Source of the DNA: Patescibacteria group bacterium
Lineage (GTDB): Bacteria > Patescibacteriota > Minisyncoccia > Minisyncoccales > Staskawiczbacteraceae
Reading direction: 5' to 3'
Length of the DNA stretch: 64,000 nucleotides
NCBI GenBank assembly: GCA_038065715.1
Contig: JBBTQL010000004.1
Coordinates: 35,693-99,692, forward strand
Shown piece by piece: positions 1 through 64,000 of this stretch. The notes under the pieces were generated by a model, which saw nothing but the letters and a program-made list of their open reading frames with translations, searched no databases and was not told where the DNA came from. Within the stretch, counting starts at the first letter, position 1. Each line of letters opens with the position of its first letter. The position numbers were made by a program, and so were the translations under genes.

Positions 1-1
1 A

Positions 2-364
2 CCTAAAAAATTTAAAACGCAGGTTATACTAAAAAGAGATGAGTTTTTAAACCAAATTAAAACAGCATCTCTATTTTCTGGAAAAATCAACGAAGTAAAA
101 ATTACCATAAATGTTGAAAAAAAAGAAATAGAAATATTTGCTCAAAGCCCGGATCTTGGCGAAAATAAATCTATTATTATAGGAAAAATAGACGGAGAAT
201 CAATAGAAGCTTCTTTTAATCACAGGTTTTTAACAGATGGTCTATTAAATATAAAAAGCTCAGAAGTAATGTTTAATTTAAGCAAAGAAGAGGGGGCGTG
301 CATTTTAAGGCCGGTCGGCGACGCGAGTTATATTTATGTGGTAATGCCAATTAAATCAACATAG
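2..364 (+). CDS. dnaN: DNA polymerase III beta sliding clamp, C-terminal part (5' end lies outside the window)
   Basis: The frame is open from the window edge. The translation ends ...NHRFLTDGLLNIKSSEVMFNLSKEEGACILRPVGDASYIYVVMPIKST*, a typical DnaN domain III C-terminus. TAG stop at 362-364. Confidence 0.8.
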   Translation, partial: PKKFKTQVILKRDEFLNQIKTASLFSGKINEVKITINVEKKEIEIFAQSPDLGENKSIIIGKIDGESIEASFNHRFLTDGLLNIKSSEVMFNLSKEEGACILRPVGDASYIYVVMPIKST

Positions 365-367
365 GTT

Positions 368-2497
368 TTATCTTCCGGCAGCCAGCCAATTATTAATTCC
401 TTGTTGCCAATAATTATATTGCGCGTCTGTGTTTGGATTTTGTGGAGGAGGGCCCAAAGGATCATCTTTATTTATATAATATAAAATAGTGTTAGTGTCA
501 TTAGAATTTAACTGGCCCAATAAAACAGGGCTTTTATTTATTATATTGTCTGGCGGATTAAAATTTTCAACAGCATGATTTTTAATTATTTTTTCTATAA
601 CTTTTCTCCATATTGGAGCCGCTAATCCAACGCCAACATCTTTTGTTGGAGAATTATCGCTGTTTCCAACCCACACCCCCACAACCGTGAAGGGAGAATA
701 TCCCATTGTCCAGCCGTCTTTTAAATTTGATGTCGTTCCTGTTTTAGCCGCAACCTGATAGTCTGGAAAATAAAGAGCGGAATTTGCGCCGAAAACAGGC
801 GCCCTTAAATTATTGTCTGATAAAATATTATTTATTTGCCTTGCGGTCTGCGTGTCTAAAACCTTAGTAGATTGTTTGTTTTTTTGTTCAATAATATTGC
901 CGCCGCTGTCTTCTATTTTTAATATACTAGACGGAGAGGTCAGTAAACCTTCTGTCGCAAAAACACCATAAGCAGAGGTTAATTCTAATAAATTTACTTC
1001 TCCTCCGCCCAACACCAAGGATAAGCCATAACGATCCGGATTATTTAAAGTTGTCATTCCAAAATCTTGCGCTGTTTTTAAAGCGTCTTTAAGCCCCGAC
1101 AAATATAATAATTTTACCGATGGAAGGTTTAAAGATTGCGCTAAAGATTGCCTTATAGTAACCTTTCCTCTATAAGCGCCGTCATAATTTTGAGGATGAT
1201 AACATTCTAACCCATACATGTCTTTTTGCTGGCCTCCGTTAGGGCTGCAATTAGGGTTAAATTCAGTTTTTGCGTCCCATAACACTGTATCTGGGGTAAA
1301 ACCTTTTTTAAGCGCTGTAGCATAAACAAATGGCTTAAACGATGATCCTGGCTGTCTTTGCCCCATAGTTGCCACATCATATTTTGGATCAAATAAACAA
1401 CTTCCTGCGGGCTTTTCATCACATCCTGAAGGATAGGGTTTTTCAAAATAATTTTTTGATCCAATTAGCGCTAAAATTTCGCCGGTTTTTGGGTCAAGAA
1501 CCACCACGGCTGCATTATTCGCCCCGCGGCTTTTATTTGTTTTTTCTGCGTCTTTTAAAATTTTCTCTGCATATTGCTGAATATCCCAGTCTATCGTTGT
1601 ATAAACCCTTAATCCTTTTTCCTTTAAAAAATCTTCGCCGTATTTTTTATTTAAATATTTTTGTACATACATTACAAAATGCGGAGCTTTTATATTTGTT
1701 CTGTCTTCTGAAAAAACTATTTTTTCTGCCTTTGATTTTTCCATTTGGTCTTTTGTTATATACCCCGCTTTCTGTACTTTTTCTAAAACATAATCTTTTC
1801 TTTTTAAAAGTTCGTTTTTATTAGAACCGTATGGAGAAAGATAACTTGGAGCCGGAAGCAGCGCCGTTAAAGTTGCGGCCTCTGCCACAGAAATATCAGA
1901 CGCCGGCTTATTAAAATATGTTTGGCTGGCAGACTCAACCCCATAAGTATTTTGTCCGAAAGGAACTGCGTTTAAATACCAATTAAAAATTTGGTCTTTT
2001 GAATATTTTCTTTCTAATTCTATGCTTAAAACAATTTCCCTGACTTTTCTTGATATGCTTTTTTGGCCAGTTAAATAAACAGACCTTATTAGTTGCTGGG
2101 TTATTGTAGATCCGCCCTGGCTGGCAGATTGCAGTTTTAAGTCAATTAGTATGGCTCTGAATATTCCTTCAAAATCTATTCCGCCATGCTGGTAAAACCT
2201 TGCATCCTCTGAAGCTAAAACGGCATGTTTTAAATTATCTGAGATTTTATCAAACGCAACAATTTCCCTTTTTTCTTCGCCATAAATATCATATAAAAGA
2301 ACCTTTCCTGTCCTGTCATAAATTTTAGTGGATTGTATAAATGGAGTTTCAGTGAATTTTTCGGGCTGGGGCAGATTATAAGTGTAATAAAAAAACAGCA
2401 ATAAAATAAAACCTAAGAAAGCCAAAAACAAATAAGACAGGTATTCCCCTATCTTAATTACTATTTTTAATCTTTTATCTTTAATATTTTTAAACAT
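368..2497 (-). CDS. mrcA: Class A penicillin-binding protein (PBP1a; transglycosylase + transpeptidase)
   Basis: 709 aa with an N-terminal TM helix. GT51 motif EDARFYQHGGIDFEGIFRA. Transpeptidase motifs SSFKPFVYATAL (SxxK) and KTGTT. Confidence 0.85.
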   Translation of the reverse strand: MFKNIKDKRLKIVIKIGEYLSYLFLAFLGFILLLFFYYTYNLPQPEKFTETPFIQSTKIYDRTGKVLLYDIYGEEKREIVAFDKISDNLKHAVLASEDARFYQHGGIDFEGIFRAILIDLKLQSASQGGSTITQQLIRSVYLTGQKSISRKVREIVLSIELERKYSKDQIFNWYLNAVPFGQNTYGVESASQTYFNKPASDISVAEAATLTALLPAPSYLSPYGSNKNELLKRKDYVLEKVQKAGYITKDQMEKSKAEKIVFSEDRTNIKAPHFVMYVQKYLNKKYGEDFLKEKGLRVYTTIDWDIQQYAEKILKDAEKTNKSRGANNAAVVVLDPKTGEILALIGSKNYFEKPYPSGCDEKPAGSCLFDPKYDVATMGQRQPGSSFKPFVYATALKKGFTPDTVLWDAKTEFNPNCSPNGGQQKDMYGLECYHPQNYDGAYRGKVTIRQSLAQSLNLPSVKLLYLSGLKDALKTAQDFGMTTLNNPDRYGLSLVLGGGEVNLLELTSAYGVFATEGLLTSPSSILKIEDSGGNIIEQKNKQSTKVLDTQTARQINNILSDNNLRAPVFGANSALYFPDYQVAAKTGTTSNLKDGWTMGYSPFTVVGVWVGNSDNSPTKDVGVGLAAPIWRKVIEKIIKNHAVENFNPPDNIINKSPVLLGQLNSNDTNTILYYINKDDPLGPPPQNPNTDAQYNYWQQGINNWLAAGR

Positions 2498-2544
2498 ATA
2501 TTTTTGAATATAATTTAAGAATATAATACCACAAAACCCCTATT

Positions 2545-2587
2545 TTTACAAAAAACAAAAACTCCGCTTAAATTCCACGGAGTTTTT
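2545..2587 (-). terminator. Intrinsic terminator (9-bp stem aaaactccg/cggagtttt) downstream of the ruvC operon
   Basis: Perfect 9-bp stem at 2558-2566 and 2578-2586, followed on the minus strand by a T-run. Confidence 0.5.
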
Positions 2588-2602
2588 GTTTTGTTGTTGT
2601 TA

Positions 2603-2788
2603 TTATTCTTCTTCCTCTACCATTGTATCATCATCGTCGTCAACCACTTCTTCGGCTTTTTCATCGTCGCCGTCATCATCCCAATTATCTTCATCAAAGT
2701 CATCTTCTTGATTTATAAGCCTATTTAAAAATTCTTCTTCCATTTTTTTTATTTTTTTAATTCTATTGTCCTTATTATATTTTTTCAT
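2603..2788 (-). CDS. Small highly acidic hypothetical protein
   Basis: 61-aa ORF directly downstream of ruvC. DE-rich tail (DDDGDDEKAEEVVDDDDD). No obvious SD sequence. Confidence 0.3.
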   Translation of the reverse strand: MKKYNKDNRIKKIKKMEEEFLNRLINQEDDFDEDNWDDDGDDEKAEEVVDDDDDTMVEEEE

Positions 2789-2833
2789 AAACTATTGTCA
2801 ACCCCGTTAAAAGCCTACTCTGTGGAAAACTTT

Positions 2834-3331
2834 TTAAGTCCAATAATTTTTTAACGAAGCGCAAATAGCCAGCCCCAAAGCATCAAAAGCATCGTCCTTT
2901 TTTCTATTGTTTTTTTTAAAATCAAACCCGTTTAAATCCAATGTTTTTTTTAGCATCTCTTGCATTTGTTTTTTTTCTGCCCTGCCATACCCAGTGATAG
3001 CCATTTTCACTTGCAAAGGAGTAAATTCTACAACTGGCAATTTTTTTTCTTCAGCCGCAAGCAGTATTACTCCCTTTGTTTGGCTTACGGGAATTGCTGT
3101 TTTTAAATTTTTAAAGAAAAATAAATTTTCAACAGCCATTATTTCAGGTTTATGCTTTGCAATCAGTTTTTCTGTTTCTTTGTATATTTTTTTTAATCTT
3201 TCTCCAGTGGTTGCAAACTGCTCTGTTATTATGCATCCAAAATCAATAACCTCAACGCGGCAGTCTTTATGCTTTTTGATAATAGAATAGCCAACCACCA
3301 CAGACCCCGGATCTATGCCTAAGATTATCAT
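2834..3331 (-). CDS. ruvC: Holliday junction resolvase RuvC
   Basis: MIILGIDPGSVVVGYSII... RuvC N-terminus with catalytic Asp. 165 aa. Confidence 0.85.
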   Translation of the reverse strand: MIILGIDPGSVVVGYSIIKKHKDCRVEVIDFGCIITEQFATTGERLKKIYKETEKLIAKHKPEIMAVENLFFFKNLKTAIPVSQTKGVILLAAEEKKLPVVEFTPLQVKMAITGYGRAEKKQMQEMLKKTLDLNGFDFKKNNRKKDDAFDALGLAICASLKNYWT

Positions 3332-4057
3332 TTAGTTTTTTAGGTTAGAGTAAATATCGTTTACTGCATCGTTTTCGTCTAAGGCTTCAAAGAGTTTTTG
3401 CGCTTGTTGTTTTTCTTTTTCTGAAATTTCAACTTCTTCTTTAGCAACATAATCCAAAGACGCAGATTCAATTTTAATCCCCTTTTCTTCTAAGGATTTT
3501 TTTACGCTATCTAAATCTTCTATTTTTGTATAAATTTCAAGTTCGTCTCCGCGCCACTTTACATCATCTGCGCCAGCTTCTATGGCTAAAAGCTCCAGTT
3601 CTTCTTTTGTTTTATTGTTTCCGCTAACAGATATAGCTCCTTTTCTCTCAAACATCCATCTCACAGCTCCTTCGCCTGCCATTTTTCCGTTATTTTGGTT
3701 TAAAATAGATTTTATTTCTCCCAAAGTCCTGTTTGTATTGTCTGTAATGCCGTTAATTATTAAAGCGATTCCTCCTGGCCCAAATCCCTCAAAAGACACC
3801 TCTTCTAAAGTTTCTCCTGCCAATTCTCCGGTACCTTTTTTAATTGCCCGTTCAATATTTTCTTTGGGCATATTCATATTTTTAGCCTGTTCTATCACAG
3901 CCTTAAGTTTGGCGTTTTTAAATGGGTCTCCCGATCCCCCTCCTTCTTTGACGGCTATTGTAATTAACCGGCCATATTTAGAATATATTTTTCCTTTTTT
4001 GGCATCATTGGCCATCTTTGTGGCCATAATTGTTTTTGCATGACTATGTCCCGACAT
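3332..4057 (-). CDS. yebC: YebC/PmpR family DNA-binding transcriptional regulator
   Basis: MSGHSHAKTIMATKMANDAKKGKIYSKYGRLITIAVKEGGG... signature of the YebC family. Forms the common ruvC-yebC arrangement. Confidence 0.85.
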   Translation of the reverse strand: MSGHSHAKTIMATKMANDAKKGKIYSKYGRLITIAVKEGGGSGDPFKNAKLKAVIEQAKNMNMPKENIERAIKKGTGELAGETLEEVSFEGFGPGGIALIINGITDNTNRTLGEIKSILNQNNGKMAGEGAVRWMFERKGAISVSGNNKTKEELELLAIEAGADDVKWRGDELEIYTKIEDLDSVKKSLEEKGIKIESASLDYVAKEEVEISEKEKQQAQKLFEALDENDAVNDIYSNLKN

Positions 4058-5057
4058 ATTTTTTAAAAAGTTTTAATTTAATTAATAATACAATTGCGGC
4101 TGAAATTATAGTTATAATTAAGGCTGTTAAAAATAAAAACCAAGGATTTGCCCCGCTAAAACTTTCGTTGGCAGTTTGGCTTATTGCGTCATTAATGCTT
4201 GCTGTTTTTAAATTTTCATCAACTTTATTACTATTACCAGATTTTTTAGAATTAGACAATATCTCTAAAACAATAATATTTGCAGTTCCCGGGGTAAGGG
4301 TCTTACTCCATTGCCAGCCTGCCTGCGCGGGCAGGCCATTATTCGTTTTATTGTAAGATTGGCCGAGAGGCGCCTTTGTGAGAGAAACTAAATCAATGGT
4401 TTTGCCATCGGGAGTTAACAAATTTAAGCCGTCCCCATCATTGTTCAGTATTATTTTAGTGTCTTGTCTTTTAAAAACTAAATATCCATTGGCAGATATT
4501 TTTACCTGCCTGCCTTCAGGCAGGTATTTAGAAATTGTAAAAGCCGTAATTGTGCCTGCTGTATCTTTTATTTGCCAGTTTGATAAATCAACTTCAAAGT
4601 TATTTGCGTTATATAATTCAATCCATTCGTTTGTTTCGTCTGCGCCTTCTGGTGAAGGCAAAATCTCATTTATAAAAATTCCGCTCGGATAAATTATCGC
4701 GCGTGTTGCCTCTGTCGTGTTTTGTGTATTTAAATTTTGAGAATTAGGATTTGTTTCGGATTTAGAATTTTGAATTTCGGATTTTTCGCCTACATAGGCG
4801 AGCCCCTGGTCTTTTATTTTTTGTAAAGTTTTTTCTCCTATTCCTTTAACTTTTATCAAATCGTCAACAGATAAAAATGGTCTTGCCTCTATTATTCTTT
4901 GCGCCAATACCGGCCCTATGCCAATTATCTCATCTAATTGCGCCAATGAGGCGGTATTTATTTCCACCTTATCTGCCCGCGCAGACAGGTCTGCCGCCAA
5001 AATAAGAGGCGGGCAAAAAGAAAAAACTAATAAAAAAATAATAAATATATTTTTCAC
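4044..5057 (-). CDS. ComEA-like helix-hairpin-helix DNA-binding protein fused to a lamin-tail domain, with a C-terminal TM anchor
   Basis: N-terminal signal/TM segment. HhH repeats INTASLAQLDEIIGIGPVLAQRIIEARPF and VKGIGEKTLQKIKDQG. Middle region INEILPSPEGADETNEWIELYNANNFEVDLSNWQIKD (lamin-tail-domain-like). C-terminal hydrophobic helix. Confidence 0.6.
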   Translation of the reverse strand: MKNIFIIFLLVFSFCPPLILAADLSARADKVEINTASLAQLDEIIGIGPVLAQRIIEARPFLSVDDLIKVKGIGEKTLQKIKDQGLAYVGEKSEIQNSKSETNPNSQNLNTQNTTEATRAIIYPSGIFINEILPSPEGADETNEWIELYNANNFEVDLSNWQIKDTAGTITAFTISKYLPEGRQVKISANGYLVFKRQDTKIILNNDGDGLNLLTPDGKTIDLVSLTKAPLGQSYNKTNNGLPAQAGWQWSKTLTPGTANIIVLEILSNSKKSGNSNKVDENLKTASINDAISQTANESFSGANPWFLFLTALIITIISAAIVLLIKLKLFKKYVGT

Positions 5058-5070
5058 AATTCAGGCATGC

Positions 5071-6084
5071 TTAAATTAATGGACTTTGATTGTTCTTTGG
5101 TTTAAGCCCAAAATGTTCATAGGCAAGTTTTGAGGCGACTCTGCCCTTTGGAGTTCTTTCAATAAAACCGCATTGCATCAAATAGGGTTCGTAAATATCT
5201 AAAATAGAATCTTCTTCTTCCATGGCAGCAGCCGACAAAGATTGAAGCCCCACTGGACCGCCGTTAAATTTTTCTATCAAAGCTTTTAATATAGATCTGT
5301 CGCTGGAATCTAACCCCATTTTATCCACTTCTAAAGAATTTAGCGCATCATTTGCAATTTCTTTTGTGATAAATCCATCACTTTTAACTTCTGCAAAATC
5401 TCTAACTCTTTTAAAAAGTCGGTTGGCAACCCTTGGAGTAAAACGAGACCTCTTTGCTATAATTTTTACGGCTTCTGGCTCAATCCCCACATTTAAAATT
5501 TTTCCTGACCTTTCAATTATTTTTTCAATATCTTCATTTGAGTAAAAATTTAATTGAAAAGTCGCGCCAAAGCGATTTCTTAAGGGCGAGGACAAAAGCC
5601 CGGGCCTTGTTGTGGCTCCAATCATTGTAAAATGAGGCAACTTTAATTCCATTGTTCTTGCCATAGGTCCTTTGCCTAAAATTAAATTAAGCTTGTACTC
5701 TTCCATGGCAGGATATAAATATTCTTCAACCGTTTTATTTATTCTATGTATTTCATCTAAAAACAAAACATCGCCTTCTGATAAATTAGTTAGAATTGCC
5801 GCCAAATCTCCGGCTCTTTCTACGGCAGGGCCCGAAGTCACCCTAATGGACTTGCCCATTTCATTGGCAACTAAATATGCCAGCGTGGTTTTTCCTAATC
5901 CAGAGTTCCCATAAAATAATAAATGGTCAGGCGACTGGCTTCTTTTTTTTGCCGCTGTTATTATTATCCTGATATTTTCTTTGATTTTTTCCTGGCCCAC
6001 ATACTCTTGCCAGTTTTTTGGTCGCAAAGCAGAATCCAGCGCGTTATCGTCATTGTTTATTTTTTCTGGTAAAACTCTTGACAT
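5071..6084 (-). CDS. ruvB: Holliday junction branch migration helicase RuvB
   Basis: LRPKNWQEYVGQEKIKENI...LLFYGNSGLGKTTLAYLVANEMG Walker A. AAA+ RuvB architecture. 337 aa. Confidence 0.9.
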   Translation of the reverse strand: MSRVLPEKINNDDNALDSALRPKNWQEYVGQEKIKENIRIIITAAKKRSQSPDHLLFYGNSGLGKTTLAYLVANEMGKSIRVTSGPAVERAGDLAAILTNLSEGDVLFLDEIHRINKTVEEYLYPAMEEYKLNLILGKGPMARTMELKLPHFTMIGATTRPGLLSSPLRNRFGATFQLNFYSNEDIEKIIERSGKILNVGIEPEAVKIIAKRSRFTPRVANRLFKRVRDFAEVKSDGFITKEIANDALNSLEVDKMGLDSSDRSILKALIEKFNGGPVGLQSLSAAAMEEEDSILDIYEPYLMQCGFIERTPKGRVASKLAYEHFGLKPKNNQSPLI

Positions 6085-6170
6085 AAGCTTTATAAGGTGA
6101 TATAATTAAATTTATTGACGCCTACAATTTATTATAACAAATTTGTTCGTATTATTTATAGGTTTTGCTA

Positions 6171-6305
6171 AAACAGCTCTGGAGTTGGAGGTTTTATATG
6201 GGTTTGTCTCAGTTTCCGGGTAATCTTGCTCCGGCTCGATTATTCCTCAGACAAACTTTTACTTATGTCCCAGACATAAAGACACCTCCAACTCCAGAGC
6301 TGTTT
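6171..6305. repeat. MITE-like unit: perfect 21-bp terminal inverted repeats flanking a 93-nt core
   Basis: aaacagctctggagttggagg at 6171-6191 is the exact reverse complement of 6285-6305. The core has internal hairpins. Confidence 0.5.
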
Positions 6306-6343
6306 TCCCCCGTTTCTAGTTCTTTGTTTTTAGGAGAAACGCC

Positions 6344-6520
6344 ATGAGAAAAATATGTATTATCGGGCATTCCATTTCCTGGGTGGCAGTTGTTCTATAT
6401 ATACTTGCTTGCACTTTTGCACCAGAGTTGGCCGGAAAGCACAACTGGGCAGCAATACTGTCTTTCGCCGCTCTTGGGATGTTCTCTTTTCTCCACTTCT
6501 CAGTTGTTGATGCTAAATAA
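6344..6520 (+). CDS. Small hydrophobic protein (58 aa, probably 2 TM helices)
   Basis: Strong SD taggagaaacgcc followed by ATG. Hydrophobic ORF MRKICIIGHSISWVAVVLYILACTFAPELAGKHNWAAILSFAALGMFSFLHFSVVDAK. Intrinsic terminator follows. Not in the ORF track (<60 aa). Confidence 0.4.
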   Translation: MRKICIIGHSISWVAVVLYILACTFAPELAGKHNWAAILSFAALGMFSFLHFSVVDAK

Positions 6521-6537
6521 ACATTCAACAACCTCAC

Positions 6538-6578
6538 AAAAGTCCTAGTAGGCTTCGCCCAACGGACTTTATTTTTTT
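6538..6578 (+). terminator. Intrinsic terminator (aagtcc...ggactt + T7)
   Basis: Hairpin at 6540-6569 followed by tattttttt. Confidence 0.5.
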
Positions 6579-6581
6579 AAA

Positions 6582-7913
6582 CTAACCAGCTGGCTGCTCT
6601 TCGTCTTCCTCGACAACCCTCAAAACTTCTTCTAATGTTGTATCTCCTAAAACAACATCAATTAAACCCGACTGGTACATTGTGACCATCCCCTTTTTGA
6701 TGGCTAATTCCCTAATTGATGAAACTGGAGGATTAGTTAAAATAAATTTTTCCATTTGCGAGTCTACTAAAAATACTTCAAATAATCCCTGCCTTCCTTT
6801 ATATCCTGTAAAGTTGCAAGCCTCGCACCCTTTTTCTTTTGTTTTTGCAATTTGTATTTTATTTAAATCAGGAAGGATAATATCGTTGGGCAGATTTTTT
6901 AACCCTTTTTTTATTTCAGATAATTCGCTTGCAGTCGGCTTTGCAAGGGTTGAGCATTTTTTGCATACTTTTCTTACCAATCTTTGGGCTACTGTCATTT
7001 TTAATCCTGATGCGATTGATGACGGTTCTGTGCCTAGGTCCACAAGCCTTGGAATGGTGCCAGCAGCGTCATTAGTATGTAAAGTTGATAATACCAAGTG
7101 GCCAGTTAAAGCCGCTTGCAGGGCTATTTTAGCGGTTTCAAGGTCTCTAATTTCACCAACCAATATAACATCGGGGTCTTGCCTTACTATTGACCTTAGC
7201 CCGTCTGAAAAGTCATATCCTTTTTCTGGAGCCACTTGTGTTTGAGAAACGCCTTTTAAGTGATATTCAATCGGGTCCTCAATTGTGATAATTTTAATTT
7301 CTGGATTTTGAATCTTCATTAAAAAAGCGTAAAGAGTAGTTGTTTTTCCAGAACCCGTAGGACCTGTAACAATTATCATTCCATTGGGCTTTTCAATTTC
7401 TTTTTGAAAAATTTTATATAAATCTTTTCTTAATCCTAAAGAATCTAACCCAATTAAATTTTTTGGATTTAAAATTCTCATTACAATTGATTCGCCATAT
7501 TCAGCCGGCAGGCTGGAAGTTCTTATTTCTATTAATGAGTCCTCAATTTCTATGGTAAACCTTCCGTCTTGCGGCTTATCTGTGATATTTAATTTAAGCC
7601 TAGAGAGAAGCTTTAATCTGGAAATTAAGCTGTGATATATTTTTTCGTCAAAAAAAACAACGTCCTGTAAGACGCCGTCTAACCTTATTCTTAACCTTGA
7701 GTTATTTTCCTGCGGCTCTATATGTATATCAGAAGTATCAAGCGCTATGGCTCCAAACAAAATAACATCTAAAAGATTTGTGGTATTTTGCGTTATGTAT
7801 TCTTCTATCTTTGCTTTAAAATTGGAAATACTTTTAACATCTTTTTTTACTTCAACTATAACATCTTTTGAAATAGCTACGGTTCCTAATAATTTTTTCT
7901 TTGTTTCATTCAT
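6582..7913 (-). CDS. pilB: Type II/IV secretion-system ATPase (PilB/GspE family)
   Basis: Walker A GPTGSGKTTTLYA. GEIRD/Asp box and His box. C-terminal CxxC. 443 aa. Confidence 0.8.
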   Translation of the reverse strand: MNETKKKLLGTVAISKDVIVEVKKDVKSISNFKAKIEEYITQNTTNLLDVILFGAIALDTSDIHIEPQENNSRLRIRLDGVLQDVVFFDEKIYHSLISRLKLLSRLKLNITDKPQDGRFTIEIEDSLIEIRTSSLPAEYGESIVMRILNPKNLIGLDSLGLRKDLYKIFQKEIEKPNGMIIVTGPTGSGKTTTLYAFLMKIQNPEIKIITIEDPIEYHLKGVSQTQVAPEKGYDFSDGLRSIVRQDPDVILVGEIRDLETAKIALQAALTGHLVLSTLHTNDAAGTIPRLVDLGTEPSSIASGLKMTVAQRLVRKVCKKCSTLAKPTASELSEIKKGLKNLPNDIILPDLNKIQIAKTKEKGCEACNFTGYKGRQGLFEVFLVDSQMEKFILTNPPVSSIRELAIKKGMVTMYQSGLIDVVLGDTTLEEVLRVVEEDEEQPAG

Positions 7914-8748
7914 TTTTATTAAAAATATTATTTTTTATTTCTTTTAAGTCGGCTCCCGTTTTCATTAAAAGCCCGGCAGTTTCAAAAATTTCCTGCGTTG
8001 TTTTTGAATTTCCAAAATTTTCTGTGTAAATTGCCAGTCCTGCCAAAAAGCAGTTGGCAGCCTGTTTTTTTACCCCGTTAGAAAGCCCATCTTTTGAGGG
8101 TTCCTTATTGGATGGGTCGTATGGCCCCGGTTGCTCAAGCTTTCTATCGGGGTTTACAAGATTTAACGCCATCTCTGACAAAGAATAATCTCTTATTATG
8201 TTTATTCTACCAAAGTTTTGGTTTTTTGTCCCGACTTCGTCGAGGATGCTCGATGGCGAAGCCATCGGCACACTTTCACTATCTATATTTAAAATAAGAG
8301 AATCCAGTAAAAACCCATAAGAGTTAAGCTTGCCAGCCAATTCAGTTTTAAAATCTTTTATTCCTAAAGTTATTGTAAGGTCTGGTTTTGTTTCTGAAAA
8401 ATAAAATAAGAGGTTTTCTTTTTTTATATTTCCCCTGTCAATCATTAAATGAATTTTTAATCCTTCTTCATTTTTTTCGTAGTAAACCTGCGAGATTTCA
8501 GCTGTTTTTTGAGGAATTGAAATCACAAAGTTTTTTGGATATGAAATATGGCCTAAGCTAGGCAATAAAAATCGAAATTTTTCTGGAAATTCTTCTATTA
8601 TTAAGTTTACATTTTTATTTAATTCTTTTAAAGTATAAAAAAGAGCCAAAGCAACTGGAATGCTTTCGCCATTTGGGTTATCATTTGGAATAATGCAGAT
8701 ATTTTTTGCTTCAGAAATTAATTGCTTTGCTTCTTGCGGTATTTCCAT
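7906..8748 (-). CDS. Hypothetical protein, possibly a degenerate DHH-family phosphoesterase, carrying a GC-palindrome insertion
   Basis: N-terminus ICIIPNDNPNGESIPVALALF resembles DHH motif I/II but lacks the catalytic His. Overlaps pilB by 8 nt. Palindromic element at 8228-8271 lies in-frame. Confidence 0.35.
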   Translation of the reverse strand: MEIPQEAKQLISEAKNICIIPNDNPNGESIPVALALFYTLKELNKNVNLIIEEFPEKFRFLLPSLGHISYPKNFVISIPQKTAEISQVYYEKNEEGLKIHLMIDRGNIKKENLLFYFSETKPDLTITLGIKDFKTELAGKLNSYGFLLDSLILNIDSESVPMASPSSILDEVGTKNQNFGRINIIRDYSLSEMALNLVNPDRKLEQPGPYDPSNKEPSKDGLSNGVKKQAANCFLAGLAIYTENFGNSKTTQEIFETAGLLMKTGADLKEIKNNIFNKNE

Positions 8749-8796
8749 AAAATTTAAGATTTAATATACCCTATTCGATTTTAAAAAATAAGTCAA

Positions 8797-9312
8797 TTGT
8801 GGATTATGAGAAATAAAATTATAACAAAAAGTTTTAAAGAAACTCAAAAAATTGGCGAGAAATTGGCAGATGAAATTTTGAAATTACTGCCGCAAAAAAG
8901 CGCAATAATTTTAGGTTTGAACGGAAACCTTGGGGGAGGCAAAACAACCTTCTTGCAAGGTTTTGCAAAAGGGCTGGGAATTAAAGAAAAAATATTAAGC
9001 CCCACCTTTGTAATTTACAAAAAGTTTATTATTTCACCAATACTTATAAATAAGCGTACGCAGAATTTGGAGTATCGCCAATTTTATCACTTTGATTGCT
9101 ATCGCATAAAAAATTACAAAGACTTTTTGGCGATAGGATTTTCCGCCCAAGGCGGACCAGCCTCGGGCTGGAAAGAAATAATTTCAAACCCAAAAAATAT
9201 TGTGGCAATTGAATGGCCAGAAAAAATTAAAAAGATTTTTCCAAAAACTGCCGTAAAGATAAATTTTAAATTTATCAACGAAAGCGCAAGAGAGTTGACA
9301 ATTAATAAATAA
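8797..9312 (+). CDS. tsaE: tRNA threonylcarbamoyladenosine biosynthesis ATPase TsaE
   Basis: P-loop LGLNGNLGGGKTTFLQGF. SPTF and HFDCYRI motifs of the YjeE/TsaE family. In-frame GC insert at 9143-9171. Confidence 0.75.
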   Translation: MWIMRNKIITKSFKETQKIGEKLADEILKLLPQKSAIILGLNGNLGGGKTTFLQGFAKGLGIKEKILSPTFVIYKKFIISPILINKRTQNLEYRQFYHFDCYRIKNYKDFLAIGFSAQGGPASGWKEIISNPKNIVAIEWPEKIKKIFPKTAVKINFKFINESARELTINK

Positions 9313-9344
9313 TATGATAAACTCTAAATTAGTTCCTGAAAAAA

Positions 9345-9580
9345 CGTTTAGTTAGCGGCAAGGCGCCTTTTTTACCAACGGGGAAAGATGGAGCAATACC
9401 CATCTGAAAGCGCGTTGGATTGCTGAGATAATCTTTGTCACCCTGACACAAAGAAACGATTTTTGGCAAAGAGGCGCGCTGGAAAAGAAATGCCAGCCGA
9501 ATCTATTGGAGTCGATTCGGCGCCGCTAACCTTAAAGCCCCTTGTTTTGCAACTCGCAGAACAAGGGGCTGATTTTTTGA
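9345..9580 (+). ncRNA. Candidate structured RNA of unknown family with a closing helix and an intrinsic terminator
   Basis: Long-range helix gttagcggc (9351-9359) pairing with gccgctaac (9522-9530). Several internal hairpins (ccaacg..cgttgg, agatgg..ccatct, ccgaatc..gattcgg). Strong terminator agccccttgtt..aacaaggggct + T6 at 9536-9579. No plausible ORF on the plus strand. Confidence 0.4.
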
Positions 9581-9632
9581 ATAATTTGACATTATTATTA
9601 GTATAATAGTATTATAAATAATAATTAAATAT

Positions 9633-9845
9633 ATGTCTAAAAAAGTAATTTTATTAAAATCAACAGTAAGAAGGGAAAAAGGCGTGGTGGTTTTACCTTT
9701 GGAAAAATGGCAGAAACTGGAAAAAGAAAAATATGAACTTAAAGAGGTGGTAAAAGCGGTTTTAGAGGGAGAATTAGCGCTGAGGTCAGGGAAAACCAGG
9801 TCTTTTAGAGATTTTATAAAAGACAAATATGCCAAAGATTTTTAA
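9633..9845 (+). CDS. Type II antitoxin (Phd/YefM- or RelB-like)
   Basis: 70-aa protein with VVLPLEKWQKLEKE. Overlaps the downstream toxin start by 17 nt. Confidence 0.5.
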   Translation: MSKKVILLKSTVRREKGVVVLPLEKWQKLEKEKYELKEVVKAVLEGELALRSGKTRSFRDFIKDKYAKDF

Positions 9846-10101
9846 ATCGCATTCTACCCCTCATTTTGAAAGCAAATTTGATAAACTTCCGGAAGATATT
9901 AAAAAAATCGCGCTTAGAAAAATTTTACTTTTTGAAAGTAATTTTCTTCATCCCAGCTTAAATACGCACAAATTAAAAGGGCCCCTTTCTAACTTTTGGG
10001 CTTTTTATATTACTAAAAACTATAGAGTTCTTTTTCAGTTTTTAAAGAATAAAGAAGTCATCTATTATGATATTGATACCCACGATATTTATAAAAAATA
10101 A
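9829..10101 (+). CDS. RelE/ParE-family type II toxin
   Basis: 90 aa. THKLKGPLSNFWAFYITKNYRVLFQF...IYYDIDTHDIYK matches the RelE/ParE fold signature and resembles the second toxin at 42414. Confidence 0.6.
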   Translation: MPKIFKSHSTPHFESKFDKLPEDIKKIALRKILLFESNFLHPSLNTHKLKGPLSNFWAFYITKNYRVLFQFLKNKEVIYYDIDTHDIYKK

Positions 10102-10998
10102 ATGGAAACAAAACGGCTTATAATAATTGATTCTAATGCCCTGTTACATAGGGCATTTCATGCTTTGCCGCCTTTAACCAATAAAAAAGGCGAACCAACT
10201 GGAGCTGTTTACGGGTATCTGCTGATTTTATTTAAGGCAATAAAAGATTTAAAAGCAAATTACGTGGTTGCCTGTTTTGACACAAAGGCAAAAACTTTCC
10301 GCCACGAAGAATTTAAAGAATATAAGGCGCATAGAGTTGCCACGCCAGACGGCATAATCTCGCAAATACCAATAGCAAAAAAAGTCCTTCAGGCTTTCAG
10401 GATTCCTGTTTTTGCAAAAGATGGATTTGAAGCAGACGATTTAATTGCAACCATTGCTACAGAAGTCGCTAAAAAAGATAACTTAGAAGTTTATATTTTA
10501 AGCGGCGACTTAGATAATTTACAGCTTGTTTCAAATAATATAAAGGTTTATACTTTAGGTAAGGGCATAAAAGATACCGTGGTTTATGACAAAAATAAAG
10601 TTGTAGAACGTTTTGGAGTGGAGCCTTTGCAGATGAATGATTTTAAAGCGTTAACAGGAGACGCTTCAGATAATATTCCTGGGGTTCCCGGCATTGGCAA
10701 AACAACAGCGGCAGATTTAATACAAAGATACGGCAATATAAAAAATATTTATGACGAGCTTTCAACAGACACAGCTGTTTTAAAACCAAAAATAAAAGAA
10801 GCTTTGAAAAACAATAAAGAGTCAGCTTTTCTTTCTCTCAAGCTAGTAGAAACAAAAAAAAATGTTGATATAGATTTTAAAATTGATGATTGCGAGTTTG
10901 GCAAATTTGATTTTAAAGAAGTTGAAAATATTTTTAGAGAATTAGATTTTAATACTTTAATTGATCGTTTAAAATCAATAACAAACAGTAATTATTAA
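10102..10998 (+). CDS. Stand-alone 5'-3' exonuclease (Pol I N-terminal/FEN-like domain)
   Basis: LIIIDSNALLHRAFHALPPL...GEPTGAVYGY plus an HhH2 region. 298 aa with no polymerase domain. Confidence 0.8.
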   Translation: METKRLIIIDSNALLHRAFHALPPLTNKKGEPTGAVYGYLLILFKAIKDLKANYVVACFDTKAKTFRHEEFKEYKAHRVATPDGIISQIPIAKKVLQAFRIPVFAKDGFEADDLIATIATEVAKKDNLEVYILSGDLDNLQLVSNNIKVYTLGKGIKDTVVYDKNKVVERFGVEPLQMNDFKALTGDASDNIPGVPGIGKTTAADLIQRYGNIKNIYDELSTDTAVLKPKIKEALKNNKESAFLSLKLVETKKNVDIDFKIDDCEFGKFDFKEVENIFRELDFNTLIDRLKSITNSNY

Positions 10999-11013
10999 TT
11001 ACATAAATAAATT

Positions 11014-11610
11014 ATGATGAAAATTACATCAAGGATAGCTTTGCCAATAATACTTGCAGGATTATTTGCGATTGTCTCTTTGATAGCCATAGAATACGAT
11101 AGATTAGATACTAGTTTTTATATAGTATTTTTATTTCTTGCAATATATTTGTTTTTATTTGGTTTTGCTATAGGAGAAAGGGTTTCTCTTCCCGTAAAAA
11201 AAATATTACAAAGGGCAACTGAATTAAGCAAAGGAGATTTAAAATCAAGAATTTATTTAGGGGATAAAGACGAGCTTGGCGAGCTTGCAAAAGTTTTTAA
11301 TAAAATAGCAGAAGAACTTGAAAATAGCCGCCTTGAAGCTGGAAAAACAGAAAATTCGGTTAATATAAAAGTGAAAGCCAGAACAGAATCTTTAGAAGAA
11401 ACAATAAAAGCGTTAGAACAAAAAGTCGGGAATAGGGCTTTAGAGCTTGATAAAATAATAAATGAATCTAAAAAAATGCAGGAGATAGCGGCTAAAAAAG
11501 AGATGGAGGCTTTAGAATTAAAAAATGAGCTTTTATTTTTAAAAGAAAAAGCAAAAAGATATAAATCTAAGAAATGTCCGGTTCCGGTAAATGAGGATAA
11601 CGGACAATAA
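11014..11610 (+). CDS. Membrane protein with HAMP-like and coiled-coil regions
   Basis: Two N-terminal TM helices, then LPVKKILQRATELSKGDLKSRIYLGDKDELGELAKVFNKIAEELE (HAMP-like) and a coiled coil. Confidence 0.4.
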   Translation: MMKITSRIALPIILAGLFAIVSLIAIEYDRLDTSFYIVFLFLAIYLFLFGFAIGERVSLPVKKILQRATELSKGDLKSRIYLGDKDELGELAKVFNKIAEELENSRLEAGKTENSVNIKVKARTESLEETIKALEQKVGNRALELDKIINESKKMQEIAAKKEMEALELKNELLFLKEKAKRYKSKKCPVPVNEDNGQ

Positions 11611-11619
11611 TAAAAAAAG

Positions 11620-12513
11620 ATGCCAGAGCTTCCAGAAGTAGAAACAACGGTGCGCGGTTTAAATTCAAAGGTCCTAAAAAGGGCCTTTGTTGATGTGTGG
11701 TCAGATTGGGAAAGAATAATTAAAAAACCAGACAATTTTGAAGTTTTTAAAAAAAATATAAAAGGTAAAAAAATAGAAAAAATATGGCGCCGCGCTAAAA
11801 ATATTATTTTTGATTTATCTGAAGAAAGTTCTCTTTTAATCCACCAAAAAATGACAGGCCATCTTTTGCATGGAACATGGAACATAAAACATGAAACATG
11901 GACGCCGGCTGAAAAAGGTCCATTGAATGACCCGATGAATCGTTTTATTCATTTAATATTTTTTTTAGACAATGGAAAAATGCTCGCTTTGTCTGATGCA
12001 AGAAAATTTGCCAAAGTTGAATTATGGAAAACAGAAGAATTATTAAAAGAATTTGATAATTTAGGGCCAGAACCGCTGGACAAAAATTTTACTTTTGAAA
12101 AGTTTAAAGAAAGATTGTTGCGGCAAAACCCGCCTTCGCCAAGGCTTCGGCGGGGCAAAGTAAAACAGGTTTTAATGAATCCAGAAATAATTGCAGGCAT
12201 TGGAAATATTTATTCTTCAGAGGCATTGTGGCATGCAAAAATACATCCAGAAAAAGAAATCCAAAAATTAAATGGCAAAGAACTAAAAAATATTTATAAT
12301 TCTATTAAAAAAGTTTTAGAGTTGGGGGTGAAATTGGGAGGAGAAAGTTTCTCAGACTACAGAAAACCAGACGGCAGCAAAGGAAATTTTGACACAGAAA
12401 GAAGGGCTTATAAAAGGGAGGGGCAAAAATGCCATAGATGCGGGACAAAAATAAAAAGAATAAAATTTGGCGGCAGAAGCGCATTTTTTTGCCCCCACTG
12501 CCAAAAACTATGA
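11620..12513 (+). CDS. mutM: Formamidopyrimidine-DNA glycosylase (Fpg/MutM)
   Basis: MPELPEVETTVRGL N-terminus with catalytic Pro2/Glu3. C-terminal zinc finger CHRCGTKIKRIKFGGRSAFFCPHCQ. GC insert at 12129-12155. Confidence 0.85.
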   Translation: MPELPEVETTVRGLNSKVLKRAFVDVWSDWERIIKKPDNFEVFKKNIKGKKIEKIWRRAKNIIFDLSEESSLLIHQKMTGHLLHGTWNIKHETWTPAEKGPLNDPMNRFIHLIFFLDNGKMLALSDARKFAKVELWKTEELLKEFDNLGPEPLDKNFTFEKFKERLLRQNPPSPRLRRGKVKQVLMNPEIIAGIGNIYSSEALWHAKIHPEKEIQKLNGKELKNIYNSIKKVLELGVKLGGESFSDYRKPDGSKGNFDTERRAYKREGQKCHRCGTKIKRIKFGGRSAFFCPHCQKL

Positions 12514-12526
12514 TAAAAGCAAAAAA

Positions 12527-13331
12527 TAGAGACCCGATCTCGCACAACTCACACAAAAAAATACTATGCCATATAGAAAAGAACAATTTGTGAACGGAGA
12601 TATTTATCACATTACCAATAGAGCAATTGATGATAACTTAATTTTTAAAGATAAAAACGATTATTATCGCGGTATTTTTTCTATTTATGAATTTAATAAT
12701 GAAAAACCTGTGAATATATCTAATAGAAGACGAGATCGGATTGTCGAAAAAGAAAGAGAAAAACCGTGTGAGACCGGGTCTCATGCGAAGCTTTCTTCGG
12801 ATGAAAGGGAAAAGTTGGTGGATATTTTTGCATTTTGTTTTATGCCAAATCATATTCATCTTTTGGTAAAACAGCTGGAAGATAATGGAATAACTAATTT
12901 TATGAAAAAAGTCGGCATAGGATATGGAGGTTATTTTAATAGAAAATATCAGCGCAAAGGTTATGTTTTCCAAAACAGATTTAAATCAGTTCACATAGAG
13001 AATGACAATCAATTTATGGTGGTTGTGCCGTACATATTTACAAATCCCACCGCATTAATAGAGCCAGGGTGGAAAGGACAGGGGATCAAAAATCACTCCA
13101 CCAAAGAGGTGCTTAAATTTTTAGAAGAATACAAGTGGTCAAGTTATCAAGATTGTATTGGAATTAAGAATTTTGATTCTGTCACACAAAGAGATTTTTT
13201 ATTAGAAATGATGGCAGGCAAACAAGGTTGTAAAGACGCAGTTGAAAATTGGATAAAAAATAAAGTCGAAATTGGACAGCACGCAAATATTTTATTAGAT
13301 TAAAAACCGTGTGAGATCGGGTCTCACACAG
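12527..13331 (+). mobile_element. IS200/IS605-like (REP/RAYT-like) element: Y1 HUH transposase flanked by subterminal hairpins
   Basis: Left hairpin-forming end tagagacccgatctcgcacaactcacaca (12527-12555). Right end ccgtgtgagatcgggtctcacacag (13307-13331). Hairpin ends rather than classical inverted repeats fit IS200/IS605. A third copy of the right-end hairpin lies inside the transposase ORF at 12764-12787. Confidence 0.5.
12566..13303 (+). CDS. tnpA: IS200-like Y1 (HUH) transposase
   Basis: HUH motif MPNHIHLLV. Tyr region GYGGYFNRKYQRKGYVFQNRF. DIYHITNRA N-terminal motif. 245 aa. Confidence 0.6.
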   Translation: MPYRKEQFVNGDIYHITNRAIDDNLIFKDKNDYYRGIFSIYEFNNEKPVNISNRRRDRIVEKEREKPCETGSHAKLSSDEREKLVDIFAFCFMPNHIHLLVKQLEDNGITNFMKKVGIGYGGYFNRKYQRKGYVFQNRFKSVHIENDNQFMVVVPYIFTNPTALIEPGWKGQGIKNHSTKEVLKFLEEYKWSSYQDCIGIKNFDSVTQRDFLLEMMAGKQGCKDAVENWIKNKVEIGQHANILLD

Positions 13332-13341
13332 CTTGCTAAAA

Positions 13342-14316
13342 ATGATTTATTTTATTTACGGGGAAGATTCTTACAGGTCAAAAAAGAAATTAGAAGAGAT
13401 AATTTTAGGTTACAAAAAAGTCCATAAATCAGGATTAAATTTGGTTTATGTTGATGCTGGTAAAACAGACTTTAATGATTTTTACAGCAATTTTAAAATT
13501 ACCTCAATGTTTGCTGAAAAAAAACTGATAGTTTTAAAAAATGTTTTTTCTCGCCCTGAACGCGCCGAAGGGCCAAGTCAAAAGTTTCAGGAGGAGTTTT
13601 TAGAAAATTTTAAAAATTTAGAAAAAATTGAAGATATAATTATTGTTTTTGAATATGATGCGGTTGATGAAAGAAAAAAGCTTTTTAAAATTTTAAAAAA
13701 AGAAACAAAATGCCAGGAGCTCTCTTTTCTTTTTGGGCTAAGCCTAAAAAAATGGGCAAAAGAGGAGTTCGAAAAAAACAAAACAAAAATTAATCCTGAC
13801 GCAGAAGACTTGCTTTTGGCTTTTACGGGAAACGATCTCTGGCAATTAGCAAATGAGATAAATAAATTATCAAATTATAAAAGAGAGGGGTACTCGCTGC
13901 CAGGTCTTATAAAAAAAGAAGATGTTGAGCTTTTAGTAAGGCCTAAGTTAGAAAATGATATTTTTAAAACAATTGAAGCCATGGCTCAAAAAAATAAAAA
14001 AGAAGCTTTTTCTTTATTGCATAAGCATATTGAAAATGGAGACAACGCCCTTTATCTGCTTTCAATGATTGCCTACCAGTTTAAAAATCTTTTAATAATA
14101 AAAGAACTTATTGAAAAACGCCTGCCCTATGCTGTTGTTTCAAAAAACAGCGGGCTTCACCCGTTTGTTGTTAAAAAAACATATTATTTGTGCGGCCAGT
14201 TTTCATTTAACGAACTAAAAAAAATCTACCAAAAAATTTTTCAGGCAGATTTAGATATTAAAACAGGTAAGATTGATCCAGAACTCACCTTAGATTTATT
14301 AGTTTCAGAAGTATAG
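13342..14316 (+). CDS. holA: DNA polymerase III delta subunit HolA
   Basis: MIYFIYGEDSYRSKKKLEEI... typical HolA N-terminus. The ORF track starts at an upstream TTG (13333); the ATG at 13342 is preferred. Confidence 0.7.
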   Translation: MIYFIYGEDSYRSKKKLEEIILGYKKVHKSGLNLVYVDAGKTDFNDFYSNFKITSMFAEKKLIVLKNVFSRPERAEGPSQKFQEEFLENFKNLEKIEDIIIVFEYDAVDERKKLFKILKKETKCQELSFLFGLSLKKWAKEEFEKNKTKINPDAEDLLLAFTGNDLWQLANEINKLSNYKREGYSLPGLIKKEDVELLVRPKLENDIFKTIEAMAQKNKKEAFSLLHKHIENGDNALYLLSMIAYQFKNLLIIKELIEKRLPYAVVSKNSGLHPFVVKKTYYLCGQFSFNELKKIYQKIFQADLDIKTGKIDPELTLDLLVSEV

Positions 14317-14322
14317 TTATTT

Positions 14323-14583
14323 TTATTTTTTTTCTATCAATCTTGTTAATCTGGATTTTTTTCTTGACGCGGCATTCTTTTTTATAACCCCCTTTTTTGC
14401 CGCTTTATCTAAAATAGAATAAACCTCTGATAATAGTTTTTTTACTTCAACAGATTTTTTTTCTAAAACCAAACTGCGGGCCTCTTTAATGAGGCTTTTC
14501 ATTTTGTTTTTATAAACAAGATTTTGCTCTTTTCGCCTTGCGTTTTGGCGAATAGCTTTTTTAGCTGATTTTGTTATAGCCAT
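14323..14583 (-). CDS. rpsT: 30S ribosomal protein S20
   Basis: MAITKSAKKAIRQNARRKEQN... bS20. Confidence 0.85.
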   Translation of the reverse strand: MAITKSAKKAIRQNARRKEQNLVYKNKMKSLIKEARSLVLEKKSVEVKKLLSEVYSILDKAAKKGVIKKNAASRKKSRLTRLIEKK

Positions 14584-14724
14584 AATTTTTTATTTTATAT
14601 AAAAAAAGCATATCACATAATTATTATTTTTGCAATAGTTGAAGCTTTGTGCTATATTGTAAAAACAGTTTTTTACTTGCCCGTGTGGGCAGGTTTCGCA
14701 CATTGACATTAAGGGAGCTCAGAA

Positions 14725-16302
14725 ATGATTAGCAAACAAAAAAACAACGATTGGCGGTTGATAAGGATTATTGTTCCTGCGTCTAAGAGAGAAACTATAT
14801 ATAGCAGACCATTAAAGATTACTACATCTTTGGCGGCTGTGATTTTAGCAACTATTATCAATAAGATTTGGGGATGGAGGGTTGAGATAATAGATGAAAA
14901 CAATTTTAGGAGCGGTCCTTTAGATAAAAACGGTTTGCCAGACCATGCAGTTTTGCAAAGAGAAAATCCAGCTGTATTGGTTGGATTTTACTGCGGTTTA
15001 AGCAGCCAGATTGACAGAGTTTGGGATTTGGCCAAACTTTATAAAGAACAAGGAGTGGCCACTGTAGCAGGCTCTTGGCATTCTCACTATTTGCCAGAAG
15101 AAACCTTACGCCACGATATTGATTTAGTTGTGCACGGCGATGGAGAACCTGTGATAAAAAGAATTATCTCTAACTTCAGCGACGGAAAGCCTTTGTGGCA
15201 ATCTGTTCCAGGAGTTTCTTTTTTGAGAGATGGTAAAGTTTATCACAACTCTTTAAGCTTGCAAGAAATTCAAGGTATTCCAGATGAAGATGAATTTTTG
15301 AATGGCTTAATGAATAAGGCTTTTGACTTAAGCGACCAGCCCTATCCAGACTTTGGTTTAGTAAAACTTGCAAAAATCAAAATATACCCGATAGGTCGCA
15401 TTAGGGGGTGCAGTTTTAGATGCGAGTTTTGCAGTGTTAGGGGTTCTGCTAGATGGGCAAGCCCAGAATATTTATTTGGAACAGTTAATTGGCTGGTTCA
15501 AACAAGAAAAGCAAAAGAGTTTTTTATTGTTGACGACAGGCTTGAAGAAGATATTGAAGGCACAATAAGGTTTTTTGAAATGATTGCTAAAAAGTACGGC
15601 AACAAACTCAGTTTTATTGTGCAAGTTCGTCTTGGAGCCGCAGAAAATACAAGGCTCTTAGAGGTAATGGAAAAAGCAGGAGTTAGAGTTGTTTGTATTG
15701 GGTATGAATCTCCGATTCAAGAAGAATTGAAGGCAATGCGCAAAGGAGTGGCGGCAGAGAAAATGCTTGAACTAACTAGAATCTGGCGGAAACATTTTAG
15801 GATTCACGGAATGTTTATAGTTGGTTTTCCTCTGCAAGACAACCAACCGTCTCCGCCAGCAAAGAAAATTTACAAAGTCTACAAGGATTTTGTAAGAAAA
15901 GCTGGCATAGACAGCGTTCAGTTTCTTGTGGCAGGGCCGGTGCCGGGGTCTGACCTTAAAAAAAGGTTGAAAAAAGATCAAAGACTGCCCTTTTCTGACC
16001 AAGAAATGTCGTTGGCTGGCGATGGAAATTTTGTTTTGTTCAAACCAATTGGCATAACTGCAACAGAGCTTCAAAATACTACCATGCGGCTAATGAGATG
16101 GTTTTACGGGCCTCTGAACATTCCCAGATTTGTTTTTAGGCTCTTGTCTTTTCCATTTGATTGGCTGATAAGAGGATGGCAAAATTGGTACAAAGACTGG
16201 TGTAGAGACAAAATAAAACTTGGAGGCCATTATTTGTTAAGAAAATGGCAAAGAAGAAAAGAAGTAGCAGAGCTTTTGGAAGAGATTAAAAAGCGATGCT
16301 AA
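14725..16302 (+). CDS. B12-binding-domain radical SAM protein
   Basis: N-terminal B12-binding-like region. CxxxCxxC cluster GCSFRCEFCS. 525 aa with a long C-terminal extension. SD aagggag. Confidence 0.7.
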   Translation: MISKQKNNDWRLIRIIVPASKRETIYSRPLKITTSLAAVILATIINKIWGWRVEIIDENNFRSGPLDKNGLPDHAVLQRENPAVLVGFYCGLSSQIDRVWDLAKLYKEQGVATVAGSWHSHYLPEETLRHDIDLVVHGDGEPVIKRIISNFSDGKPLWQSVPGVSFLRDGKVYHNSLSLQEIQGIPDEDEFLNGLMNKAFDLSDQPYPDFGLVKLAKIKIYPIGRIRGCSFRCEFCSVRGSARWASPEYLFGTVNWLVQTRKAKEFFIVDDRLEEDIEGTIRFFEMIAKKYGNKLSFIVQVRLGAAENTRLLEVMEKAGVRVVCIGYESPIQEELKAMRKGVAAEKMLELTRIWRKHFRIHGMFIVGFPLQDNQPSPPAKKIYKVYKDFVRKAGIDSVQFLVAGPVPGSDLKKRLKKDQRLPFSDQEMSLAGDGNFVLFKPIGITATELQNTTMRLMRWFYGPLNIPRFVFRLLSFPFDWLIRGWQNWYKDWCRDKIKLGGHYLLRKWQRRKEVAELLEEIKKRC

Positions 16303-16308
16303 TAATTG

Positions 16309-16338
16309 CAGACGAACGAAAGTTCGTCTTTTTTTTGA
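16309..16338 (+). terminator. Intrinsic terminator (agacgaac/gttcgtct + T8)
   Basis: 8-bp stem followed by tttttttt directly after the radical SAM stop. Confidence 0.6.
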
Positions 16339-16419
16339 GTGGCTTGTTAGAAGTTTGACGTAATATGTGGCAAGTGGTAAAATTAAGTAAACTTTTTAAA
16401 AATAAAAAATAAAAAAAAT

Positions 16420-18360
16420 ATGGGAGAAAAACCAAACAGAGGAGAAAATGCCAAAAATATACAAATGGTAAAAAATATGGCCGAACAAGCCAAAGCACTT
16501 GAAGATAGTCAAGCTTCAACTAATCCAGAAATAACTCCACCGCAACTTCCACCAAAACCAGACGGAAGTCCAATACCTCCAGAAATTTTTGCTGGAGGTT
16601 TAAAAGGAGTAAAAGCGCCAGCGGAAGAGCTTGTTGGACAGGGAAAATTAGAAAATGTAATTAAACCCAACGAGTCTTTTATCGAAAGTGAAAAAAAATA
16701 TTTTCAAACAAAAGCATATTTTGAAAGATTGATAGAAGCTACTAATGACAAATTAGAAGAATTAAGTTTTAATTTGAAAGAAGGAAAAGGCGCGAAAGAA
16801 GACACAAAAAATGAAATAGCCGATGTAAAAAAAGATTATAAAAAAGTCTCGGATTTGCTTCACGATTTAGAAAACGGAAAAACCGAACAAGTAAAGGTAT
16901 TTATTGCCGACAGGCTGGAATTGGCAAAAAAACAAATTGAGATAGGAGAAATAAAAGAAGATGACGATAAATATACTCATCTTTTAGAGCTTGCTGAAGA
17001 GCTTGGTATACAGAAGGAGGCAGAAAAAGAAAATAAACCTCAAGTTACAGAAAAATTAATTCAGCCAAATGGAAATATAGAAGATGACAGCACAAAAAAA
17101 GTTTTAGATGCGGCAAAAGAAAAATTAGAAAAACAAAGACAAATTTTAGAGTCAGCTTATGGTTCTGGAGATAACACAATAGATGTTGGTGCAGAAGCGA
17201 AGCTAATTGTCAGCCAATTTGAAACGCCCCTGCTAGAGGAAATACCAGTTCCAAAAACAGAGGTTGAGCCGCTTGTTACAGAATCAAGTTTAGAAGAAGA
17301 AAAAGAACAGGGAGAAGCTGTTGTTAGTCCTGATGGCAAATTTATTTACATTAATGGAGAAAAAGAAAAGCCAGCCGTAGAAGAAAAGGTTAGAGTGGAA
17401 TCTGAAGAAGACAGAGAAAAAAGAGAAAAAGCAGAAGCACAGCTGGCTGAAGAAATGCGCTTGCAAAAAATCAAAGAAGCAAAAGAAGAATTAATAAAAA
17501 CAGCAGAGCAGATAAAAACTGCAGTTGCAGAAAAAAATAAAAGCAGTGAGGCGTTGTTATTAGAATCTGCCAAGGGGCCTTTTGAAACAGCAACTGGAGA
17601 AAATTTAGAAAGAAAGAGCGGTGAAAGAGCAGAATTGGTGGCTAAAGAAACAATGAATTGTAAAAGAGTAACTGTGGCAGAATATCTGCAAGAAAATACA
17701 AAAAAAGAAACAGGCATTGCTGAACAAAAACAGAGATTTAAAGCATTAAAAAAATATTGGGCTAATTTATCTAAGGAAGAACAAATACAATATGTTCATG
17801 ACGGTAAAGTTGATGCAAATAAAGTCGCTGTAGATTTGGATAAAAAAATAAATGATAAAAAAGCGGAGTTAGGTAAAAAAGGAATAGAACTTTCTACAAA
17901 TGCATTTTATGCAATGATTGATAATGGATTAAGGCCAGAAGAAATCAAGATATATAAACCATGGTATTCCTCCGTGTTTAAAATAGAAATTCCGCGTTTG
18001 TCTAAAAGAGATAAAAGCGGACCGGCTAAATATTCAGAAAAAGATTTTGCGGAGGAAATTAAAGAGATAGAGGGTGTTTTTAATAAATCAATTAGAAGCG
18101 ATGCAAGAGCCCAACTCGAAAGAAAAATTATATCAGGCAAGAATATATGGAAACAAATAAAGCAAAAGTGCATGAGAAATATAATTGAAGAAACAGCTGA
18201 TGAATATAAAAAACAACAAGAGAATCTGCAGGAAGAACAGGCCGAAAACGCCACAAATAATGTTGCGCCAGAAGTTAAAGTCAGGCGAAGAAAAAATCGA
18301 TTTACTGCGCCAAAAGCTGAGGGTAGACATAAAATAATAAAGAAAAAAAGTAAAAAATAA
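16420..18360 (+). CDS. Large E/K-rich coiled-coil protein of unknown function
   Basis: 646 aa, highly charged and low complexity. No TM helix or signal peptide. Pro-rich N-terminus. Confidence 0.5.
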   Translation: MGEKPNRGENAKNIQMVKNMAEQAKALEDSQASTNPEITPPQLPPKPDGSPIPPEIFAGGLKGVKAPAEELVGQGKLENVIKPNESFIESEKKYFQTKAYFERLIEATNDKLEELSFNLKEGKGAKEDTKNEIADVKKDYKKVSDLLHDLENGKTEQVKVFIADRLELAKKQIEIGEIKEDDDKYTHLLELAEELGIQKEAEKENKPQVTEKLIQPNGNIEDDSTKKVLDAAKEKLEKQRQILESAYGSGDNTIDVGAEAKLIVSQFETPLLEEIPVPKTEVEPLVTESSLEEEKEQGEAVVSPDGKFIYINGEKEKPAVEEKVRVESEEDREKREKAEAQLAEEMRLQKIKEAKEELIKTAEQIKTAVAEKNKSSEALLLESAKGPFETATGENLERKSGERAELVAKETMNCKRVTVAEYLQENTKKETGIAEQKQRFKALKKYWANLSKEEQIQYVHDGKVDANKVAVDLDKKINDKKAELGKKGIELSTNAFYAMIDNGLRPEEIKIYKPWYSSVFKIEIPRLSKRDKSGPAKYSEKDFAEEIKEIEGVFNKSIRSDARAQLERKIISGKNIWKQIKQKCMRNIIEETADEYKKQQENLQEEQAENATNNVAPEVKVRRRKNRFTAPKAEGRHKIIKKKSKK

Positions 18361-18364
18361 TATA

Positions 18365-18412
18365 AAAAAAGAGAGCTGAGGCCAATAAATTGGCTTCAGC
18401 TCTTTGCGTTTT
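18365..18412. terminator. Bidirectional terminator hairpin between convergent genes
   Basis: agagctgaggcca / tggcttcagctct 13-bp stem with A/T runs on both sides. Confidence 0.5.
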
Positions 18413-18439
18413 CCCTATTCCCGATGATTCGGAGAACTG

Positions 18440-18904
18440 CTACTTGTTGGTTTTAGCCGGCTCTTTTGGCGCTGGGAAAAGCTCCACAAACTTTTCCTTT
18501 GCCATTACTGGCACTTCTCTGATGCCCAGAGGCTGGGAAACCTTGGCGTAGAAAACTTTGCCCGAGCTGTCTTCAACAAGCAATAAGGTTTTCTTGTCTT
18601 TTGTCTGGCCCTCCCACATCACGTGGTAGATGTCCTCTTCTTTCGGGGTGGCATCAGAGGCAGTTGTTGGCGACTTTGCAGGAGGTGCTAATCCCTTTTG
18701 CACCAACAAAAACCCCGCAAAAGCGAACATGAAACAGAAAACAACAAACACTCCCAACAGCCATGGCCGTATTTCCCATTTGATGCCGTAGCTAAACGAC
18801 ATCAAAACGAAAAACCCAGCCACGATTATTACCGTCAGGCCAAAACAAATCTGAAGCACGTCCATTTTCAGACTCCCTATAGTAGGAACTTTTTGACGCA
18901 ACAT
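18440..18904 (-). CDS. Hypothetical membrane protein (GC elevated relative to neighbours)
   Basis: Two TM helices, then a soluble C-terminal domain. Local GC is clearly above flanking DNA. Confidence 0.5.
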   Translation of the reverse strand: MLRQKVPTIGSLKMDVLQICFGLTVIIVAGFFVLMSFSYGIKWEIRPWLLGVFVVFCFMFAFAGFLLVQKGLAPPAKSPTTASDATPKEEDIYHVMWEGQTKDKKTLLLVEDSSGKVFYAKVSQPLGIREVPVMAKEKFVELFPAPKEPAKTNK

Positions 18905-19034
18905 AGTGTCGCGTTCTTTATTTATAGTATCATATTATATAATGGTTGTCAACCCTTCACCTTTCCGTCAATACTTGTTCCTAAAAATATTCAAAATTAT
19001 AAGACTTCTATACGGCTTTTAAAAATTTGATTTC

Positions 19035-21083
19035 TTAAGGTGAAGGGTCAATAGCTGGTGGATTATTTATTAAATCTCTAATTTCTGCCGCTCTTTCAAA
19101 GTCTAAATTTTTAACGGCTATTTTCATTTCTTTTTCCAGTAATTTCCTGTCGTGTACTGCCCAAAATTCTTCTGAAACAACTTCTTTTTTTGAAAAACCC
19201 CAATCGCGTATGTCTTTTATTATTGCTTTTGGATTTATTTTATTTTTTTTATTGTAAGCTATTTGTATTTTTCTTCTTCTGTTTATTTCGTCAATGGCTG
19301 ACTGCATAGAAAAAGTAGTTTTGTCTGCATATAAAATAACGCGCCCCTGAAGGTGCCTTGCGGCCCTGCCCATTGTTTGTATTAAGGTTGTTTTATTTCT
19401 TAAAAAACCTTCTTTGTCAGCGTCTAAAATTGCAACCAATGAAACTTCGGGCAGATCAATCCCCTCTCTTAGAAGATTTATTCCAACTAAAACATCGTAT
19501 TTTCCCTCTCTTAAATCTTTTAAAATTTTAGGCCTTTCCATTGTTTTTATTTCAGAATGCAGATATTGGGTTTTGATTCCTCTTTCAATTAAATAATCAG
19601 AAATTTCTTCTGCCAATCTTTTTGTTAAAGTTACAACTAAAACCCTATGTTTTTTAGCAGTTTCTTTTTTAATTTCTTTTATTAAGTCTTTAATTTGATT
19701 CTCGGTTTTTTTGATTTCAATTGATGGTTCTAATAATCCGGTTGGCCTTATAAGCTGTTCAACAATATTTTTGCCTGATTTGTGTTTTTCATAATCGGCT
19801 GGAGTTGCTGAAACATAAATTGTCTGCCCGCCTGCAACGGCTATGCCGTAGGCATTGCGGGCAGGCTTTTGCCTTTTTTCAAATTCTGCAAAAGTTAAAG
19901 GCCTGTTATCAACTGCAGAGGGCAAACGAAATCCAAAATCAATTAAAGTTTCTTTTCTTATTTTATCTTGAACCGACATAGCGCGAATTTGCGGAATTGA
20001 AATATGCGACTCATCAATAAAAATTAACGACCCTTTAGGATTGAAGTAATTAAAATAATCAACCAAAGAAAATGGAGCTTCGCCATGTTTTCTAAATTCC
20101 AAATGCCTTGAATAGTTTTCTATTCCATGGCAAAAGCCAACCTCTTGCATCATCTCTACGTCATAATTTGTTCTTTGCCCTAATCTTTCTGCTTCCAGTA
20201 ATTTTTTTTGTTCATTTAATTTTTTTAGCTGTTCGTGCAATTCTAATTTTATATTTTCTATGGCTATATTTATTTTGTCTTTTGGAGCCACCCAAAAAGT
20301 TGCGGGGAATAGACATAAATTTGAAATTTGAAATTTGAAATTTGAAATTTCGATATTTTTATCGTTAGTTTTTTTTCTGTAAATTTTTTTTATAATATCA
20401 TTGCCAAATTCAATTCTAATAATTTCTTCGCCTGTTACTAAAAATATATCTATAATATCTCCCCTGACACGAAAAGTGGCTGGCTTAAAATCCCAGCCCG
20501 CATTGCTACGCGAAGCGTTGCTGGCGGGAATATCATTTCTTTTATATTGCAAAGCTATAAGATGTGAAATAAATTCTTTGCGTTTTATTTTTTGCCCGGG
20601 GTTTATATCCAAAGAAACATTTTGATAGTTTTCAGGCGAGCCAATATTATAAATGCACGACACAGAAGCCACTACAATTACATCTTTACGCGACAGAACA
20701 TCTTGAACTGCCGAATGCCTTAACCTGTCAATTTCTTCATTTATTTTTGCATCCTTTTCTATATATGTGTCTGATTGCGGGATATAGGCTTCGGGCTGGT
20801 AATAATCATAATAAGAAACAAAGTAATGCACGGCGTTGTTTGGAAAAAATTCTTTAAATTCCTGGTAGAGCTGGGCAGCTAAAGTTTTGTTTGGAGAAAT
20901 AACTAAAGTAGGTTTTTGGATTTTTTGTATAACATTAGCTAATGTGAAAGTTTTGCCCGAGCCAGTAACGCCTAAAAGCACCTGGTCTTTTACGCCATGT
21001 TTGAGATTATTAGTCAGTTCTCTTATTGCTCGTGGCTGATCTCCGGTAGCTGAGAATTTAGATTTTAATTTAAAGTTGGTCAT
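19035..21083 (-). CDS. uvrB: Excinuclease ABC subunit B UvrB
   Basis: Helicase motifs GVTGSGKT and DESH. C-terminal UVR domain. 682 aa. Heptamer array at 20317-20351 is in-frame (NFKFQISN). Confidence 0.9.
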   Translation of the reverse strand: MTNFKLKSKFSATGDQPRAIRELTNNLKHGVKDQVLLGVTGSGKTFTLANVIQKIQKPTLVISPNKTLAAQLYQEFKEFFPNNAVHYFVSYYDYYQPEAYIPQSDTYIEKDAKINEEIDRLRHSAVQDVLSRKDVIVVASVSCIYNIGSPENYQNVSLDINPGQKIKRKEFISHLIALQYKRNDIPASNASRSNAGWDFKPATFRVRGDIIDIFLVTGEEIIRIEFGNDIIKKIYRKKTNDKNIEISNFKFQISNLCLFPATFWVAPKDKINIAIENIKLELHEQLKKLNEQKKLLEAERLGQRTNYDVEMMQEVGFCHGIENYSRHLEFRKHGEAPFSLVDYFNYFNPKGSLIFIDESHISIPQIRAMSVQDKIRKETLIDFGFRLPSAVDNRPLTFAEFEKRQKPARNAYGIAVAGGQTIYVSATPADYEKHKSGKNIVEQLIRPTGLLEPSIEIKKTENQIKDLIKEIKKETAKKHRVLVVTLTKRLAEEISDYLIERGIKTQYLHSEIKTMERPKILKDLREGKYDVLVGINLLREGIDLPEVSLVAILDADKEGFLRNKTTLIQTMGRAARHLQGRVILYADKTTFSMQSAIDEINRRRKIQIAYNKKNKINPKAIIKDIRDWGFSKKEVVSEEFWAVHDRKLLEKEMKIAVKNLDFERAAEIRDLINNPPAIDPSP

Positions 21084-21181
21084 GTTTTTGGCTGGCCTTG
21101 CCCATCCGAAGCTTTAGCGGAGGAGGGTCGCCTGTTGGTTTAAATTTTGATTTTAATTTGAATTTCATATATTATTATTTA

Positions 21182-21787
21182 ATGATAGCATTTTTATCGG
21201 GTAAAATTTTATTAAAAAAGGACAAGTTTATCATTCTTGAAGCAGCTGGCGTTGGCTACAAAGTTTTTTTAAATCAGCAAACCCTATCCCGACTCGATCG
21301 AGGATCCTCGACGACTTCGTCGTCGGGATTAAAATTATCAGAAATAGGGCAGGATGTAAAGCTATTTTGCTTCCAAAATATAAAAGAAGATGCTTCGGAT
21401 TTATATGGGTTTTTAAGTTATGACGAGCTTGATTTTTTTGAGGTGCTAAACGATATTCATGGCGTAGGGCCAAAAGCTGCTTTGGAAATTTCTGTGTTAG
21501 GCCCCTTAGAAAAAATTAAGGACAGAATTTTAGCGCAGGACGAAAAAATATTTGAAGGAATTCCCGGAATTGGTTCAAAAAGGGCGTCGTCAATTATTTT
21601 AGAATTGACCGGAAAAATAATGGCGAAGTCCGCCTTTGCTAAAGCTTCGCCAGACGAAGCAGAAACCGCTTTAACCCAGCTTGGTTTTTCAAAACAGCAA
21701 GCAAAGGATGCCCTGGCTCGCGTGCCTGTTGCTGTTAAAAATTCTGAAGACAGAATAAAATTAGCGCTTAAAAATTTAGGAAAATAA
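21182..21787 (+). CDS. ruvA: Holliday junction DNA helicase RuvA
   Basis: MIAFLSGKILLK...GVGYKVF domain I. HhH motifs DIHGVGPKAALEI / GIPGIGSKRASSIIL. 40-nt GC palindrome at 21288-21327 is in-frame. The ORF track's upstream start (21098) is probably spurious. Confidence 0.8.
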   Translation: MIAFLSGKILLKKDKFIILEAAGVGYKVFLNQQTLSRLDRGSSTTSSSGLKLSEIGQDVKLFCFQNIKEDASDLYGFLSYDELDFFEVLNDIHGVGPKAALEISVLGPLEKIKDRILAQDEKIFEGIPGIGSKRASSIILELTGKIMAKSAFAKASPDEAETALTQLGFSKQQAKDALARVPVAVKNSEDRIKLALKNLGK

Positions 21788-21791
21788 AAAT

Positions 21792-22097
21792 ATGAAAGAA
21801 ATTTATTTGTTATTAATAGGATTATTATTAGGCATAGTTTTAACATGGGTGTTTGAGTTGATTTTAAAAACTAATAAAAAATTGCGGGAGAAATATTATA
21901 GGCGCCATAAGCTTTTTTGGGGTTACCATATACACCACAGCACTTTTGGATTAGTGTTTATTGCGCTTAATGTGGTTTTATTTTTAATGGATAAAAAACC
22001 AACAGATTTAATTTATACAGCAATAGGCGTAGGAATTATTATTATGCACACTATTTCAGACGGCAGGTTTGTTTTTATAGAAAAACAAAGAAATTGA
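21792..22097 (+). CDS. Small membrane protein
   Basis: 101 aa with 3 predicted TM helices. Tightly coupled to ruvA. Confidence 0.4.
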   Translation: MKEIYLLLIGLLLGIVLTWVFELILKTNKKLREKYYRRHKLFWGYHIHHSTFGLVFIALNVVLFLMDKKPTDLIYTAIGVGIIIMHTISDGRFVFIEKQRN

Positions 22098-22100
22098 AAT

Positions 22101-22129
22101 TTGACTTATTTTTTTGTATTTGCTATATA
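22101..22129 (+). promoter_or_regulatory. Sigma70-like promoter TTGACT-N17-TATATA
   Basis: ttgact 22101-22106, 17-nt spacer, tatata 22124-22129. A terminator lies ~120 nt downstream. Confidence 0.4.
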
Positions 22130-22245
22130 TAAATATATGAACTTCCGAACAGCGGAAAACATAATTATTCTTAGTATTATTAACCTCTCTTAGAGAAGGA
22201 GCATTTTGGGAAATTAAAAAATTAGAAAACCAAGAAATTAAAAAT

Positions 22246-22276
22246 GCCTCTTCTCAAAAAGAGGTTTTTGTTTTTT
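22246..22276 (+). terminator. Intrinsic terminator (cctctt/aagagg + T-run)
   Basis: gcctcttctcaaaaagaggtttttgtttttt. Confidence 0.5.
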
Positions 22277-22343
22277 AGGGCACGGAAAGCTCTAAAATCT
22301 TTTTTTGAAGTTCGTTGACAATCTATCGGGAAAGGAAAACACT

Positions 22344-22562
22344 ATGTGTGATTTGAATGAGGCTCACGAAATAGCCAAGGTTGCATGGAAAAATTCTCCT
22401 ATGAAAAGTTCTTTGTCAAGAAAAAAATGCCCAAGATGTTTTGATAATTGGCAAAGAAATGGCTGCAAGGCAGAACAAAAGCCTCCCTATTTTCCTGCCG
22501 ATTATGAGGAAAATTGTCCTGTCTGTAAAAGCGAACTTTCTAGGCCAGGCATTCCTTTCTAA
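22344..22562 (+). CDS. Small zinc-ribbon protein (two CxxC pairs)
   Basis: SD aaaggaaaac then ATG at 22344. CPRC...CPVC. The ORF track starts at an upstream TTG. Confidence 0.45.
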   Translation: MCDLNEAHEIAKVAWKNSPMKSSLSRKKCPRCFDNWQRNGCKAEQKPPYFPADYEENCPVCKSELSRPGIPF

Positions 22563-22569
22563 AATTAAG

Positions 22570-22600
22570 CCCGCCGGCTTGTATATAGCCGGCTTTTTAT
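22570..22600 (+). terminator. Intrinsic terminator (gccggct/agccggc + T5)
   Basis: Hairpin plus ttttta after the zinc-ribbon ORF. Confidence 0.5.
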
Positions 22601-22770
22601 TTTGCTTCATTCTTAAAAATAAATAAAAGCAAAATAACCCCTCGCCAATTTTACCAATATAGCTTGAACTGCCATAAAGGCCGGCGTAGCCGATTCGCCT
22701 TTCTGTATAAATATATTTAAGAAAAGTCGTTGAAATTGGCGACGGGGTTGCTACCATTATTTAAAACTTT

Positions 22771-24039
22771 GTGTTAGATTGGGTAAATATGAGGATAAAA
22801 GAAGCAGTTAAAAAAATATTAGGCAGAAATTTGTTGGGTTTTTATCATTATGGCATGGCTTTTTTGGGAGCTGTGATTTTTGGTTTTCCATCTAAAAATT
22901 TAACTGTTATAGGGGTTACAGGCACCAGCGGTAAATCAACTACTTCTGATTTTATCACAAGAATTTTAGAAGAACCCTTCGACGGGGCCCAGGGCAGGTC
23001 TGGCAATAAGGTGGCTTCAATTTCAACAATAAGATTTAAAATTGCAGAAAAAGAATGGGAAAATAAATATAAAATGACAATGCCCGGCCGTTTTGTTATT
23101 CAAAAGTTTTTAAGGCAGGCAAAAAAAGCAGGATGCAAATTTGTGGTTTTAGAAGTTACTTCGCAAGGCATTGAACAATATCGCCATAAATTTATAAATT
23201 TTGATACAGCTGTTTTTACTAATTTGTCGCCAGAGCATATTGAAAGCCATGGCAGTTTTGAAAATTACAGAAACGCAAAACTAAAACTATTTCGAGCAAC
23301 AAAAAACATCCATATTATAAATACTGATGACGCAAATTCAAAATATTTTTGGAATATTCCGGCAAAACAAAAAATTGGATTTTCAGCCAAAGATGCGCAA
23401 AACGCTAATTTAAAATTAAATTTAATTGGAGACTTTAATATTTTAAACGCCTTAGCGGCAATTTCTGCGGCAAAGGCATATGGCATTGATTTTAGCATTT
23501 GTAAAAGGGCGCTGGAAAAGGCCAAAGGAATTTCTGGCAGAATGGAAGTGATTCAAAAAGAGCCATTCAAAGTTATTGTTGACTATGCTCATACTCCAGA
23601 ACAACTCGAAAGTGTCTATAAGGCACTTTCTCAAAACCCAAAACCTCAAACTCCAAACCCCAAACTTATTTGTGTGCTTGGAAGTTGCGGCGGGGGAAGG
23701 GATAAATGGAAAAGGACTGTTTTAGGAGAAATTGCAAATAAATATTGCGACAAAATATTTATAACCAATGAAGATCCATATGATGAAAACCCCAACCAGA
23801 TTTTATCTGAAATAAAATCTGGAATTATCAATTCTCAATTTCCAATTTCCAATTTATATGAAATTTTAGACCGTAAAGAGGCAATTAAAACTGCAATAAA
23901 ATTAGCAAAATCAGATGATATTGTTATAATCACTGGCAAGGGTTCAGAATCCTGGATGTGCATAGCAAACGGTAAAAAAATCCCCTGGGACGACAGGCAA
24001 ATCGCTAAAGATGCGTTGGGGCTCCAAACCTTGACATAG
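22771..24039 (+). CDS. Mur ligase family protein (MurE/MurF-like central and C-terminal domains)
   Basis: P-loop VIGVTGTSGKSTT. DYAHTPEQLESVY. N-terminal TM helix. Three in-frame repeat inserts (22975-23005; 23634-23665; 23829-23856). Confidence 0.7.
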   Translation: MLDWVNMRIKEAVKKILGRNLLGFYHYGMAFLGAVIFGFPSKNLTVIGVTGTSGKSTTSDFITRILEEPFDGAQGRSGNKVASISTIRFKIAEKEWENKYKMTMPGRFVIQKFLRQAKKAGCKFVVLEVTSQGIEQYRHKFINFDTAVFTNLSPEHIESHGSFENYRNAKLKLFRATKNIHIINTDDANSKYFWNIPAKQKIGFSAKDAQNANLKLNLIGDFNILNALAAISAAKAYGIDFSICKRALEKAKGISGRMEVIQKEPFKVIVDYAHTPEQLESVYKALSQNPKPQTPNPKLICVLGSCGGGRDKWKRTVLGEIANKYCDKIFITNEDPYDENPNQILSEIKSGIINSQFPISNLYEILDRKEAIKTAIKLAKSDDIVIITGKGSESWMCIANGKKIPWDDRQIAKDALGLQTLT

Positions 24040-24059
24040 ATGCTTTAATATGATATGAT
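24031..24059 (+). promoter_or_regulatory. Promoter TTGACA-N17-TATGAT of the DGR-A target gene, conserved with DGR-B
   Basis: ttgaca 24031-24036, 17-nt spacer, tatgat 24054-24059. The same hexamers and spacing occur at 61998-62025. Confidence 0.45.
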
Positions 24060-24218
24060 TAATAATATAGCTCTTTTTTATTGTTACTTGCGAAATTGGC
24101 AGTTATAGCCAAAAGCTACTGAATTATATCGGTATCTTCTGGCTATGACTGCTATGTCGGTACGTCAAGCAGAAACCAGCCTGTCATAATTGGCGGGCAA
24201 AACAGAAAGGAGATTGTC

Positions 24219-24878
24219 ATGGCTGTGCAAGTCATTGGCGATCTATATGTGGAGTTGGATGGGAAGTTGGCGGAGATTAAGCGGCAAATGAGGCAGCAGG
24301 GAGGCTATCCGTTTGACCCGGAGAAATTAAACAAGTTTCTCCAACTAGCTGTCGAGGGCAGGTTCAACGACAACCGGTGCTGGTGCGAGAAGGAAGGAGT
24401 GATCTACTTTGAGGTCACCTCTGACGGCACGACTGGACCCCAATGGATTGAGCGTCTGGAGAAGAAGGGTATCCAGCTCTCCAAGTGGGCCAAGGACGTC
24501 CTGCTGTCTCCGGACTTCAAGCCGACCAACGGCGTGACCACCGAGATCGCTGTCCTCAAGGGCGCGCTTTTTATGGACAATGATCGCATCACGTCTAAGA
24601 TCCGCGCTGAGGCCGACAAGCGCAAGCTCGTCAAGCCCGAAGCCGAACTCGGTTGCCTTATCCGCGACACGTTCACGGACGAGGAAATCGAAGCCATGGG
24701 TCTTGTGTGGATCGTGGCGTTCCACGAGCCCATCAAGGACTCTGACGGCGATCCGACGTTGCTCGGTGCGCGTCGCCTTGGCGATGGCCGTTGGCTGCGC
24801 GCGTGCTGCGGCCTGCCCGACCGCAGGTGGCTTCGCGACCGTGGCTTTGCCTTCGCCGTCTCGCAAGTATCTTCGTAA
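24219..24878 (+). CDS. DGR variable (target) protein A, with the variable region at its C-terminus
   Basis: SD aaaggagattgtc then ATG. 219 aa, ~57% GC. The C-terminal 42 codons are the VR matched by TR-A. Confidence 0.75.
   Translation: MAVQVIGDLYVELDGKLAEIKRQMRQQGGYPFDPEKLNKFLQLAVEGRFNDNRCWCEKEGVIYFEVTSDGTTGPQWIERLEKKGIQLSKWAKDVLLSPDFKPTNGVTTEIAVLKGALFMDNDRITSKIRAEADKRKLVKPEAELGCLIRDTFTDEEIEAMGLVWIVAFHEPIKDSDGDPTLLGARRLGDGRWLRACCGLPDRRWLRDRGFAFAVSQVSS
24741..24866 (+). repeat. DGR-A variable repeat (VR)
   Basis: 126 nt aligned to TR-A (25208-25333). Mismatches fall essentially only where the TR has A (e.g. TR aatcgcaatgac vs VR cgtcgccttggc). The 3' end ggctttgccttcgccgtctcgcaa is identical (IMH-like). 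Confidence 0.8.
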
Positions 24879-25207
24879 GTCCTTTGGGCTTGAGCCTTTG
24901 CTCTAGCCCTTGGATCCTCTGCCCTTTGCATTTCCTCACGGACTTGCACTGGGCAGATTTTTTTTGCTAAAATATAAATGGTAATAGGTGAATCTTGCGG
25001 GAGATCAAGGTTTCCCGCGGCCGAATCCAGTATTCGTATGCTGAGAGCGTTTGCGATTAAGGTTGCAAACGGAGGGCATACGAATTACTTTCAAAAAAGA
25101 AGATACTTGGCGTGGGAAACTAGGGCATTACGATGCCGAATTCGATACAGCCCTGTGATCGTAAAACTACTTCAAGGGGCAGTGGCATAGATGGTTTCTT
25201 GCGTATT

Positions 25208-25333
25208 TCTGACGGCGATCCGAACTTGCTCAGTGCGAATCGCAATGACGATGGCCATTGGCTGAACGCGTACTACGACAAGCCCGACAACAGGTGGAAT
25301 CGCGACAATGGCTTTGCCTTCGCCGTCTCGCAA
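25208..25333 (+). repeat. DGR-A template repeat (TR)
   Basis: Non-coding copy of the VR, rich in AAC/AAT codons (…AACGCGTACTACGACAAGCCCGACAACAGGTGGAATCGCGACAAT…). Confidence 0.8.
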
Positions 25334-25339
25334 CTCTCT

Positions 25340-25699
25340 TCATTTCTCTCCTTGCTTAGGAGAGTTTTGTTTAATAATTTGTCCCGACCAACCACCGAGC
25401 ATTTTGCCAATTTCATCTAGTTTCAATGATAGAGCAATATATTTTTTGTTATCCAATGATTTTGTTTCCCAAAGAATCATTAAAAATATTTTTAACGTAT
25501 CGACCTTTCTAATTGCTAAACGTACATAGGACAATTTTTCTGATTGCCCAAGAAAACTTGCAGTCACTATTGCCTCTATTGCTTCAACAAAAAGTTTATC
25601 AATTTTTTCACCAAGAGAATATTTATGTATTTTTGGTATAATTAAATAGTGTTGGTACCAAAAAAGATAAGCTTCTTTCAACTTTTGCAAAACAGGCAA
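25340..25699 (-). CDS. avd: DGR accessory variability determinant Avd-A (TTG start)
   Basis: 120 aa. ...KYSLGEKIDKLFVEAIEAIVTASF...KLDEIGKMLGGWSGQIIKQ matches Avd four-helix-bundle proteins (compare Bordetella bAvd ...EVGRILGSWIARVNRK). Starts at TTG 25697-25699 just downstream of the C10 tract, as in copy B. The ORF track's longer start (25834) runs through the homopolymer. Confidence 0.7.
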   Translation of the reverse strand: MPVLQKLKEAYLFWYQHYLIIPKIHKYSLGEKIDKLFVEAIEAIVTASFLGQSEKLSYVRLAIRKVDTLKIFLMILWETKSLDNKKYIALSLKLDEIGKMLGGWSGQIIKQNSPKQGEK

Positions 25700-25705
25700 C
25701 AGTCT

Positions 25706-25715
25706 GGGGGGGGGG
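25706..25715. repeat. Homopolymeric G10 (C10 on the avd strand) in the avd/RT divergent intergenic region
   Basis: agtctGGGGGGGGGGattaaaag. The equivalent position in DGR-B has G7. Confidence 0.9.
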
Positions 25716-25739
25716 ATTAAAAGCTGAGTTATTTTGATT

Positions 25740-26726
25740 ATGAAAATTACTTTGCAACATAAATACGAAGACATCATAAGCGTTGAGAATATTTTGGAAG
25801 CATGGCAAGAGTTTCTTCTCGGCAAAAGAAACAAGCCCGATGTTCAAGAATTTTCTCTCTGTCTGATGAATAATGTTTTTAATTTGCACAACGACTTATC
25901 CAATCATACCTACAAACACGGAGGCTATCAACAATTTAAAATTAACGACCCAAAGCCAAGAACAATCCACAAAGCCAGCGTAAAAGACAGATTATTGCAC
26001 CACGCAGTATATCGTATATTATACCCGTTTTTTGATAAAAAGTTTATTGCAGACTCTTTCTCTTGCAGAAACAACAAAGGCACTCATAAAGCATTAAACA
26101 AATTCAGGGAGTTCAGCTATATTGTTTCCAAAAACAACACAAACACCTGCTGGATTTTAAAATGCGACATAAAAAAGTTTTTTGCCAGCGTTGATCAGCA
26201 GATACTAATTAAAATTTTAGAAAAATATATTTCAGAAAAAGATATTATCAACTTTCTAAAAGAAATAATTTTTGGTTTTAAACCCAATGGTTTGCCTCTC
26301 GGTAATTTGACTTCCCAGTTGTTCGCAAATGTTTATCTGAATGAATTTGACCAGTTTGTAAAACACAAATTGAAAGTAAAATACTATATTAGGTATGCCG
26401 ATGACTTCGTAATTTTATCAGAGAACAAAAATTATTTAAAAAACATAATTCCAGAGCTAAAATATTATTTAAAAAACAATTTAAAACTGGAAATTCATCC
26501 AAATAAAATTTTTATTAAAACATTGAATTCTGGCGTTGATTTTTTAGGCTGGATTAATTTTACAGATCATAGAGTTTTAAGGACAAAAACTAAAAACAGA
26601 ATATTAAAGAGAATAAAAAATAATTCAAGTATTGAAACATTAAATTCTTATTCGGGTTTGTTAAAACATGGAAATATGAACAAAATGATTAAGAAATTAT
26701 TTAAGGAAACGGAGATTGCTTTTTAA
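25740..26726 (+). CDS. DGR reverse transcriptase A
   Basis: RT motifs including GLPLGNLTSQLFANVYLNEFD (DGR-type motif 4) and YIRYADDFV (YxDD). 329 aa. Nearly identical to the partial RT at 63686. Confidence 0.85.
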   Translation: MKITLQHKYEDIISVENILEAWQEFLLGKRNKPDVQEFSLCLMNNVFNLHNDLSNHTYKHGGYQQFKINDPKPRTIHKASVKDRLLHHAVYRILYPFFDKKFIADSFSCRNNKGTHKALNKFREFSYIVSKNNTNTCWILKCDIKKFFASVDQQILIKILEKYISEKDIINFLKEIIFGFKPNGLPLGNLTSQLFANVYLNEFDQFVKHKLKVKYYIRYADDFVILSENKNYLKNIIPELKYYLKNNLKLEIHPNKIFIKTLNSGVDFLGWINFTDHRVLRTKTKNRILKRIKNNSSIETLNSYSGLLKHGNMNKMIKKLFKETEIAF

Positions 26727-26734
26727 TCTATTTT

Positions 26735-27031
26735 GTGTTAGAATTAAAAATCATGAAAAATTCAAAATCTGTTAAGAAATTTATTAGGACGCAAAAGGCG
26801 CAGATTAGGCGCCAGTTTTTTGATGTGAAAAAACAAGAAGCTGAAATAGCAGAGTTATATAAAAAAGTGGCAGGAACTGTGGTGGCGAAATCCTTCGACG
26901 CGGCTCAGGACGATGCTTCTACATTGAAAGCAGAAGTTAAAAAACCTGCCCGCAATGCTTCGCATAGCGATGCAGGCGGGGAGAAATCGAGAAAAGAAAT
27001 AAAGAAACAAAAGCTAAAAGTTAAATCTTAA
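26735..27031 (+). CDS. Small basic hypothetical protein carrying GC inserts
   Basis: 98 aa, K/R-rich. CCTTCGAC-family insert at 26891-26912 encodes KSFDAAQDD. Confidence 0.4.
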   Translation: MLELKIMKNSKSVKKFIRTQKAQIRRQFFDVKKQEAEIAELYKKVAGTVVAKSFDAAQDDASTLKAEVKKPARNASHSDAGGEKSRKEIKKQKLKVKS

Positions 27032-27038
27032 AAATAAG

Positions 27039-27983
27039 ATGAAAGTTATTGATATTCAAAATTTATTTATTAAGCTTGGAATGGAAGCCGATTTTCGCGG
27101 CAAAGACGGAGTGCAGAGTTTTTTGGATAACAAAAAGAAAAAGTTTGAAAAATTATCTTTACAGGAAAAAGAAGAATTTGATAAAGACGCTTTAGAAAAT
27201 CCTTATTTGGATTCAGGCATTTATAATATTTCAGACGATAAAGAAATAAAAAAAGTTTTAGTTGGGATTGATATTTCGCCCGCAGAAATTTTAATAGCAA
27301 AAGAGCTTGGCGGCATTGATTTAATTATCGCCCACCATCCAATAGGCAAGGGTTTGGCGCAGTTGGCAGATGTTATGAGCCTGCAGTGCGATGTTTTAAG
27401 TTATTACGGAGTTCCAATAAATATATCAGAAGGCTTAATGAAAGAAAGAATTTCAGAAGTGGCGCGAGGAGTTAATGCTTCAAACCACCAAAGAACAGTT
27501 GACGCGGCGAAACTTATGAATGTTAATTTAATGAATTCCCATACTCCAGCCGATAATTCTGCGGCAAAATTTTTAAGGGGTTTAATTGAAAACAAAAAAA
27601 TAGACAGGGTTTCAGACCTGATAAATATATTAAAAGAAATACCAGAATATAAAGAAGCTATGAAAATTGGAGTTGGCCCTAAAATTTTTGTGGGCACGCC
27701 CGAAAATCATTGCGGAAAAATTGCTTTATCTGAAATAACAGGAGGCACTGAAGGCTCTCCAAAGCTTTATGAAAAAATGGCCCAGGCTGGCATTGGAACT
27801 GTTGTTGGAATGCATATTTCAGAAGAGCATAAGAAAGAAGCAGAAAACGCCCACATTAATATTGTGATAGCTGGCCACATTTCTTCAGATTCGCTTGGCA
27901 TGAATTTATTAATGGACGAGCTGGAAAAACAGGGAATTGAAATTGTGCCTTGCTCTGGGTTCGCAAGATTTTCAAGAGTTTAA
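27039..27983 (+). CDS. Nif3-family dinuclear metal-centre protein (YqfO/YbgI-like)
   Basis: IDLIIAHHPIGKG, MNSHTPADNSA and IAGHISSD correspond to the conserved His clusters of Nif3. Confidence 0.6.
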   Translation: MKVIDIQNLFIKLGMEADFRGKDGVQSFLDNKKKKFEKLSLQEKEEFDKDALENPYLDSGIYNISDDKEIKKVLVGIDISPAEILIAKELGGIDLIIAHHPIGKGLAQLADVMSLQCDVLSYYGVPINISEGLMKERISEVARGVNASNHQRTVDAAKLMNVNLMNSHTPADNSAAKFLRGLIENKKIDRVSDLINILKEIPEYKEAMKIGVGPKIFVGTPENHCGKIALSEITGGTEGSPKLYEKMAQAGIGTVVGMHISEEHKKEAENAHINIVIAGHISSDSLGMNLLMDELEKQGIEIVPCSGFARFSRV

Positions 27984-27990
27984 AAATTAC

Positions 27991-28018
27991 TTGACATTTG
28001 TTTTTTTGGGATTAAAAT
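27991..28018 (+). promoter_or_regulatory. Promoter TTGACA-N16-TAAAAT
   Basis: ttgaca 27991-27996 and taaaat 28013-28018, upstream of a 170-nt structured transcript. Confidence 0.45.
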
Positions 28019-28024
28019 GCAAAG

Positions 28025-28200
28025 TGAGGGGGTGAGAGATTTATTCTCAAGGACAGAATAGTTCTTAATGAAGGAGGTTTATGCATATGCCTAGCTTCAC
28101 ATTGTCCGAATCTAGTTTAAACAACAGGCCAAGAGCGTTGAGAATTATATACCCCCTCATCAAAAAAACCATCCTTCGATAAACTCAGGATGGTTTTTTC
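28025..28200 (+). ncRNA. Candidate small RNA / leader-peptide transcript with a closing helix and terminator
   Basis: gagggggt (28026-28033) pairs with accccctc (28151-28158). Strong SD aaggagg followed by a 33-codon ORF (28081-28182, MHMPSFTLSESSLNNRPRALRIIYPLIKKTILR). Terminator aaccatcc..ggatggtt + T6 at 28166-28200. Confidence 0.35.
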
Positions 28201-28282
28201 GATTGATAAGGCGCATCTTTTTTGTTAATATACAAATAAAGGTCGTAACTTATTTTAGCTTTAAATTATTCAAATTTATTTT

Positions 28283-28561
28283 ATGCCAAAAGAAGAAAAA
28301 GCCCTGCCTGCCGTCAGGCAGGCAATTGGCAAAATTACTCACTATTTTTCTAATATAGGCGTGGCGGTTATTGATATTTCTGGTGTTTTAAAAGAAGGCG
28401 ATAGCATTAGAATTACAGGCGGAGAGAATACAGACTTTGAGCAAGAAGTTGATTCTATGCAGGTTGACCACAAGGAAGTAAAAACTGCCAAAAAAGGAGA
28501 TTCTGTGGGATTAAAAGTAAAAGAAAAAGTCAGAGAGGGATATAGCGTTTATAAAATTTAA
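28283..28561 (+). CDS. Hypothetical protein (small beta-barrel-like)
   Basis: 92-aa ORF after the terminated sRNA. No recognisable motifs. Confidence 0.4.
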   Translation: MPKEEKALPAVRQAIGKITHYFSNIGVAVIDISGVLKEGDSIRITGGENTDFEQEVDSMQVDHKEVKTAKKGDSVGLKVKEKVREGYSVYKI

Positions 28562-28653
28562 AATTAAATTTTATAAACGAATTTTTAATTTTTAATTTAT
28601 AATTTTTAATTATAGTATCGCATAAATCGCGATAATGTTTATTTTATTTTAAA

Positions 28654-29085
28654 ATGGCAGAAAATATACAAGAAAAGATAGAAAATAAAATTATTGATTT
28701 AATAGCATTGGGAGCAGGAGGAAGGCTTATAGTTTTTAAGCCCCAAAATTCCTTCGGGCGTAGCTCGCAGCCGTTAGCTTACGAGCGAGGCCCAACGGGC
28801 GAGCCAACGGGCGAGGCGGATAAAGATTTGGTTGTAGAAAAAAAGGGCGATTATAAAAAAAAGCCGATTTTTTTAAAAATTTACGATAAAAAACTTTTTG
28901 ATAAAGTTTTAGCAGATAAGGATAAGGATAAAAACTTTTATTTAATTTTTGCGCGTTTTGACATCGTAAAGCAAGATATTGAAGACGAAATTTTTATTGT
29001 TTCATCCGTTGATTCAAAAAAGATTATAATGAGTAAAAAAGATTTTGTCAGATTTCTATTAGAAAAATTTGAAAAAAGAGAATAA
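28654..29085 (+). CDS. Hypothetical protein with a 70-nt GC-rich insert
   Basis: 143 aa. Insert at 28750-28820 encodes NSFGRSSQPLAYERGPTGEPTGEA within otherwise K/I/D-rich sequence. Confidence 0.4.
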   Translation: MAENIQEKIENKIIDLIALGAGGRLIVFKPQNSFGRSSQPLAYERGPTGEPTGEADKDLVVEKKGDYKKKPIFLKIYDKKLFDKVLADKDKDKNFYLIFARFDIVKQDIEDEIFIVSSVDSKKIIMSKKDFVRFLLEKFEKRE

Positions 29086-29087
29086 TT

Positions 29088-30386
29088 ATGAAGTTTGCAG
29101 CTGATTTTCATATACACTCAAAATATTCAAGAGCCACTTCCCCTTCAATGGACTTGGAAAATTTAGATAAATGGGCAAAAATTAAAGGCATTAAGGTTTT
29201 AGGAACAGGAGATTTTACTCATCCTGGTTGGCTTAAGAATTTAAAAGAAAAATTGAGCCCCGCTGAGCGGGGTCTTTTTTGCGCCCAAGGCGCATCCGCC
29301 TTGGGCGCAAAGCTTAATGATAATTTTGCTACTAGGTTTTTACTTACAGCTGAGATTAGCTGTATATATTCTAAGGCTGGTAAAGTTAGAAAAATCCATA
29401 TTATAATTTTTGCCCCCTCATTTGAGGCAGTAGAAAAAATTAATTTAAAACTGGGCCAAATTGGAAATTTAAAAGCAGATGGCAGGCCTATTTTAGGCCT
29501 TGATGCAAAAGAATTGGCTAAAATTATTTTTGACGCAGATGAAAATTGCATGGTTGCGCCGGCTCATATGTGGACGCCATGGTTTTCTGTTTTCGGTTCA
29601 AAATCAGGCTTTAATTCAATGGAAGAGTGTTTTGAAGAATATTCAAAATATATTTACGCTGGCGAAACTGGTTTGTCTTCTGACCCGGCAATGAACTGGC
29701 GGCTTTCACAATTAGATAAAATTACCTTGATTTCTAATAGCGACGCCCATTCCCCCAGTAAAATCGGTAGAGAAGCGAATTTTTTTGATACAGAAATGAG
29801 TTATATTGGGATAATAGACATAATAAAAAACCCCATTAGAAAGCCTTCGGCTTCTAACGGGGCAAGGTTTTTGTATACAATAGAATTTTTTCCAGAAGAA
29901 GGAAAGTATCATTATGACGGCCATAGGTCGTGCGACATAAGATTATCTCCGCAAGAATCAAAAAGATATAACAATATTTGCCCAAAATGCCAAAAACCTC
30001 TTGTTATTGGAGTTTTAAACAGAGTTGAGGAGCTGGCTGATAGGCCTGAAGGATTCCAGCCAGAAAATGCTGTACCTTTTAAAAGCTTAATTCCATTAGA
30101 AGAAATAATCGCTGAATCTATCGGCGTTACGACTGCGTCAAAACAAGTCGCTAAATTTTATAATAATTTAATAAAAAATATAGGCAGCGAGTTTAAAATT
30201 TTGTTAGAAGCAGATAAAGAAGAAATTAAAAAAATAAGTTTGCCTGCCATTGCAGAAGGTATTATAAAAGTTAGGGAAGGGAAAATTTATATTGAGCCGG
30301 GTTACGATGGAGTCTATGGAAAAATAAAAATTTTTGCAAAACCAGAGGAAAAAAAATTTTTATTTTCACAAAAAACATTATTTTAA
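29088..30386 (+). CDS. EndoQ-like PHP-domain endonuclease (TIGR00375 family)
   Basis: MKFAADFHIHSKYSRATSPSMDLENLDKWAKIKGIKVLGTGDFTHPGW closely matches the EndoQ N-terminus. C-terminal zinc finger CPKCQKP. 432 aa. Confidence 0.6.
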   Translation: MKFAADFHIHSKYSRATSPSMDLENLDKWAKIKGIKVLGTGDFTHPGWLKNLKEKLSPAERGLFCAQGASALGAKLNDNFATRFLLTAEISCIYSKAGKVRKIHIIIFAPSFEAVEKINLKLGQIGNLKADGRPILGLDAKELAKIIFDADENCMVAPAHMWTPWFSVFGSKSGFNSMEECFEEYSKYIYAGETGLSSDPAMNWRLSQLDKITLISNSDAHSPSKIGREANFFDTEMSYIGIIDIIKNPIRKPSASNGARFLYTIEFFPEEGKYHYDGHRSCDIRLSPQESKRYNNICPKCQKPLVIGVLNRVEELADRPEGFQPENAVPFKSLIPLEEIIAESIGVTTASKQVAKFYNNLIKNIGSEFKILLEADKEEIKKISLPAIAEGIIKVREGKIYIEPGYDGVYGKIKIFAKPEEKKFLFSQKTLF

Positions 30387-30486
30387 TAAAGTTATTAACC
30401 CTTGCGCTATTATGTTTGCTATTATAAAATTATTCAACGGTGTTTTTTTAGTTCATTGAAAATCAGTAGAACAAGGAGGTTTTAAT

Positions 30487-30708
30487 ATGTCTGCCTGTGC
30501 GAAAACAGAACATAAAAAAGAATTGAAGAAGAAGCTAATTTATAGCGTAATATTTGAAAACGATGGAGAAGAATCATCAAACATGACAGAAATATTTGCA
30601 TTAATAGAAGAAAAAATAAACACCGCTGAAAGGCAGGGCAAGAGAGTTAAATTGTGTATATGTTTTGTTGATGATGTAATATTAAAAATATATCCTTTTT
30701 GTGTTTAA
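30487..30708 (+). CDS. Small hypothetical protein
   Basis: 73-aa ORF with SD aaggagg. Confidence 0.25.
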   Translation: MSACAKTEHKKELKKKLIYSVIFENDGEESSNMTEIFALIEEKINTAERQGKRVKLCICFVDDVILKIYPFCV

Positions 30709-30845
30709 TATAAATATGGGTTATCATTGCGATAGCCTTTTTTTATTATAAAAACAGCTCCGAAAATTGAGGGGTTGACATTTTTAAGAAAATAAATAAG
30801 ATTAAAGAACCCTAAGGGAAAGAAAATTAAGTTTGAAGAGAAATC

Positions 30846-31322
30846 ATGGACGAAAAGAAATTTTATTTAACTAAACAAAAATTAGCAGAATTGGAAAAAG
30901 AGCATAAAAAAATGCTTGCTTTTGAAAAAAATAAGGCAACAGGAGAAGAAGCGCCCAAAATTTTTGAATCCGAGGATATAAATCCAGAATTTATCAGTTT
31001 TCAAGAGGACATGATTTTTTTGAGGTCCAGAATTAAAGAATTAGAAAATATTTTAGCCAACTATGAATTGATTAAAAATCCTACGAAAGAAAATAAAAAC
31101 ATCGTTAATTTAGGGGCTAAAGTTTTGCTGGAAATAGACGGACAAAAAGACCAATTTATAATCACTGGCACCCTTGAGGCTAATCCGTCTTTAGGGAAAA
31201 TAAGCAACGAATCTCCTGTAGGAAAGGCGCTTATGGGGCATAAAATTGGAGACGAGGTCGTTGTTTCTTCCCCTATTAAGACAACATATAAAATAAAAAA
31301 CATAAAATACGAAATTAGCTAA
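30846..31322 (+). CDS. greA: Transcription elongation factor GreA
   Basis: Coiled-coil N-terminus. C-terminal SPVGKALMGHKIGDEVVV signature. Confidence 0.85.
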   Translation: MDEKKFYLTKQKLAELEKEHKKMLAFEKNKATGEEAPKIFESEDINPEFISFQEDMIFLRSRIKELENILANYELIKNPTKENKNIVNLGAKVLLEIDGQKDQFIITGTLEANPSLGKISNESPVGKALMGHKIGDEVVVSSPIKTTYKIKNIKYEIS

Positions 31323-31326
31323 GCAT

Positions 31327-31962
31327 ATGAAAGATTTGGTTAATTTTTTTCATCAAGTCGGCAAGCTAAAAGATATGCCGAGGCGCGGCTGGGTGATAAA
31401 TGATATTAAAAATCCAGAAAGCATTGCTGAGCATATTTTTCGAGCCTCTTTAATGGTTTGGATTTTGGGCAGTAAAAAGAAGCTTAATATAGAAAGAGTT
31501 TTAAAGATGGCTTTGATCCATGATTTGTGTGAGATATATGCTGGCGACACAACTCCCTATGATTCTATTTTGCCAAAAAATCACAAAAAAAGAAAAGAGT
31601 TTATGAAGACCTGGCCAAGGTTTTCAGATAAAGAAAAAAAGAGGTTAAGCGAAAAAAAGCATAAAAAAGAAAAAATTGCTTTAGAAAAACTTCTTAAAAA
31701 TTTACCAAGAGAATTAAGCAGTGAAATTAAACATTTGTGGTATGATTATGAAAAAGGTTTGACCAAAGAGGGAAGATTTTTTAAACAAACAGATCGTCTC
31801 GAAAATTTTTTACAGGCAATGGAATATTGGAAAAAGTATAAAAAGCCGCCGCAAGGGCCTTGGTGGGAATGGGCAAGAGAATTTTTTGACGACCCCGTCT
31901 CACTTGAGTTTGTTGAAGAAATGGCTAAAAAGTTTCACCATAAAATTAAACCAAGAGCCTAA
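31327..31962 (+). CDS. HD-domain phosphohydrolase (YfbR-like)
   Basis: IAEHIFRAS...ALIHDLCEIYAGDTTPYD (H...HD...D). Confidence 0.7.
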   Translation: MKDLVNFFHQVGKLKDMPRRGWVINDIKNPESIAEHIFRASLMVWILGSKKKLNIERVLKMALIHDLCEIYAGDTTPYDSILPKNHKKRKEFMKTWPRFSDKEKKRLSEKKHKKEKIALEKLLKNLPRELSSEIKHLWYDYEKGLTKEGRFFKQTDRLENFLQAMEYWKKYKKPPQGPWWEWAREFFDDPVSLEFVEEMAKKFHHKIKPRA

Positions 31963-32048
31963 AAAAAACAAAACTCCAAAATGGGGTTTTTTGTTTTTAG
32001 TTTAATAACAGGATATAATAAATATATAATTAAAAATATTCTATTAAA

Positions 32049-32690
32049 ATGCCAAAACTTATAAACAAGATTATTAAAGTATTAATAACAAGCGATTTCT
32101 TTTTGAATTTAGGCTGGGGTCTTTTGTCGCCTATTTTTGCCTTATTTATTTTAGAAAAAATAACAATTGGAAACCCAGCGAAGGCTGCGGAGGTGGCTGG
32201 ATTTGCTGCATTATTTTATTGGATATCAAAATCATCTATAGAAATACCCATAGGCAGATTTTTAGATAAAAATAAAGGGGAAAAAGATGATTTTTGGTTT
32301 ATGGTCAGCGGACTTTTTATAGTGGGATTAGTGCCTATTGGATATTTATTTTCCACATCTCCTTGGCAAATTTATTTTTTTCAGATAATTCATGCTGTTG
32401 GCATGGCAATGACTTTGCCTTCTTGGCTGGCAATTTTTACCCGCCATATAGATAAAGGCAAGGAAGCATTTGAATGGAGTATGGAAACCACATCTATGGG
32501 AGCTGGAGCCGGAATAGCTGGAGGATTGGGGGGTATTATAGCCTCGGTTTTTGGCTTTAAAATACTTTTTATTTTTGTAAGCTCTCTTACAATATTTTCT
32601 GCATTTTTGTTATTGTTTGTAAAAAACGATATTTCTGCAAAACCAGCTGGCGTTAAAATATATGCAGAAAAACCAGTAGTAGAACCATAG
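32049..32690 (+). CDS. Polytopic membrane protein of unknown function
   Basis: 213 aa with ~6 hydrophobic helices. Confidence 0.4.
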   Translation: MPKLINKIIKVLITSDFFLNLGWGLLSPIFALFILEKITIGNPAKAAEVAGFAALFYWISKSSIEIPIGRFLDKNKGEKDDFWFMVSGLFIVGLVPIGYLFSTSPWQIYFFQIIHAVGMAMTLPSWLAIFTRHIDKGKEAFEWSMETTSMGAGAGIAGGLGGIIASVFGFKILFIFVSSLTIFSAFLLLFVKNDISAKPAGVKIYAEKPVVEP

Positions 32691-32697
32691 TATAGTT

Positions 32698-34527
32698 ATG
32701 AAGAACAAGGAAATTGCTAAAATATTTTATGAAATAGCGAAATTTTTAGAAATAGAAAGAGTGGCTTTTAAGCCCTATGCTTATGAAAGGGCTGGTAATT
32801 CCTTAGAAGCATTGAAAGAAGATGTGGGCGATATTTATAGAAAAGGCGGGGCAAAGGCTTTGCAGGAAATTTCAGGAGTCGGCAAAAATATTGCAGGGCA
32901 TATTGAAGAGTATTTAAAAAATGGAAAGGTAAAAATCTACGAACAGCTTAAAAAGAAATTGCCCCTTAAAATAGATGAGTTGATTAAAGTAGAAGGTTTG
33001 GGCCCAAGAAAAATAAAAATTCTTTATCAAAAATTAGGCGTTAAAAATTTGAAAGATTTGGAAAAGATGGCTAAGGCGCATAAAATAGCCCCGCTTTTCG
33101 GTTTTGGAGAAAAAACAGAAAATAATATTTTAGAAGGCATTGAATTTTTAAAAAGAAGCAAAGGCCGGTCTCGTTTGGGAGACATAATGCCAATAGTAGA
33201 AGAAATTTTTGAAAATTTAAAAAATTTAAAAGAGGTTGAAAAAATCAGTTTAGCTGGCTCTTTAAGAAGAAGAAAAGAAACTATTGGAGATGTTGATATT
33301 TTAGTGGTTTCCCGCCCAGCAGGGCGAGGCTCGCCTGGTGAGGCGGCTAATAAAGTAATGGATTTTTTTGTTTCTCAAGAGGGCGTAGAAAAAGTATGGG
33401 GCAAAGGAGGAACAAAAGCATCGGTTCATATGAAATATGGATTTGATATGGATTTAAGAATTGTTCCCGAAAAAAGTTATGGCTCTGCTTTGCAATACTT
33501 TACCGGGTCAAAAGACCACAATATTGTTACAAGAAAAATTGCCATAGAAAAAGGCCTAAAATTAAGCGAGTACGGAGTTTTTAAAGGAAAAAAACAGATT
33601 GCCGGTAAAACAGAAGAAGATGTTTATAAAGCAATTGGTTTGCCATTTATAGAACCAGAATTAAGAGAAAACGAAGGCGAAATTGAGGCGGCTCTTCGAC
33701 AAGCTCAGGGTAAACTTCCGGGATTGCCAAAAATAGTTGAGTTAAAAGATATAAGGGGGGACTTACATTGCCATTCAAAACCCGATGGAGTCGCCCATTT
33801 GAATGTCGGAGAAAAATCGATTGAAGAAATGGCTAAAGTGGCAATGGCTATGGGTTACGAATATATTGGAATTTCTGATCATACAAAATTTTTAAAAATT
33901 GATGATGGTTTAGACGAGAAACAATTATTAAAACAAAATGAAGCAATAAAAAAAATAAATACCCGCCTCCGCCAACCTGCGCTTCGCCAAAGGCTTCGGC
34001 AAGGCGAGGGCTTCGGCGGGCAAGAAAAATTTCGCATACTTCACGGATGCGAGGCAAATATTCTACCGGACGGTTCAATAGATATTAAAGACGAAGTTTT
34101 GGCTCAATTAGATTATGTTATAGCTGGCGTTCACAATGCTTTAAAACAAGAAAAACTAAAAATGACAGAAAGGTTAATAAGAGCAATGAAAAATCCGAAT
34201 GTTGATATTATTTCGCATCCAACGGGCAGATTAATAGGCAGCAGAGACGAATATCAAATTGATTTTGATAAAATTTTAGAAATAGCAAAAGAAACCGGAA
34301 CAATTTTGGAAATTAATTCGTCTCCTTACAGATTAGATTTAAAAGACTTATATGTCAGAAGAGCAAAAAATGAAGGCGTGAAAATGATTATAAATACCGA
34401 CAGCCACCAAAAAGAGCAATTAAATCTTATGGAATATGGAGTTTCGCAAGCCAGAAGAGGTTGGGCGGAGAGAGAGGATATTATAAACACAAATTCATTA
34501 GACGGATTATTAAAATATTTTAAATGA
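32698..34527 (+). CDS. DNA polymerase X family protein with a C-terminal PHP domain
   Basis: N-terminal HhH/Pol-beta-like region (GVGKNIAGHIEEYL, GDVDIL). PHP motifs DLHCHS and ISDH. Two in-frame GC inserts (33311-33346; 33962-34021). Confidence 0.85.
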   Translation: MKNKEIAKIFYEIAKFLEIERVAFKPYAYERAGNSLEALKEDVGDIYRKGGAKALQEISGVGKNIAGHIEEYLKNGKVKIYEQLKKKLPLKIDELIKVEGLGPRKIKILYQKLGVKNLKDLEKMAKAHKIAPLFGFGEKTENNILEGIEFLKRSKGRSRLGDIMPIVEEIFENLKNLKEVEKISLAGSLRRRKETIGDVDILVVSRPAGRGSPGEAANKVMDFFVSQEGVEKVWGKGGTKASVHMKYGFDMDLRIVPEKSYGSALQYFTGSKDHNIVTRKIAIEKGLKLSEYGVFKGKKQIAGKTEEDVYKAIGLPFIEPELRENEGEIEAALRQAQGKLPGLPKIVELKDIRGDLHCHSKPDGVAHLNVGEKSIEEMAKVAMAMGYEYIGISDHTKFLKIDDGLDEKQLLKQNEAIKKINTRLRQPALRQRLRQGEGFGGQEKFRILHGCEANILPDGSIDIKDEVLAQLDYVIAGVHNALKQEKLKMTERLIRAMKNPNVDIISHPTGRLIGSRDEYQIDFDKILEIAKETGTILEINSSPYRLDLKDLYVRRAKNEGVKMIINTDSHQKEQLNLMEYGVSQARRGWAEREDIINTNSLDGLLKYFK

Positions 34528-34538
34528 AATTTAAAAAT

Positions 34539-34567
34539 TTGACACAGAGTTGAGGGGGGGGTATTAT
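34539..34567 (+). promoter_or_regulatory. Promoter TTGACA-N17-TATTAT whose spacer holds a G8 homopolymer (candidate phase-variable promoter)
   Basis: ttgaca 34539-34544. Spacer cagagttgaGGGGGGGG (17 nt, G run 34554-34561). tattat 34562-34567. Directly upstream of the secreted protein gene at 34665. Confidence 0.5.
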
Positions 34568-34664
34568 AAGATAATATCAAAAATATCAAATTTTTAGTTT
34601 TTAATTTCTAATTTTTTAAATAATTTTTCAATTTTAGAATTTTAAAATTAAAATTTAATAGCAT

Positions 34665-36359
34665 ATGAGAATAAAATATTTTTTAATAACAGCTGTTTTA
34701 GCAACATCAATTTTAGGTTCTGGCGGTTTTGTGAAAGCGCAAACCACAGACAATTCAGCGTTAATTGCCCAACTTCAAGCGCAAATTCAGGCAATTCTGC
34801 AACAAATAGCGCAACTGCAAGCTCAGCAAGATACAAACGCGGTCCAAAACTCTGCGTCAGAAAATGCTAATTCAGACAGTTCAAAAGCAAACTGGTGCTA
34901 TAATTTCAAACAAAACTTGTGGATTGGTAAAAATGGCAGGCCTGTTGAGGCTTTACAGATTGCTTTGTCTAAAGAAGGTTTGTTTGACGCCAGTTTAATT
35001 AAGAATCCATGGAGATTTGGCCCCTCTACCTTATTGGCAGTAATCAAGTTTCAGAATAAATATAGCATAAAACCAACAGGATATGTGGGCTTCGCCACAA
35101 ACAAAAAACTAAACGAACTCTACGGCTGCAAAACCACCGAGTCATCAGTTACAGTTACTTCGCCCAACGGCGGAGAGGAGTGGGTGCGAGGGTCAACTCA
35201 TAATGTTACGTGGACGTCTCAAAATGTGGAAAGAGATGTTTATCTTACAATTAAAAACTTTGACACAAACGTCATAAAGAGCATTTCTTTAGCGCCTGTT
35301 TCGCCGGTCAGCGATTCTGCTTCTTTTAATATTCCGTCTGATTTGGCCGTGGGAAACAAATATAAGGTTAGAGTGGGAAATAGCGATGTTTCAGATTACA
35401 GCGACAATTATTTTAGCATTCTTGATACAACAACTTCTTCAAATGCGTCTATTACCGTCACTTCGCCCAACGGCGGAGAAACATGGCAAGTCGGCGGAAC
35501 GCATAATATCACATGGTTCAGTCAGGGTGCAAATGCTATAAATTATAATGTTCAAATCGGAATTATTGATAATCGCTATAGTACGGAATCAGGAGATAGA
35601 TCCGAAAAAATTATAGTAAATTCTATTCCTAATACTGGCAGTTATTCTTGGACGGTGCCTCAATCTATTGGAACAATGAATCTGAATGATACTATCCAAC
35701 CGGTTTATAAAATTGTTGTACATTCTCGAAGTGATGCGGTTACAGGAGTGGCTCTTGGAGACTCGAGCGATAATCCTTTCAGTATTGTGGCGCCGACGGT
35801 TGCCTGTACGTCATTTACCTATTCAGCTTGGGGGGCTTGCCAGTCAAACAATACCCAAACAAGAACAGTTGTATCATCCTCGCCAACTGGATGCGCAGGA
35901 GGCAGCCCAATATTATCGCAATCTTGCGGAGTAGTAAAGACTGTATTCAGCAATAGCCAAATTTATCTTGACGCCAATAGCAAAGTAGCGCCCTTGTCTT
36001 GCACTAATTATAAGTGTAACGGCTCTTTTGGCTATTGCTCTGCTTCTTGCGGAGGAGGATATTATCCAGATAATTTAACAGCCCAGAAATTGTGCCAGAA
36101 AAAAGGTTACGATGCAGCTTCAAGTTTCACCATAAAAAATGGTTTTTATGCATCTTGCAGCGATAACTATATGTGGAAATGGAATGGGGTTAGCGCTGAA
36201 TATGTTTGGTCTTGCGTTAAAAATAGCGGTATAGACACTGTCACTTGCTCAAAAACTGTTGGGACTACGGCAAGCATTGATTCTCAAGATCAATTAGCGT
36301 CTATTTCTAGCGCAATACAAAGAATAGCTCAACAAATTCAAGCATTATTTGAAAGGTAA
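34665..36359 (+). CDS. Secreted protein with a peptidoglycan-binding domain, repeated SPNGGE-W-type beta domains and a Cys-rich C-terminus
   Basis: Signal peptide MRIKYFLITAVLATSILGSGGFVKA. Q-rich coiled coil. PG_binding_1-like GKNGRPVEALQIALSKEG...IKFQNKYSIKPTGYVG. Two VTVTSPNGGEEW/ETW..G.TH.TW repeats. Many Cys in the last 150 aa. Confidence 0.65.
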   Translation: MRIKYFLITAVLATSILGSGGFVKAQTTDNSALIAQLQAQIQAILQQIAQLQAQQDTNAVQNSASENANSDSSKANWCYNFKQNLWIGKNGRPVEALQIALSKEGLFDASLIKNPWRFGPSTLLAVIKFQNKYSIKPTGYVGFATNKKLNELYGCKTTESSVTVTSPNGGEEWVRGSTHNVTWTSQNVERDVYLTIKNFDTNVIKSISLAPVSPVSDSASFNIPSDLAVGNKYKVRVGNSDVSDYSDNYFSILDTTTSSNASITVTSPNGGETWQVGGTHNITWFSQGANAINYNVQIGIIDNRYSTESGDRSEKIIVNSIPNTGSYSWTVPQSIGTMNLNDTIQPVYKIVVHSRSDAVTGVALGDSSDNPFSIVAPTVACTSFTYSAWGACQSNNTQTRTVVSSSPTGCAGGSPILSQSCGVVKTVFSNSQIYLDANSKVAPLSCTNYKCNGSFGYCSASCGGGYYPDNLTAQKLCQKKGYDAASSFTIKNGFYASCSDNYMWKWNGVSAEYVWSCVKNSGIDTVTCSKTVGTTASIDSQDQLASISSAIQRIAQQIQALFER

Positions 36360-36373
36360 TCAATTAGAGAATG

Positions 36374-36405
36374 AAACCAGCCCAATGGGCTGGTTTTGTT
36401 TTTAA
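36374..36405 (+). terminator. Intrinsic terminator (aaccagccc/gggctggtt + T-run)
   Basis: Hairpin immediately after the stop of the 34665 gene. Confidence 0.6.
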
Positions 36406-36424
36406 TAGTTGATATAATAATCCA

Positions 36425-36916
36425 ATGCCAAAAGAAAAGTCAGCTGGAGTTATAATTTTTAGACGGGAACCCTTCGACCCGGCTCAGGGTAAAAAATCTG
36501 ATATTTTTTACCTGCTTTTGCATTATGCTCCGTCTGAGCCGGGAAAACATGGACACTGGGGGTTTGCAAAAGGGCATATTGAAAAAGGCGAAACAGACGA
36601 AGAAACAGCTAAAAGAGAAGTCGCTGAAGAAACTGGCATTAAAGACCTAAAAATAATTTCTGGATTTAAAGAATTAGAAAAATATTTTTTTAGGCAGGTT
36701 TACGGGCTAAAGGGCGAAGCAAGAAAAAAAGCGCCGTGGGTTTTCAAATCAGTTGTATTTTTTTTAGCTGAAACAAAAATTAAAGATGTTAAAATTTCAG
36801 AAGAACACGCTGGTTTTTTGTGGCTGGCTTACGGAGATGCTGTTAGAAAAATAAGTTTTAAAAACTCAAAAGAGCTATTAAAAAAAGCAAATGAATTTTT
36901 AGAAGAAAACAAGTAA
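36425..36916 (+). CDS. NUDIX hydrolase
   Basis: Nudix box GHWGFAKGHIEKGETDEETAKREVAEETGI. In-frame GC insert at 36470-36490 (EPFDPAQGKK). Confidence 0.8.
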   Translation: MPKEKSAGVIIFRREPFDPAQGKKSDIFYLLLHYAPSEPGKHGHWGFAKGHIEKGETDEETAKREVAEETGIKDLKIISGFKELEKYFFRQVYGLKGEARKKAPWVFKSVVFFLAETKIKDVKISEEHAGFLWLAYGDAVRKISFKNSKELLKKANEFLEENK

Positions 36917-36917
36917 A

Positions 36918-36962
36918 ATAAAAAACCGTCCTTCGATAATCTTGGGACGGTTTTTCGTTTTT
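36918..36962. terminator. Bidirectional terminator (aaccgtcc...ggacggtt), same hairpin family as 28166-28200
   Basis: Lies between convergent nudix and rplT. T/A runs on both sides. Confidence 0.5.
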
Positions 36963-36968
36963 AAATAA

Positions 36969-37319
36969 TTATTTTGATTTGACTTTTTCTATTATTTTCA
37001 CAAAAATTTCAGGATGCTTTTTTGCCAATTCAGACAAAATTTTTCTATCAAGCTCAATTTTATTTTCTTTTAATCCGTGAATGAGCCTGCTGTAATTTAT
37101 GCCGTTTTCTCTAGCTAAAGCATTAATTTGCAATTGCCAAAGCTGCCTGAAGTCTCTTTTTTTAATTTTTCTGTCGCGATACGAATAAGTCCACGCATGC
37201 CTTAAAGCATCTTTTGCCAGCTTATATTTTGATTTTCTGCCCCACTTAAAACCTTTCGCATGTTTTAATGTGTTTTTTCTATGTTTTCTGGCTGATACTG
37301 CTCTTTTTACTCTTGCCAT
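36969..37319 (-). CDS. rplT: 50S ribosomal protein L20
   Basis: MARVKRAVSARKHRKNTLKHAKGFKWGRKSKYKLAKDAL... Confidence 0.9.
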   Translation of the reverse strand: MARVKRAVSARKHRKNTLKHAKGFKWGRKSKYKLAKDALRHAWTYSYRDRKIKKRDFRQLWQLQINALARENGINYSRLIHGLKENKIELDRKILSELAKKHPEIFVKIIEKVKSK

Positions 37320-37331
37320 ATTTTTGGATTT

Positions 37332-37547
37332 TTATATATGTAAAAATCTTTTAATTTTTTTAGTTTCGGATTTGGAAACTTGAATCCATTTACGGCCTTT
37401 TCTTTTCCTTGCGCCTGATTTTTTAGCTTGAAGATGGTTTTGCCCGGAAAGCCTTCTTAAAATTTTTCCGGTTTTTGTTATTTTAAACCTTTTTACTAAT
37501 GCTTTTTTTGTTTTATTCATATTTTTATTTTTATTCTTTTGAAACAA
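37332..37547 (-). CDS. rpmI: 50S ribosomal protein L35
   Basis: ...KTKKALVKRFKITKTGKILRRLSGQNHL... bL35. The infC-rpmI-rplT operon order is conserved. Confidence 0.85.
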   Translation of the reverse strand: MFQKNKNKNMNKTKKALVKRFKITKTGKILRRLSGQNHLQAKKSGARKRKGRKWIQVSKSETKKIKRFLHI

Positions 37548-38037
37548 TTACTGTGAATCCCTTTGGCTCTCTTTTCAATTCTCTTTCAACCTTTATTGGC
37601 ATTAATTTATCTATATTTTCTAAAAACATCAGCACTTTTTTCTTTGCAAAATCTCCCAATGCCTTTTCTCTTCCTCTTAATACCATAGACAATTTAACTT
37701 TGTCTCCGCCTTTTAAAAATTTTTCTGCCTGTTTTGCCCTAATATCCATATCATGCGGCGAAATATTAAAGGTAAGCCTTATTTCTTTTAATTCTCCGCC
37801 CTTAGGATGCGCTACTTTTTTTTCTTTCTTTTGCAAAGAGTAAAGATATTTTCCATAGTCTCCAATTCTGCAAACCGGCGGTTCAACTTTTTCTGTAACC
37901 TGGATTAAATCCAAACTCTTAGATTTTGCCAAATCAATAGCCTCAAATATACCCATTACCCCGAGCTGGTTTCCAGCCTCGTCTATAATTCTTACCTCTT
38001 TTGCCCTTATATAATTGTTTATTAAAACTTTATTCAA
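37531..38037 (-). CDS. infC: Translation initiation factor IF-3
   Basis: INNYIRAKEVRIIDEAGNQLGVM...LDLIQVTEKVEPPVCRI. A non-ATG start is likely, as usual for infC. Confidence 0.85.
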   Translation of the reverse strand: MNKVLINNYIRAKEVRIIDEAGNQLGVMGIFEAIDLAKSKSLDLIQVTEKVEPPVCRIGDYGKYLYSLQKKEKKVAHPKGGELKEIRLTFNISPHDMDIRAKQAEKFLKGGDKVKLSMVLRGREKALGDFAKKKVLMFLENIDKLMPIKVERELKREPKGFTVIVSKE

Positions 38038-38054
38038 TTGTATTTATTATTTTA

Positions 38055-38403
38055 GTGGAAGCGCCGGGGTCGAACCCGGGTCCAGAAATTTTTTAAAAAT
38101 AAATCTACAAATTTATCTTGCTTTGTTGTTTGGATATTAAATAAGAAGCAAGAAAAATGTTTAATATCCTAATTCTCGTAAATCTCGACAGTTCCCCGAG
38201 AAATAAAACTGCCTATCCTGAAAATATAACACCCTCGGTCCATTTATCAGGAGTCAATGGCGAGGATGCAGCATTAAGCTAAAGCTAGTGCTGGTTGCCT
38301 ATTAAATAAATTAGCAATTATGTTTTTTCTATAAGTTTAACCAGGTTATAGAAAACTGGATTTGCATATTTTTAATGAAACATCTGTCAAAACTTACGCT
38401 CCC
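38055..38403 (-). ncRNA. ssrA: tmRNA (SsrA)
   Basis: 3' end GGACCCGGGTTCGACCCCGGCGCTTCCA (T-arm + acceptor) at 38056-38083 on the minus strand. 5' GGGAGCG at 38397-38403 pairs with the 3' CGCUUCC to form a 7-bp acceptor stem. Candidate tag reading frame gct aat tta ttt aat agg caa cca gca cta gct tta gct taa gives (A)NLFNRQPALALA* (plus 38274-38315). Lies immediately downstream of smpB. Confidence 0.65.
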
Positions 38404-38404
38404 A

Positions 38405-38908
38405 TTATCCTCTTAATTCGCGATTAACCTCGCGCTCTGTGTCTCTTTTCTTTATTTCCTCTTTTTTGTTGTATTTTTTCTTTCCCTTAGCCAATCCGAA
38501 TTCAAGTTTTATCCTACCATTTTTCTCGTAAACTTTCAAGGGTATCAGCGAAAAACCCTTCATATTTGACTTTCCTGCAAGAAAATTTATCTCTTTTTTG
38601 TTCAAAAGCAGTTTTCTTTGCCTTTCTGGATTATATCCCTCTGGCGCGTTTTTTGGCTGATAAGCTGGAATTTTAGCTCCTATTAAAAATACCTCTTCAT
38701 TTCTTAAAACAACATAAGAAGCAGTTAGAGTAATATGCCCGCCCCGAATTGATTTTACTTCTGTGCCAATCAAAACAAGCCCCGCTTCAAACTTGTCGAG
38801 TATTTCATAATCATAGTAGGCCTTTTTGTTTTCACTGAAAATTTTCATATTTTTCTTTAAGCTTAGCAGTTGTTTTATATTACCACAACTATTGACAAAT
38901 GTAAACAA
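38405..38908 (-). CDS. smpB: SsrA-binding protein SmpB
   Basis: ...KKAYYDYEILDKFEAGLVLIGTEVKSIRGG...LLLNKKEI... The likely true start is the internal MKIFSEN (~38848). Confidence 0.85.
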   Translation of the reverse strand: MFTFVNSCGNIKQLLSLKKNMKIFSENKKAYYDYEILDKFEAGLVLIGTEVKSIRGGHITLTASYVVLRNEEVFLIGAKIPAYQPKNAPEGYNPERQRKLLLNKKEINFLAGKSNMKGFSLIPLKVYEKNGRIKLEFGLAKGKKKYNKKEEIKKRDTEREVNRELRG

Positions 38909-38951
38909 TGGGTGTATAATTAATATAATATGATCTGTTGATTTATTTCTC

Positions 38952-39101
38952 TGCCGTCCCCGGTCAGATTCGTCTGATCGAGGGCTTTTTTATTGTTTTT
39001 TTGTCCGTGTGCGGCTTTTTCACTCGAGTGAAAAAGCCGCACCTTTTGAAAATTAGAAACCCGCTTCGCCCGCGAAGCGAGGCGAGTTGAAAATTGAAAA
39101 T
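38952..39101. repeat. Intergenic cluster of three GC-rich palindromes plus a (GAAAATT)2 repeat
   Basis: Hairpin 38952-38984 + T-run. Perfect 34-nt palindrome gtgcggctttttcactcgagtgaaaaagccgcac 39008-39041. ccgcttcgcccgcgaagcgagg 39061-39082. ttgaaaattgaaaatt 39086-39101. Confidence 0.5.
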
Positions 39102-39152
39102 TAGCCCATGAGCCCTTTAAATTTTAGCTAAAATAAGGTAGACTAAGAAATA

Positions 39153-39830
39153 ATGAATAAGGAAACTATAATAATTTCACTGGGTGGGTCGCTTGTAGCG
39201 CCGGGGGAAATTGATATTGGATTTTTGAAGAATTTTAAGCACGCTTTGTTAAAATACTTAAAGTTAAAGCGTTTTTTTATTATTGTAGGCGGAGGCAAAA
39301 TTTGCAGAAATTACCAAAAAACATTATCAGAATTTGGCGCAAAAGATGTTGATAAGGACTGGATAGGAATAAATGTTTCAAAATTAAACGCAGAAGTTGT
39401 AAAACAGGTTTTTTCTAAGTTTTCTTTTTCTGAAATTATTACAAACCCTACAAAAGAAATAACAACTAAAAAAGATATTGTTGTAGCGTCTGGCTGGAAA
39501 CCTGGCCGCTCTACTGATTACTGCTCCGTTGTGATGGCAAAAAAAGCCGGTATTAAGACGATTATAAACTTAACAAATATTGATTATGTTTACGATAAAG
39601 ACCCAAAACAGTTTCCTGGAGCTAAAGCCATAAAAGAAATAAGCTGGAAAGATTTTAGAAAAATTATTGGTGATAAATGGAGCCCTGGATTGTCAGCTCC
39701 CTTTGACCCTGAGGCTTCAAAAATTGCAGAAAAATTAAAATTAAAGGTGGCAATGATTAACGGCAAAAATTTAGAACGCCTTGAAGATTTTTTAAACAGT
39801 AAGCCATTTATTGGAACTATTATTCAATGA
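39153..39830 (+). CDS. pyrH: Archaeal-type UMP kinase (amino-acid kinase family)
   Basis: IIISLGGSLVAP...FIIVGGGKICRNY...VASGWKPGRSTDYCSVVMA... matches the short (~225 aa) archaeal PyrH architecture. Confidence 0.6.
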   Translation: MNKETIIISLGGSLVAPGEIDIGFLKNFKHALLKYLKLKRFFIIVGGGKICRNYQKTLSEFGAKDVDKDWIGINVSKLNAEVVKQVFSKFSFSEIITNPTKEITTKKDIVVASGWKPGRSTDYCSVVMAKKAGIKTIINLTNIDYVYDKDPKQFPGAKAIKEISWKDFRKIIGDKWSPGLSAPFDPEASKIAEKLKLKVAMINGKNLERLEDFLNSKPFIGTIIQ

Positions 39831-41482
39831 TAAAAGAAGAAATAAAAAAAATAGTGGAAAACTCAATTAAAAACCTGCAAAAACAGGGCGCATTTTTAAA
39901 ATTAAAAATGCCAGAAATTTTAATTGAGCGGCCTAAAGAAAAAATACGCGGTGACTATTCAACCAACATTGCCTTTGTAATTGGAAAAGATGTTTTGAAA
40001 AATCCATTTGAAACGGCATTGCTTTTGAAAACAGAAATTGTCTCGCTTTGCGAGATCTCGCGCAGCGAGAAAAAACAAAAATCTGTAATAGAAAAAGTTG
40101 AGGTAGTGGGAGGGTTTATTAATTTTTTTGTTGCTGACGATTATTTTAAAAATCAGCTGCAAATTATTTTAAAACAAAAAAACAAATTTGGAGATTTAAA
40201 ACTTGGTAAAAGTCAAAAAGTAAACATAGAATTTATTTCTGCAAATCCAACAGGGCCGTTAACTTTAGGAAACGGCAGAGGAGGATTTTGTGGCGATGTT
40301 TTGGCTAATGTTTTAGAAAAAGCAGGATATAAAGTTGAAAGAGAATATTATATTAACAATACCGGAGCTCAAATTAAAAAACTTGGGCATTCTGTAATTG
40401 GAGATGCAGAAGCTGTTTACAAAGGAAAATATATTATTGATTTAAGAAACAAAGTTAAGGGAGATGACCCCGAGAAAGTTGGAGAAAAATCGGCAAAAAT
40501 TATTTTAGAAAAAATGATAAAGCCGTCTGTAAAAAAAATGGGAATTAAATTTGACACATGGTTTTCAGAAAAAACTCTCTATAAAAATAAAGAAGTAGAT
40601 AAAACAATACAAGAATTGGCTAAAAAAGGGTTCACCTATGAAAGCGAAGACGCTGTGTGGTTTAAATCTAAAGAATTGGGCGATGACAAAGACAGGGTTT
40701 TGGTGAGAGCCGACGGAATTAAAACATATTTTGCTTCAGATATTGCTTATTTTAAAAATAAATTTAAAAGAGGGTTTGGTAAACTTATTATGTTTTTGGG
40801 AGCCGACCACTATGGATATGTTCCGAGGCTAAAAGCTGCCTCGCTTGCTTTTGGTTTTAAAAAAGACAGTATTGATGCTATTGTTATGCAGTTGGTGCGG
40901 CTTTATGAAAAAGGCAAAGAAGTAAGAATGGCAAAAAGGACTGGTATTTATGTAACAATAGATGAGTTAATTGGCGAGGTTAGTTTGGATGTTGCCAGAT
41001 TTTTCTTTTTAATGATAAGCCCTAATACCCACATGAATTTTAATTTGGATTTAGCAAAAGAAAAATCAGAGAAAAATCCGGTTTTTAAAGTGCAATATGC
41101 GCATGCCCGAATTTGCTCAATTTTCCGAAAATTTGGAAATTTCAAATTTTCCCGATTTCATCGAGGATCCTCAATGGCAAAGCCATCGGGACAAATTTCA
41201 AATTTAAAATTATTAAATGAGCCGAGCGAGTTAGGGTTAATTAGAGAATTAATTAAACTTCCAGAAATTATTGAAGAGATAGCTAAAGATTATCAAGTTC
41301 AAAGACTACCGCAATACGCAATGGATTTAACTGATGCATTCCATAGATTTTATGAAAACTGTAAAGTCCTGAGCGAAGTCGAAGGATTGCGTGATGCCCG
41401 CTTGTCTCTTGTTATGGCAACAAAAATTGTTTTAAAAAATACATTAGACTTAATGGGAATATCTGCTCCTGAAAAAATGTGA
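39827..41482 (+). CDS. argS: Arginyl-tRNA synthetase
   Basis: ISANPTGPLTLGNGRGGFCGDVLANVLEKAGYKV class I signature. C-terminal anticodon-binding DALR domain. Composite heptamer + palindrome insertion at 41129-41210 is in-frame. Confidence 0.9.
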   Translation: MIKEEIKKIVENSIKNLQKQGAFLKLKMPEILIERPKEKIRGDYSTNIAFVIGKDVLKNPFETALLLKTEIVSLCEISRSEKKQKSVIEKVEVVGGFINFFVADDYFKNQLQIILKQKNKFGDLKLGKSQKVNIEFISANPTGPLTLGNGRGGFCGDVLANVLEKAGYKVEREYYINNTGAQIKKLGHSVIGDAEAVYKGKYIIDLRNKVKGDDPEKVGEKSAKIILEKMIKPSVKKMGIKFDTWFSEKTLYKNKEVDKTIQELAKKGFTYESEDAVWFKSKELGDDKDRVLVRADGIKTYFASDIAYFKNKFKRGFGKLIMFLGADHYGYVPRLKAASLAFGFKKDSIDAIVMQLVRLYEKGKEVRMAKRTGIYVTIDELIGEVSLDVARFFFLMISPNTHMNFNLDLAKEKSEKNPVFKVQYAHARICSIFRKFGNFKFSRFHRGSSMAKPSGQISNLKLLNEPSELGLIRELIKLPEIIEEIAKDYQVQRLPQYAMDLTDAFHRFYENCKVLSEVEGLRDARLSLVMATKIVLKNTLDLMGISAPEKM

Positions 41483-41536
41483 AATTTAGCTATGCTGAAT
41501 TTCATCCTGAGCTATTGCGAAGGATAAATTATTACT

Positions 41537-42106
41537 ATGAAACTAAATAATAAATACTATGTTTTACGCCATGGGGAGGCTTTGTCTAATGTTAAAAATA
41601 TTGTTTCTTGCTGGCCTGAAAAATTTGAAAATTCATTAACAAAAAATGGAATATCGCAGATTAAAATAGTTGCGCAAGAGTTAAGGAATAAAAATATAAA
41701 TTTAGTATTAGCTTCAGATTTATTAAGAACTAAACAAACAGCAGAAATCAGCGGCAATATTTTGGGAATAAAGCCGGAATATGATAAAAGGCTAAGAGAA
41801 ATTGATTTTGGGATCCTTAACGGGGGTTTGGCATCAGATTTCGAAAAATATTTTAAAAATTATTTAGAAAGAATAGACAAGGCCACGCCAGAGGGAGAAA
41901 ACTATAAAGATGTTTTTAAAAGAGTTGCTGATTTTTTTAAAGAAATAAATAATAAATATAAAGATAAAAATATCTTGATAATTAGCCACCAGGCCCCGCT
42001 TTTTCTACTGGAAGGATATATGAGGGGTTTTTCGATTGAACAAACTATCGAAAATTTTCCAGAAGAAAAAATGCTTCGCAACGGAGAATTAAGAGGATTA
42101 AATTAG
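41537..42106 (+). CDS. Histidine phosphatase family protein (phosphoglycerate mutase-like)
   Basis: YYVLRHGEALSNV RHG motif. SHQAPL near the C-terminus. Confidence 0.7.
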   Translation: MKLNNKYYVLRHGEALSNVKNIVSCWPEKFENSLTKNGISQIKIVAQELRNKNINLVLASDLLRTKQTAEISGNILGIKPEYDKRLREIDFGILNGGLASDFEKYFKNYLERIDKATPEGENYKDVFKRVADFFKEINNKYKDKNILIISHQAPLFLLEGYMRGFSIEQTIENFPEEKMLRNGELRGLN

Positions 42107-42187
42107 AAGTATTGACAGATTTTTTAAAAAAGATAAAATGAATATGTAATACAAATTATTACATATTATAATTAATATTTTAATTTT

Positions 42188-42406
42188 ATGCGCTCAATTG
42201 TTAATATATCATTATCAAAAGAACTTGTTTCTGATTTGAATAAGGCGGTAAAAAAGGGAAAATATTCAAGCAAAAGCGAATTTTTGAGAGAACTTATAAG
42301 AGAAAGAATTGAACAGGAAGATTTGTTGAGGAGGGTAAGGATAAGTCAAAAAGAAATAAAACAAGGTAAAGGAAAAATTCTTAAGTCATTAAAAGATTTA
42401 AGGTAA
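42188..42406 (+). CDS. Ribbon-helix-helix (CopG/ParD-like) antitoxin
   Basis: 72 aa. SKSEFLRELIRERIEQ RHH motif. 8 nt upstream of the toxin gene. Confidence 0.5.
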   Translation: MRSIVNISLSKELVSDLNKAVKKGKYSSKSEFLRELIRERIEQEDLLRRVRISQKEIKQGKGKILKSLKDLR

Positions 42407-42413
42407 TTTTATC

Positions 42414-42671
42414 ATGCAGATTATTTATTCTCCGCAATTTGTAAAAGATTACAAAAAAATAAACGAGCAGACAAAGAGAAAAGCGGAGGCGAAAGAAAAT
42501 ATTCTTCGCAATAATCCTTTCGACAGCCGTTTAAAAACCCATAAATTAAGCGGTAAGTTTTATGATTTTTGGTCGTTTTCCGTTGATTATAATTGCAGAA
42601 TAATTTTTGAGTTTAAAAATGAAAAAATTGTTATATTCCATGCAATTGGTAGCCATTCTATTTATAAATGA
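42414..42671 (+). CDS. RelE/ParE-family type II toxin
   Basis: 85 aa. THKLSGKFYDFWSFSVDYNCRIIFEF...IVIFHAIGSHSIYK. Confidence 0.6.
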   Translation: MQIIYSPQFVKDYKKINEQTKRKAEAKENILRNNPFDSRLKTHKLSGKFYDFWSFSVDYNCRIIFEFKNEKIVIFHAIGSHSIYK

Positions 42672-42728
42672 TGTAAAAAAAGAATTCACAAAGCAGAAAG
42701 AAGAGAATCAAATTAAATTTTAATAAAT

Positions 42729-43355
42729 ATGCTAAAAGAAAATATTTCAGAAATTGTAGAAGGACTTTTAAAACTTCAAAAAAAATATTCTTCTACTCCC
42801 AGATCTATAGTGACCTACGATAGGAATAAAAATATTATTGAATCGGGTTTATTAAAAGAATATAATTATGACTCTGAAATAATTCGCGAGCCGCTAATTG
42901 AACATGTTGGGCATCTGCCGATTATTGCATCTTATTTGCACCAATTTATTGAACATAAAAATAAAGTTGATTTAGGAAAGTCATTAATTATTTTATCAGT
43001 GCATGATATTGGGGAAACAGAAGTCGGAGACATGATAACTTATTCAAAAACAAAATCGCACGAAAAAGCAGAAGAGAAAGCCGCTTTTAAAATCCTGCCT
43101 GATTATTTGTATAAATATTTTATAGAATATGATGAGGCAAAAACCATAGATGCCAAGTTTGCCAAGTCGGTTGATTCTTTGGCGCCATTATTACACGAAT
43201 TAACATTGCCAAAAATTACAGCCGAAAGATTTAAATATCATAATTTCAGCGTTGATAAAATTGTTGTAAAGAAAAAAGTATATTTTAAATGGGATAATGT
43301 TTTATCTAAAATATTTGATTATGTGACAGACGAATTAAGAAAAATAGAAAAATAA
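42729..43355 (+). CDS. HD-domain protein (YfbR-like nucleotidase superfamily)
   Basis: EHVGHLPIIASYLH...ILSVHDIGETEVGD. Confidence 0.6.
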   Translation: MLKENISEIVEGLLKLQKKYSSTPRSIVTYDRNKNIIESGLLKEYNYDSEIIREPLIEHVGHLPIIASYLHQFIEHKNKVDLGKSLIILSVHDIGETEVGDMITYSKTKSHEKAEEKAAFKILPDYLYKYFIEYDEAKTIDAKFAKSVDSLAPLLHELTLPKITAERFKYHNFSVDKIVVKKKVYFKWDNVLSKIFDYVTDELRKIEK

Positions 43356-43364
43356 TTTTTAAAT

Positions 43365-46313
43365 ATGTATAATTTTCCAGAAGCAGAAAATAAAATCTTA
43401 AAGTTTTGGCAGGATAACAAAATTTTTGAAAAGTTAAGACAAAAAAATAAAAAGGGAAAACCATGGTCTTTTTTAGACGGGCCTATAACTGCAAACAATC
43501 CGATGGGCGCGCATCATGCATGGGGCAGAAGTTATAAAGATATTTTTCAGAGATATAAGGCGATGCAAGGTTATGACCAGCGATATCAAAATGGTTTTGA
43601 TTGCCAGGGATTGTGGGTTGAAGTTGAAGTTGAAAAAGAGCTGGGCTTTAAAAATAAAAAAGATATTGAAAAATATGGAATTGATAAATTTGTTGAAAAA
43701 TGCAAAGAAAGAGTTGAAAAATATTCAACCATACAGACGCAGCAGTCAATAAGATTGGGCCAATGGATGGATTGGGAAAATTCTTATTACACAATGTCTG
43801 ATGAAAACAATTATGCTATTTGGCATTTTTTAAAAAAATGTTGGCAAGAGGGCTATTTATATAAAGGCAGGGATTCGGTTCCTTGGTGTCCAAGATGCGG
43901 AACTGCAATTTCTCAGCATGAAATTTTAACAGAAGAATATAAAGAAATAACGCACAAAGCCATATATTTTAAGTTACCCGTGATAGAGGGCAAACTAAAA
44001 GGCAAAAAGTTTTTGGTTTGGACGACTACTCCATGGACAATTCCAGCTAACGTTGCTTTGGTCGTAAACCCAGATTTTGATTACGGAATTTATAAAAAAG
44101 ATAACGAAGAATTAATTTTATTGAAATCTTTAGCCGAAAAAGTTTTACATGCCCGCGAAGGCGGGGGTAAAGATTATATTTTAGAAAAGAAAATTAAAGG
44201 CAAAGATTTAAAGGGCATAAAATATGAAGGGCCGTTTGACAGCCTACCTAGAGTTAAAAAAATAAAAGAAGAAAAAATAGACACATTTCATACGGTTGTT
44301 TTAGATAAAGATTTAGTGACAGAAACAGAGGGAACGGGAATTGTGCACTGTGCGCCGGGCGCCGGCGAAGAAGATTTTAAAATAAGCCAAAGAGAGGGCT
44401 TAGCGGTAATTGATGTGATTGATGAAGCAGCAGTGTATTTGCCGGAAATGGAAGAATTTTCTGGAAAAAATGCAAAAAAAATTCCAGATATTATTTTTGA
44501 TTATTTAAAATCCAGTGAAAATGGAAAATTCTTTTTTAAGATAGAAGATTATACGCACCGCTATCCTACTTGCTGGAGATGTAAAACAGAATTAGTTTGG
44601 AGGGTTGTTGACGAGTGGTATATTTCTATGGATAAGTTAAGAAAAAATTTAGAAAAAATTACAAAAAAAATAAATTGGATTCCATCTTTTGGCAAAGAGC
44701 GTGAGCTTGACTGGTTAAAAAATATGCATGACTGGCTGATTTCTAAAAAAAGGTATTGGGGTTTGGCTTTGCCTATTTTTGAATGCGAATGCGGAAATTT
44801 TGAGGTTATTGGCTCAAAAGAAGAGCTAAAAAAGAGAGCGATAGAAGGTTGGGATAAATTTGAAAATAATTCTCCTCATAGGCCGTGGATAGACAATGTA
44901 AAAATAAAATGCAAAAAATGCAAAAAAATAGTTTCAAGAATTAAAGATGTGGGCAGCCCTTGGTTAGATGCTGGAATTGTTTCTTTTTCCACAATGAAAT
45001 ATTTTTCAGATAAGTCATATTGGAAAAAATGGTTTCCTATAGAATTAGTTTGTGAATCATTTCCCGGGCAATTTAAAAATTGGTTTTATAGTTTGTTAGT
45101 GATGTCAGTTGTTTTAGAAGATACAAATCCAATAAAAACAATTTTTGGTTATGCCTTAGTCCGCGATGAAAAAGGAGAGGAAATGCACAAATCAAAAGGT
45201 AATGCCATTTGGTTTGACGAGGCCGTAGAAAAAATTGGGGCTGATCCAATGCGCTGGATGTATTCAAAACAAAATCCAGCAGAAAATCTTAATTTTGGTT
45301 ATAATACAGCCGATGAAGTAAAAAGAAGACTGTTAACACTTTATAATGTTTATGCTTTTTTCAATACCTATGTTAAAAAAGAAGAATTTGAAAATATAGA
45401 TTTGAATCCAAAGCCGAAAAGTGTTTTAGATAAATGGATTTTGTCAAAAATAGACCATTTAATTGGCGCTTGTGAATTTAATCTTGAAAAATACGATGTT
45501 GCTAAAGTAGTTTTAGCCATAGAAGATTTTTTCATAAATGATTTGTCTTTATGGTATATAAGAAGGTCAAGGAAAAGATTTCATCCTTCGGCGGACTCGG
45601 GGCAAGTCAATGATAGCCAAGATAGGTCAGAGGCGATGTCAGCTCTTTATTATGCGCTTTTGAATATTACAAAGCTAATAAGTCCGATAATGCCATTTTT
45701 TGCAGAAGAAATGTATCAAAATTTAAAAACAAACAATATGCTAGAATCGGTTCATTTGTGTAGTTGGCCTCAATTAAAAAAAGAAGGTTATGTTGATTTA
45801 GAACTTGAAGGCAAAATGGACGAAGCCCGCAATATTGTTAATTTGGCCTTAGCAGAAAGGGCCGAAAAAGTAATCAAAGTAAGACAGCCAATTGCTTTGA
45901 TTAAAATAAAAAATAAGAAATTAAAAATTGAGGGCGATAAAGAAATATTAGAATTGATAAAAGACGAGGTTAATACAAAAAAAATTGTTTTTGATGTCAA
46001 AATTAAAAATGAGATAGAGCTTGATACAAAAATTACGCAAGAGTTAAAAGAAGAAGGAATGGTCAGGGAAATAATTAGGTATATTCAAAATATGAGGAAA
46101 GAGGCGGGCTTAATACCAGAAAACAAAATTTTGGTTTTCTTTTTTGGCGGACTCGGAATAAACAAGGTTTTGGAGAAAAATAAAGAGTTTTTATTGAAAG
46201 AAATTAATGCAAAAGATTTTTATTTAGATAAAAAATCAGGCCCAGCTTGCGATATGGAAAAAGAATTTTTAATTGATAACCAAAAAATATTATTAAAAAT
46301 AAAAAAAATATAA
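43365..46313 (+). CDS. ileS: Isoleucyl-tRNA synthetase
   Basis: PITANNPMGAHHAWGRSYKD (HIGH region). MHKSKGNAI (KMSKS). CP1 editing domain. WCPRCGT zinc motif. 982 aa. GC insert at 45584-45608. Confidence 0.9.
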   Translation: MYNFPEAENKILKFWQDNKIFEKLRQKNKKGKPWSFLDGPITANNPMGAHHAWGRSYKDIFQRYKAMQGYDQRYQNGFDCQGLWVEVEVEKELGFKNKKDIEKYGIDKFVEKCKERVEKYSTIQTQQSIRLGQWMDWENSYYTMSDENNYAIWHFLKKCWQEGYLYKGRDSVPWCPRCGTAISQHEILTEEYKEITHKAIYFKLPVIEGKLKGKKFLVWTTTPWTIPANVALVVNPDFDYGIYKKDNEELILLKSLAEKVLHAREGGGKDYILEKKIKGKDLKGIKYEGPFDSLPRVKKIKEEKIDTFHTVVLDKDLVTETEGTGIVHCAPGAGEEDFKISQREGLAVIDVIDEAAVYLPEMEEFSGKNAKKIPDIIFDYLKSSENGKFFFKIEDYTHRYPTCWRCKTELVWRVVDEWYISMDKLRKNLEKITKKINWIPSFGKERELDWLKNMHDWLISKKRYWGLALPIFECECGNFEVIGSKEELKKRAIEGWDKFENNSPHRPWIDNVKIKCKKCKKIVSRIKDVGSPWLDAGIVSFSTMKYFSDKSYWKKWFPIELVCESFPGQFKNWFYSLLVMSVVLEDTNPIKTIFGYALVRDEKGEEMHKSKGNAIWFDEAVEKIGADPMRWMYSKQNPAENLNFGYNTADEVKRRLLTLYNVYAFFNTYVKKEEFENIDLNPKPKSVLDKWILSKIDHLIGACEFNLEKYDVAKVVLAIEDFFINDLSLWYIRRSRKRFHPSADSGQVNDSQDRSEAMSALYYALLNITKLISPIMPFFAEEMYQNLKTNNMLESVHLCSWPQLKKEGYVDLELEGKMDEARNIVNLALAERAEKVIKVRQPIALIKIKNKKLKIEGDKEILELIKDEVNTKKIVFDVKIKNEIELDTKITQELKEEGMVREIIRYIQNMRKEAGLIPENKILVFFFGGLGINKVLEKNKEFLLKEINAKDFYLDKKSGPACDMEKEFLIDNQKILLKIKKI

Positions 46314-46314
46314 A

Positions 46315-46614
46315 ATGTCATTATTTGATAAAAAAGGGCAATTACCGAGAAAAGAATTTAGGGATATACTTAAAAGAAGCGATATAAAAACAGGACCAAC
46401 AAAGGGGCTGAATATTAAAGAAAGACTTAAAATAGAAGAAGATGTTTTTCCTAAAAAACACGGTGAAATAATATCAAAAAGTATCTTTGACAGGGGGCTT
46501 AATAATCTTAAAAAGAAAGGCGCATGGGAAGTTGATCTTATAAAGAAATCGAAAATACATAAAAAAATAAAATACTTAAAAAAATTAGAAGAAACAGGAG
46601 GCACAGATAAATAA
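46315..46614 (+). CDS. Small basic hypothetical protein
   Basis: 99-aa K-rich ORF whose start overlaps the ileS stop. Confidence 0.35.
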   Translation: MSLFDKKGQLPRKEFRDILKRSDIKTGPTKGLNIKERLKIEEDVFPKKHGEIISKSIFDRGLNNLKKKGAWEVDLIKKSKIHKKIKYLKKLEETGGTDK

Positions 46615-46615
46615 T

Positions 46616-47371
46616 ATGGCAGTTCATTATAGAACCAAAGGTTTAATCTTTAAAGAAAATAACTGGGCTGAGGCAGATAAAGTTTTTTCTATTTTTACTT
46701 GTGATTTTGGAAGGCTTGAAGTTTTTGCTAAGGCCATAAGAAAAATTACTTCAAAATTAAGAGGAGGAATTGAAATTTTTTCTTTATCTGAAATCGAGTT
46801 TATACAAGGCAAAAACCGCAAAACCTTAACCGACGCAGTTTTTATAAACAATTTTAACAATATAGCGCATGATTTGGAAAAATTAAGAATTGCCAGCAAA
46901 GTTATCCAAGCTTTAGACAACTTTGTTAAAGGCCAAGAGAAAGATGAAAAAATTTGGAATTTGATAATTGATATTTTTGAAAAAATAAATAGCCCATTAT
47001 TATCTCAAGAAAAATATCAATTAACTTATTATTATTTTATTTGGAATTTTTTTTCTATATTGGGATATAAGCCCGAAGTTTCAAAGTGCGCTATATGCCA
47101 GAAAAAGTTAAATCCCTATAATTTATATTTTTGCAATCAAGAAGGAGGAATTATTTGCAAAAATTGTTTTTCAAAAAAAAGAGATGTTAAAAAAATAAAC
47201 TCCAGTATTGTTAAAGTTTTAAGGCTGTTTTTTAAAAAAGACTGGCAAACTATACAAAAATTAAAAATTGAGTTTTCTTTAATAAATCTTTTGAAAGAAG
47301 TTTCTGAAGATTATTATCTTTATCTTTTATCATCGCATTCTTTTAAAGACAGCATAAATGATGTAATATAA
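46616..47371 (+). CDS. recO: DNA repair protein RecO
   Basis: N-terminal OB fold GLIFKENNWAEADKVFSIFTCDFGRLEVFAKAIRK. C-terminal zinc motif CAICQKK...CKNC. Confidence 0.75.
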   Translation: MAVHYRTKGLIFKENNWAEADKVFSIFTCDFGRLEVFAKAIRKITSKLRGGIEIFSLSEIEFIQGKNRKTLTDAVFINNFNNIAHDLEKLRIASKVIQALDNFVKGQEKDEKIWNLIIDIFEKINSPLLSQEKYQLTYYYFIWNFFSILGYKPEVSKCAICQKKLNPYNLYFCNQEGGIICKNCFSKKRDVKKINSSIVKVLRLFFKKDWQTIQKLKIEFSLINLLKEVSEDYYLYLLSSHSFKDSINDVI

Positions 47372-47376
47372 AAAAT

Positions 47377-49041
47377 ATGAACAAAAAAGCAACTTTTATA
47401 TTGTTATTTATCGTTATTATGTTAGGTTTTTTAGGATTTTGGTATTACAGAAATACGATTTTTTCAAAAGAAATTTTAAAATTAGAAATCCTTGGACTTG
47501 ATTCTGCTAAAATGGGAGATGAAATTAAGTACACTGTAAAATATAAAAATAACGGCAATTTTGTTTTAGAGCAGCCAAAGCTGATTTTTGAGCTTCCTGA
47601 TAATTCTTTAACCGAGGACGGAAAAACAAGATTTGAAAAGGACCTAAAAGATATTTATCCTGGAGTTGAAGAAATTGTGCAATTTAACGGCAGGCTTCTC
47701 GGAAAAGAGGGCGACTTAAAAGTAGCCAAAGCCTCTCTTTCTTATATTCCAAAAAACATAACAGCCCGCTATGAATCAAGCACTACATTTACCACAAAAA
47801 TTGATGCTGTTGCCATAACTTTAGATTTTGATTTGCCTTCAAAAATAGAAAAAGGCAAGGAAATTTCTTATTCTCTTAATTATTTTTCTAACATAGATTA
47901 TCCTTTAGAAAATCTAAGCATGAAAATTGATTCTGTAAACGGTTTTAACTTTGAGTCGGCAACTCCCTCTTCATTAGATAATTCTGAATGGAAATTACAA
48001 ACATTAAACAAGGCCCAAGGTGGCAGGATAAATGTTAAGGGAGCAATTACGGCCTCTGCTAATAGCCGCATAATATTTGGCGCAACGCTTGGCGTATGGC
48101 AAAACGGAGCATTTATCGCAATAAAACAAACCAACGCAGATATTGAGGTTATTGATCCTTTATTATTTATATCGCAGCAAATAAACGGATCTTCTAATCA
48201 CATTGCTTCTCCCGGTGAAAAGCTGCATTATAAAATATTTTTTAGAAATATCGGCTCCAGTTCTTTTGATAATTTATTTATGATAGTAAGGTTAGACGGT
48301 TTAGCTTTTGATTTGTCTACGCTTCAGTCACAGCAAGGGCAAGCAAGGCCAAATGACAATTTAATTGTTTTTGATTCAAAACAAGTTTCAGAATTAACTC
48401 ATTTAAACCCCCAACAAGAAAACAAAGTTGAATTTGATGTTAAGTTAAAAGACAGCTGGCCTCCTGTTCCAGCTGAAAAAAACAATACAGTTATAAAAAG
48501 CAAGGTTAATATTTCTGATATCAGCCAGGAATTTGATACTAAAGTTAATTCAAGATTAGAAGTTTCTCAAAAAGCATATTACTCAAATCAAGGGAATGTA
48601 GAAAATTCAGGGCCTGTCCCTCCAGAGGTTGGCAAAGCTACCACATATACTATAGTTTGGCAGATTAAAAATTATTTTAACGATGTTAAGAATGTAAAGG
48701 TAAGAGCTGTTTTGCCCCAAGGCGTTGTTTTAACCGGGAAAATACTGCCAGACAATCAAATAGCCAATTTTTCTATGGATAATGGCAGCAGGGAAATTGT
48801 TTGGTCTGCTGGAGATATTTCAGCTGGCGCAGGAATTTCAAGTTCTGGGCCGTCATTATTTTTTCAGGTTTCTTCAACTCCAAGTTCTTTCCAAAAAGGA
48901 GGGACAGCGAGCCTTATTGGCCAGGCAACAATTTTTGGCGAAGACCAATTTACTAATTCCACTGCTCAAAGCAATGCGCCAGCGGCAGATACTAATTTGC
49001 CAGATGACCAAAATAATTCTGGCGGCGGAATCGTGCAGTAA
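47377..49041 (+). CDS. Membrane-anchored protein with a large extracytoplasmic beta-rich domain, function unknown
   Basis: N-terminal TM helix ATFILLFIVIMLGFLGFWYY. 554 aa, S/T/N-rich. Confidence 0.5.
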   Translation: MNKKATFILLFIVIMLGFLGFWYYRNTIFSKEILKLEILGLDSAKMGDEIKYTVKYKNNGNFVLEQPKLIFELPDNSLTEDGKTRFEKDLKDIYPGVEEIVQFNGRLLGKEGDLKVAKASLSYIPKNITARYESSTTFTTKIDAVAITLDFDLPSKIEKGKEISYSLNYFSNIDYPLENLSMKIDSVNGFNFESATPSSLDNSEWKLQTLNKAQGGRINVKGAITASANSRIIFGATLGVWQNGAFIAIKQTNADIEVIDPLLFISQQINGSSNHIASPGEKLHYKIFFRNIGSSSFDNLFMIVRLDGLAFDLSTLQSQQGQARPNDNLIVFDSKQVSELTHLNPQQENKVEFDVKLKDSWPPVPAEKNNTVIKSKVNISDISQEFDTKVNSRLEVSQKAYYSNQGNVENSGPVPPEVGKATTYTIVWQIKNYFNDVKNVKVRAVLPQGVVLTGKILPDNQIANFSMDNGSREIVWSAGDISAGAGISSSGPSLFFQVSSTPSSFQKGGTASLIGQATIFGEDQFTNSTAQSNAPAADTNLPDDQNNSGGGIVQ

Positions 49042-49058
49042 TTAAAAAAGAAAAAATT

Positions 49059-50369
49059 ATGAAAAAAGAAGAAAATAATTTAATGGAAAAAATAGTGTCT
49101 TTATGTAAAAGAAGAGGGTTTGTATTTCCTGGTTCTGAAATTTATGGAGGCATGGCAAACAGTTATGATTACGGCCCTTTGGGCGCCGAAGTTTTTAATA
49201 ATATACGTAATTTATGGTGGAAAAAATTTGTGCATGAAAGAGACGACATGGTGGGTGTAAGGGGACCCATTATAATGAATTCAAAAGTTTGGGAAGCTTC
49301 CGGACATATTAAAAATTTTACAGACCCCTTGGTTGAATGCAAAATTTGCCATACAAGATTACGTTCAGATAAGACAATGGAAATTAAAGAACATGAAAAA
49401 TCGCATAAAGAAAAAGTTGAGTGGGCAGATCCTAAAAATTTTAATTTGCTATTTAAAACGTTTATAGGGGCAACAGAAGATAAAACATCCGAAGTTTATT
49501 TACGCGGAGAAACTGCGCAAACCATGTTTACAGATTTTAAGCTTGTTATGGATTCTATGAGGCGCAAACTTCCCTTTGGAATTGCGCAAATAGGCAGGTC
49601 GTTTAGAAATGAAATTACCACTGGAAATTTCATTTTCAGAATGAAAGAGTTTACCATTGCCGAATTTGAATATTTCGTAAAACCAGAAAGTGATGATAAA
49701 TCTTTTTCTGAACTTTTAGATTATCAGCAAGATTTTTTTATAAATAGTTTAGGCATTAAAAAGGAAAACATAAAAACTGTTGAGTTGTCAAAAGACGAAT
49801 TAGCTCATTATTCAAAACGAACAGTTGATACGTATTTTAATTTTCCTTTTGGATGGGACGAGGTTGCTGGAATAGCAAATCGCGTAGATTACGATTTAAA
49901 AAATCATATTGCGTTATCTGGCGAAAATCTTTCATATAAAGATGAAGAAACAAAAGAGGAATTCGTTCCCTATGTGATAGAGCCGACTTTTGGTTTAGAC
50001 AGATTATTGCTAGCCGTATTAACTGATGCATATAAAGAAGAAGCAAACAGGGTTGTTTTGAAATTAAAGCCGAGTTTGGCGCCATATAAGGCTGCTGTGT
50101 TTCCGCTTTTAAAAAACAAGCCAGAGTTAGTTAAAAAAGCAAAAGAAATTTACAACGTATTAAGAAAGGAATTTAATATTGCTTTTGACGACAGGGGAAA
50201 TATAGGCAAGCGTTATTATAGCCAAGACGAAATTGGCACGCCCTATTGCATTACTATTGATTTTGACACATTAAAAGATGATACAGTAACCGTCCGCGAC
50301 CGCGACACAATGAAACAAGAAAGAGTAAAAATTCCCGATTTAATAAAAAAAATATCAGAATTTTTATAA
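49059..50369 (+). CDS. glyQS: Glycyl-tRNA synthetase (alpha2 class II type)
   Basis: MEKIVSLCKRRGFVFPGSEIYGGMANSYDYGPLGAEVFNNIRNLWW N-terminus typical of GlyRS. C-terminal anticodon-binding domain. Confidence 0.85.
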   Translation: MKKEENNLMEKIVSLCKRRGFVFPGSEIYGGMANSYDYGPLGAEVFNNIRNLWWKKFVHERDDMVGVRGPIIMNSKVWEASGHIKNFTDPLVECKICHTRLRSDKTMEIKEHEKSHKEKVEWADPKNFNLLFKTFIGATEDKTSEVYLRGETAQTMFTDFKLVMDSMRRKLPFGIAQIGRSFRNEITTGNFIFRMKEFTIAEFEYFVKPESDDKSFSELLDYQQDFFINSLGIKKENIKTVELSKDELAHYSKRTVDTYFNFPFGWDEVAGIANRVDYDLKNHIALSGENLSYKDEETKEEFVPYVIEPTFGLDRLLLAVLTDAYKEEANRVVLKLKPSLAPYKAAVFPLLKNKPELVKKAKEIYNVLRKEFNIAFDDRGNIGKRYYSQDEIGTPYCITIDFDTLKDDTVTVRDRDTMKQERVKIPDLIKKISEFL

Positions 50370-50374
50370 AAATA

Positions 50375-51361
50375 ATGGAAGGAGAAAAAAGAGAATCAGA
50401 AAAAATACCAGAACAAAAAATTAATATTCCTCAAAATGAGGGTAAAATTTTAGGAATTAACTCAGAAACCACAAAAGAAAGGGAGGCTGAAGAACAAGTG
50501 GAAATTAAAGAATTAAAAAAAGAAATTGAGAAATCATTTACTGACGAAAATCCTAATACAACAGAAAAATCGGTCAATTCTCCAGAAAAAGAATTTGAAG
50601 AAAAATCAGCGCAAGGAAAGAATGAAAGTATTGCTAAAAAATTTGGCGTCTTCATTGGGAAATCATTGAGCTGGATGTTCGGTTCATTAGAAAGCAGAGT
50701 TAAAAATTTTGATGTTGAACTTTCAGGGTCTGAAAATTTAAGAGAGTTAGAGGGTAGACCGTATATATTAGCGGCTAACCATATTAAACCAAAAAACATT
50801 CTAATGCAGGCAATAGGGTTGTCTCCCGATTCTTTTGTAATTAGAAGAGTCGTTCAGGAAGAAACCCAGCGGATGCCCCATGTCATTGCAAATGTATCAA
50901 GCAAGATAAGAAAAATTCCGATTTTTGGGCAAATAGATAAGATATGGTCTCCATTTCGAGAGGGAATAATGCAGGGAGCAGGTTTTATCCCTGTAAAAAT
51001 GAGGAGAGGAGGAGAATCGACAGGATTTAATCGTAATTTCATCGAAAGGTTTCGAGAGGTAGTAGACAAAAAAGAACCGGTTATTATTTTTCCTCAAGGC
51101 CATTGGGATAAAGATTTTAATCCCGAGAGAGAATTTGAAACTGGGACAGCTACGCTTGCTAGGAACTATGGCTTGCCGATAGCACCGGTTTACATTCAAG
51201 GATGTCAATCATGGTCACCAAAGGGAAGAGCGTCGGTTAGTATTGGTCAAATTATTGATCCTGCTGAAAAAAATAAAGAAGAGATAACGGATGAAATTAA
51301 AAAAAGCATAATCTGCATGAAAGAAGTTAAAGCAGGCAGTAATGACACAACAAAAAAATGA
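50375..51361 (+). CDS. Putative acyltransferase (PlsC-like), low confidence
   Basis: AANHIKPKN (degenerate HX4D) and FPQGHWDK (motif III-like). E/K-rich N-terminal extension. Confidence 0.4.
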   Translation: MEGEKRESEKIPEQKINIPQNEGKILGINSETTKEREAEEQVEIKELKKEIEKSFTDENPNTTEKSVNSPEKEFEEKSAQGKNESIAKKFGVFIGKSLSWMFGSLESRVKNFDVELSGSENLRELEGRPYILAANHIKPKNILMQAIGLSPDSFVIRRVVQEETQRMPHVIANVSSKIRKIPIFGQIDKIWSPFREGIMQGAGFIPVKMRRGGESTGFNRNFIERFREVVDKKEPVIIFPQGHWDKDFNPEREFETGTATLARNYGLPIAPVYIQGCQSWSPKGRASVSIGQIIDPAEKNKEEITDEIKKSIICMKEVKAGSNDTTKK

Positions 51362-51921
51362 GCAGGTTTTTTAGAAACATAATACACAAAATAAAAAATA
51401 AAGGAGCAAAAGATAGGATTAAAAAGATTAGGCCATATTTAAACAAAAAAGATAAAATTTTAGATATTGGGGCCGGTTCTTGCATTGTTTGCGAAGCACT
51501 GCGAGAAGAAGGTTATCATATTACGCCGATCGATATTAAAAACTCGAGTTTTGCTAAGGATATCAAGCCGATTATATATGGCGGTGTAAAAATACCGTTT
51601 AAGAGAGATGAATTTAATACAGCTTTAATTTTAACGGTTTTGCATCATACGCCTTCTCCCAGAAAAATTTTAGAAGAAGCTAAAAGAATATCAAGGGTAA
51701 TTATTATTATAGAAGATATTTATACAAATATATTTAATAAGTATATGACCTATTTTATTGACAACCTGCTTAATTTAGAATTTATTGGTTGTTATCATAC
51801 AAATAAAAATGACAGAGAATGGAAAAAAATATTCGATAAAATGAATTTGAAATTGCTTGACACTAAATACTATAAATCCTTTTTCAGAGTTAAGCGTGCG
51901 GTATATTATCTTAAAAAATAA
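51358..51921 (+). CDS. SAM-dependent methyltransferase
   Basis: Motif I ILDIGAGSCIV. 187 aa. Confidence 0.6.
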   Translation: MSRFFRNIIHKIKNKGAKDRIKKIRPYLNKKDKILDIGAGSCIVCEALREEGYHITPIDIKNSSFAKDIKPIIYGGVKIPFKRDEFNTALILTVLHHTPSPRKILEEAKRISRVIIIIEDIYTNIFNKYMTYFIDNLLNLEFIGCYHTNKNDREWKKIFDKMNLKLLDTKYYKSFFRVKRAVYYLKK

Positions 51922-51951
51922 TCTTTTACAGGAAAATAACGACATCGGCTA

Positions 51952-52821
51952 ATGAAATTTTTGATAAATCTTTTCAAGCTTACAAGACCACTAAGCAATG
52001 TAAAAAACATTGCAATAGTTGTCCTAGCTTTTTATTTTTCAAAAAAGGGATTTGATTTATGGCTGTTTTCAGGTTCTCTGATTTCTTTATCGTTGGTCTG
52101 CTCGGCTTTTTATGCCTATAACACTTTATCTGACTTTGATTTAGATAAAGATAATAAAAATAAAAAGCATTATCTGGAGGCGGTTAATTATTTTGGAAAA
52201 AATAAAAGTTTTATTATTTTTATAACTCTTTTAATTGCGGGGCTGTTCATCGGATATTTTATAAATTTATACTTTTTTATATTTTTATTGCTTTTAGCTT
52301 TAACCGATTTTTCATACTCTTTTAAGTATACTCGGTTTAAAGAAAAATTTATTTTAGATATATTGTTTGGCGCTTCTTTTACTTTTTTATTCAGATTTCT
52401 TGCTTTTTGGTTTGTTTTTTCGTCTGCCTTTCCGCCATTGTTGGTTGTGGCAGGATTGGTTTTTGCCAAAAGCGGAGGATATTTTTTGTATAAATCATTG
52501 GATTATCAGTATTTACTAAAAGAAAACATAAAAAATTCAATAACAATTTTAAATCAAAAAACAAAAATTATTGTTTCTATTTTATTTTGGGTTATTGCCC
52601 TCATTTCTTTTATATTTTTGTGCTTTAATTCTTATTTTAAAATCGGATTGATTGGAGAGCTTCCTTTTAAGTTTTTGTTTTTAGGGCTACTTGCAGTTCC
52701 TCCACTTGCTGTAATTTATCTTTCAGTTTTCGGAAAGATTAAAATAAAAATTAAAAATTTAAGAACTGCAGGATACATTTATTGGGCGGCAGTTTTGGCC
52801 ACTACCTTAACTTTTATATGA
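51952..52821 (+). CDS. Polytopic membrane protein, possibly a UbiA-like prenyltransferase
   Basis: 8-9 TM helices. Asp-rich NTLSDFDLDKD. Confidence 0.35.
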   Translation: MKFLINLFKLTRPLSNVKNIAIVVLAFYFSKKGFDLWLFSGSLISLSLVCSAFYAYNTLSDFDLDKDNKNKKHYLEAVNYFGKNKSFIIFITLLIAGLFIGYFINLYFFIFLLLLALTDFSYSFKYTRFKEKFILDILFGASFTFLFRFLAFWFVFSSAFPPLLVVAGLVFAKSGGYFLYKSLDYQYLLKENIKNSITILNQKTKIIVSILFWVIALISFIFLCFNSYFKIGLIGELPFKFLFLGLLAVPPLAVIYLSVFGKIKIKIKNLRTAGYIYWAAVLATTLTFI

Positions 52822-53330
52822 AAAAAGGATTTATTAGAAATTTATTGCCTGACCATAGGTTTGAAAAAATTATAGATATTATGTCGGATTTTTTTTCAGG
52901 CAGTCAGCTTGTTATTTTTGATTTGGATAATACGCTGGTTTTTTCTGAAAAAACAGAATCGACAAAAGAAATTATTAATTGGATAGCTTCTATTAAAAAC
53001 AGATACAAGTGCGTATGTATATCCAACAGCAGAACTGCCAAAGATAGAGCTCAGAAAATTTCAAAAGCGCTTGACATTGATATTTTTTTAAGCAAAGAAA
53101 AAAAGCCATCAAAAAAGTTATTTGAGGAAATCAAAAAAAAATATAATTTAGGAAATGGCAAAATATTTGTTGTTGGCGACAGAGTTTTTACAGATATTTT
53201 GTTTGGCAATTTAAATGGGGCGGCAACTGTCTTAATAAAACCTTTAAGCAGGAAAGAAAATATTTTAATTAAAATTATAAGGAAAATTGAAAACGCAATT
53301 CTTTTTTTAGTCAATTTAATATATACTTAA
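52818..53330 (+). CDS. HAD-family phosphatase (YqeG-like)
   Basis: LVIFDLDNTLV motif I. VVGDRVFTDI motif. ATG overlaps the upstream stop (ATGA). Confidence 0.65.
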   Translation: MKKGFIRNLLPDHRFEKIIDIMSDFFSGSQLVIFDLDNTLVFSEKTESTKEIINWIASIKNRYKCVCISNSRTAKDRAQKISKALDIDIFLSKEKKPSKKLFEEIKKKYNLGNGKIFVVGDRVFTDILFGNLNGAATVLIKPLSRKENILIKIIRKIENAILFLVNLIYT

Positions 53331-53335
53331 AATAT

Positions 53336-54607
53336 ATGTATAAAAAAACAACATTAAAAAACGGATTAAGGGTGATAACAATTCCAATGGAAAACGCCAA
53401 TAGTGTTACTGTTTTAATCTTGGTTGGCACAGGTTCAAAATATGAAACAAAAGACATAAACGGCATTTCTCATTTTTTAGAACATATGTTTTTTAAAGGC
53501 ACTGAAAAAAGGCCAACCACTTTAAAAATTGCCGAAACCTTAGATATGGTTGGCGGCGAATATAATGCTTTCACATCAAAAGAAATTACTGGATTTTGGG
53601 CTAAAGTAGATAAAAAACACACAGATGTTGCTTTAGACTGGATATCTGATATGTTTTTAAATTCTAAATTTGACGAAAAAGAAATAGAAAGAGAAAAAGG
53701 AGTAATAATAGAAGAGGTAAATATGTATTTAGACACCCCAATGGCCTATGTTGGAGAATTATGGGAAGATTTGCTTTACAAAGACCAGCCGGCCGGCTGG
53801 CGGGTTATAGGCGAAAAAGAAAACATACTGAACTTTAACAGAAAAAAAATTATAAATTATTATAAAAATCATTATTCGCCAAAAAATACAATAATTTGCG
53901 TGTCGGGAGGCATTGAGCAAGATAAAATTGCATCAAAAATACAGAGTTATTTTTCCCCCTTCGGGGGATCCGCCGTAGGCGGAAAAGTTAAAGTAAAAGA
54001 ATACCAAAAAGAGCCTGAAATATTGTTTCACCATAAAAAAACAGACCAGACCCATTTTTGTTTAGGGGTAAGGGCATACGATATGTTTCATCAGCAAAAA
54101 TATGCTTTGGTTTTACTGGCTATTATTTTGGGGGGAAACATGAGCTCGCGTCTTTTTATTAAAGTAAGGGAAAGAAGCGGTTTGGCTTATTCTATTCACA
54201 CATCTGTTGACGCTTCTACTGACACCGGATATTTGGTCACGCAAGCTGGAATTGACCATAAAAATTTAGAAAAATCAGTAAAGCTTATTTTACAGGAATA
54301 TAAAAACATTAAAGATACAAAAATTACAGAAAGAGAATTGCAAAAGGCAAAAGATTATTTAAAGGGAACTATGTCTTTGTCTTTAGATTCGTCAGACAGC
54401 CAAGCTTCTTTTTATGCCGTGCAAGAATTGCTTGAAAAGGAAGTTTTATCTCCTGAAGAAAAGTTTAAAAAAATTGACACAGTTTCTGTAAATGATATAA
54501 AAAAGGTAGCAGAGGATATATTTTTACCAGAAAAGTTGAATTTGGCAGTTATCGGCCCGTTTGAAGAAAATAAAAAAGAAGAGTTTAAAAAAATACTAAA
54601 AATATGA
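53336..54607 (+). CDS. M16-family zinc peptidase (insulinase-like)
   Basis: HFLEHMFFKGT (HxxEH). In-frame GC insert at 53945-53972 (PFGGSAVGGK). Confidence 0.8.
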   Translation: MYKKTTLKNGLRVITIPMENANSVTVLILVGTGSKYETKDINGISHFLEHMFFKGTEKRPTTLKIAETLDMVGGEYNAFTSKEITGFWAKVDKKHTDVALDWISDMFLNSKFDEKEIEREKGVIIEEVNMYLDTPMAYVGELWEDLLYKDQPAGWRVIGEKENILNFNRKKIINYYKNHYSPKNTIICVSGGIEQDKIASKIQSYFSPFGGSAVGGKVKVKEYQKEPEILFHHKKTDQTHFCLGVRAYDMFHQQKYALVLLAIILGGNMSSRLFIKVRERSGLAYSIHTSVDASTDTGYLVTQAGIDHKNLEKSVKLILQEYKNIKDTKITERELQKAKDYLKGTMSLSLDSSDSQASFYAVQELLEKEVLSPEEKFKKIDTVSVNDIKKVAEDIFLPEKLNLAVIGPFEENKKEEFKKILKI

Positions 54608-55635
54608 GCCAAAGCCAAACATTGGACATTTCTTGGGAAGCTATAATAAAAATATTTATAGCAATTTTTGTTTTATATATGATTTATTTGGCGCGGAATA
54701 TCGTCCTTTGGTTTTTCTTTGGGCTGGCAATATCTGTTTTATTGGATCCTGCAATTAATTTTTTAAGAAAGCTATGGATACCTAAAATGCTGGCAATAGT
54801 TGTGATTTATTTTTCTATTTTTGGATTATTAGGAATTTTAATTTATTTAATGGCGCCTCTTTTTATAAGCGAGTTAAAGCAATTTTCCAGTTATTTGCCT
54901 GATTATTTTAATCAAATAAATCCGGTTTTGCAAAAATTCGGGATAGATGCCGCCCAAAGCTTTAACGAATTTATCGGTTCGCTGGTAGGCGGGTTAGAGC
55001 AAAGTTCAAGGGGAGTGATGGACGCATTATTCACATTCTTTGGAGGGTTATCTTCAACTGTTATTATTTTAACAATAGCCTTTTTTCTATCGCTGGAAGA
55101 CAGGGGCCCAGAAAAGTTTTTGGCGCTGGTTTCGCCTAAAAAATACCAGGATAAAATTGTTTTATTTTTTGAAAAAGCCCAGACTAAGGTTGCAGGATGG
55201 TTTGGCGCAAGGATAATTGCCTGTCTTTTTGTGGGAGCAGCATCTTTTATAGTATTTTATATTTTTAACATAAAATACGCCTTTTTATTGGCATTAATTG
55301 CCGGTATTTTTAATTTTGTTCCATATATAGGACCGTTAATAACCGCTATTTTGCTGATTGTATTTGTTTTTGTTTCTGCCGGATCTTGGCTTATTACAAT
55401 GTATATTTTGCTGGCTATTTGGGTTGTTCAGATAATAGAAAATAATATTTTAACTCCTTTTTTAATGAAAAAAATGATAGACATTCCGCCAGTTTTAGTT
55501 TTAATATCTTTGCTGTTTGGAGCCAAAGTTTTTGGTTTTTTGGGGACTATATTTGTAGTGCCAGTTTTTGGAATTATATATGAATTTACAAAAGAGATGC
55601 TGGAAAAGAGAAAAGAAGAAACGTTTTCTGATTAA
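54604..55635 (+). CDS. AI-2E family transporter (PerM/YhhT-like)
   Basis: 343 aa with 7-8 TM helices and typical AI-2E topology and length. Confidence 0.55.
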   Translation: MSQSQTLDISWEAIIKIFIAIFVLYMIYLARNIVLWFFFGLAISVLLDPAINFLRKLWIPKMLAIVVIYFSIFGLLGILIYLMAPLFISELKQFSSYLPDYFNQINPVLQKFGIDAAQSFNEFIGSLVGGLEQSSRGVMDALFTFFGGLSSTVIILTIAFFLSLEDRGPEKFLALVSPKKYQDKIVLFFEKAQTKVAGWFGARIIACLFVGAASFIVFYIFNIKYAFLLALIAGIFNFVPYIGPLITAILLIVFVFVSAGSWLITMYILLAIWVVQIIENNILTPFLMKKMIDIPPVLVLISLLFGAKVFGFLGTIFVVPVFGIIYEFTKEMLEKRKEETFSD

Positions 55636-56078
55636 AATTTTAATAAAATAACAGAAATAATAATTATTATAATCTGGCTTGAAATTCTCCATAAGTTGGA
55701 GATTTTTTTGTGTTTTAGAAAATGGTTTTTTTCGTGAAAATTACTATGAATTTGCAATAATCTGTTTCTAAAAATCATATTTAAAATATTAAGTATGTCG
55801 GGCAGGACGGCAAAAAAAGCCACTATAAAAATTATTGGCTGGCTGTTTGAAAATATTAAAATAAGAAGTATTCCAAGAGAAAAATCCAGGAATACTCTTA
55901 AAAAATCCGGGAAAGCTTTAAGCCATTGCCTATTTTTAATATTTTCAATAGGATATTCAATATGGGGAATAGCATCTAAAATATAATGGCTTAAAAAGCT
56001 TAAAGTTATTGATAGTGGAATATATTTTATTTTAGAAGCAATAACAGCCCCTAAAAGCAGGTGCGCAATTAAAATCAT
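55632..56078 (-). CDS. Hypothetical membrane protein
   Basis: 148 aa with 4 TM helices. Confidence 0.35.
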   Translation of the reverse strand: MILIAHLLLGAVIASKIKYIPLSITLSFLSHYILDAIPHIEYPIENIKNRQWLKAFPDFLRVFLDFSLGILLILIFSNSQPIIFIVAFFAVLPDILNILNMIFRNRLLQIHSNFHEKNHFLKHKKISNLWRISSQIIIIIISVILLKF

Positions 56079-56135
56079 ATGAAATTTAATAAAAAAATGA
56101 TAAAATCAACTTAAACCAATTAGACCTATTATACT

Positions 56136-57569
56136 ATGTTTGGCAAAAAGAAAAAGTTTTATATAACGACAACTTTGCCCTATGTTAATGCCGACCCGCA
56201 TCTCGGCCATATTTTAGAATTTGCGCAAGCAGATGTGGCTGCGCGATATCATAAGTTATTAGGCTATGATGTATTTTTTAATACAGGCGTTGACGAGCAC
56301 GGATTAAAAATTTATCAAAAAGCGCAGGAAAGAAAATTAGATCCGCAGGAATATTGCGATATTTATGCTAAAAAATTTGATAATTTAAAAAGCGCGTTTA
56401 ATCTAAGCTATAATAGTTTTATTAGAACCACAGACGAACATCACATTAAAGCCGCGCAAGAATTTTGGCGACGATGCCAAAAGAACGGGGATATTTATAA
56501 AAAAATATATAAAATAAAATATTGCATCGGCTGCGAATTAGGAAAAACTGAATCAGAAATAGTTGGCGGCAAATGCCCCATACACCCAAATTTAGAAATA
56601 GAAATTATTGAAGAAGAAAATTATTTTTTTAAGTATTCAAAATATCAAAAATCACTTTTAAATTTTTATAAAAAAAATGCAGATTTTGTTGTTCCAGAAT
56701 CAAGATTTAACGAAATAAAAGAATTTACTAAAAGAGGTTTGGAAGATTTTAGCATATCCAGACTAAAAGAAAAAATGCCATGGGGCGTTCCAGTTCCCGA
56801 TGATAACAATCATATTATGTATGTTTGGTTTGATGCCCTTGTAAATTATATTTCTGCTTTAGGCTGGCCTGAAAATTCAAAACAATTTAAAGATTTCTGG
56901 CCAGGACTCCAAATAGCAGGAAAAGACAATCTTCGCCAGCAGTCTTCAATGTGGCAAGCTATGCTTATGTCTGCTGGACTGCCAAATTCAAAACAGATTT
57001 TTATTCATGGATTCATTACGGTAAATGGGCAAAAAATGTCAAAGAGCTTGGGAAATGTAATTGACCCGTTTGAGTTAGTAAAAAAATATGGAACAGATGC
57101 CGCGCGTTATTATTTATTGAGAGAGATTTCTCCAACAGAAGACGGCGATTTTACTTATGAAAAATTTGAGCGAAGATATAATTCAGATTTAGCTGGAGGA
57201 ATAGGAAATTTAGTTGCAAGAACAATGGCTCTGTTTTTAAAACTGAATATAAAGACAAAAAAACCAAGCTTGTTTATAAAAAAGGCAGTAGAAAAGGCCA
57301 ATAAAGATTGTTTTGGCTTTTTAGAAAATTACAAATTCAGCGATTCATTAAAATCAATTTGGGAGCTTATTTCTTTTTGCGACAAATATATAAATAATGA
57401 AAAGCCGTGGGAAAACAATGGCAGTTCTTTGCAAGTTATTTCAGATGTAATTTTTGCTTTGGAAAATATTGTAGAATTATTGAGTCCATTTTTGCCAGAA
57501 ACATCAGAGAAGATTAAAAAAATAATTAAAGCCGGAAAAAATTCAGAAATTCTATTTCTAAGGATTTAA
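56136..57569 (+). CDS. metG: Methionyl-tRNA synthetase
   Basis: TTLPYVNADPHLGHILEFAQADV (HIGH). KMSKSLGN. CxxC zinc knuckle. Confidence 0.9.
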   Translation: MFGKKKKFYITTTLPYVNADPHLGHILEFAQADVAARYHKLLGYDVFFNTGVDEHGLKIYQKAQERKLDPQEYCDIYAKKFDNLKSAFNLSYNSFIRTTDEHHIKAAQEFWRRCQKNGDIYKKIYKIKYCIGCELGKTESEIVGGKCPIHPNLEIEIIEEENYFFKYSKYQKSLLNFYKKNADFVVPESRFNEIKEFTKRGLEDFSISRLKEKMPWGVPVPDDNNHIMYVWFDALVNYISALGWPENSKQFKDFWPGLQIAGKDNLRQQSSMWQAMLMSAGLPNSKQIFIHGFITVNGQKMSKSLGNVIDPFELVKKYGTDAARYYLLREISPTEDGDFTYEKFERRYNSDLAGGIGNLVARTMALFLKLNIKTKKPSLFIKKAVEKANKDCFGFLENYKFSDSLKSIWELISFCDKYINNEKPWENNGSSLQVISDVIFALENIVELLSPFLPETSEKIKKIIKAGKNSEILFLRI

Positions 57570-57600
57570 AGGTGTTTTTTAGTTGTACTTGTTGACGCTA

Positions 57601-57629
57601 TTGACTTTATTTTAGCATTATGATATCAT
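57601..57629 (+). promoter_or_regulatory. Promoter TTGACT-N17-TATCAT upstream of csrA
   Basis: ttgact 57601-57606, 17-nt spacer, tatcat 57624-57629. The leader has a 9-bp hairpin (taactcttt/aaagagtta) and a C7 tract at 57675-57681 just 5' of the SD aaaggagag. Confidence 0.45.
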
Positions 57630-57698
57630 AAAAGTAACTCTTTATTTCAGTCAAGATGACCGAAAAGAGTTAGACCCCCCCAGAAAGGAGAGTGCAAG

Positions 57699-57953
57699 AT
57701 GCTGGTTTTGTCCCGCAAGAAGAACGAGAGCATTGTCATCAACGACGATATCACGATTGTCGTGATAGAAATCCGCGGCGACAAGGTTCGCCTCGGCATT
57801 GATGCGCCAAAAGAGGTGCCTGTCCACCGGCGCGAAGTGTTTGACGCGATACGTCGCGATGATGCTTCAGCAGCTAGTACGGGGATTAAAACCTCCGAGA
57901 CCCCCGATAATCTGGAGGATCCCGCCGAGGAAAGCCCTCAAGACCCAGGTTAA
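57699..57953 (+). CDS. csrA: Carbon storage regulator CsrA (GC-rich, with an acidic C-terminal extension)
   Basis: MLVLSRKKNESIVINDDITIVVIEIRGDKVRLGIDAPKEVPVHRREVFDAI aligns along its full length with CsrA/RsmA. ~55% GC against a ~33% background. Confidence 0.8.
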   Translation: MLVLSRKKNESIVINDDITIVVIEIRGDKVRLGIDAPKEVPVHRREVFDAIRRDDASAASTGIKTSETPDNLEDPAEESPQDPG

Positions 57954-57987
57954 TTCTTGGGAACACAGCACAAGGCGCGAAAGCGCA

Positions 57988-58019
57988 TAACGGATAACCG
58001 CTGGTTATCCGTTTTTTTA
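57988..58019 (+). terminator. Intrinsic terminator (cggataacc/ggttatccg + T7)
   Basis: aacggataaccgctggttatccgtttttttat. Confidence 0.6.
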
Positions 58020-58036
58020 TTTGTTATTATAAAAAC

Positions 58037-58945
58037 ATGATTATTGATACACATTCTCATTTAAGTTTTAAGGCATATGATAGCGATAGAGATGAGGTTA
58101 TAAAACGCACTCAAAAAGAGGGTGTTGTTTGTATTGATGTTGGCACAAAATATGAAACAAGCAAAAGGGCAGTTGAATTAGCAGAAAAATATGAAAATAT
58201 ATATGCAGCCGTTGGAATGCATCCAATTCATATAAAAACAGATTTATTAAAATTAAAATTAGACAAAGAAGAGGGCGCATTTGCTCCGCTTGGCGAAGAG
58301 TTTGATAAAGCGAAATACAGAGAACTTGTTATAAATAGTGAAAAAAAAGCCGAAGGTCCTAACTCGAGAAGGACCGAAGGCTCTGAGGAGCTAAAGCGAC
58401 GAAGAGTGGTAGCGGTTGGTGAAATTGGATTAGACTATTATTATAAGCCAAAAGGAACAGCTAAAAAAGAACAATTTAAAGAAAAACAAAAACAAGTTTT
58501 TTTACAGCAATTAGAATTGGCAGAAGAATTAAATTTACCGGTAATTGTTCATTGCAGAATGGCGCATCAGGATGTTATAGAAATTTTGAAAAATAAAAAT
58601 GTTGAAGGAGTTATTCATTGTTTCACAGGAAATTGGGAAGAAGCGCAAAAATATATAGATTTAGGATTTTATATTGGCTTAAACGGAATTATTTTTTCTG
58701 CCCTAGGCAGACCCGCCTCGGGCGGGAAATTACCGCTAGATGATGTTGTTACGCAGTGTCCCCTAGATAAAATTTTAACAGAAACAGATTGCCCATATTT
58801 AACACCCTTGCAGGAAAACGGAAAAAGAAACGAACCGATTTTTGTAAAACACGTTATTCAAAAAATCGCTGACTTAAAAAGTGTTAGTTTCGCCGAAGTT
58901 GCCGACAAAACTACCCAAAACGCCAAAAAATTATTTAATATTTAA
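58037..58945 (+). CDS. tatD: TatD-family metal-dependent hydrolase
   Basis: MIIDTHSHL start. Conserved His/Glu/Asp positions. Two in-frame GC inserts (58349-58381; 58698-58726). Confidence 0.85.
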   Translation: MIIDTHSHLSFKAYDSDRDEVIKRTQKEGVVCIDVGTKYETSKRAVELAEKYENIYAAVGMHPIHIKTDLLKLKLDKEEGAFAPLGEEFDKAKYRELVINSEKKAEGPNSRRTEGSEELKRRRVVAVGEIGLDYYYKPKGTAKKEQFKEKQKQVFLQQLELAEELNLPVIVHCRMAHQDVIEILKNKNVEGVIHCFTGNWEEAQKYIDLGFYIGLNGIIFSALGRPASGGKLPLDDVVTQCPLDKILTETDCPYLTPLQENGKRNEPIFVKHVIQKIADLKSVSFAEVADKTTQNAKKLFNI

Positions 58946-58992
58946 AACAAAAAAAGACCGCCCTTAGACTTTGCTCAAGGCGGTTTTTGATT
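58945..58992. terminator. Bidirectional terminator between tatD and the convergent gene
   Basis: accgcc/ggcggt stem flanked by A-run and T-run. Confidence 0.5.
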
Positions 58993-58998
58993 CGGAGA

Positions 58999-59337
58999 TC
59001 AACGGTCCACAATGCGCGTAACACACCATTCTTTCAAAACATCTTCTGACACACTATAAACAATGGTGTATACCGTTTTTCCGTGTTCATCTTTTGATGT
59101 TAGCACGGCCATGTTTTTTTTGAAGTCGGCGAAGTATAAGTTGTATGTTACACCTGCTTTGATCATCTCGCCTTCGGAAACAGGATTTTGAGATTTGACC
59201 ATTTCCATGATTGTCAAAGAAAGTTGGTCAATTTGACGCTGTTGGTCAATAAATTGTCCCATAAGAGTGACATAAACAATCGTCACAGTTACAAGAAAAA
59301 CACCAAAATGTGTTGGGGCAGTAAGAATTCTTTTCAT
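58999..59337 (-). CDS. Hypothetical membrane-anchored protein
   Basis: 112 aa with an N-terminal TM helix and an SD ggaggtg. Confidence 0.4.
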   Translation of the reverse strand: MKRILTAPTHFGVFLVTVTIVYVTLMGQFIDQQRQIDQLSLTIMEMVKSQNPVSEGEMIKAGVTYNLYFADFKKNMAVLTSKDEHGKTVYTIVYSVSEDVLKEWCVTRIVDR

Positions 59338-59467
59338 TTCACACCTCCGATGGTTGAAAACCTTGTTTAAAGAGGCGAAATGCCTCTTTGTTTGTGCTGG
59401 TTGAAGATTATCATATTATTATATTAATGTCAAGATTTACCAGATCAAATAATTCTGTTATTATTAT

Positions 59468-62014
59468 ATGAATATGGCAAAATATAATCCTCAAAAAATT
59501 GAGAAGAAATGGCAAGAGGCTTGGTATAAATCAAGCATTTTTAAAGCTAAAAACGGGTCTAAAAATAAGAAATTTTACCTTTTAGTGGAGTTTCCTTATC
59601 CTTCGGGAGACGGGCTTCATGTCGGCCATTGCCGAAGCTATACTGCCTTAGATATTATTGCCAGAAAAAAAAGAATGCAGGGATTTAATGTTTTATTCCC
59701 AATGGGCTGGGACGCTTTTGGATTGCCAACTGAAAATTATGCCATAAAAAAGGGAGTACACCCGTCTGTTGTGACAAAAAAGAATACAGATAACTTTAGG
59801 CGGCAGATGAAAAGTTTGGGGCTTTCTTTTGACTGGAGCCGAGAAATAAATACCACAGACCCAAAATATTATAAATGGACGCAGTGGATTTTTTTGCAGT
59901 TATTTAAAAATAACTTGGCTTATAAAGATAAAATTGCAATCAACTGGTGCCCTAAAGATAAAATTGGATTGGCAAATGAAGAAGTGATAAATGGCAAATG
60001 CGAAAGATGCGGCGCAAAAGTTGAAAAAAGAGATAAAGAGCAATGGATGATAAAAATTACAAAATATGCCGACAGATTAATTGAAGATTTAAATTTAGTT
60101 GATTATTTAGAAAAAATAAAAATACAGCAGAAAGATTGGATAGGCGAGTCACATGGAGCGTTGATAAAATTTTCGTTAGAAGGAAGCGAAGAATTCATAG
60201 AAGTTTTTACAACCAGAATAGACACAATATTTTCTGGCACGTTTTTAATTTTATCTCCAGGACACAATTTTATAGATAAATATAAAAATAAAATTGAAAA
60301 CATTGATGAAGTTTTAAAATATAGAGAAACCGCAAAAAATACTTCTGATATAGATAGAACTAATCAAGATAAAGATATTACAGGAGTGGAATTAAAAGGA
60401 ATTACAGTAAAAAATCCTGCCACAAATGAAGAAATGCCAGTTTGGACAGCTGATTTTGTTTTAGAGCAATACGGAACAGGAGTCGTTTTTGCTGATGCCC
60501 ATGATAAAAGAGATTTTAAAATGGCAAAAAAATATGGGATACCTTTGCGAACTTCAATAAAACCAGAAAATGAACTATCGGCGCAAAAAGCAAAAAATTT
60601 GGAAGAATGTTTTGAGGGCGAAGGCGCTCTTTATAATTCTATGCATTTTGACGGCTTAACTTCTTCTGAAGCCCGACCTAAAATAATTTCTTGGTTAAGG
60701 GAAAAAGGATATGCGGAAAACAAAATAAGCTATAAGCTTCGAGATTGGGTTTTTTCGCGCCAGCATTATTGGGGCGAGCCAATACCAATGATTTTTTGCG
60801 TAAAATGCGGTTGGCAGGCTGTTTTAGAAAAAAATCTGCCCGTTGAATTGCCTAAGGTAAAAAAATATCAGCCAACAGATACAGGCGAATCTCCTCTTTC
60901 TGCTATTGAAAAATGGGTAAATGTAAAATGTCCAAAATGCAAAGGACCGGCAAAAAGAGAAACAGACACAATGCCTAATTGGGCAGGTTCAAACTGGTAT
61001 TACTTGGCATATACTATGCCAAAAATTTCAAATTTCAAATTTCAAATTTCAAATTCTGCGAAAGAATTTTCGCAGTGGATGCCAGTTGACTGGTATAATG
61101 GCGGAATGGAGCACACAACTTTGCATTTATTGTATTCAAGATTTATTTTTAAATTTTTATGGGATATTGGAGCTGTTCCAAAAATAATTGGGGCAGAACC
61201 ATATAAAAAAAGAACTTCGCATGGAATGATTTTAGGCGAAGGGGGAATTAAAATGTCAAAGTCAAAGGGAAATGTAATAAATCCAGATTCAGTTGTGAAA
61301 CAATATGGAGCCGACACCTTAAGAGTTTACGAAATGTTTATCGGGCCTTTTGAGCAAATGATTCCTTGGGATATAAAGGGGGTTGTTGGTTCGCGCAGGT
61401 TTTTAGAAAAAATTTACAACTTAGTTTTGAAGAAGGCAATTCCGGCAAAAATCCCGACGGTCTCGCCGTCGAGGACCCGCGACGAAGTCGGGGCAGAAGA
61501 AAATTTTAAAAAACTTTTGCATAAAACAATAAAAAAGGTTGGTGACGATATTGAGGCAATGAAATTTAACACAGCAGTGAGCTCTTTAATGGAATTTGTA
61601 AATGCATGGAGCATTGCTGAAAATAGTTTAGATAAACCAGCCTCCGATAAAGGCTACGGCTTGGCGAAGAAAGATTTGCAAGAATTTTTAAAGATTTTGT
61701 CGCCTTTTGCCCCGCATTTGTCAGAAGAGCTTTGGCAAAGAGCTGGATTTAAAGGTTTGTGCTGCGCTCAAAAATGGCCTAAGTATGACGAAAAATTAAT
61801 TGAAGAAAAAAACATATTGCTTATTGTGCAAATTAACGGTAAAGTTAGAGATAAAATAGAAGTTAACGCAGGCATTACTCAAAAACAAGCTGAAGAAATA
61901 GTTTTAAAATTAGAAAAAATTAAAAACCGTATAACTAATATTAAAGAAGTGGAAAAAGTTGTTTTTGTGCCAGGTAAGTTAATAAATTTTGTGACTATTG
62001 ACAAGGATAAGTAA
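59468..62014 (+). CDS. leuS: Leucyl-tRNA synthetase
   Basis: HVGHCRSYTALDIIARKKRMQGFNVLFPMGWDAFGLP (HIGH region). KMSKSKGN. 848 aa. Heptamer array + hairpin at 61023-61077 and palindrome at 61453-61494 are in-frame. Confidence 0.9.
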   Translation: MNMAKYNPQKIEKKWQEAWYKSSIFKAKNGSKNKKFYLLVEFPYPSGDGLHVGHCRSYTALDIIARKKRMQGFNVLFPMGWDAFGLPTENYAIKKGVHPSVVTKKNTDNFRRQMKSLGLSFDWSREINTTDPKYYKWTQWIFLQLFKNNLAYKDKIAINWCPKDKIGLANEEVINGKCERCGAKVEKRDKEQWMIKITKYADRLIEDLNLVDYLEKIKIQQKDWIGESHGALIKFSLEGSEEFIEVFTTRIDTIFSGTFLILSPGHNFIDKYKNKIENIDEVLKYRETAKNTSDIDRTNQDKDITGVELKGITVKNPATNEEMPVWTADFVLEQYGTGVVFADAHDKRDFKMAKKYGIPLRTSIKPENELSAQKAKNLEECFEGEGALYNSMHFDGLTSSEARPKIISWLREKGYAENKISYKLRDWVFSRQHYWGEPIPMIFCVKCGWQAVLEKNLPVELPKVKKYQPTDTGESPLSAIEKWVNVKCPKCKGPAKRETDTMPNWAGSNWYYLAYTMPKISNFKFQISNSAKEFSQWMPVDWYNGGMEHTTLHLLYSRFIFKFLWDIGAVPKIIGAEPYKKRTSHGMILGEGGIKMSKSKGNVINPDSVVKQYGADTLRVYEMFIGPFEQMIPWDIKGVVGSRRFLEKIYNLVLKKAIPAKIPTVSPSRTRDEVGAEENFKKLLHKTIKKVGDDIEAMKFNTAVSSLMEFVNAWSIAENSLDKPASDKGYGLAKKDLQEFLKILSPFAPHLSEELWQRAGFKGLCCAQKWPKYDEKLIEEKNILLIVQINGKVRDKIEVNAGITQKQAEEIVLKLEKIKNRITNIKEVEKVVFVPGKLINFVTIDKDK

Positions 62015-62025
62015 ATATGCTATGA
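61998..62025 (+). promoter_or_regulatory. Promoter TTGACA-N16-TATGAT of the DGR-B target gene
   Basis: ttgaca 61998-62003 (inside the leuS 3' end) and tatgat 62020-62025. Matches the DGR-A promoter. Confidence 0.45.
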
Positions 62026-62201
62026 TTAATAATACAGCTCTTTTTAAGTGAAAATACTTGCAAAAACAGCGGTTATAGCCAAAAGCGACCGAAGGTCGTC
62101 CTGAGCAGAGCCGAAGGACAACAAATCGGTATTTTCTGGCTATGACTGCTATGGTAGTAGTCAAGCGAAATGGTGAAACCCTAAAGAAAGGAAAAAGCAC
62201 C

Positions 62202-62822
62202 ATGTCGTACGACAAGCAGACAGCCGAGTTCATCGCCACTGTGGTGCAGAACATCCCCAAAATGTCAGGCGATGTTATGCAGGGTTGGATTGGGAATCCA
62301 AAAGCGCTACAGAAGCTCCTCTTGGGTCTATGCCCTTCTGTCAATGAGCCCAAGGAAGTCTCGTTGCTCCGCAAGCTCGCCAGCGTTCAGGTGGAGGGCG
62401 TTGCAAGATTCGTCGTTGACGACGATACCCTGCAGGCGGCCAACATCGGCTGGACTGGCGACAACTTCAAAAAGTTTTTCGCCAAGAAGGTTGAGGAGGA
62501 TGTTCCCGCCTGCGCTATCGCTGTTCACCGGCTGGAACGCGCGTCTTCGGATGCGCCCATTCTCACCGAACTCGGTGACCGCGCCGAAATCAGCCTCGCG
62601 CACCTGTTCGAGCTGATCAAAAAGCAGTCCAAGGGCGAAACTGGCCAGTTGTTGGTTAATGGTTATGCGAATGTCGCATATGTCCGTGGAACCGATGGCA
62701 ACCTCTGGGCTGTGCTTGCGGCCTGGCGCTCTTACTGCGGTTGCTGGGGTGTCGAGGCTGACTCGGTTGAGGATCCGGACGGGTGGCGCGGTAGCCGCCG
62801 GATTCTCTCCCGCGATTCTTGA
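62202..62822 (+). CDS. DGR variable (target) protein B, with the variable region at the extreme C-terminus
   Basis: SD aaaggaaaaagcacc then ATG at 62202. ~57% GC. Last 36 codons = VR-B. The ORF track's upstream ATG (62142) lies in the conserved leader. Confidence 0.7.
   Translation: MSYDKQTAEFIATVVQNIPKMSGDVMQGWIGNPKALQKLLLGLCPSVNEPKEVSLLRKLASVQVEGVARFVVDDDTLQAANIGWTGDNFKKFFAKKVEEDVPACAIAVHRLERASSDAPILTELGDRAEISLAHLFELIKKQSKGETGQLLVNGYANVAYVRGTDGNLWAVLAAWRSYCGCWGVEADSVEDPDGWRGSRRILSRDS
62704..62813 (+). repeat. DGR-B variable repeat (VR)
   Basis: 110 nt aligned to TR-B (63165-63274). Substitutions essentially only at TR adenines (TR tac ggt tac tgg aat ... aac vs VR tgc ggt tgc tgg ggt ... 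gac). Shared 3' attctctcccgc. Confidence 0.8.
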
Positions 62823-62867
62823 AACTTAATCCTTTTGGGATTTTGGATCTTGAATCCTTTGAATCTA

Positions 62868-62916
62868 TGGCTCTCTGAAACTTTGAAAAAAGTAGTAAGA
62901 GAGCCTTTTTGTTTTG
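62868..62916 (+). terminator. Intrinsic terminator after target B (ggctctct/agagagcc + T-run)
   Basis: 8-bp stem, 22-nt loop, ttttt gtttt. Confidence 0.5.
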
Positions 62917-63164
62917 TGAAAAAGTAATGTAGAATAAATCTAAGGAATGCTAAGTATGAAGGCTACGGCTTTCATAAAGCGCTCCGAAAATGTATATTGC
63001 AGAATTATTGCGGATACGTCTTCAATAAGAGTTGATATACATATTTCAAAAAAAGAAAAGAATCGGTGTGGCGTGCTGGCGGACTTTGAGGTCCCAAATA
63101 AGATACAGCCCCTAGAGTATTCAAAGGGCAGTGGCATTGATGGCGCGTTGCATATTAATTAGGG

Positions 63165-63274
63165 TCTGGGCTGTGAATGCGAACTGGAACTCTAACTACG
63201 GTTACTGGAATGTCGAGGCTAACTCGGTTGAGAATCCGAACAGGTGGAACGATAGCAACCAGATTCTCTCCCGC
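63165..63274 (+). repeat. DGR-B template repeat (TR)
   Basis: AAC/AAT-rich (…AACTGGAACTCTAACTACGGTTACTGGAATGTCGAGGCTAACTCG…). Encodes LWAVNANWNSNYGYWNVEANSVENPNRWNDSNQ in the VR frame. Confidence 0.8.
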
Positions 63275-63642
63275 TACTGTTTTCTTTCTTCCGCTTTTAT
63301 CGCGGAAGTTTTGCTTATTATTCCTTTTTTCCAGCCACCGATTATCTTACCAATGCCTTCTATCTCAGCGCCAAGCGAGATATATTGTTTATTAGAAACG
63401 AGTTTTGTTTCCCATAAAAGCTGAAAGAAAAAACGCAACGAATCAATTTTGTCCGATGTCGCTTCAAGCAAAACAAGTTTTTTATTTATTGGCGTATACG
63501 TAGCTTTTCTTAATAACTCAAGAAGATCTAAAAATAAAATATCTACTTTAGTCCCGATTCCGAACCGCGCGATTCGTTCAATATTGCGATGCACTTCCAT
63601 CCACTGTTTATATATCAATTTGGATTTTTGCAAAACTGGCAA
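63274..63642 (-). CDS. avd: DGR accessory variability determinant Avd-B (TTG start)
   Basis: 122 aa. ...LGAEIEGIGKIIGGWKKGIISK C-terminus. Co-linear with Avd-A. Stop codon overlaps the last 2 nt of TR-B. TTG start 6 nt from the C7 tract. Confidence 0.7.
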   Translation of the reverse strand: MPVLQKSKLIYKQWMEVHRNIERIARFGIGTKVDILFLDLLELLRKATYTPINKKLVLLEATSDKIDSLRFFFQLLWETKLVSNKQYISLGAEIEGIGKIIGGWKKGIISKTSAIKAEERKQ

Positions 63643-63648
63643 CAGTCT

Positions 63649-63655
63649 GGGGGGG
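63649..63655. repeat. Homopolymeric G7 in the avd-B/RT-B divergent intergenic region
   Basis: agtctGGGGGGGattagaag. Homologous position to the G10 tract in DGR-A. Confidence 0.9.
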
Positions 63656-63685
63656 ATTAGAAGAATAACTATTTATATTTTGATT

Positions 63686-64000
63686 ATGAAAATTGTTTTG
63701 AAACATAAATATGAATATTTAATTAGCGTTAATAATTTATTGGAAGCGTGGACAGAATTTATCAAGGGGAAGCGCAACAAAAGCGATGTTCAGATTTTTT
63801 CATTTCATTTAATGGATAATATTTTACAACTTCATTGTGATTTAAAAAATGGCACATATAAGCATGGAGGCTATCAACAATTTAAAATCAACGACCCAAA
63901 ACCAAGGATAATTCACAAAGCCAGCGTAAAAGACAGATTATTGCACCACGCAGTATATCGTATATTATACCCGTTTTTTGATAAAAAGTTCATTGCAGAC
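63686..64000 (+). CDS. DGR reverse transcriptase B (5' part; continues beyond the window)
   Basis: MKIVLKHKYEYLISVNNLLEAWTEFIKGKRNK...GGYQQFKINDPKPRIIHKASVKDRLLHHAVYRILYPFFDKKFIAD. The last ~130 nt are ~95% identical at the DNA level to RT-A 25920-26050. Confidence 0.85.
   Translation, partial: MKIVLKHKYEYLISVNNLLEAWTEFIKGKRNKSDVQIFSFHLMDNILQLHCDLKNGTYKHGGYQQFKINDPKPRIIHKASVKDRLLHHAVYRILYPFFDKKFIAD

Follow-up and report, generated by a model that had tools for sequence, protein, structure and literature searches.

Does an avd gene that lies antisense between the template repeat (TR) and the RT gene of a DGR also serve, through its opposite strand, as part of the DGR RNA? The question is raised by a 64,000-nucleotide stretch of DNA from a Patescibacteria group bacterium (hereafter the window), which carries two cassettes of this kind, A and B. 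The original prediction regarded their architecture as unusual and proposed that the ~360 nt separating TR from RT would be dual-use, with Avd encoded on one strand and a priming or structural RNA on the other. We report here that dual RNA use concerns the last ~45 bases of avd only and not the whole gene.

Anatomy of the two cassettes

The ORFs and repeats of the window, together with profile matches, place the genes of both cassettes in the predicted order, target(+)-TR(+)-avd(-)-RT(+). The DNA stems from a groundwater community (Hainich H43), and ERZ1292632 and CAYISB010000001.1 carry this locus as well. In cassette A, the target gene (24219–24878, plus strand), with zero Pfam or NCBIfam matches, carries VR-A in its C-terminal part (24741–24874), the end of which is 4 nt short of the target stop. 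The corresponding template repeat, TR-A (25208–25341, plus strand), differs from VR-A by 21 TR-A-to-N changes and one non-A change, with a few non-A mismatches from 25334 onward. In cassette B, VR-B (62704–62820) ends at the very stop of the target gene (62142–62822, plus strand), and TR-B (63165–63281, plus strand; perfect run to 63274) differs from it by 21 changes, all at A. RT-A (25740–26726, plus strand, ATG at 25740) matches Pfam RVT_1 (1.2e-24) and displays LGNLTSQ and YADD in its translation; in NCBIfam, where the comparison included no DGR-specific RT profile, it gave sub-threshold group II intron and retron matches only. RT-B (63686–64000, plus strand, ATG at 63686) is cut by the end of the window and is 80% identical to RT-A. 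RT relatives exceed 8000 and are mainly from Patescibacteria.

On the minus strand, avd-A (25340–25699) encodes 119 amino acids from a TTG at 25699, and avd-B (63274–63642) encodes 122 from a TTG at 63642. The former scores 45.3 bits against Pfam bAvd (1.4e-11; cut-off 40 bits) and 65 bits against NCBIfam DivGenRetAVD (6.5e-18), below the 80-bit cut-off but in a full-length alignment; the latter, also aligned over its full length, scores 57 bits against DivGenRetAVD, below the same cut-off, and 37.8 bits against bAvd, just below the 40-bit one. In keeping with the original prediction, no avd homologue is encoded on the plus strand anywhere in the window. With A-specific TR/VR changes, a DGR-type RT, an Avd and a VR at the 3' end of the target, both cassettes are DGRs.

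The predicted contacts between avd and its neighbours were confirmed. The avd-A stop (plus-strand TCA, 25340–25342) is located 7 nt past the last perfectly matched TR base and falls in the last 2 nt of TR/VR homology, while the avd-B stop, at 63274, overlaps the end of TR-B. The avd and RT starts, expected ~40 nt apart, are separated by 40 nt in cassette A and 43 nt in cassette B, and avd occupies 90% of the TR–RT interval.

Antisense avd in related DGRs

A survey of other DGRs, which had been suggested along with the prediction, showed that the arrangement is anything but unusual: avd lies on the opposite strand, head-to-head with RT, in all 74 of the informative relatives (loci with enough upstream sequence), and is hence the rule in this RT clade. 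Because all of these loci share it, the antisense arrangement is not due to chance. For 58 loci, the VR could be placed upstream and on the same strand. The order TR-(avd)-RT was named Architecture B3 by Wu et al. 2018 (NAR 46:11; PMC5758913), who found it in 90% of their CPR DGRs; it corresponds to clade 2 of Roux et al. 2021 (PMC8144416), a DGR clade restricted to Patescibacteria. Cassettes A and B present TR, reverse-strand avd and RT in the order of Architecture B3, with no further accessory gene, and are best explained as ordinary members of this Patescibacteria-restricted lineage (clade 2; Architecture B3). The layout itself is nothing new, being the catalogued norm for Patescibacteria DGRs.

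A structured leader upstream of the TR

The TR is preceded by a covariation-rich leader of ~200 nt, which is a conserved structured RNA. Leader A (24986–25207, plus strand) comprises hairpins H1 and H2, an A-rich linker (25093–25106) and a three-way junction P1/P2/P3, the 3' strand of which adjoins the TR; leader B, delimited by alignment, spans 62935–63164 on the plus strand, with its linker at 63048–63064. The RNAalifold consensus of 49 loci contains 41 pairs, of which 38 display compensatory changes. Pairing is maintained in 96.7% of cells compared with 75.8% after shuffling (0/500), and the covariation score reaches 0.744 against 0.30 for shuffled alignments (0/500). The derived covariance model, R1, matches 25048–25211 in cassette A (118.8 bits) and 63005–63160 in cassette B (139.7 bits), and it gave a single plus-strand match per cassette in 70 cases, including ~27 loci outside the seed alignment. 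When leader, TR and downstream hairpin are folded together, the z-score is -3.28 for cassette A and only -1.36 for cassette B.

No known RNA family in Rfam covers either the leader or the spacer: a gathering-threshold scan of the whole window returned tmRNA only, and an E-value scan of 24880–25760 gave one chance-level match (E = 0.2). The idea that the RGTGG junction of the leader pairs with the strand opposite the Avd GGW codons was dropped, as covariation at that place cannot be assessed.

A trailer written over the avd tail

Downstream of the TR extends a trailer of ~45 nt, the only part that overlaps avd, at the stop codon and a non-conserved Lys-rich tail. In cassette A it includes the strand TCTTCATTT (25337..25345, plus strand), which encompasses the avd-A stop and pairs with the leader linker, more precisely with GAAGA at 25099–25103 and three A's of the A-run at 25093–25098, one trailer A being bulged. 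The upstream strand of this duplex is found ~110 nt before the TR. Leader and trailer pair in one fixed register in 20 of 33 loci, with covariation of the terminal pair (A:U, C:G or U:A); cognate duplexes are stronger than non-cognate ones, none of 10,000 permutations reaching the cognate mean energy. Beyond the duplex strand contributed by the leader, at a distance of 2 nt, stands an invariant A (25105 in cassette A) which, by analogy and as a lead only, is a candidate for the cDNA-priming adenosine.

The trailer also contains a terminator-like hairpin. In cassette A, arms CTCTCC and GGAGAG enclose the loop ttgctta (25346–25364, plus strand) and TTTTGTTT prolongs the element to 25372, antisense to avd-A codons ~109–118. 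In cassette B, arms CTTCCGC and GCGGAAG enclose ttttatc and are followed by TTTTGCTT (63288..63316 overall, plus strand), antisense to the avd-B tail. Hairpin A is the sole terminator-like site in 24700–26000, and hairpin B likewise the sole one in its cassette. Under strict criteria, a hairpin followed by a T-tract occupies the same place after the TR in 58/72 loci, compared with 8.4% of background windows. It typically starts 12–16 nt after the TR end, and in most loci 334–335 nt separate the end of its stem from avd codon 1; stem sequences vary among loci, with compensatory changes. Judging from these sequence features, hairpin and U-tract probably terminate transcription and, because they directly follow the TR, the TR RNA would mostly end before the avd body. 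In the overlap with the avd tail, RNA/DNA structure is a stronger constraint than protein, and avd abuts the TR because its tail is written over the TR-RNA trailer.

No sign of a second RNA function in the avd body

The remaining ~310 nt, the avd body, show no sign of a second RNA function. Two comparative analyses, both of limited power with Avd proteins 25–77% identical, agree on this point: synonymous-codon identity remains at 0.9–1.1 of expectation over codons 2–107 (slightly raised, 1.05–1.11, at codons 98–107) and attains 1.2–1.5, up to 2.2, at codons 109–119 only; and RNAalifold predicted no pairs at all, on either strand, for 30 diverse avd genes in a codon-anchored alignment. The latter result speaks for the body only, because the poorly aligned tail hides the tail hairpin. 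Folding of the plus strand from TR to RT, a check suggested with the prediction, revealed no unusual stability in comparison with shuffled spacers (z = -0.46 and +0.54). Of the proposed dual use, what stands is the avd stop and the last ~12–15 codons, antisense to conserved RNA, whereas codons 2–107 gave no RNA signal. An RNA element could hide in nucleotides fixed by the conserved GKxLGGW motif.

The avd start codon

The avd genes had been predicted to start on TTG without an SD. TTG is indeed codon 1 in both cassettes, where it coincides with position 1 of the Avd profile, and no SD-like motif precedes it in either; this absence is unremarkable, since 35 of the 38 long ORFs of the window likewise have none. 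The start itself is not conserved, however, as only 33/71 relatives have a canonical start at the codon-1 position, and the role of TTG as the start codon is uncertain. No stop codon interrupts the avd-A ORF upstream as far as 25834, and two in-frame ATGs (25774 and 25777) are found past a C-tract. In ~61/75 loci, the reading frame of an ATG that lies antisense to the conserved His-7 codon of RT continues through the tract; this upstream ATG is in frame with avd in ~10–16 loci and out of frame in ~50. The in-frame state is thus not enriched, and a constitutive N-terminal extension of avd from the upstream ATG was rejected, the in-frame rate being no better than chance.

A length-variable tract between avd and RT

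In cassette A, this tract is G10 (25706..25715; read as C10 in the avd direction) and separates the first avd codon from the RT start; a second, independent assembly that covers the locus has G9. Cassette B has G7 between its avd and RT genes (63649..63655), invariant in three independent contigs. Across loci, the tract takes the form of C6-14 (mode 10) in 68 cases and of (CA)n or (CT)n, up to 16 units, in six. Among the 76 such tracts detected in 547 kb, 70 sit in the avd–RT gap, and three of the other six are at contig starts just upstream of RT. Length varies from G9 to G12 over 12 contigs of one locus and from G10 to G12 in another, homopolymer sequencing or assembly errors being a possible contribution. 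As pairing partners of the G-tract, pyrimidine-rich sequences at the TR 3' end and C-rich segments of the leader were considered and discarded, no consistent complement being found. No prior description of a length-variable avd–RT tract was found in the DGR papers compared here.

The repeat looks like a candidate phase-variation switch. A joint reading, which we offer tentatively and consider doubtful, would make it a hypermutable contingency switch coupled to a "permuted" DGR RNA. Changes in tract length would shift avd in or out of frame with the upstream ATG, or alter the promoter or leader geometry of avd/RT; in the permuted RNA, a large RT/Avd scaffold would lie 5' of the TR, with the leader strand pairing just 3' of the TR in a primer-like geometry. 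If this were true, a stochastic switch would gate a targeted hypermutator, turning the diversification machinery on and off, and the tract could explain how cells protect an already adapted target from being randomised over and over by their DGR.

Transcription units and alternative readings

A terminator-like hairpin with a T8 run, recognised by sequence and fold, follows target gene A (24919..24965, plus strand) and may act as its terminator; a similar hairpin, recognised likewise, follows target gene B (62869–62911, plus strand). Next to the former, TGCTAAAAT (24965–24973, plus strand) is a possible extended -10 for the TR RNA. A consensus promoter scan of both cassettes yielded no convincing candidate for the TR RNA, RT or avd, with match counts at shuffle level, and the avd–RT gap contained nothing that convincingly resembled a sigma-70-type promoter of RT or avd. 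By-eye -35/-10 boxes around the G-tract (TAnnnT directly after the tract in some loci; CATAAT antisense of the RT start) were inconsistent across loci and were not retained.

We consider it probable that each cassette consists of three transcription units, namely the target, a discrete TR RNA and a divergent avd/RT pair, with an avd body that is purely protein-coding. The target gene would have its own terminator. The second unit would be a non-coding TR RNA of ~400 nt made of the ~200-nt structured leader, the TR and the ~45-nt trailer, whose first ~9–12 nt would pair back to the A-rich linker of the leader before the hairpin and U-tract; leader and trailer would together form the RT-Avd scaffold, a role that in the Bordetella phage DGR falls to the 140-nt spacer downstream of the TR. 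In the third unit, avd(-) and RT(+) would diverge from starts 40 nt apart flanking the hypervariable G/C tract, with promoters of their own in or beside this 40-nt gap. RT mRNA could also arise by read-through from the TR unit, because the gap contains no convincing RT promoter.

A single plus-strand transcript running from TR to RT, with the whole ~360-nt antisense avd as functional priming or structural spacer, would accord with the long TR–RT spacer required by the Bordetella phage DGR, with the near-complete filling of the interval by avd and with the lack of a clear separate RT promoter. It is nevertheless highly improbable: codons 2–107 exhibit no excess of synonymous conservation, consensus structure or fold stability, a terminator-like hairpin and U-tract separate TR from avd body in at least 58/72 loci, and Avd-A and Avd-B are only ~35% identical while leader and trailer are conserved. 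We also deem unlikely a shorter spacer resembling that of phage BPP-1, in which the post-TR hairpin would bind Avd and the RNA would run ~100 nt into antisense avd, the latter supplying the priming adenosine and RT-binding elements so that about one third of avd would be dual-use. The position of the hairpin, 12–16 nt past the TR, does match BPP-1 Sp 3-33, putative Avd-binding stem-loops just 3' of the TR were reported by Handa et al. in 207/278 DGRs, CPR members among them, and synonymous identity is slightly up at codons 98–107. In most loci, however, a U-run directly follows the stem, the next 100 nt display no conserved structure or sequence beyond coding, the post-TR strand finds its pairing partner in the 5' leader rather than downstream, and it is on the 5' side of the TR that the large conserved RNA domain is found.

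The overlap might instead be regulatory and not structural, if the convergent 3' ends of TR RNA and avd mRNA formed a duplex or if polymerases collided, thereby coupling TR-RNA abundance to Avd synthesis. The conserved position of the overlap fits this idea, as does the minus-strand hairpin, which has no U-tract, so that avd transcripts probably continue into antisense TR. Tight packing explains the overlap equally well, though, and the compensatory changes in the hairpin favour a folded single strand over an intermolecular duplex, making such regulation quite improbable. The three-unit reading defines likely TR-RNA boundaries and a conserved fold for the largest uncultivated DGR clade, and provides a concrete ~400-nt construct for in vitro work.

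Comparison with known systems

At the level of architecture, the two cassettes do not differ from Architecture B3 and clade 2, with which they share gene order, orientation, a target upstream on the RT strand, targets without recognisable domains, and CPR/Patescibacteria hosts. The DGR papers compared (Wu 2018, Roux 2021) make no mention of the leader RNA, of a terminator-like trailer lying within the avd tail or of the G/C tract.

Poly-G tracts of the Campylobacter phasome (PMC6321876) and that of the Neisseria porA promoter (PMC3639595) are examples of SSR contingency loci, which the avd–RT tract resembles: it is a G/C homopolymer (8–14 nt) or a dinucleotide repeat, keeps a constant position in a promoter or 5' region, and varies in length among otherwise identical sequences. 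It differs from them in that it lies between two enzyme genes of a mutagenesis machine and not at a surface-antigen gene, and in that the avd in-frame state is not enriched.

Cassettes A and B have several features in common with the Bordetella phage BPP-1 DGR (Handa et al. 2018, PMC6182149; Handa et al., bioRxiv 10.1101/2023.10.23.563531): an RT with [LIV]GxxxSQ and YxDD, a four-helix-bundle Avd as its partner, TR-to-VR changes specific to adenines, a hairpin at the corresponding place 3' of the TR, and a duplex between sequences on the two sides of the TR. The avd gene of BPP-1 precedes the TR and has the same direction, whereas here it is antisense and at the position of Sp. The 140 nt downstream of the BPP-1 TR are essential, and the stem-loop right after the TR binds Avd and is not a terminator; at the corresponding site, the hairpin found here in most loci has a terminator-like U-tract, but it could, by analogy, bind Avd with the RNA continuing. 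The duplex has its upstream strand within 20 nt of the TR in BPP-1 and ~110 nt before it here. In BPP-1-type RNA, cDNA is primed from the 2'-OH of an adenosine in flanking RNA, and ~100 nt of further conserved 3' RNA provide the priming site, thumb ring and RT-binding stem; on the antisense strand of avd, neither conservation beyond that of the coding sequence nor a consensus structure was seen, and the 3' flank, unlike that of BPP-1, is only ~45 nt long and ends in a U-tract. The large RT-binding RNA of BPP-1 (Sp, 140 nt) is 3' of the TR, while the large conserved domain here is 5' of it. These DGRs may put their RT-binding RNA on the side of the template opposite to that of the only biochemically studied system.

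Organization of the DGR cassettes

Two DGR cassettes lie 38 kb apart in the window. Cassette A consists of a target gene (24219-24878, plus strand; an ORF with its variable repeat, VR, at 24741-24874), the template repeat TR-A (25208-25341, plus strand, the repeat of VR-A), avd-A (25340-25699, minus strand) and RT-A (25740-26726, plus strand, RVT_1 match). Cassette B repeats this order with its target gene (62142-62822, plus strand; VR at 62704-62820), TR-B (63165-63274/81, plus strand), avd-B (63274-63642, minus strand) and RT-B, a plus-strand homologue of RT-A that starts at 63686 and is cut by the window end. TR-to-VR changes comprise 21 at adenines and one at a non-A position in cassette A, and 21, at adenines only, in cassette B. 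Over their full length, the minus-strand ORFs match Pfam bAvd (1.4e-11 for avd-A, 2.9e-9 for avd-B) and NCBIfam DivGenRetAVD (6.5e-18 and 1.4e-15, under the curated cut-off), while no further avd homologue was found on either strand within the window. In A, the avd stop follows the last perfectly matched TR base at a distance of 7 nt, in B at 0 nt, and the avd and RT starts are separated by 40 nt (A) and 43 nt (B). ORFs, profile matches and coordinates thus confirm in both cassettes the original prediction that avd is antisense between TR and RT.

The same prediction regarded this layout as unusual, which it is not: it corresponds to "Architecture B3, TR-(avd)-RT", which represents 90% of the CPR DGR set of Wu et al. 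(2018) and is nearly absent elsewhere, and in Roux et al. (2021) the lineage is DGR clade 2, which is cellular and found only in Patescibacteria. The protein collection contains over 8000 relatives of RT-A; the top 120 listed share 69-81% identity with it, and every named one comes from Patescibacteria. We compared 80 genomic loci, all from GTDB species representatives, of which 74 extend beyond ~150 nt upstream of RT; in all 74, avd and RT lie head-to-head on opposite strands, about 20-60 nt apart. The remaining six end too near RT for avd orientation to be judged. The antisense-avd layout is hence already explained by published surveys. In five loci (L010, L047, L070, L073 and L076), the avd frame runs past the hairpin that follows TR without a nearby stop and stays open for 110-190 nt more, through the TR antisense. 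The L073 contig additionally carries a second RT homologue (5988-7037) and two further G10 tracts (3404-3413 and 5253-5262) outside the analysed avd-RT gap.

TTG is the sole start candidate for the Avd N-terminus in both cassettes, as predicted. Of 71 relatives, 32 have TTG as the aligned codon and 17 a different codon for Leu, and any canonical start codon is present in only 33; of the Leu codons used here, 65% are TTG, versus 20% in the rest of avd. TTG is therefore probably the avd start in many loci, not all. The missing SD of avd is uninformative, because only 3 of the 38 window ORFs of at least 200 codons are preceded by an SD-like motif in the 20 nt before the start. In many of these long ORFs the ATG directly follows an AT-rich, -10-like sequence, which suggests that initiation is leaderless or SD-independent. 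One of the few ORFs with a strong SD (AAAGGAGA) is target gene A (24219).

Extent of the dual-use segment

The ~360 nt between TR and RT had been proposed to serve both as the Avd gene and as a priming or structural RNA spacer. For 71 non-redundant avd genes aligned by codon, codon sharing where the amino acid is equal gave an observed/expected ratio of 0.9-1.1 over codons 2-107, raised only at codon 1 (2.4) and at codons 109-119 (1.2-1.5 in windows, up to 2.2 at single codons). RNAalifold, applied to the codon-anchored alignment, returned no consensus structure in the avd body on either strand, and the plus strand between the U-tract after TR and the start of RT is no more stable when folded than its dinucleotide shuffles (z = -0.46 for A, +0.54 for B). 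Identity between Avd-A and Avd-B is only ~35%, against 80% between the RTs, so the avd segment is fast-evolving; this divergence, shared by leader and target, possibly reflects cassette-specific Avd-RNA pairing. The cassettes also differ in leader helices and targets. With synonymous sites, consensus structure and fold scores all null, a functional RNA spacer in the avd body is not supported. Dual use is real but far smaller, the avd stop and tail overlying the trailer, i.e. the part of the TR RNA 3' of TR.

This trailer contains the only terminator-like site in 1.3 kb of each cassette, on the plus strand directly 3' of TR: a hairpin at 25346-25364 followed by TTTTGTTTAA in A, and at 63288-63308 followed by TTTTGCTTAT in B. 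The same criteria detected such a site in the equivalent 145-nt window of 58/72 related loci versus 8.4% of other windows, and in most of the 14 failing loci this hairpin is present but its loop is longer. Stem sequence varies among loci; in most, 334-335 nt separate the stem end and avd codon 1. Antisense to hairpin and U-tract is the Lys-rich, non-conserved Avd tail, which coincides with the synonymous constraint. Since Handa et al. reported putative Avd-binding stem-loops after TR in CPR DGRs, the hairpin may bind Avd, terminate transcription, or both.

A structured leader paired with the trailer

The leader, ~200 nt 5' of TR on the plus strand (24986-25207 in A, 62935-63164 in B), was delineated by covariation and a covariance model as two hairpins, then a three-way junction whose 12-bp closing helix ends exactly at TR. 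Compensatory changes occur in 38/41 RNAalifold pairs; in an unfitted MAFFT alignment, 96.7% of leader cells are paired, versus 75.8% when shuffled and 32-55% with partners slid, and the covariation score is 0.744 versus 0.30 shuffled (0/500). The junction covariance model yields one plus-strand match per cassette, 70 in total, including ~27 loci outside the seed, and two matches in the window (25048-25211 and 63005-63160). No Rfam 15 family matches the leader. Elsewhere in the window, RF00023 identifies a tmRNA gene (38053-38403, minus strand, 112 bits).

With target genes carrying their own terminator-like hairpins (24919-24965 in A, 62869-62911 in B), the TR RNA looks like a discrete, separate unit of ~400 nt. 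On the RT strand, avd-A contains a perfect extended -10 (TGGTATAAT, 25634-25642, plus strand), 98 nt before the RT start; this sequence is conserved neither in cassette B nor in relatives.

Between TR and hairpin, a trailer strand of 9-12 nt (TCTTCATTT in A, 25337-25345), which includes the avd stop, pairs with an A-rich leader linker of consensus AAAAAATGAAGA followed by tAc. Cognate duplexes reach -6.7 kcal/mol versus -5.2 kcal/mol for non-cognate ones (0/10000 permutations), the register is identical in 20/33 loci, and the terminal pair covaries (A:U, C:G or U:A). The leader strand ends directly across from the 3' edge of TR, a primer-like geometry, with an invariant A two nucleotides past it (25105 in A); we infer that cDNA may be primed from the leader.

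A variable tract in the avd-RT gap

A repeat tract separates avd codon 1 from the RT start (G10 at 25706-25715 in A, G7 at 63649-63655 in B), lying 5-20 nt upstream of avd codon 1 in 74/76 informative cassettes. On the avd strand it is C6-14 in 68 loci (mode C10), a (CA)n or (CT)n repeat with up to 16 units in six, and absent in two. Tracts of this kind total 76 over the 547 kb of loci; the avd-RT gap contains 70 of them, and for three more the contig starts immediately upstream of RT. Between otherwise identical contigs, length varies from G9 to G10 in cassette A, from G9 (five contigs) through G10 (four) and G11 (two) to G12 (one) at a second locus, and from G10 to G12 at a third; three contigs of cassette B all have the short G7. 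Assemblies often break at the tract, several contigs ending there and one scaffold being gapped. The tract is thus a candidate contingency locus, homopolymer sequencing error being a possible alternative. In most loci an open frame runs through the tract from an ATG antisense to the conserved RT His-7 codon; this ATG shares the avd frame in only ~10-16 of ~65 loci. In cassette A, some upstream ATG is in frame in the G9 and G10 states alike, and gene callers extend avd-A to 139 and 145 aa, respectively. No paper tying DGRs to such a tract was found in the literature covered.

Two other tracts were seen in the window. A G8 tract (34554-34561) occupies the 17-nt spacer of a promoter-like, near-consensus TTGACA-N17-TATTAT site (34539-34570) upstream of an ORF (34665-36359, plus strand), the classic geometry for promoter-spacer phase variation; an intergenic C7 tract (57675-57681) lies just 5' of another ORF (57699-57953, plus strand).

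Comparison with the BPP-1 DGR

Leader RNA, leader-trailer duplex and variable tract are family-wide, and we found no prior description of them in the literature covered; these are the parts deserving follow-up. The biochemically studied DGR of Bordetella phage BPP-1 depends on 20 nt of avd on the 5' side of TR and on a 140-nt spacer (Sp) on the 3' side. In this spacer, Sp 3-33 forms an Avd-binding stem-loop, the 2'-OH of A56 primes cDNA synthesis, Sp 59-70 forms a duplex with the avd segment 5' of TR, and Sp 82-139 binds RT. The Patescibacteria RNA likewise has a stem-loop where Sp 3-33 would lie and a duplex between sequences on either side of TR. Unlike that of BPP-1, it has nothing conserved 3' of the U-tract, and its large conserved domain lies 5' of TR.

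Follow-up and report, generated by a model that had tools for sequence, protein, structure and literature searches.

In the contingency loci of Campylobacter jejuni (G8-G13) and at hmbR and pilC of Neisseria, a pure G/C run of 8-13 nt lies in the 5' coding part of a gene in an AT-rich genome and changes of ±1 nt shift the reading frame; tract length differs between close genomes, and some lineages carry collapsed, 'locked' versions. Transcriptional phase variation via spacing is known from the (TA)n repeat of Haemophilus influenzae hifA/hifB and from the tracts of Neisseria porA/opc and Bordetella fim, which sit between the -35 and -10 elements or between an activator site and the -10. Homopolymers are also sites of programmed slippage or frameshifting in Thermus dnaX, IS elements and poly(A) genes of endosymbionts, where the runs are A/T and the direction of the shift is conserved. 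Among DGRs, the closest described systems are those of architecture B3, TR-(avd)-RT (Wu et al. 2018, PMC5758913), and of the Patescibacteria-restricted DGR clade 2 (Roux et al. 2021, PMC8144416). The available text of these two surveys makes no mention of homopolymers, repeats or phase variation, and no link of DGRs with repeats or phase variation was found in the searchable literature, in line with the supposition of the first-pass annotation that none had been described.

The window, the whole stretch of 64,000 nt that was analyzed, holds two DGR cassettes, DGR-A and DGR-B, with the following features, in which the 5' segments of avd and their overlap with RT are predicted:

24741-24874, plus strand: VR of DGR-A, at the 3' end of target gene A (24219-24878).
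25208-25341, plus strand: TR of DGR-A, 82% identical to VR.
25346-25364, plus strand: terminator-like hairpin and T-run, directly 3' of TR-A.
25340-25705, minus strand: avd-A core and stop codon, bAvd four-helix-bundle domain, out of frame with the ATG at G10.
25706-25715, minus strand for avd: G10 tract, putatively C10 in avd codons ~16-19 (poly-Pro), the length of which would set the avd frame.
25716-25760, minus strand: avd-A 5' segment, ATG at 25760-25758, then MLQSNFHNQNNSAFN until the tract.
25740-25760, both strands: RT/avd head-to-head overlap of 21 nt, ATG-N15-CAT, which reads alike on either strand.
25740-26726, plus strand: RT of DGR-A, starting at its own ATG, 24 nt 3' of the tract; RVT_1 E=1e-24 (Pfam).
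62704-62820, plus strand: VR of DGR-B, at the 3' end of target gene B (62142-62822).
63165-63281, plus strand: TR of DGR-B, from the TR/VR comparison.
63288-63308, plus strand: terminator-like hairpin 3' of TR-B, of the same 7-bp form as the TR-A hairpin with another stem sequence.
63274-63648, minus strand: avd-B core and stop codon, in frame with the ATG at G6 or G9 but not at G7.
63649-63655, minus strand for avd: G7 tract, putatively C7 in avd-B.
63656-63706, minus strand: avd-B 5' segment, ATG at 63706-63704, then MFQNNFHNQNINSYSSN until the tract.
63686-64000, plus strand: RT of DGR-B, 5' part only, as the gene leaves the window; a 326-aa RVT_1 gene on contig L090.

The two are true DGRs, with TR/VR mismatches confined to TR adenines and the VR at the 3' end of the target ORF. 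They have the two genes that define architecture B3, one for a DGR-type RT and one, between TR and RT on the opposite strand, for an Avd homologue, and share with the B3 and clade 2 DGRs the order target/VR - TR - reverse-strand avd - RT, groundwater CPR/Patescibacteria as hosts and the adenine specificity of the mismatches. Overlapping start codons and a repeat inside avd would be additions to this architecture. The bAvd match in Pfam is above the cut-off in DGR-A (E=2e-11) and just below the 40-bit cut-off in DGR-B (E=3e-9, 37.8 bits).

The two tracts occupy homologous sites, each being located between RT and the reverse-strand avd of its DGR. Both G10 and G7 were confirmed exactly where they had been annotated, and the flanks described as conserved form a ~30-nt island common to both copies, TTTTGCAAAAC.GGCAACAGTCT-Gn-ATTA.AAG, with a conservation between DGR-A and DGR-B far above that of the surrounding avd sequence. 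A TTG lies 6 nt from each tract (25697-25699 in DGR-A, 63640-63642 in DGR-B), and the RT ATG is found 24 nt (25740) and 30 nt (63686) past the tract in DGR-A and DGR-B, respectively, as against the ~25-30 nt first estimated. Under an i.i.d. model, the number of G/C runs expected in 64 kb is 0.003 for length 10, 0.085 for length 8 and 0.47 for length 7. The earlier view that such runs are unlikely by chance thus stands for G10, which is far beyond chance, but not for G7 by itself, which is significant only because of its homologous position. The C7 at 57675-57681 before the csrA SD, which had been likened to the tracts, is real, but was rejected as a related motif since it is invariant between assemblies and nothing was found tying it to the DGRs. 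It is also unlikely that the tract is part of the TR RNA or a priming spacer, as terminator-like hairpins follow both TRs ~340 nt before the tract; the one 3' of TR-A suggests that the TR RNA ends there.

Of the 155 related Patescibacteria loci that could be evaluated, 142 have a simple repeat at the homologous site (74 of 77 genome loci and 68 of 78 metagenome loci, with RT identities of 54-76%), and the loci that have it come from groundwater CPR/Patescibacteria. Poly-G tracts occur in 129 loci besides the window's two (131 in total), with lengths of 6-14 and a mode of 9-10, while in 13 of the 142 loci (GA)n or (GT)n tracts of 11-32 nt take the place of poly-G. The G-rich strand is the RT sense strand in all 142. 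Across the related loci the flanks of the repeat are poorly conserved and interrupted tracts are rare, so that the uninterrupted repeat of hypermutable length that characterizes contingency loci, a G/C run of about 7 or more or several dinucleotide units, is found both in the window (G10, G7) and elsewhere (G6-14 or (GA)/(GT)). No such repeat was found in 25 more distant DGR loci.

Several observations point, by computational inference, to a tract that lies inside the avd coding sequence. The predicted avd-A ATG at 25760-25758, with its avd-B counterpart at 63706, is the reverse complement of RT codon 7 (His, CAT), and for this N-terminal His of RT 116 of 120 loci use CAT, whereas the share of CAT in the rest of RT is 54% (p=2e-24). 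Read in the frame of the antisense ATG, 93 of 94 loci have no stop before the tract, as compared with 14 and 11 of 94 in the remaining frames, and the avd frame from the tract into the core is open in 69 of 69; the avd-B 5' segment is 6 nt (2 codons) longer than that of avd-A. The six intact in-clade loci that have no repeat are all continuous ORFs from the antisense ATG, versus 22 of 105 repeat-bearing loci (p=1.7e-4), and an overlap of the ATG-N15-CAT type is also present in repeat-less relatives. Finally, reverse-avd loci of the out-group have plain ATG starts 4-16 codons before a conserved (L/I)P motif. With the avd ATG on the far side of the tract, the tract would therefore be coding and act by frameshift. 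A tract inside the RT coding sequence was rejected for loci of the window's type, which have their own RT ATG, and in DGR-A also an in-frame TGA (25725-25727) between the tract and this ATG; it applies to ~15 loci only, those with no RT start after the tract.

The first-pass annotation had instead taken the tract to lie 6 nt upstream of a TTG start of avd, where its length would alter promoter spacing or the avd initiation region. The TTG is indeed 6 nt away, but it is most likely an internal Leu codon. TTG 25699 was rejected as the general avd start, since its position holds TTA, CTN, ATA or a similar non-start codon in ~45% of loci and ATG, GTG and TTG are all absent between the tract and the Avd core in 24 of 69; it is possible as a back-up start. 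We regard as unlikely a shared divergent control region in which the tract is a promoter spacer and/or the 5' UTR of a TTG-started avd and tunes transcription or initiation, not frame. Consistent with such a region, the Leu codon directly after the tract is TTG in 33 of 53 loci, versus 19% predicted by codon usage, another G8 of the genome occupies a textbook TTGACA-N17-TATTAT spacer, and the genome is largely SD-less, so that an unstructured C-rich leader could serve. In 56 loci the tract lies 13-30 nt upstream of the RT ATG and thus in the RT promoter or leader. However, position-specific base counts revealed neither conserved hexamers nor fixed spacing on the two flanks of the tract, the -10 PWM scored 1.53 past the tract as compared with 1.57 for shuffled sequences, and a consensus promoter scan found no promoter at either tract; on these three results the promoter-spacer model was rejected. 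The distance from the conserved GGCAA to the post-tract motif is 13-21 nt and more, rather than the ~17 nt of elements bracketing a -35/-10 spacer, and tracts of 20-32 nt are too long for a 17-nt spacer. A control region would also leave the CAT bias of RT His7, the open frame in 93 of 94 loci and the in-frame repeat-less loci unexplained.

As part of avd, the tract is predicted to alter expression by one-unit changes in length, as in a contingency locus (139 aa vs 27-45 aa). In DGR-A, G9 or G12 would give an Avd of 139/140 aa, and residues 25-125 of the 139-aa product of G9 match Pfam PF22296 (bAvd); the G10 of the window would give 45 aa and G11 27 aa. In DGR-B, 143/144 aa are predicted for G6 or G9 and 32 aa for the G7 of the window. 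An alternative ATG (25777/25774) happens to be in frame at the window's G10 and gives a product of 145 aa, as called on an NCBI MAG contig, which counts against a gating of Avd by tract length.

Over 105 repeat-bearing loci, 22 (18+4) are in frame, 44 (38+6) need -1 and 39 (36+3) need +1. The in-frame share as assembled, 21%, is under the neutral expectation of 1/3 (p=0.004), a deficit that needs an extra assumption, either selection for a default OFF state or leaky expression; the excess of TTG after the tract would be in keeping with a secondary start inside the gene, through which OFF alleles would leak. That ON alleles were missed through active DGRs breaking assemblies was rejected, as the difference between short and long contigs (4 of 13 vs 18 of 92 in frame) is not significant. 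The predominance of out-of-frame alleles with ORFs nonetheless intact would also be expected from non-heritable recoding, in which RNA polymerase slippage or ribosomal frameshifting on C9-11 yields a fixed small fraction of in-frame Avd per allele and the tract is an attenuator, not an ON/OFF switch. Transcriptional slippage becomes efficient at the length of the RNA:DNA hybrid, which the modal 9-11 matches, and CCC-C is a known shift-prone site. The DGR tracts further resemble the sites in Thermus dnaX, IS elements and endosymbionts in being, where homopolymeric, runs of at least 9 that join two ORF segments usually out of frame in the DNA. Unlike these, they consist of G/C or of dinucleotide units, require shifts in either direction equally often and vary in length at the DNA level. 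Recoding appears quite improbable to us, since programmed sites keep one direction whereas here the offsets of 0, -1 and +1 in 22, 44 and 39 loci reveal no conserved frame relation, (GA)n and (GT)n, which shift by 2 nt, are not known as slippage or frameshift sites, and the length differences between near-identical genomes exist in the DNA.

These differences are seen at the DGR-A tract itself, where independent assemblies of the window's population carry G9, G10 and G11. The tract (G9 vs G10) is the sole difference in 21,696 bp between the window and the 139-kb contig of sample ERZ1292632, and G11 is the sole difference from the window in the 4,057 bp of contig L001; G10 is found on three contigs of the same population. 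Two contigs from a single sample (G9 and G11) overlap across the tract and were left unmerged. The control runs (G8, G7, C7, 11 A8 and 3 T8) are invariant between assemblies, and the G7 of DGR-B has the same length in the single other assembly found. Differences of ±1 were observed in three of seven near-identical locus clusters, two of seven members being one contig in two collections; two other species from different studies show such differences. Tract length is thus polymorphic among otherwise identical genomes, as at contingency loci, with a possible contribution of technical error, and the invariance across related genomes that the first-pass annotation had named as evidence against its proposal was not what the assemblies gave. 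The target protein, including the VR, is identical on every contig at any tract length, so that diversification shows no visible dependence on tract phase.

The G9/G10/G11 spread could be partly or wholly technical, as long G runs are miscalled by Illumina and several contigs have coverages of only 3-12x. Moreover, variation is limited to the longest run (9-11), with G7 and G8 constant, a pattern that length-dependent error would also give. Even so, we consider it very improbable that the tract is real but stable and that its lengths merely record sequencing or assembly errors at a long homopolymer: the ±1 variation recurs in the two other species, one of them with the 28x contig L120 among its contigs, the tract is interior to contigs from many independent projects, and pure repeats kept down to ~55% RT identity, together with the replacement of one repeat type by another, speak for selection on purity at any error rate. 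Poly-G as a sequencing artefact was likewise rejected, on its interior position in contigs of many projects and its unique flanks. Least credible of all is a structural element that does not switch, either non-B DNA (triplex, Z-DNA, G4) that insulates two divergent promoters overlapping each other or an RNA element within the leader of RT. In its favor, poly(G), (GA)n and (GT)n are classic non-B-forming repeats, the site lies between divergent transcription units and the constant orientation of the G-rich strand (142/142) suggests a strand-specific role. However, RNA folds around the tract are neither significant nor shared (z = -1.8, 0.1, -0.1 and -0.8; folds unlike in the two copies), on which ground a conserved RNA structure was rejected, intact cassettes with no repeat exist in six in-clade loci and the out-group, and the exact place of the repeat at the junction of two ORF segments is left unexplained.

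The reading we favor, and hold to be probable, is that of an intragenic contingency repeat in avd that gates Avd and, through Avd, DGR mutagenesis. In this model, avd would start on the minus strand at the reverse complement of RT codon 7, giving a 21-nt head-to-head overlap of the divergent genes, and the repeat would follow ~15 codons into avd, ~13-30 nt upstream of the RT ATG. In replication, one G:C pair, or one GA/GT unit in some lineages, would be gained or lost by slipped-strand mispairing, and only one length class in three would join the ATG segment to the Avd core. Without Avd, the accessory protein on which DGR reverse transcriptases depend, RT should make no mutagenic cDNA; a minority of cells would then have hypermutation of the variable protein heritably but reversibly ON, and all others would have it OFF. 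We infer that the length differences are biological slippage, that OFF alleles have no functional Avd, that Avd is essential in this clade and that the tract may thereby switch the DGR. The original proposal of a phase-variable DGR switch is strengthened by the presence of the repeat in 142 of 155 loci, by the 13 with (GA)n or (GT)n and by the ±1 G between near-identical genomes; the promoter or initiation mechanism attached to it is not, as the tract has no -35/-10 geometry and the TTG is likely an internal Leu codon. According to the available text of PMC5758913, Avd is essential in the Bordetella phage and binding between Avd and RT is required for retrohoming. Essentiality of Avd is established only in distant DGRs, which counts against extending it to the window's clade.

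Compared with the loci of C. jejuni and Neisseria, the DGR tract has in common the pure run, the AT-rich genome, the 5' coding position with predicted ±1 frame shifts, the length differences between close genomes and the lineages with collapsed versions. In contrast to the surface or restriction genes of those bacteria, the gene gated here would be an accessory factor of a target-hypermutating retroelement, and the repeat adjoins, or in some clades lies inside, the head-to-head overlap of two genes; the tract, as assembled, is moreover in frame in just 21% of loci. With hifA/hifB, porA/opc and fim it shares a position between divergent genes or just upstream of a gene with an overlapping promoter (RT), but it has neither such hexamers nor constant spacing and would be translated within avd.

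For the Patescibacteria at large, the chances seem to us evenly balanced that the repeat at the avd/RT junction constitutes a two-tier evolvability device over a large part of the group, with hypermutation OFF in most cells and stochastically and reversibly ON in a few; certain sub-clades, the (GA)n group among them, have one and the same repeat in both coding sequences, which would toggle the two genes at once. Little is known of how DGR activity is regulated, and mutating a functional protein without control carries a cost. If the model is correct, a built-in, stochastic ON/OFF gate would account for the way in which episymbiotic bacteria with tiny genomes and hardly any regulators retain DGRs and use them sparingly, and the two best-known prokaryotic systems of programmed variation, contingency loci and retroelement diversification, would be joined in one hierarchy. 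Annotation of the avd start and of the 21-nt avd/RT overlap would then have to be corrected, as would avd and RT genes called as 'frameshifted' or truncated in hundreds of MAGs; tract phase could serve metagenome surveys as a sequence-readable predictor of DGR activity, and the reconstitution of compact DGRs would gain knowledge of the right allele to clone.

In the window, the G tract between avd and the reverse transcriptase (RT) gene is G10 in DGR-A (25706-25715) and G7 in DGR-B (63649-63655), as the first-pass annotation had reported. In both copies it is held in an island of ~30 nt, TTTTGCAAAAC.GGCAACAGTCT-Gn-ATTA.AAG, and the conserved flanks described in that annotation were confirmed, conservation between DGR-A and DGR-B being far higher in the island than in the adjoining avd sequence. 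Both tracts had been considered unlikely by chance; this holds for G10, since only 0.003 G/C runs of length 10 are expected in 64 kb (i.i.d.), but not by length alone for G7 (0.47 expected), which is remarkable through its location only. The remaining G/C runs of at least 7 in the window are G8 (34554-34561) and C7 (57675-57681). Both tract sites are part of true DGRs. Mismatches between template repeat (TR) and variable repeat (VR) occur at TR adenines only, both in DGR-A (TR 25208-25341, VR 24741-24874) and in DGR-B (TR 63165-63281, VR 62704-62820), and by Pfam the RT contains RVT_1 and the minus-strand ORF that separates it from the TR contains bAvd. With target/VR - TR - (avd) - RT as their order, the cassettes correspond to architecture B3 in Wu et al. 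(PMC5758913). The contig stems from a Patescibacteria population of Hainich groundwater well H43. Neither DGR target protein (24219-24878, 62142-62822) has a Pfam match, and the target A sequence, VR included, is the same on all eight contigs bearing it, regardless of tract length. Directly 3' of each TR, the + strand carries a terminator-like 7-bp hairpin with a T-run (25346-25364, 63288-63308), located within the 3' coding end of avd and differing in stem sequence, with the form kept, between DGR-A and DGR-B. These hairpins may set the 3' terminus of the TR RNA and suggest that it ends ~340 nt before the tract.

Related loci were taken from species-representative genomes (80) and metagenomes (80), with RTs 54-76% identical. 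A simple repeat was present at the homologous site in 74 of 77 evaluable genome loci and 68 of 78 evaluable metagenome loci. Poly-G tracts (n = 131, including the two of the window) have lengths of 6-14, with 9-11 in ~77%, while the dinucleotide tracts (n = 13) are (GA)n or (GT)n of 11-32 nt. The G-rich strand is the RT sense strand in every repeat-bearing locus, and the repeats contain G without exception, although the genome has 34% GC; the proposed model offers no explanation for this. Position by position, no flanking position conserved to a comparable degree was found in the related loci, so the conserved trait is a pure repeat at this site and not a particular sequence, a pattern that is typical of contingency loci. 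The repeat was missing from all 25 more distant DGR RT loci (viral contigs, 27-58% identity).

The first-pass annotation had started avd at a TTG 6 nt from the tract. This start is unlikely, as the codon varies (TTG 33, TTA 9, CTN 11, ATA/ATT/ATC 4, plus others) and 24 of 69 loci have no ATG, GTG or TTG between tract and Avd core; across loci the position encodes a conserved hydrophobic residue. The excess of TTG at this Leu codon (p=5e-12) is unaccounted for by the proposed model, and the over-represented TTG may mark a back-up start. By four independent lines of comparison, avd probably starts on the far side of the tract, at these ATGs:

25760, minus strand, avd-A ATG, reverse complement of the RT His codon
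63706, minus strand, avd-B ATG, reverse complement of the RT His codon

Of 120 loci, 116 encode the N-terminal His of RT by CAT, a codon used for only 54% of the other His residues in these RT genes (p=2e-24). Read in the frame of the antisense ATG, 93 of 94 loci have no stop before the tract (other two frames, 14 and 11 of 94 loci), and for the purely intergenic part alone the figure is 84 of 85 (62 and 29). All 69 loci compared keep the avd frame open from the 3' tract edge into the core, and in 25 of 69 this frame has a stop just upstream of the tract. The repeat is collapsed or absent in six intact in-clade loci (L037, L104, L118, L132, L147, L160), which resemble different sub-clades and thus look like independent losses; in all six, avd is a single continuous ORF from the antisense ATG, against 22 of 105 repeat-bearing loci (p=1.7e-4). 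A repeat-less out-group with reverse avd has plain ATG starts, 4-16 codons before a conserved (L/I)P motif. The facing starts, with the motifs M-K-I-x-L-x-H in RT and M-x-Q-L-x-F-H in avd, overlap head-to-head by 21 nt as a mutually antisense ATG-N15-CAT (25740-25760, 63686-63706); should the leaders of both mRNAs be short, the two transcripts would be complementary at their 5' ends.

With this start, the tract is predicted to be coding within avd, where it is read as a C run. The predicted DGR-A Avd has 139/140 aa with G9 or G12, 45 aa with G10 (the window) and 27 aa with G11; for DGR-B, G6 or G9 gives 143/144 aa and G7 (the window) 32 aa. Both window copies of avd are out of frame, since G10 and G7 give truncated products, and DGR-A also occurs as an in-frame G9 allele, alongside the out-of-frame window allele at the same site. 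Among repeat-bearing loci as assembled, 22 are in frame, 44 need -1 and 39 need +1; the in-frame share of 21%, against 33% expected (p=0.004), is a deficit that the proposed model leaves unexplained. Also unexplained is a second ATG pair (25777/25774, minus strand, another frame) that in the G10 state shares the frame of the Avd core and gives a product of 145 aa, called on an NCBI MAG contig; non-canonical frames are open as far as 25774-25777 in only 11-14 of 94 loci.

On the RT side, 56 loci, both window DGRs among them, have their own RT ATG 13-30 nt past the tract, which must then belong to the promoter or leader of RT; an influence on RT in these loci is possible. In DGR-A a stop separates tract and RT ATG. 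About 15 loci have no RT start after the tract, and in 15 of 15 real cases an ATG upstream of the tract leads to it without an intervening stop, compared with 29 of 56. In a (GA)n sub-clade (L040, L172, L160, L070, L156), RT starts upstream of the repeat at a conserved ATG (MRNDFNPNQI...), and the repeat is read as (Glu-Arg)n by RT and (Ser-Leu)n by avd; RT of the repeat-less member L160 is likewise in frame from the upstream ATG. Here a single repeat is predicted to lie inside both genes and would shift RT and avd together.

Tract length differs between near-identical assemblies. A 139-kb contig of sample ERZ1292632 differs from the window over 21,696 bp solely by G9 for G10, and contig L001 over 4,057 bp solely by G11; G10 was found on three contigs, one in an NCBI MAG. 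L001 (G11) and contig L003 (G9), both from sample ERZ1292635, share a 90-nt overlap that spans the tract (window 25671-25760) and were left unmerged, consistent with mixed tract lengths among the reads of that sample. Differences of ±1 G occur in three of seven clusters of near-identical loci, whose members L065 and L177 are one contig present in two collections. Homopolymer error is a possible source of these differences, the lengths being taken from assembled contigs. DGR-B G7, the G8 and C7 runs, eleven A8 runs and three T8 runs were constant in every assembly seen.

A role in promoter-element spacing, as suggested earlier, was rejected: no -35/-10 geometry was present, a PWM for -10 elements scored 1.53 past the tract and 1.57 on shuffled sequence, a consensus scan was blank at both tracts, and tracts of 20-32 nt are too long for spacers. 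RNA folding around the tract gave no structure that was significant or shared between the copies. A location within the TR RNA is opposed by the terminator-like hairpins after both TRs, ~340 nt before the tract, and the mixed frame offsets and the dinucleotide repeats exclude a recoding site of fixed direction. A poly-G artefact is dismissed, as the tract is contig-interior, with unique flanking sequence, in many projects.

The G8 run ends the spacer of a textbook promoter, TTGACA-N17-TATTAT (34539-34567), followed after 98 nt by a 564-aa ORF (34665-36359) with a weak PG_binding_1 match; the run is the same in six assemblies and is a candidate promoter-spacer repeat. The C7 run lies in the csrA leader directly 5' of an AAAGGAG Shine-Dalgarno sequence, as the first-pass annotation had noticed, with equal length in the other assembly checked; no link to the DGR tract was seen. 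Only ~7 of 50 long ORFs in the whole window have a Shine-Dalgarno-like motif, and AT-rich, -10-like sequence stands ahead of many start codons, a pattern suggestive of SD-independent or leaderless initiation on a wide scale.

DGRs and intragenic poly-G contingency loci are each well known. Full-text searches and large DGR surveys, within the searchable literature, yielded no work linking the two. What is established here is the repeat, with its conservation and its differences in length, and an avd ORF made up of two segments. To our reading, a contingency repeat that would gate a targeted hypermutator, lying where two divergent genes overlap and conserved in a large clade, is new. Of the earlier proposal of a phase-variable DGR switch, the repeat conservation and the length differences support the switch, but not its promoter and TTG-start mechanism. 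In Bordetella phage, Avd is essential and its binding to RT is required for retrohoming (PMC5758913). By analogy, RT would need Avd; replication slippage would alter the tract by one unit, and one length class in three would give full-length Avd. We regard this mechanism as a whole as moderately probable, and through it mutagenic retrohoming would be heritably yet reversibly ON in a sub-population.

Follow-up and report, generated by a model that had tools for sequence, protein, structure and literature searches.

A conserved G-rich block and a G8 tract in the promoter spacer of an accessory, putative surface-protein gene of a Patescibacteria group bacterium

Does a run of eight guanines (G8), lodged between the −35 and −10 hexamers of a promoter in front of a gene for a putative surface protein, act as a switch on that gene, or does it serve the promoter in some other way? 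Promoter-spacer repeats that modulate the transcription of surface antigens include the poly-A tract of Mycoplasma hyorhinis vlp and the TA repeat of Haemophilus influenzae hif, and in Neisseria meningitidis porA a G tract abuts the −10 hexamer. Expression of porA is high with 11 G, about 2-fold lower with 10 G, and 6- to 13-fold lower with 9 G (PMC3639595). In Treponema pallidum, a poly-G tract lies between the −35 and −10 of tp0126, where transcription is optimal at 17-nt spacing, and the promoters of tpr genes (E, G, J, L) also carry poly-G tracts; tracts of 7-11 G, associated with putative outer-membrane protein genes, vary within isolates, and both this variation and its transcriptional effect have been measured, by fragment-length analysis and GFP reporters (PMC7864442). 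In N. meningitidis opc, a poly-C tract lies over the −35 region (PMC7864442).

The tract considered here lies within the window (the whole 64,000-nt stretch of DNA that was analysed), and a sequence-only reading had likened it to the phase variation of Neisseria, Haemophilus and Mycoplasma; the analogy to known promoter-spacer homopolymers is exact, both with the 11G tract between the −35 and −10 of porA and with the 17-nt optimum of tp0126. The explanation that we favour, at a probability of roughly 55%, is a strong promoter driving an accessory surface-protein unit, in which a conserved G block is represented by a fixed G8 that would behave in the manner of a rheostat if it slipped.

The promoter (Table 1) is located in a 137-nt gap between polX (32698..34527) and an ORF of 564 amino acids, in the same orientation as the latter and 97 nt 5' of its ATG. 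Matching the consensus at 11 of 12 positions, it was the top match between 32 and 38 kb in an independent consensus scan, which arrived at exactly the TTGACA/17-nt/TATTAT geometry, with G8 in the spacer, that had been claimed from the letters. Near-consensus hexamers, a spacer within the 16-18 nt range, and a position upstream of a co-oriented gene are the features of a sigma-70-type promoter, and a homopolymer of at least ~7-8 nt between −35 and −10, the hallmark of the porA/tp0126 type, is present as G8 inside the 17-nt spacer. Two other interpretations of the G block were dismissed: a G-quadruplex, because there is a single G run only, and a sigma-54 promoter, because the TGGCAC-N5-TTGC motif is missing.

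Promoters of this canonical form are common in the window, which has a GC content of 34.5% and a non-coding share of 9%. Eleven sites match the consensus at 11 or more of 12 positions, against 2.3 ± 1.4 expected from first-order Markov simulations (~5-fold enrichment), and perfect 12/12 sites number three, against 0.055 expected from the same kind of simulation. Most near-consensus sites are intergenic and 5' of genes, with 8 of the 11, by our own reading of the overlap listing, in or at the edge of non-coding DNA; TTGACA-N17-TATGAT (repeat family D17), for example, precedes both target genes of the diversity-generating retroelements (DGRs) considered below. Because canonical promoters are both enriched and mostly intergenic, the organism appears to use canonical sigma-70 promoters, and the G8 site is very probably one of them, real and strong, with an activity predicted from its sequence; the promoter identity proposed by the sequence-only reading is borne out by the 11/12 match together with this enrichment. 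Its hexamers and spacing are like those of the ordinary sigma-70 promoters of the same genome, represented by at least 10 other near-consensus sites in the window. In contrast, as we read them, those promoters have AT-rich spacers, several ending in a TGn extended −10, and the G8 promoter alone carries a G block.

Only four runs of at least seven G or C occur in the window, G10 (25706), G8 (34554), G7 (63649) and C7 (57675), and all four are intergenic. The C7 run (57675-57681) lies in the 5' UTR of csrA (57699..57953; Pfam CsrA, E = 4.8e-26), between a promoter-like site (57601-57629) and a GGAG ribosome-binding site. Also present in this 34% GC genome is a GC-rich and partly palindromic repeat (42-75 nt; TCCCGAC..TCGAGGATCCTCGA..GTCGGGA). 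Each of its four copies falls within a coding gene (those of an unknown 280-aa protein, RuvA, ArgRS and LeuRS), and the copies have the appearance of a small mobile element inserted in frame. Elsewhere, positions 27991-28206 (+) contain a conserved non-coding transcription unit of ~185 nt, with a TTGACA-N16-TAAAAT promoter and a terminator, whose RNA would form a long closed hairpin (5' GAGGGGG pairing with 3' CCCCCUC; fold z = −4.48). Compared with the genome of a relative, L129, this unit is about 90% identical over the transcribed stretch (by eye) and 79% identical over the whole alignment, the DNA further downstream aligning poorly; it matched no Rfam family at E ≤ 1, and may specify a small RNA, either 6S-like or novel.

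Table 1. Features of the G8 locus and of other elements, with positions in the window, and promoters of homologous genes in relatives
Feature	Position	Strand	Description
−35 hexamer TTGACA	34539..34544	+	6/6 consensus; sequence read and consensus scan
Spacer cagagttgaGGGGGGGG, 17 nt (cagagttga + G8)	34545..34561	+	G8 = 34554-34561, abutting the −10 hexamer
−10 hexamer TATTAT	34562..34567	+	5/6 consensus; sequence read and consensus scan
AT-rich 5' leader	34568..34664	+	~90 nt from predicted start near 34574; sequence read
Gene for 564-aa protein, predicted secreted	34665..36359	+	signal peptide, Q-rich coiled coil, PG_binding_1, two Kre9_KNH Ig-like domains, Cys-rich region, C-terminal helix
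Intrinsic terminator	36374..36403	+	AAACCAGCCC-AAU-GGGCUGGUUU, then U run; fold −29.1 kcal/mol
Promoter, window			TTGACAcagagttga-GGGGGGGG-TATTAT; G8; spacer 17
Promoter, L129 (GCA_016196125.1)			TTGACAcagagc-GGGGGGGTGG-TATTAT; G7TGG; spacer 16
Promoter, L135 (paralogous locus between pth and lepB)			TTGCTAaattgtgc-GGGGGGGG-TATTATtAGATAATAT; G8; spacer 16
Promoter, L136-L138			TTGCATaattttta-GGGAGGGG-TATAAT; spacer 16
DGR-1 target gene	24219..24878		
DGR-1 VR	24741-24874		
DGR-1 TR	25208-25341		
DGR-1 avd	about 25340-25700	−	
DGR-1 G10	25706-25715		
DGR-1 RT	25740..26726		
DGR-2 target gene	62142..62822		
DGR-2 VR	62704-62820		
DGR-2 TR	63165-63281		
DGR-2 avd	63274..63642	−	
DGR-2 G7	63649-63655		
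DGR-2 RT	from about 63687		cut by window end
GC-rich repeat copies	8226-8300, 21287-21328, 41147-41221, 61450-61498		

Downstream of the promoter, AGATAATAT directly follows the −10 hexamer both in the window and in the related locus L135, and the leader holds a direct repeat, ATATCAAA-A-ATATCAAA. A Shine-Dalgarno sequence was sought in the leader and not found, which we dismissed as an argument against the start of the ORF since most genes in the window lack one (16 of 71 passed a loose test). The sequence-only reading had allowed for further regulation by the AT-rich leader; its fold is not significant (z = −1.27) and it has no match in Rfam at E ≤ 1, and a riboswitch or structured leader was rejected on these grounds.

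The gene product, named by NCBI ‘peptidoglycan-binding domain-containing protein [Patescibacteria group bacterium]’, has the N-terminus MRIKYFLITAVLATSILGSGGFVKA/Q, which we judged by eye to be a Sec signal peptide. A Pfam search identified PG_binding_1 (31.6 bits, cutoff 23), two stretches of Kre9_KNH (42.5 bits, cutoff 24.6), and a Q-rich, FlxA-like coiled coil (29.5 bits), in agreement with the product described earlier (signal peptide, peptidoglycan binding, repeated beta domains, Cys-rich tail), the repeats proving to be Kre9_KNH Ig-like domains. Its Pfam domains score above their gathering thresholds, it shares its N-terminal arrangement of signal peptide, Q-rich coiled coil and PG-binding domain with P0017, P0038, P0044 and P0051, and on these features it belongs to a PG_binding_1/Kre9_KNH family of secreted proteins of Patescibacteria; many of the 1056 homologues found at E ≤ 1e-5 have this domain content. 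The signal-peptide-like N-terminus, together with PG_binding_1 and Kre9_KNH, is what one looks for in the surface or interaction proteins typical of phase variation, and the protein is predicted to reside at the cell surface. The terminator, which starts 15 nt past the stop codon, has a fold z of −7.44, with 0 of 200 shuffles folding as well.

Members of this family have an MKIKYFLITAVLA-type N-terminus encoded by near-identical signal-peptide DNA (ATGA.AAT.AA.TATTTTTT.ATAACAGC; window 34665-34760, and L132, L135, L139) and a similar C-terminal helix (..LASISSAI.RIAQQIQ..; window 36290-36356, and the same three loci). Their middles are only 30-40% identical and variable in domain content, giving the proteins a cassette-like architecture.

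The position of this unit on the chromosome can be compared among relatives through PolX, whose best homologues are 74-77% identical, several being named Candidatus Staskawiczbacteria. Gene order in L128 and L130/L131 is greA, MFS, polX, NUDIX, L20, L35, IF3, smpB, the NUDIX gene coming directly after polX; in the window, the promoter-gene-terminator unit sits between these two genes. L136-L138 have a homologue of 968 amino acids at the same polX-NUDIX position, and in L129 (GCA_016196125.1) polX is followed by an rve transposase and then by a homologous gene of >800 amino acids. Since the unit is absent in L128 and L130/L131, with homologues in place in L129 and L136, we take it to be an accessory gene, one that varies while its place on the chromosome is conserved. 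The insertion of the rve-family transposase (L129 5457-6890) separates polX from the G-block promoter, which in that genome is adjoined by a duplicated agggtccttttg motif. Adjoining smpB in the window is a tmRNA gene (38053-38403, minus strand; Rfam 112 bits), for which ARAGORN gives the tag peptide ANLFNRQPALALA.

Comparison of the promoters of six family members, four lineages of which carry a G block (Table 1), places G8 in a wider setting. Both hexamers are conserved at the homologous loci. L129 and L135 have TATTAT as the −10 next to the block, and L136 has TATAAT; TTGACACAGAG, at the −35, is identical 5' of the homologous gene in L129; and L135 has a further TTGACA 28 nt 5' of the −10. 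The block is a perfect homopolymer in two of the four lineages (window and L135), and is interrupted in the other two (G7TGG and GGGAGGGG). The leaders and the more distal upstream DNA of the four lineages could not be aligned. Because the G-block-plus-(−10) arrangement recurs 5' of homologous genes in three other genomes, coincidence is excluded, and the recurrence points to an inherited promoter element specific to the surface-protein family. Moreover, since the block is conserved while being interrupted in two of four lineages and combined with 16-nt spacers, it is as a sequence element that it appears to have been maintained; mutability is not conserved in all lineages. Judged by this comparison, the block is kept G-rich in AT-rich genomes, a conserved architecture not previously described for CPR promoters, and may act through spacing, through local DNA rigidity, or as a binding site.

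These observations suggest a mechanism in which a sigma-70-type promoter would drive a self-contained accessory unit (AT-rich leader, surface-protein gene, intrinsic terminator) placed between polX and the NUDIX gene of a Candidatus Staskawiczbacteria-like (Patescibacteria/CPR) groundwater bacterium. G8 would be the local version of the conserved G-rich block that abuts the −10 in promoters of this surface-protein family; the block would set the spacer at the optimal 17 nt, and, G8 being fixed, the gene would be held at a stable, high-expression setting. The tract could physically slip by one G, which would give a 16- or 18-nt spacer, both in the working range, with 16 nt in use among relatives. 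As relatives function with 16-nt spacers and interrupted blocks, a one-G change would not be expected to turn the gene off, and would probably shift its output only modestly, as a rheostat does rather than an on/off switch.

How constant the tract is in the source population was assessed from assembled contigs. The exact 564-aa protein is present on nine contigs, and the five listed among them (ERZ1292632, ERZ1292640, ERZ1292638, ERR3858118, ERR3858116) come from different ENA/Logan data sets, all from Hainich well H43 (one aquifer well). Each of the five contains TTGACACAGAGTTGA-G8-TATTAT, so that with the window G8 is found in six of six consensus sequences, and elsewhere the five are 99.9-100% identical to the window. 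The contigs carrying the exact PolX all run on into the surface gene (5/5), with no contig break at G8. These are consensus assemblies of one near-clonal population, in which minority length variants are invisible, and ‘fixed’ refers here to G8 as the majority state only. Within that meaning, G8 looks fixed in the sampled population at optimal spacing, and the length variation anticipated by the sequence-only reading, which a fixed tract would contradict, did not appear at the consensus level. When metagenome contigs were scanned for the exact promoter with a stretch of 4-14 nt substituted for the G run, the same Hainich contig was the only genuine match and no population was added; the 34 other matches were set aside as unrelated 27-nt sequences, most of them in contigs named human-gut metagenome.

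The locus might instead be a true contingency promoter, in which slipped-strand mispairing at G8 frequently shifts the spacer between lengths of 16, 17 and 18 nt and the population is dominated by a favoured G8. Such a promoter would generate subpopulations differing in the amount of surface protein, as in porA or tp0126, whose geometry is identical; G8 also falls in the length range of proven phase-variable tracts (7-11 for T. pallidum poly-G), and an on/off switch at G8 is plausible, although the loss of one G from porA brings only about a 2-fold change. The predicted target, a secreted, cell-wall-associated protein of a fast-diverging family, would suit such a role, as would the intergenic position of all four window G/C runs of at least seven. 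L135 has an uninterrupted G8 and L129 a G7, despite the AT-richness of these genomes, and persistence of G8 and G7 at 34% GC would also be expected under selection for mutability; set against this are the relatives, whose spacers are 16 nt long and among which blocks can be interrupted (G7TGG, GGGAGGGG). MutS and MutL have been reported absent from Saccharibacteria, and are thus missing in at least one CPR phylum. Slippage may even be active in this organism, in which a neighbouring tract is G9, G10 or G11 in otherwise identical DNA, but those differences may in part reflect homopolymer sequencing error at 4-12x coverage, and G8 itself is the same in six of six consensus sequences, without a contig break at the tract. 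On balance, we consider a contingency promoter somewhat unlikely.

The neighbouring tract belongs to one of two paralogous DGRs in the window (24219-26726 and 62142-64000), in each of which the VR is at the C-terminal end of the target gene. In both elements, VR/TR mismatches within the repeats are at TR adenines, and Pfam identifies RVT_1 and bAvd. The divergent start codons of avd and RT are 39-46 nt apart, and the interval contains a G run whose flanks are conserved (ggcaacagtct-Gn-atta); this run lies 6 nt away from the TTG of avd and 24-31 nt away from the ATG of RT. The DGR-1 tract, 9 kb from G8, is G10 in the window, G11 in L086, and G9 in both L088 and the 139-kb contig L087, and its length is the sole difference from the window across 5,660 and 3,557 aligned bases; a single sample yielded both L086 and L088, each of which stops no more than a few tens of nt from the tract. 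Either the DGR-1 tract is truly unstable in the population, or it is error-prone at 4-12x coverage: tracts of 9-11 G look unstable in the source organism, and G8 looks invariant by the same yardstick.

A broader proposal is that poly-G tracts serve this bacterium as contingency loci, comprising the G8 promoter and two DGR cassettes (G9-11 and G7), such that both surface-protein dosage and DGR activity would be stochastically switchable. The G tract could act as a slippage switch on the DGR, and we regard the joint proposal as unlikely. The idea that a G tract is a general feature of DGRs was rejected, as seven IMG/VR RT relatives (44-58% identity) examined 5' of the RT start, a truncated eighth (L143) being left out, have no G/C run of at least six near the RT. 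A common origin for the G8 promoter and the DGR tracts was likewise rejected, because their flanks share only ACAG and ATTAnAAG-like strings, too weak a likeness in AT-rich DNA; so was a G-block-based promoter at the DGR tracts, because neither strand has a −35/−10 pair of conserved spacing in both cassettes. An exact copy of the DGR-1 target protein was found on eight contigs, and one of the DGR-2 target only on a single 980-nt contig, a rarity that suggests VR-2 may differ between assemblies.

The G run could also be incidental, inherited with gene and promoter from a common ancestor as mere spacer filling. The number of runs of at least eight G or C in the window does not significantly exceed expectation (2 observed, 0.51 expected under a first-order Markov model, P ~0.1), and the G block is absent in two other family members (L132-L134, L139). 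Nor was a G/C run of at least seven, or a G block beside a −10, seen 5' of the gene at 80 loci from GTDB species representatives, more distant homologues retrieved by a protein scan, whose similarity to the 564-aa protein is confined to the N-terminal coiled coil and the PG-binding part. We nevertheless find this reading quite improbable: both the position beside the −10 and the G content have been kept in the four lineages, although their leaders and upstream DNA can no longer be aligned, and a neutral G8 would be expected to decay fast in a 34% GC genome. Finally, an assembly or sequencing artefact, whether a chimeric join or one of the poly-G read-end artefacts of two-colour Illumina chemistry, is effectively refuted by the same G8 and flanks in five more contigs from different assemblies and assemblers (ENA, some with SPAdes-style NODE names; Logan), and by the homologous G block in unrelated data sets.

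Full-text literature searches returned no report that connects Patescibacteria/CPR with phase variation or with homopolymeric tracts. A host-attached way of life is assumed for these bacteria, and the locus bears on how host-attached CPR bacteria vary their surfaces, a largely unexplored matter; it also supplies a well-defined promoter and a conserved G-block element for a lineage in which promoter architecture has barely been described. If G8, and more so the unstable G9-11 beside the DGR RT, were to switch, minimal-genome bacteria would be combining stochastic promoter tuning with targeted retro-mutagenesis, and if poly-G tracts did prove to be contingency loci, they would be the first case of simple-repeat phase variation described for Patescibacteria, and would make a DGR, for the first time, subject to a slippage switch.

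Judged by its letters, the G8 site is a new member of the promoter-spacer homopolymer type exemplified by porA and tp0126, and is a putative switch. The repeats of opc, vlp and hif resemble it as simple repeats in or beside the core promoter of surface-antigen genes, but differ in repeat unit and position, and are established switches in host-associated pathogens. porA is closer, a G tract in the sigma-70 spacer of a surface-protein gene whose length sets both spacing and expression; its tract, however, has 9-11 G and varies within cultures, whereas G8 is invariant in consensus assemblies of an uncultured CPR bacterium without known host immune pressure. In contrast to tp0126 and tpr, where length variation has been measured, the consensus sequences here are invariant, yet tp0126, with poly-G between −35 and −10, a 17-nt optimum and a small-genome organism as its bearer, is the closest formal analogue of the G8 promoter.
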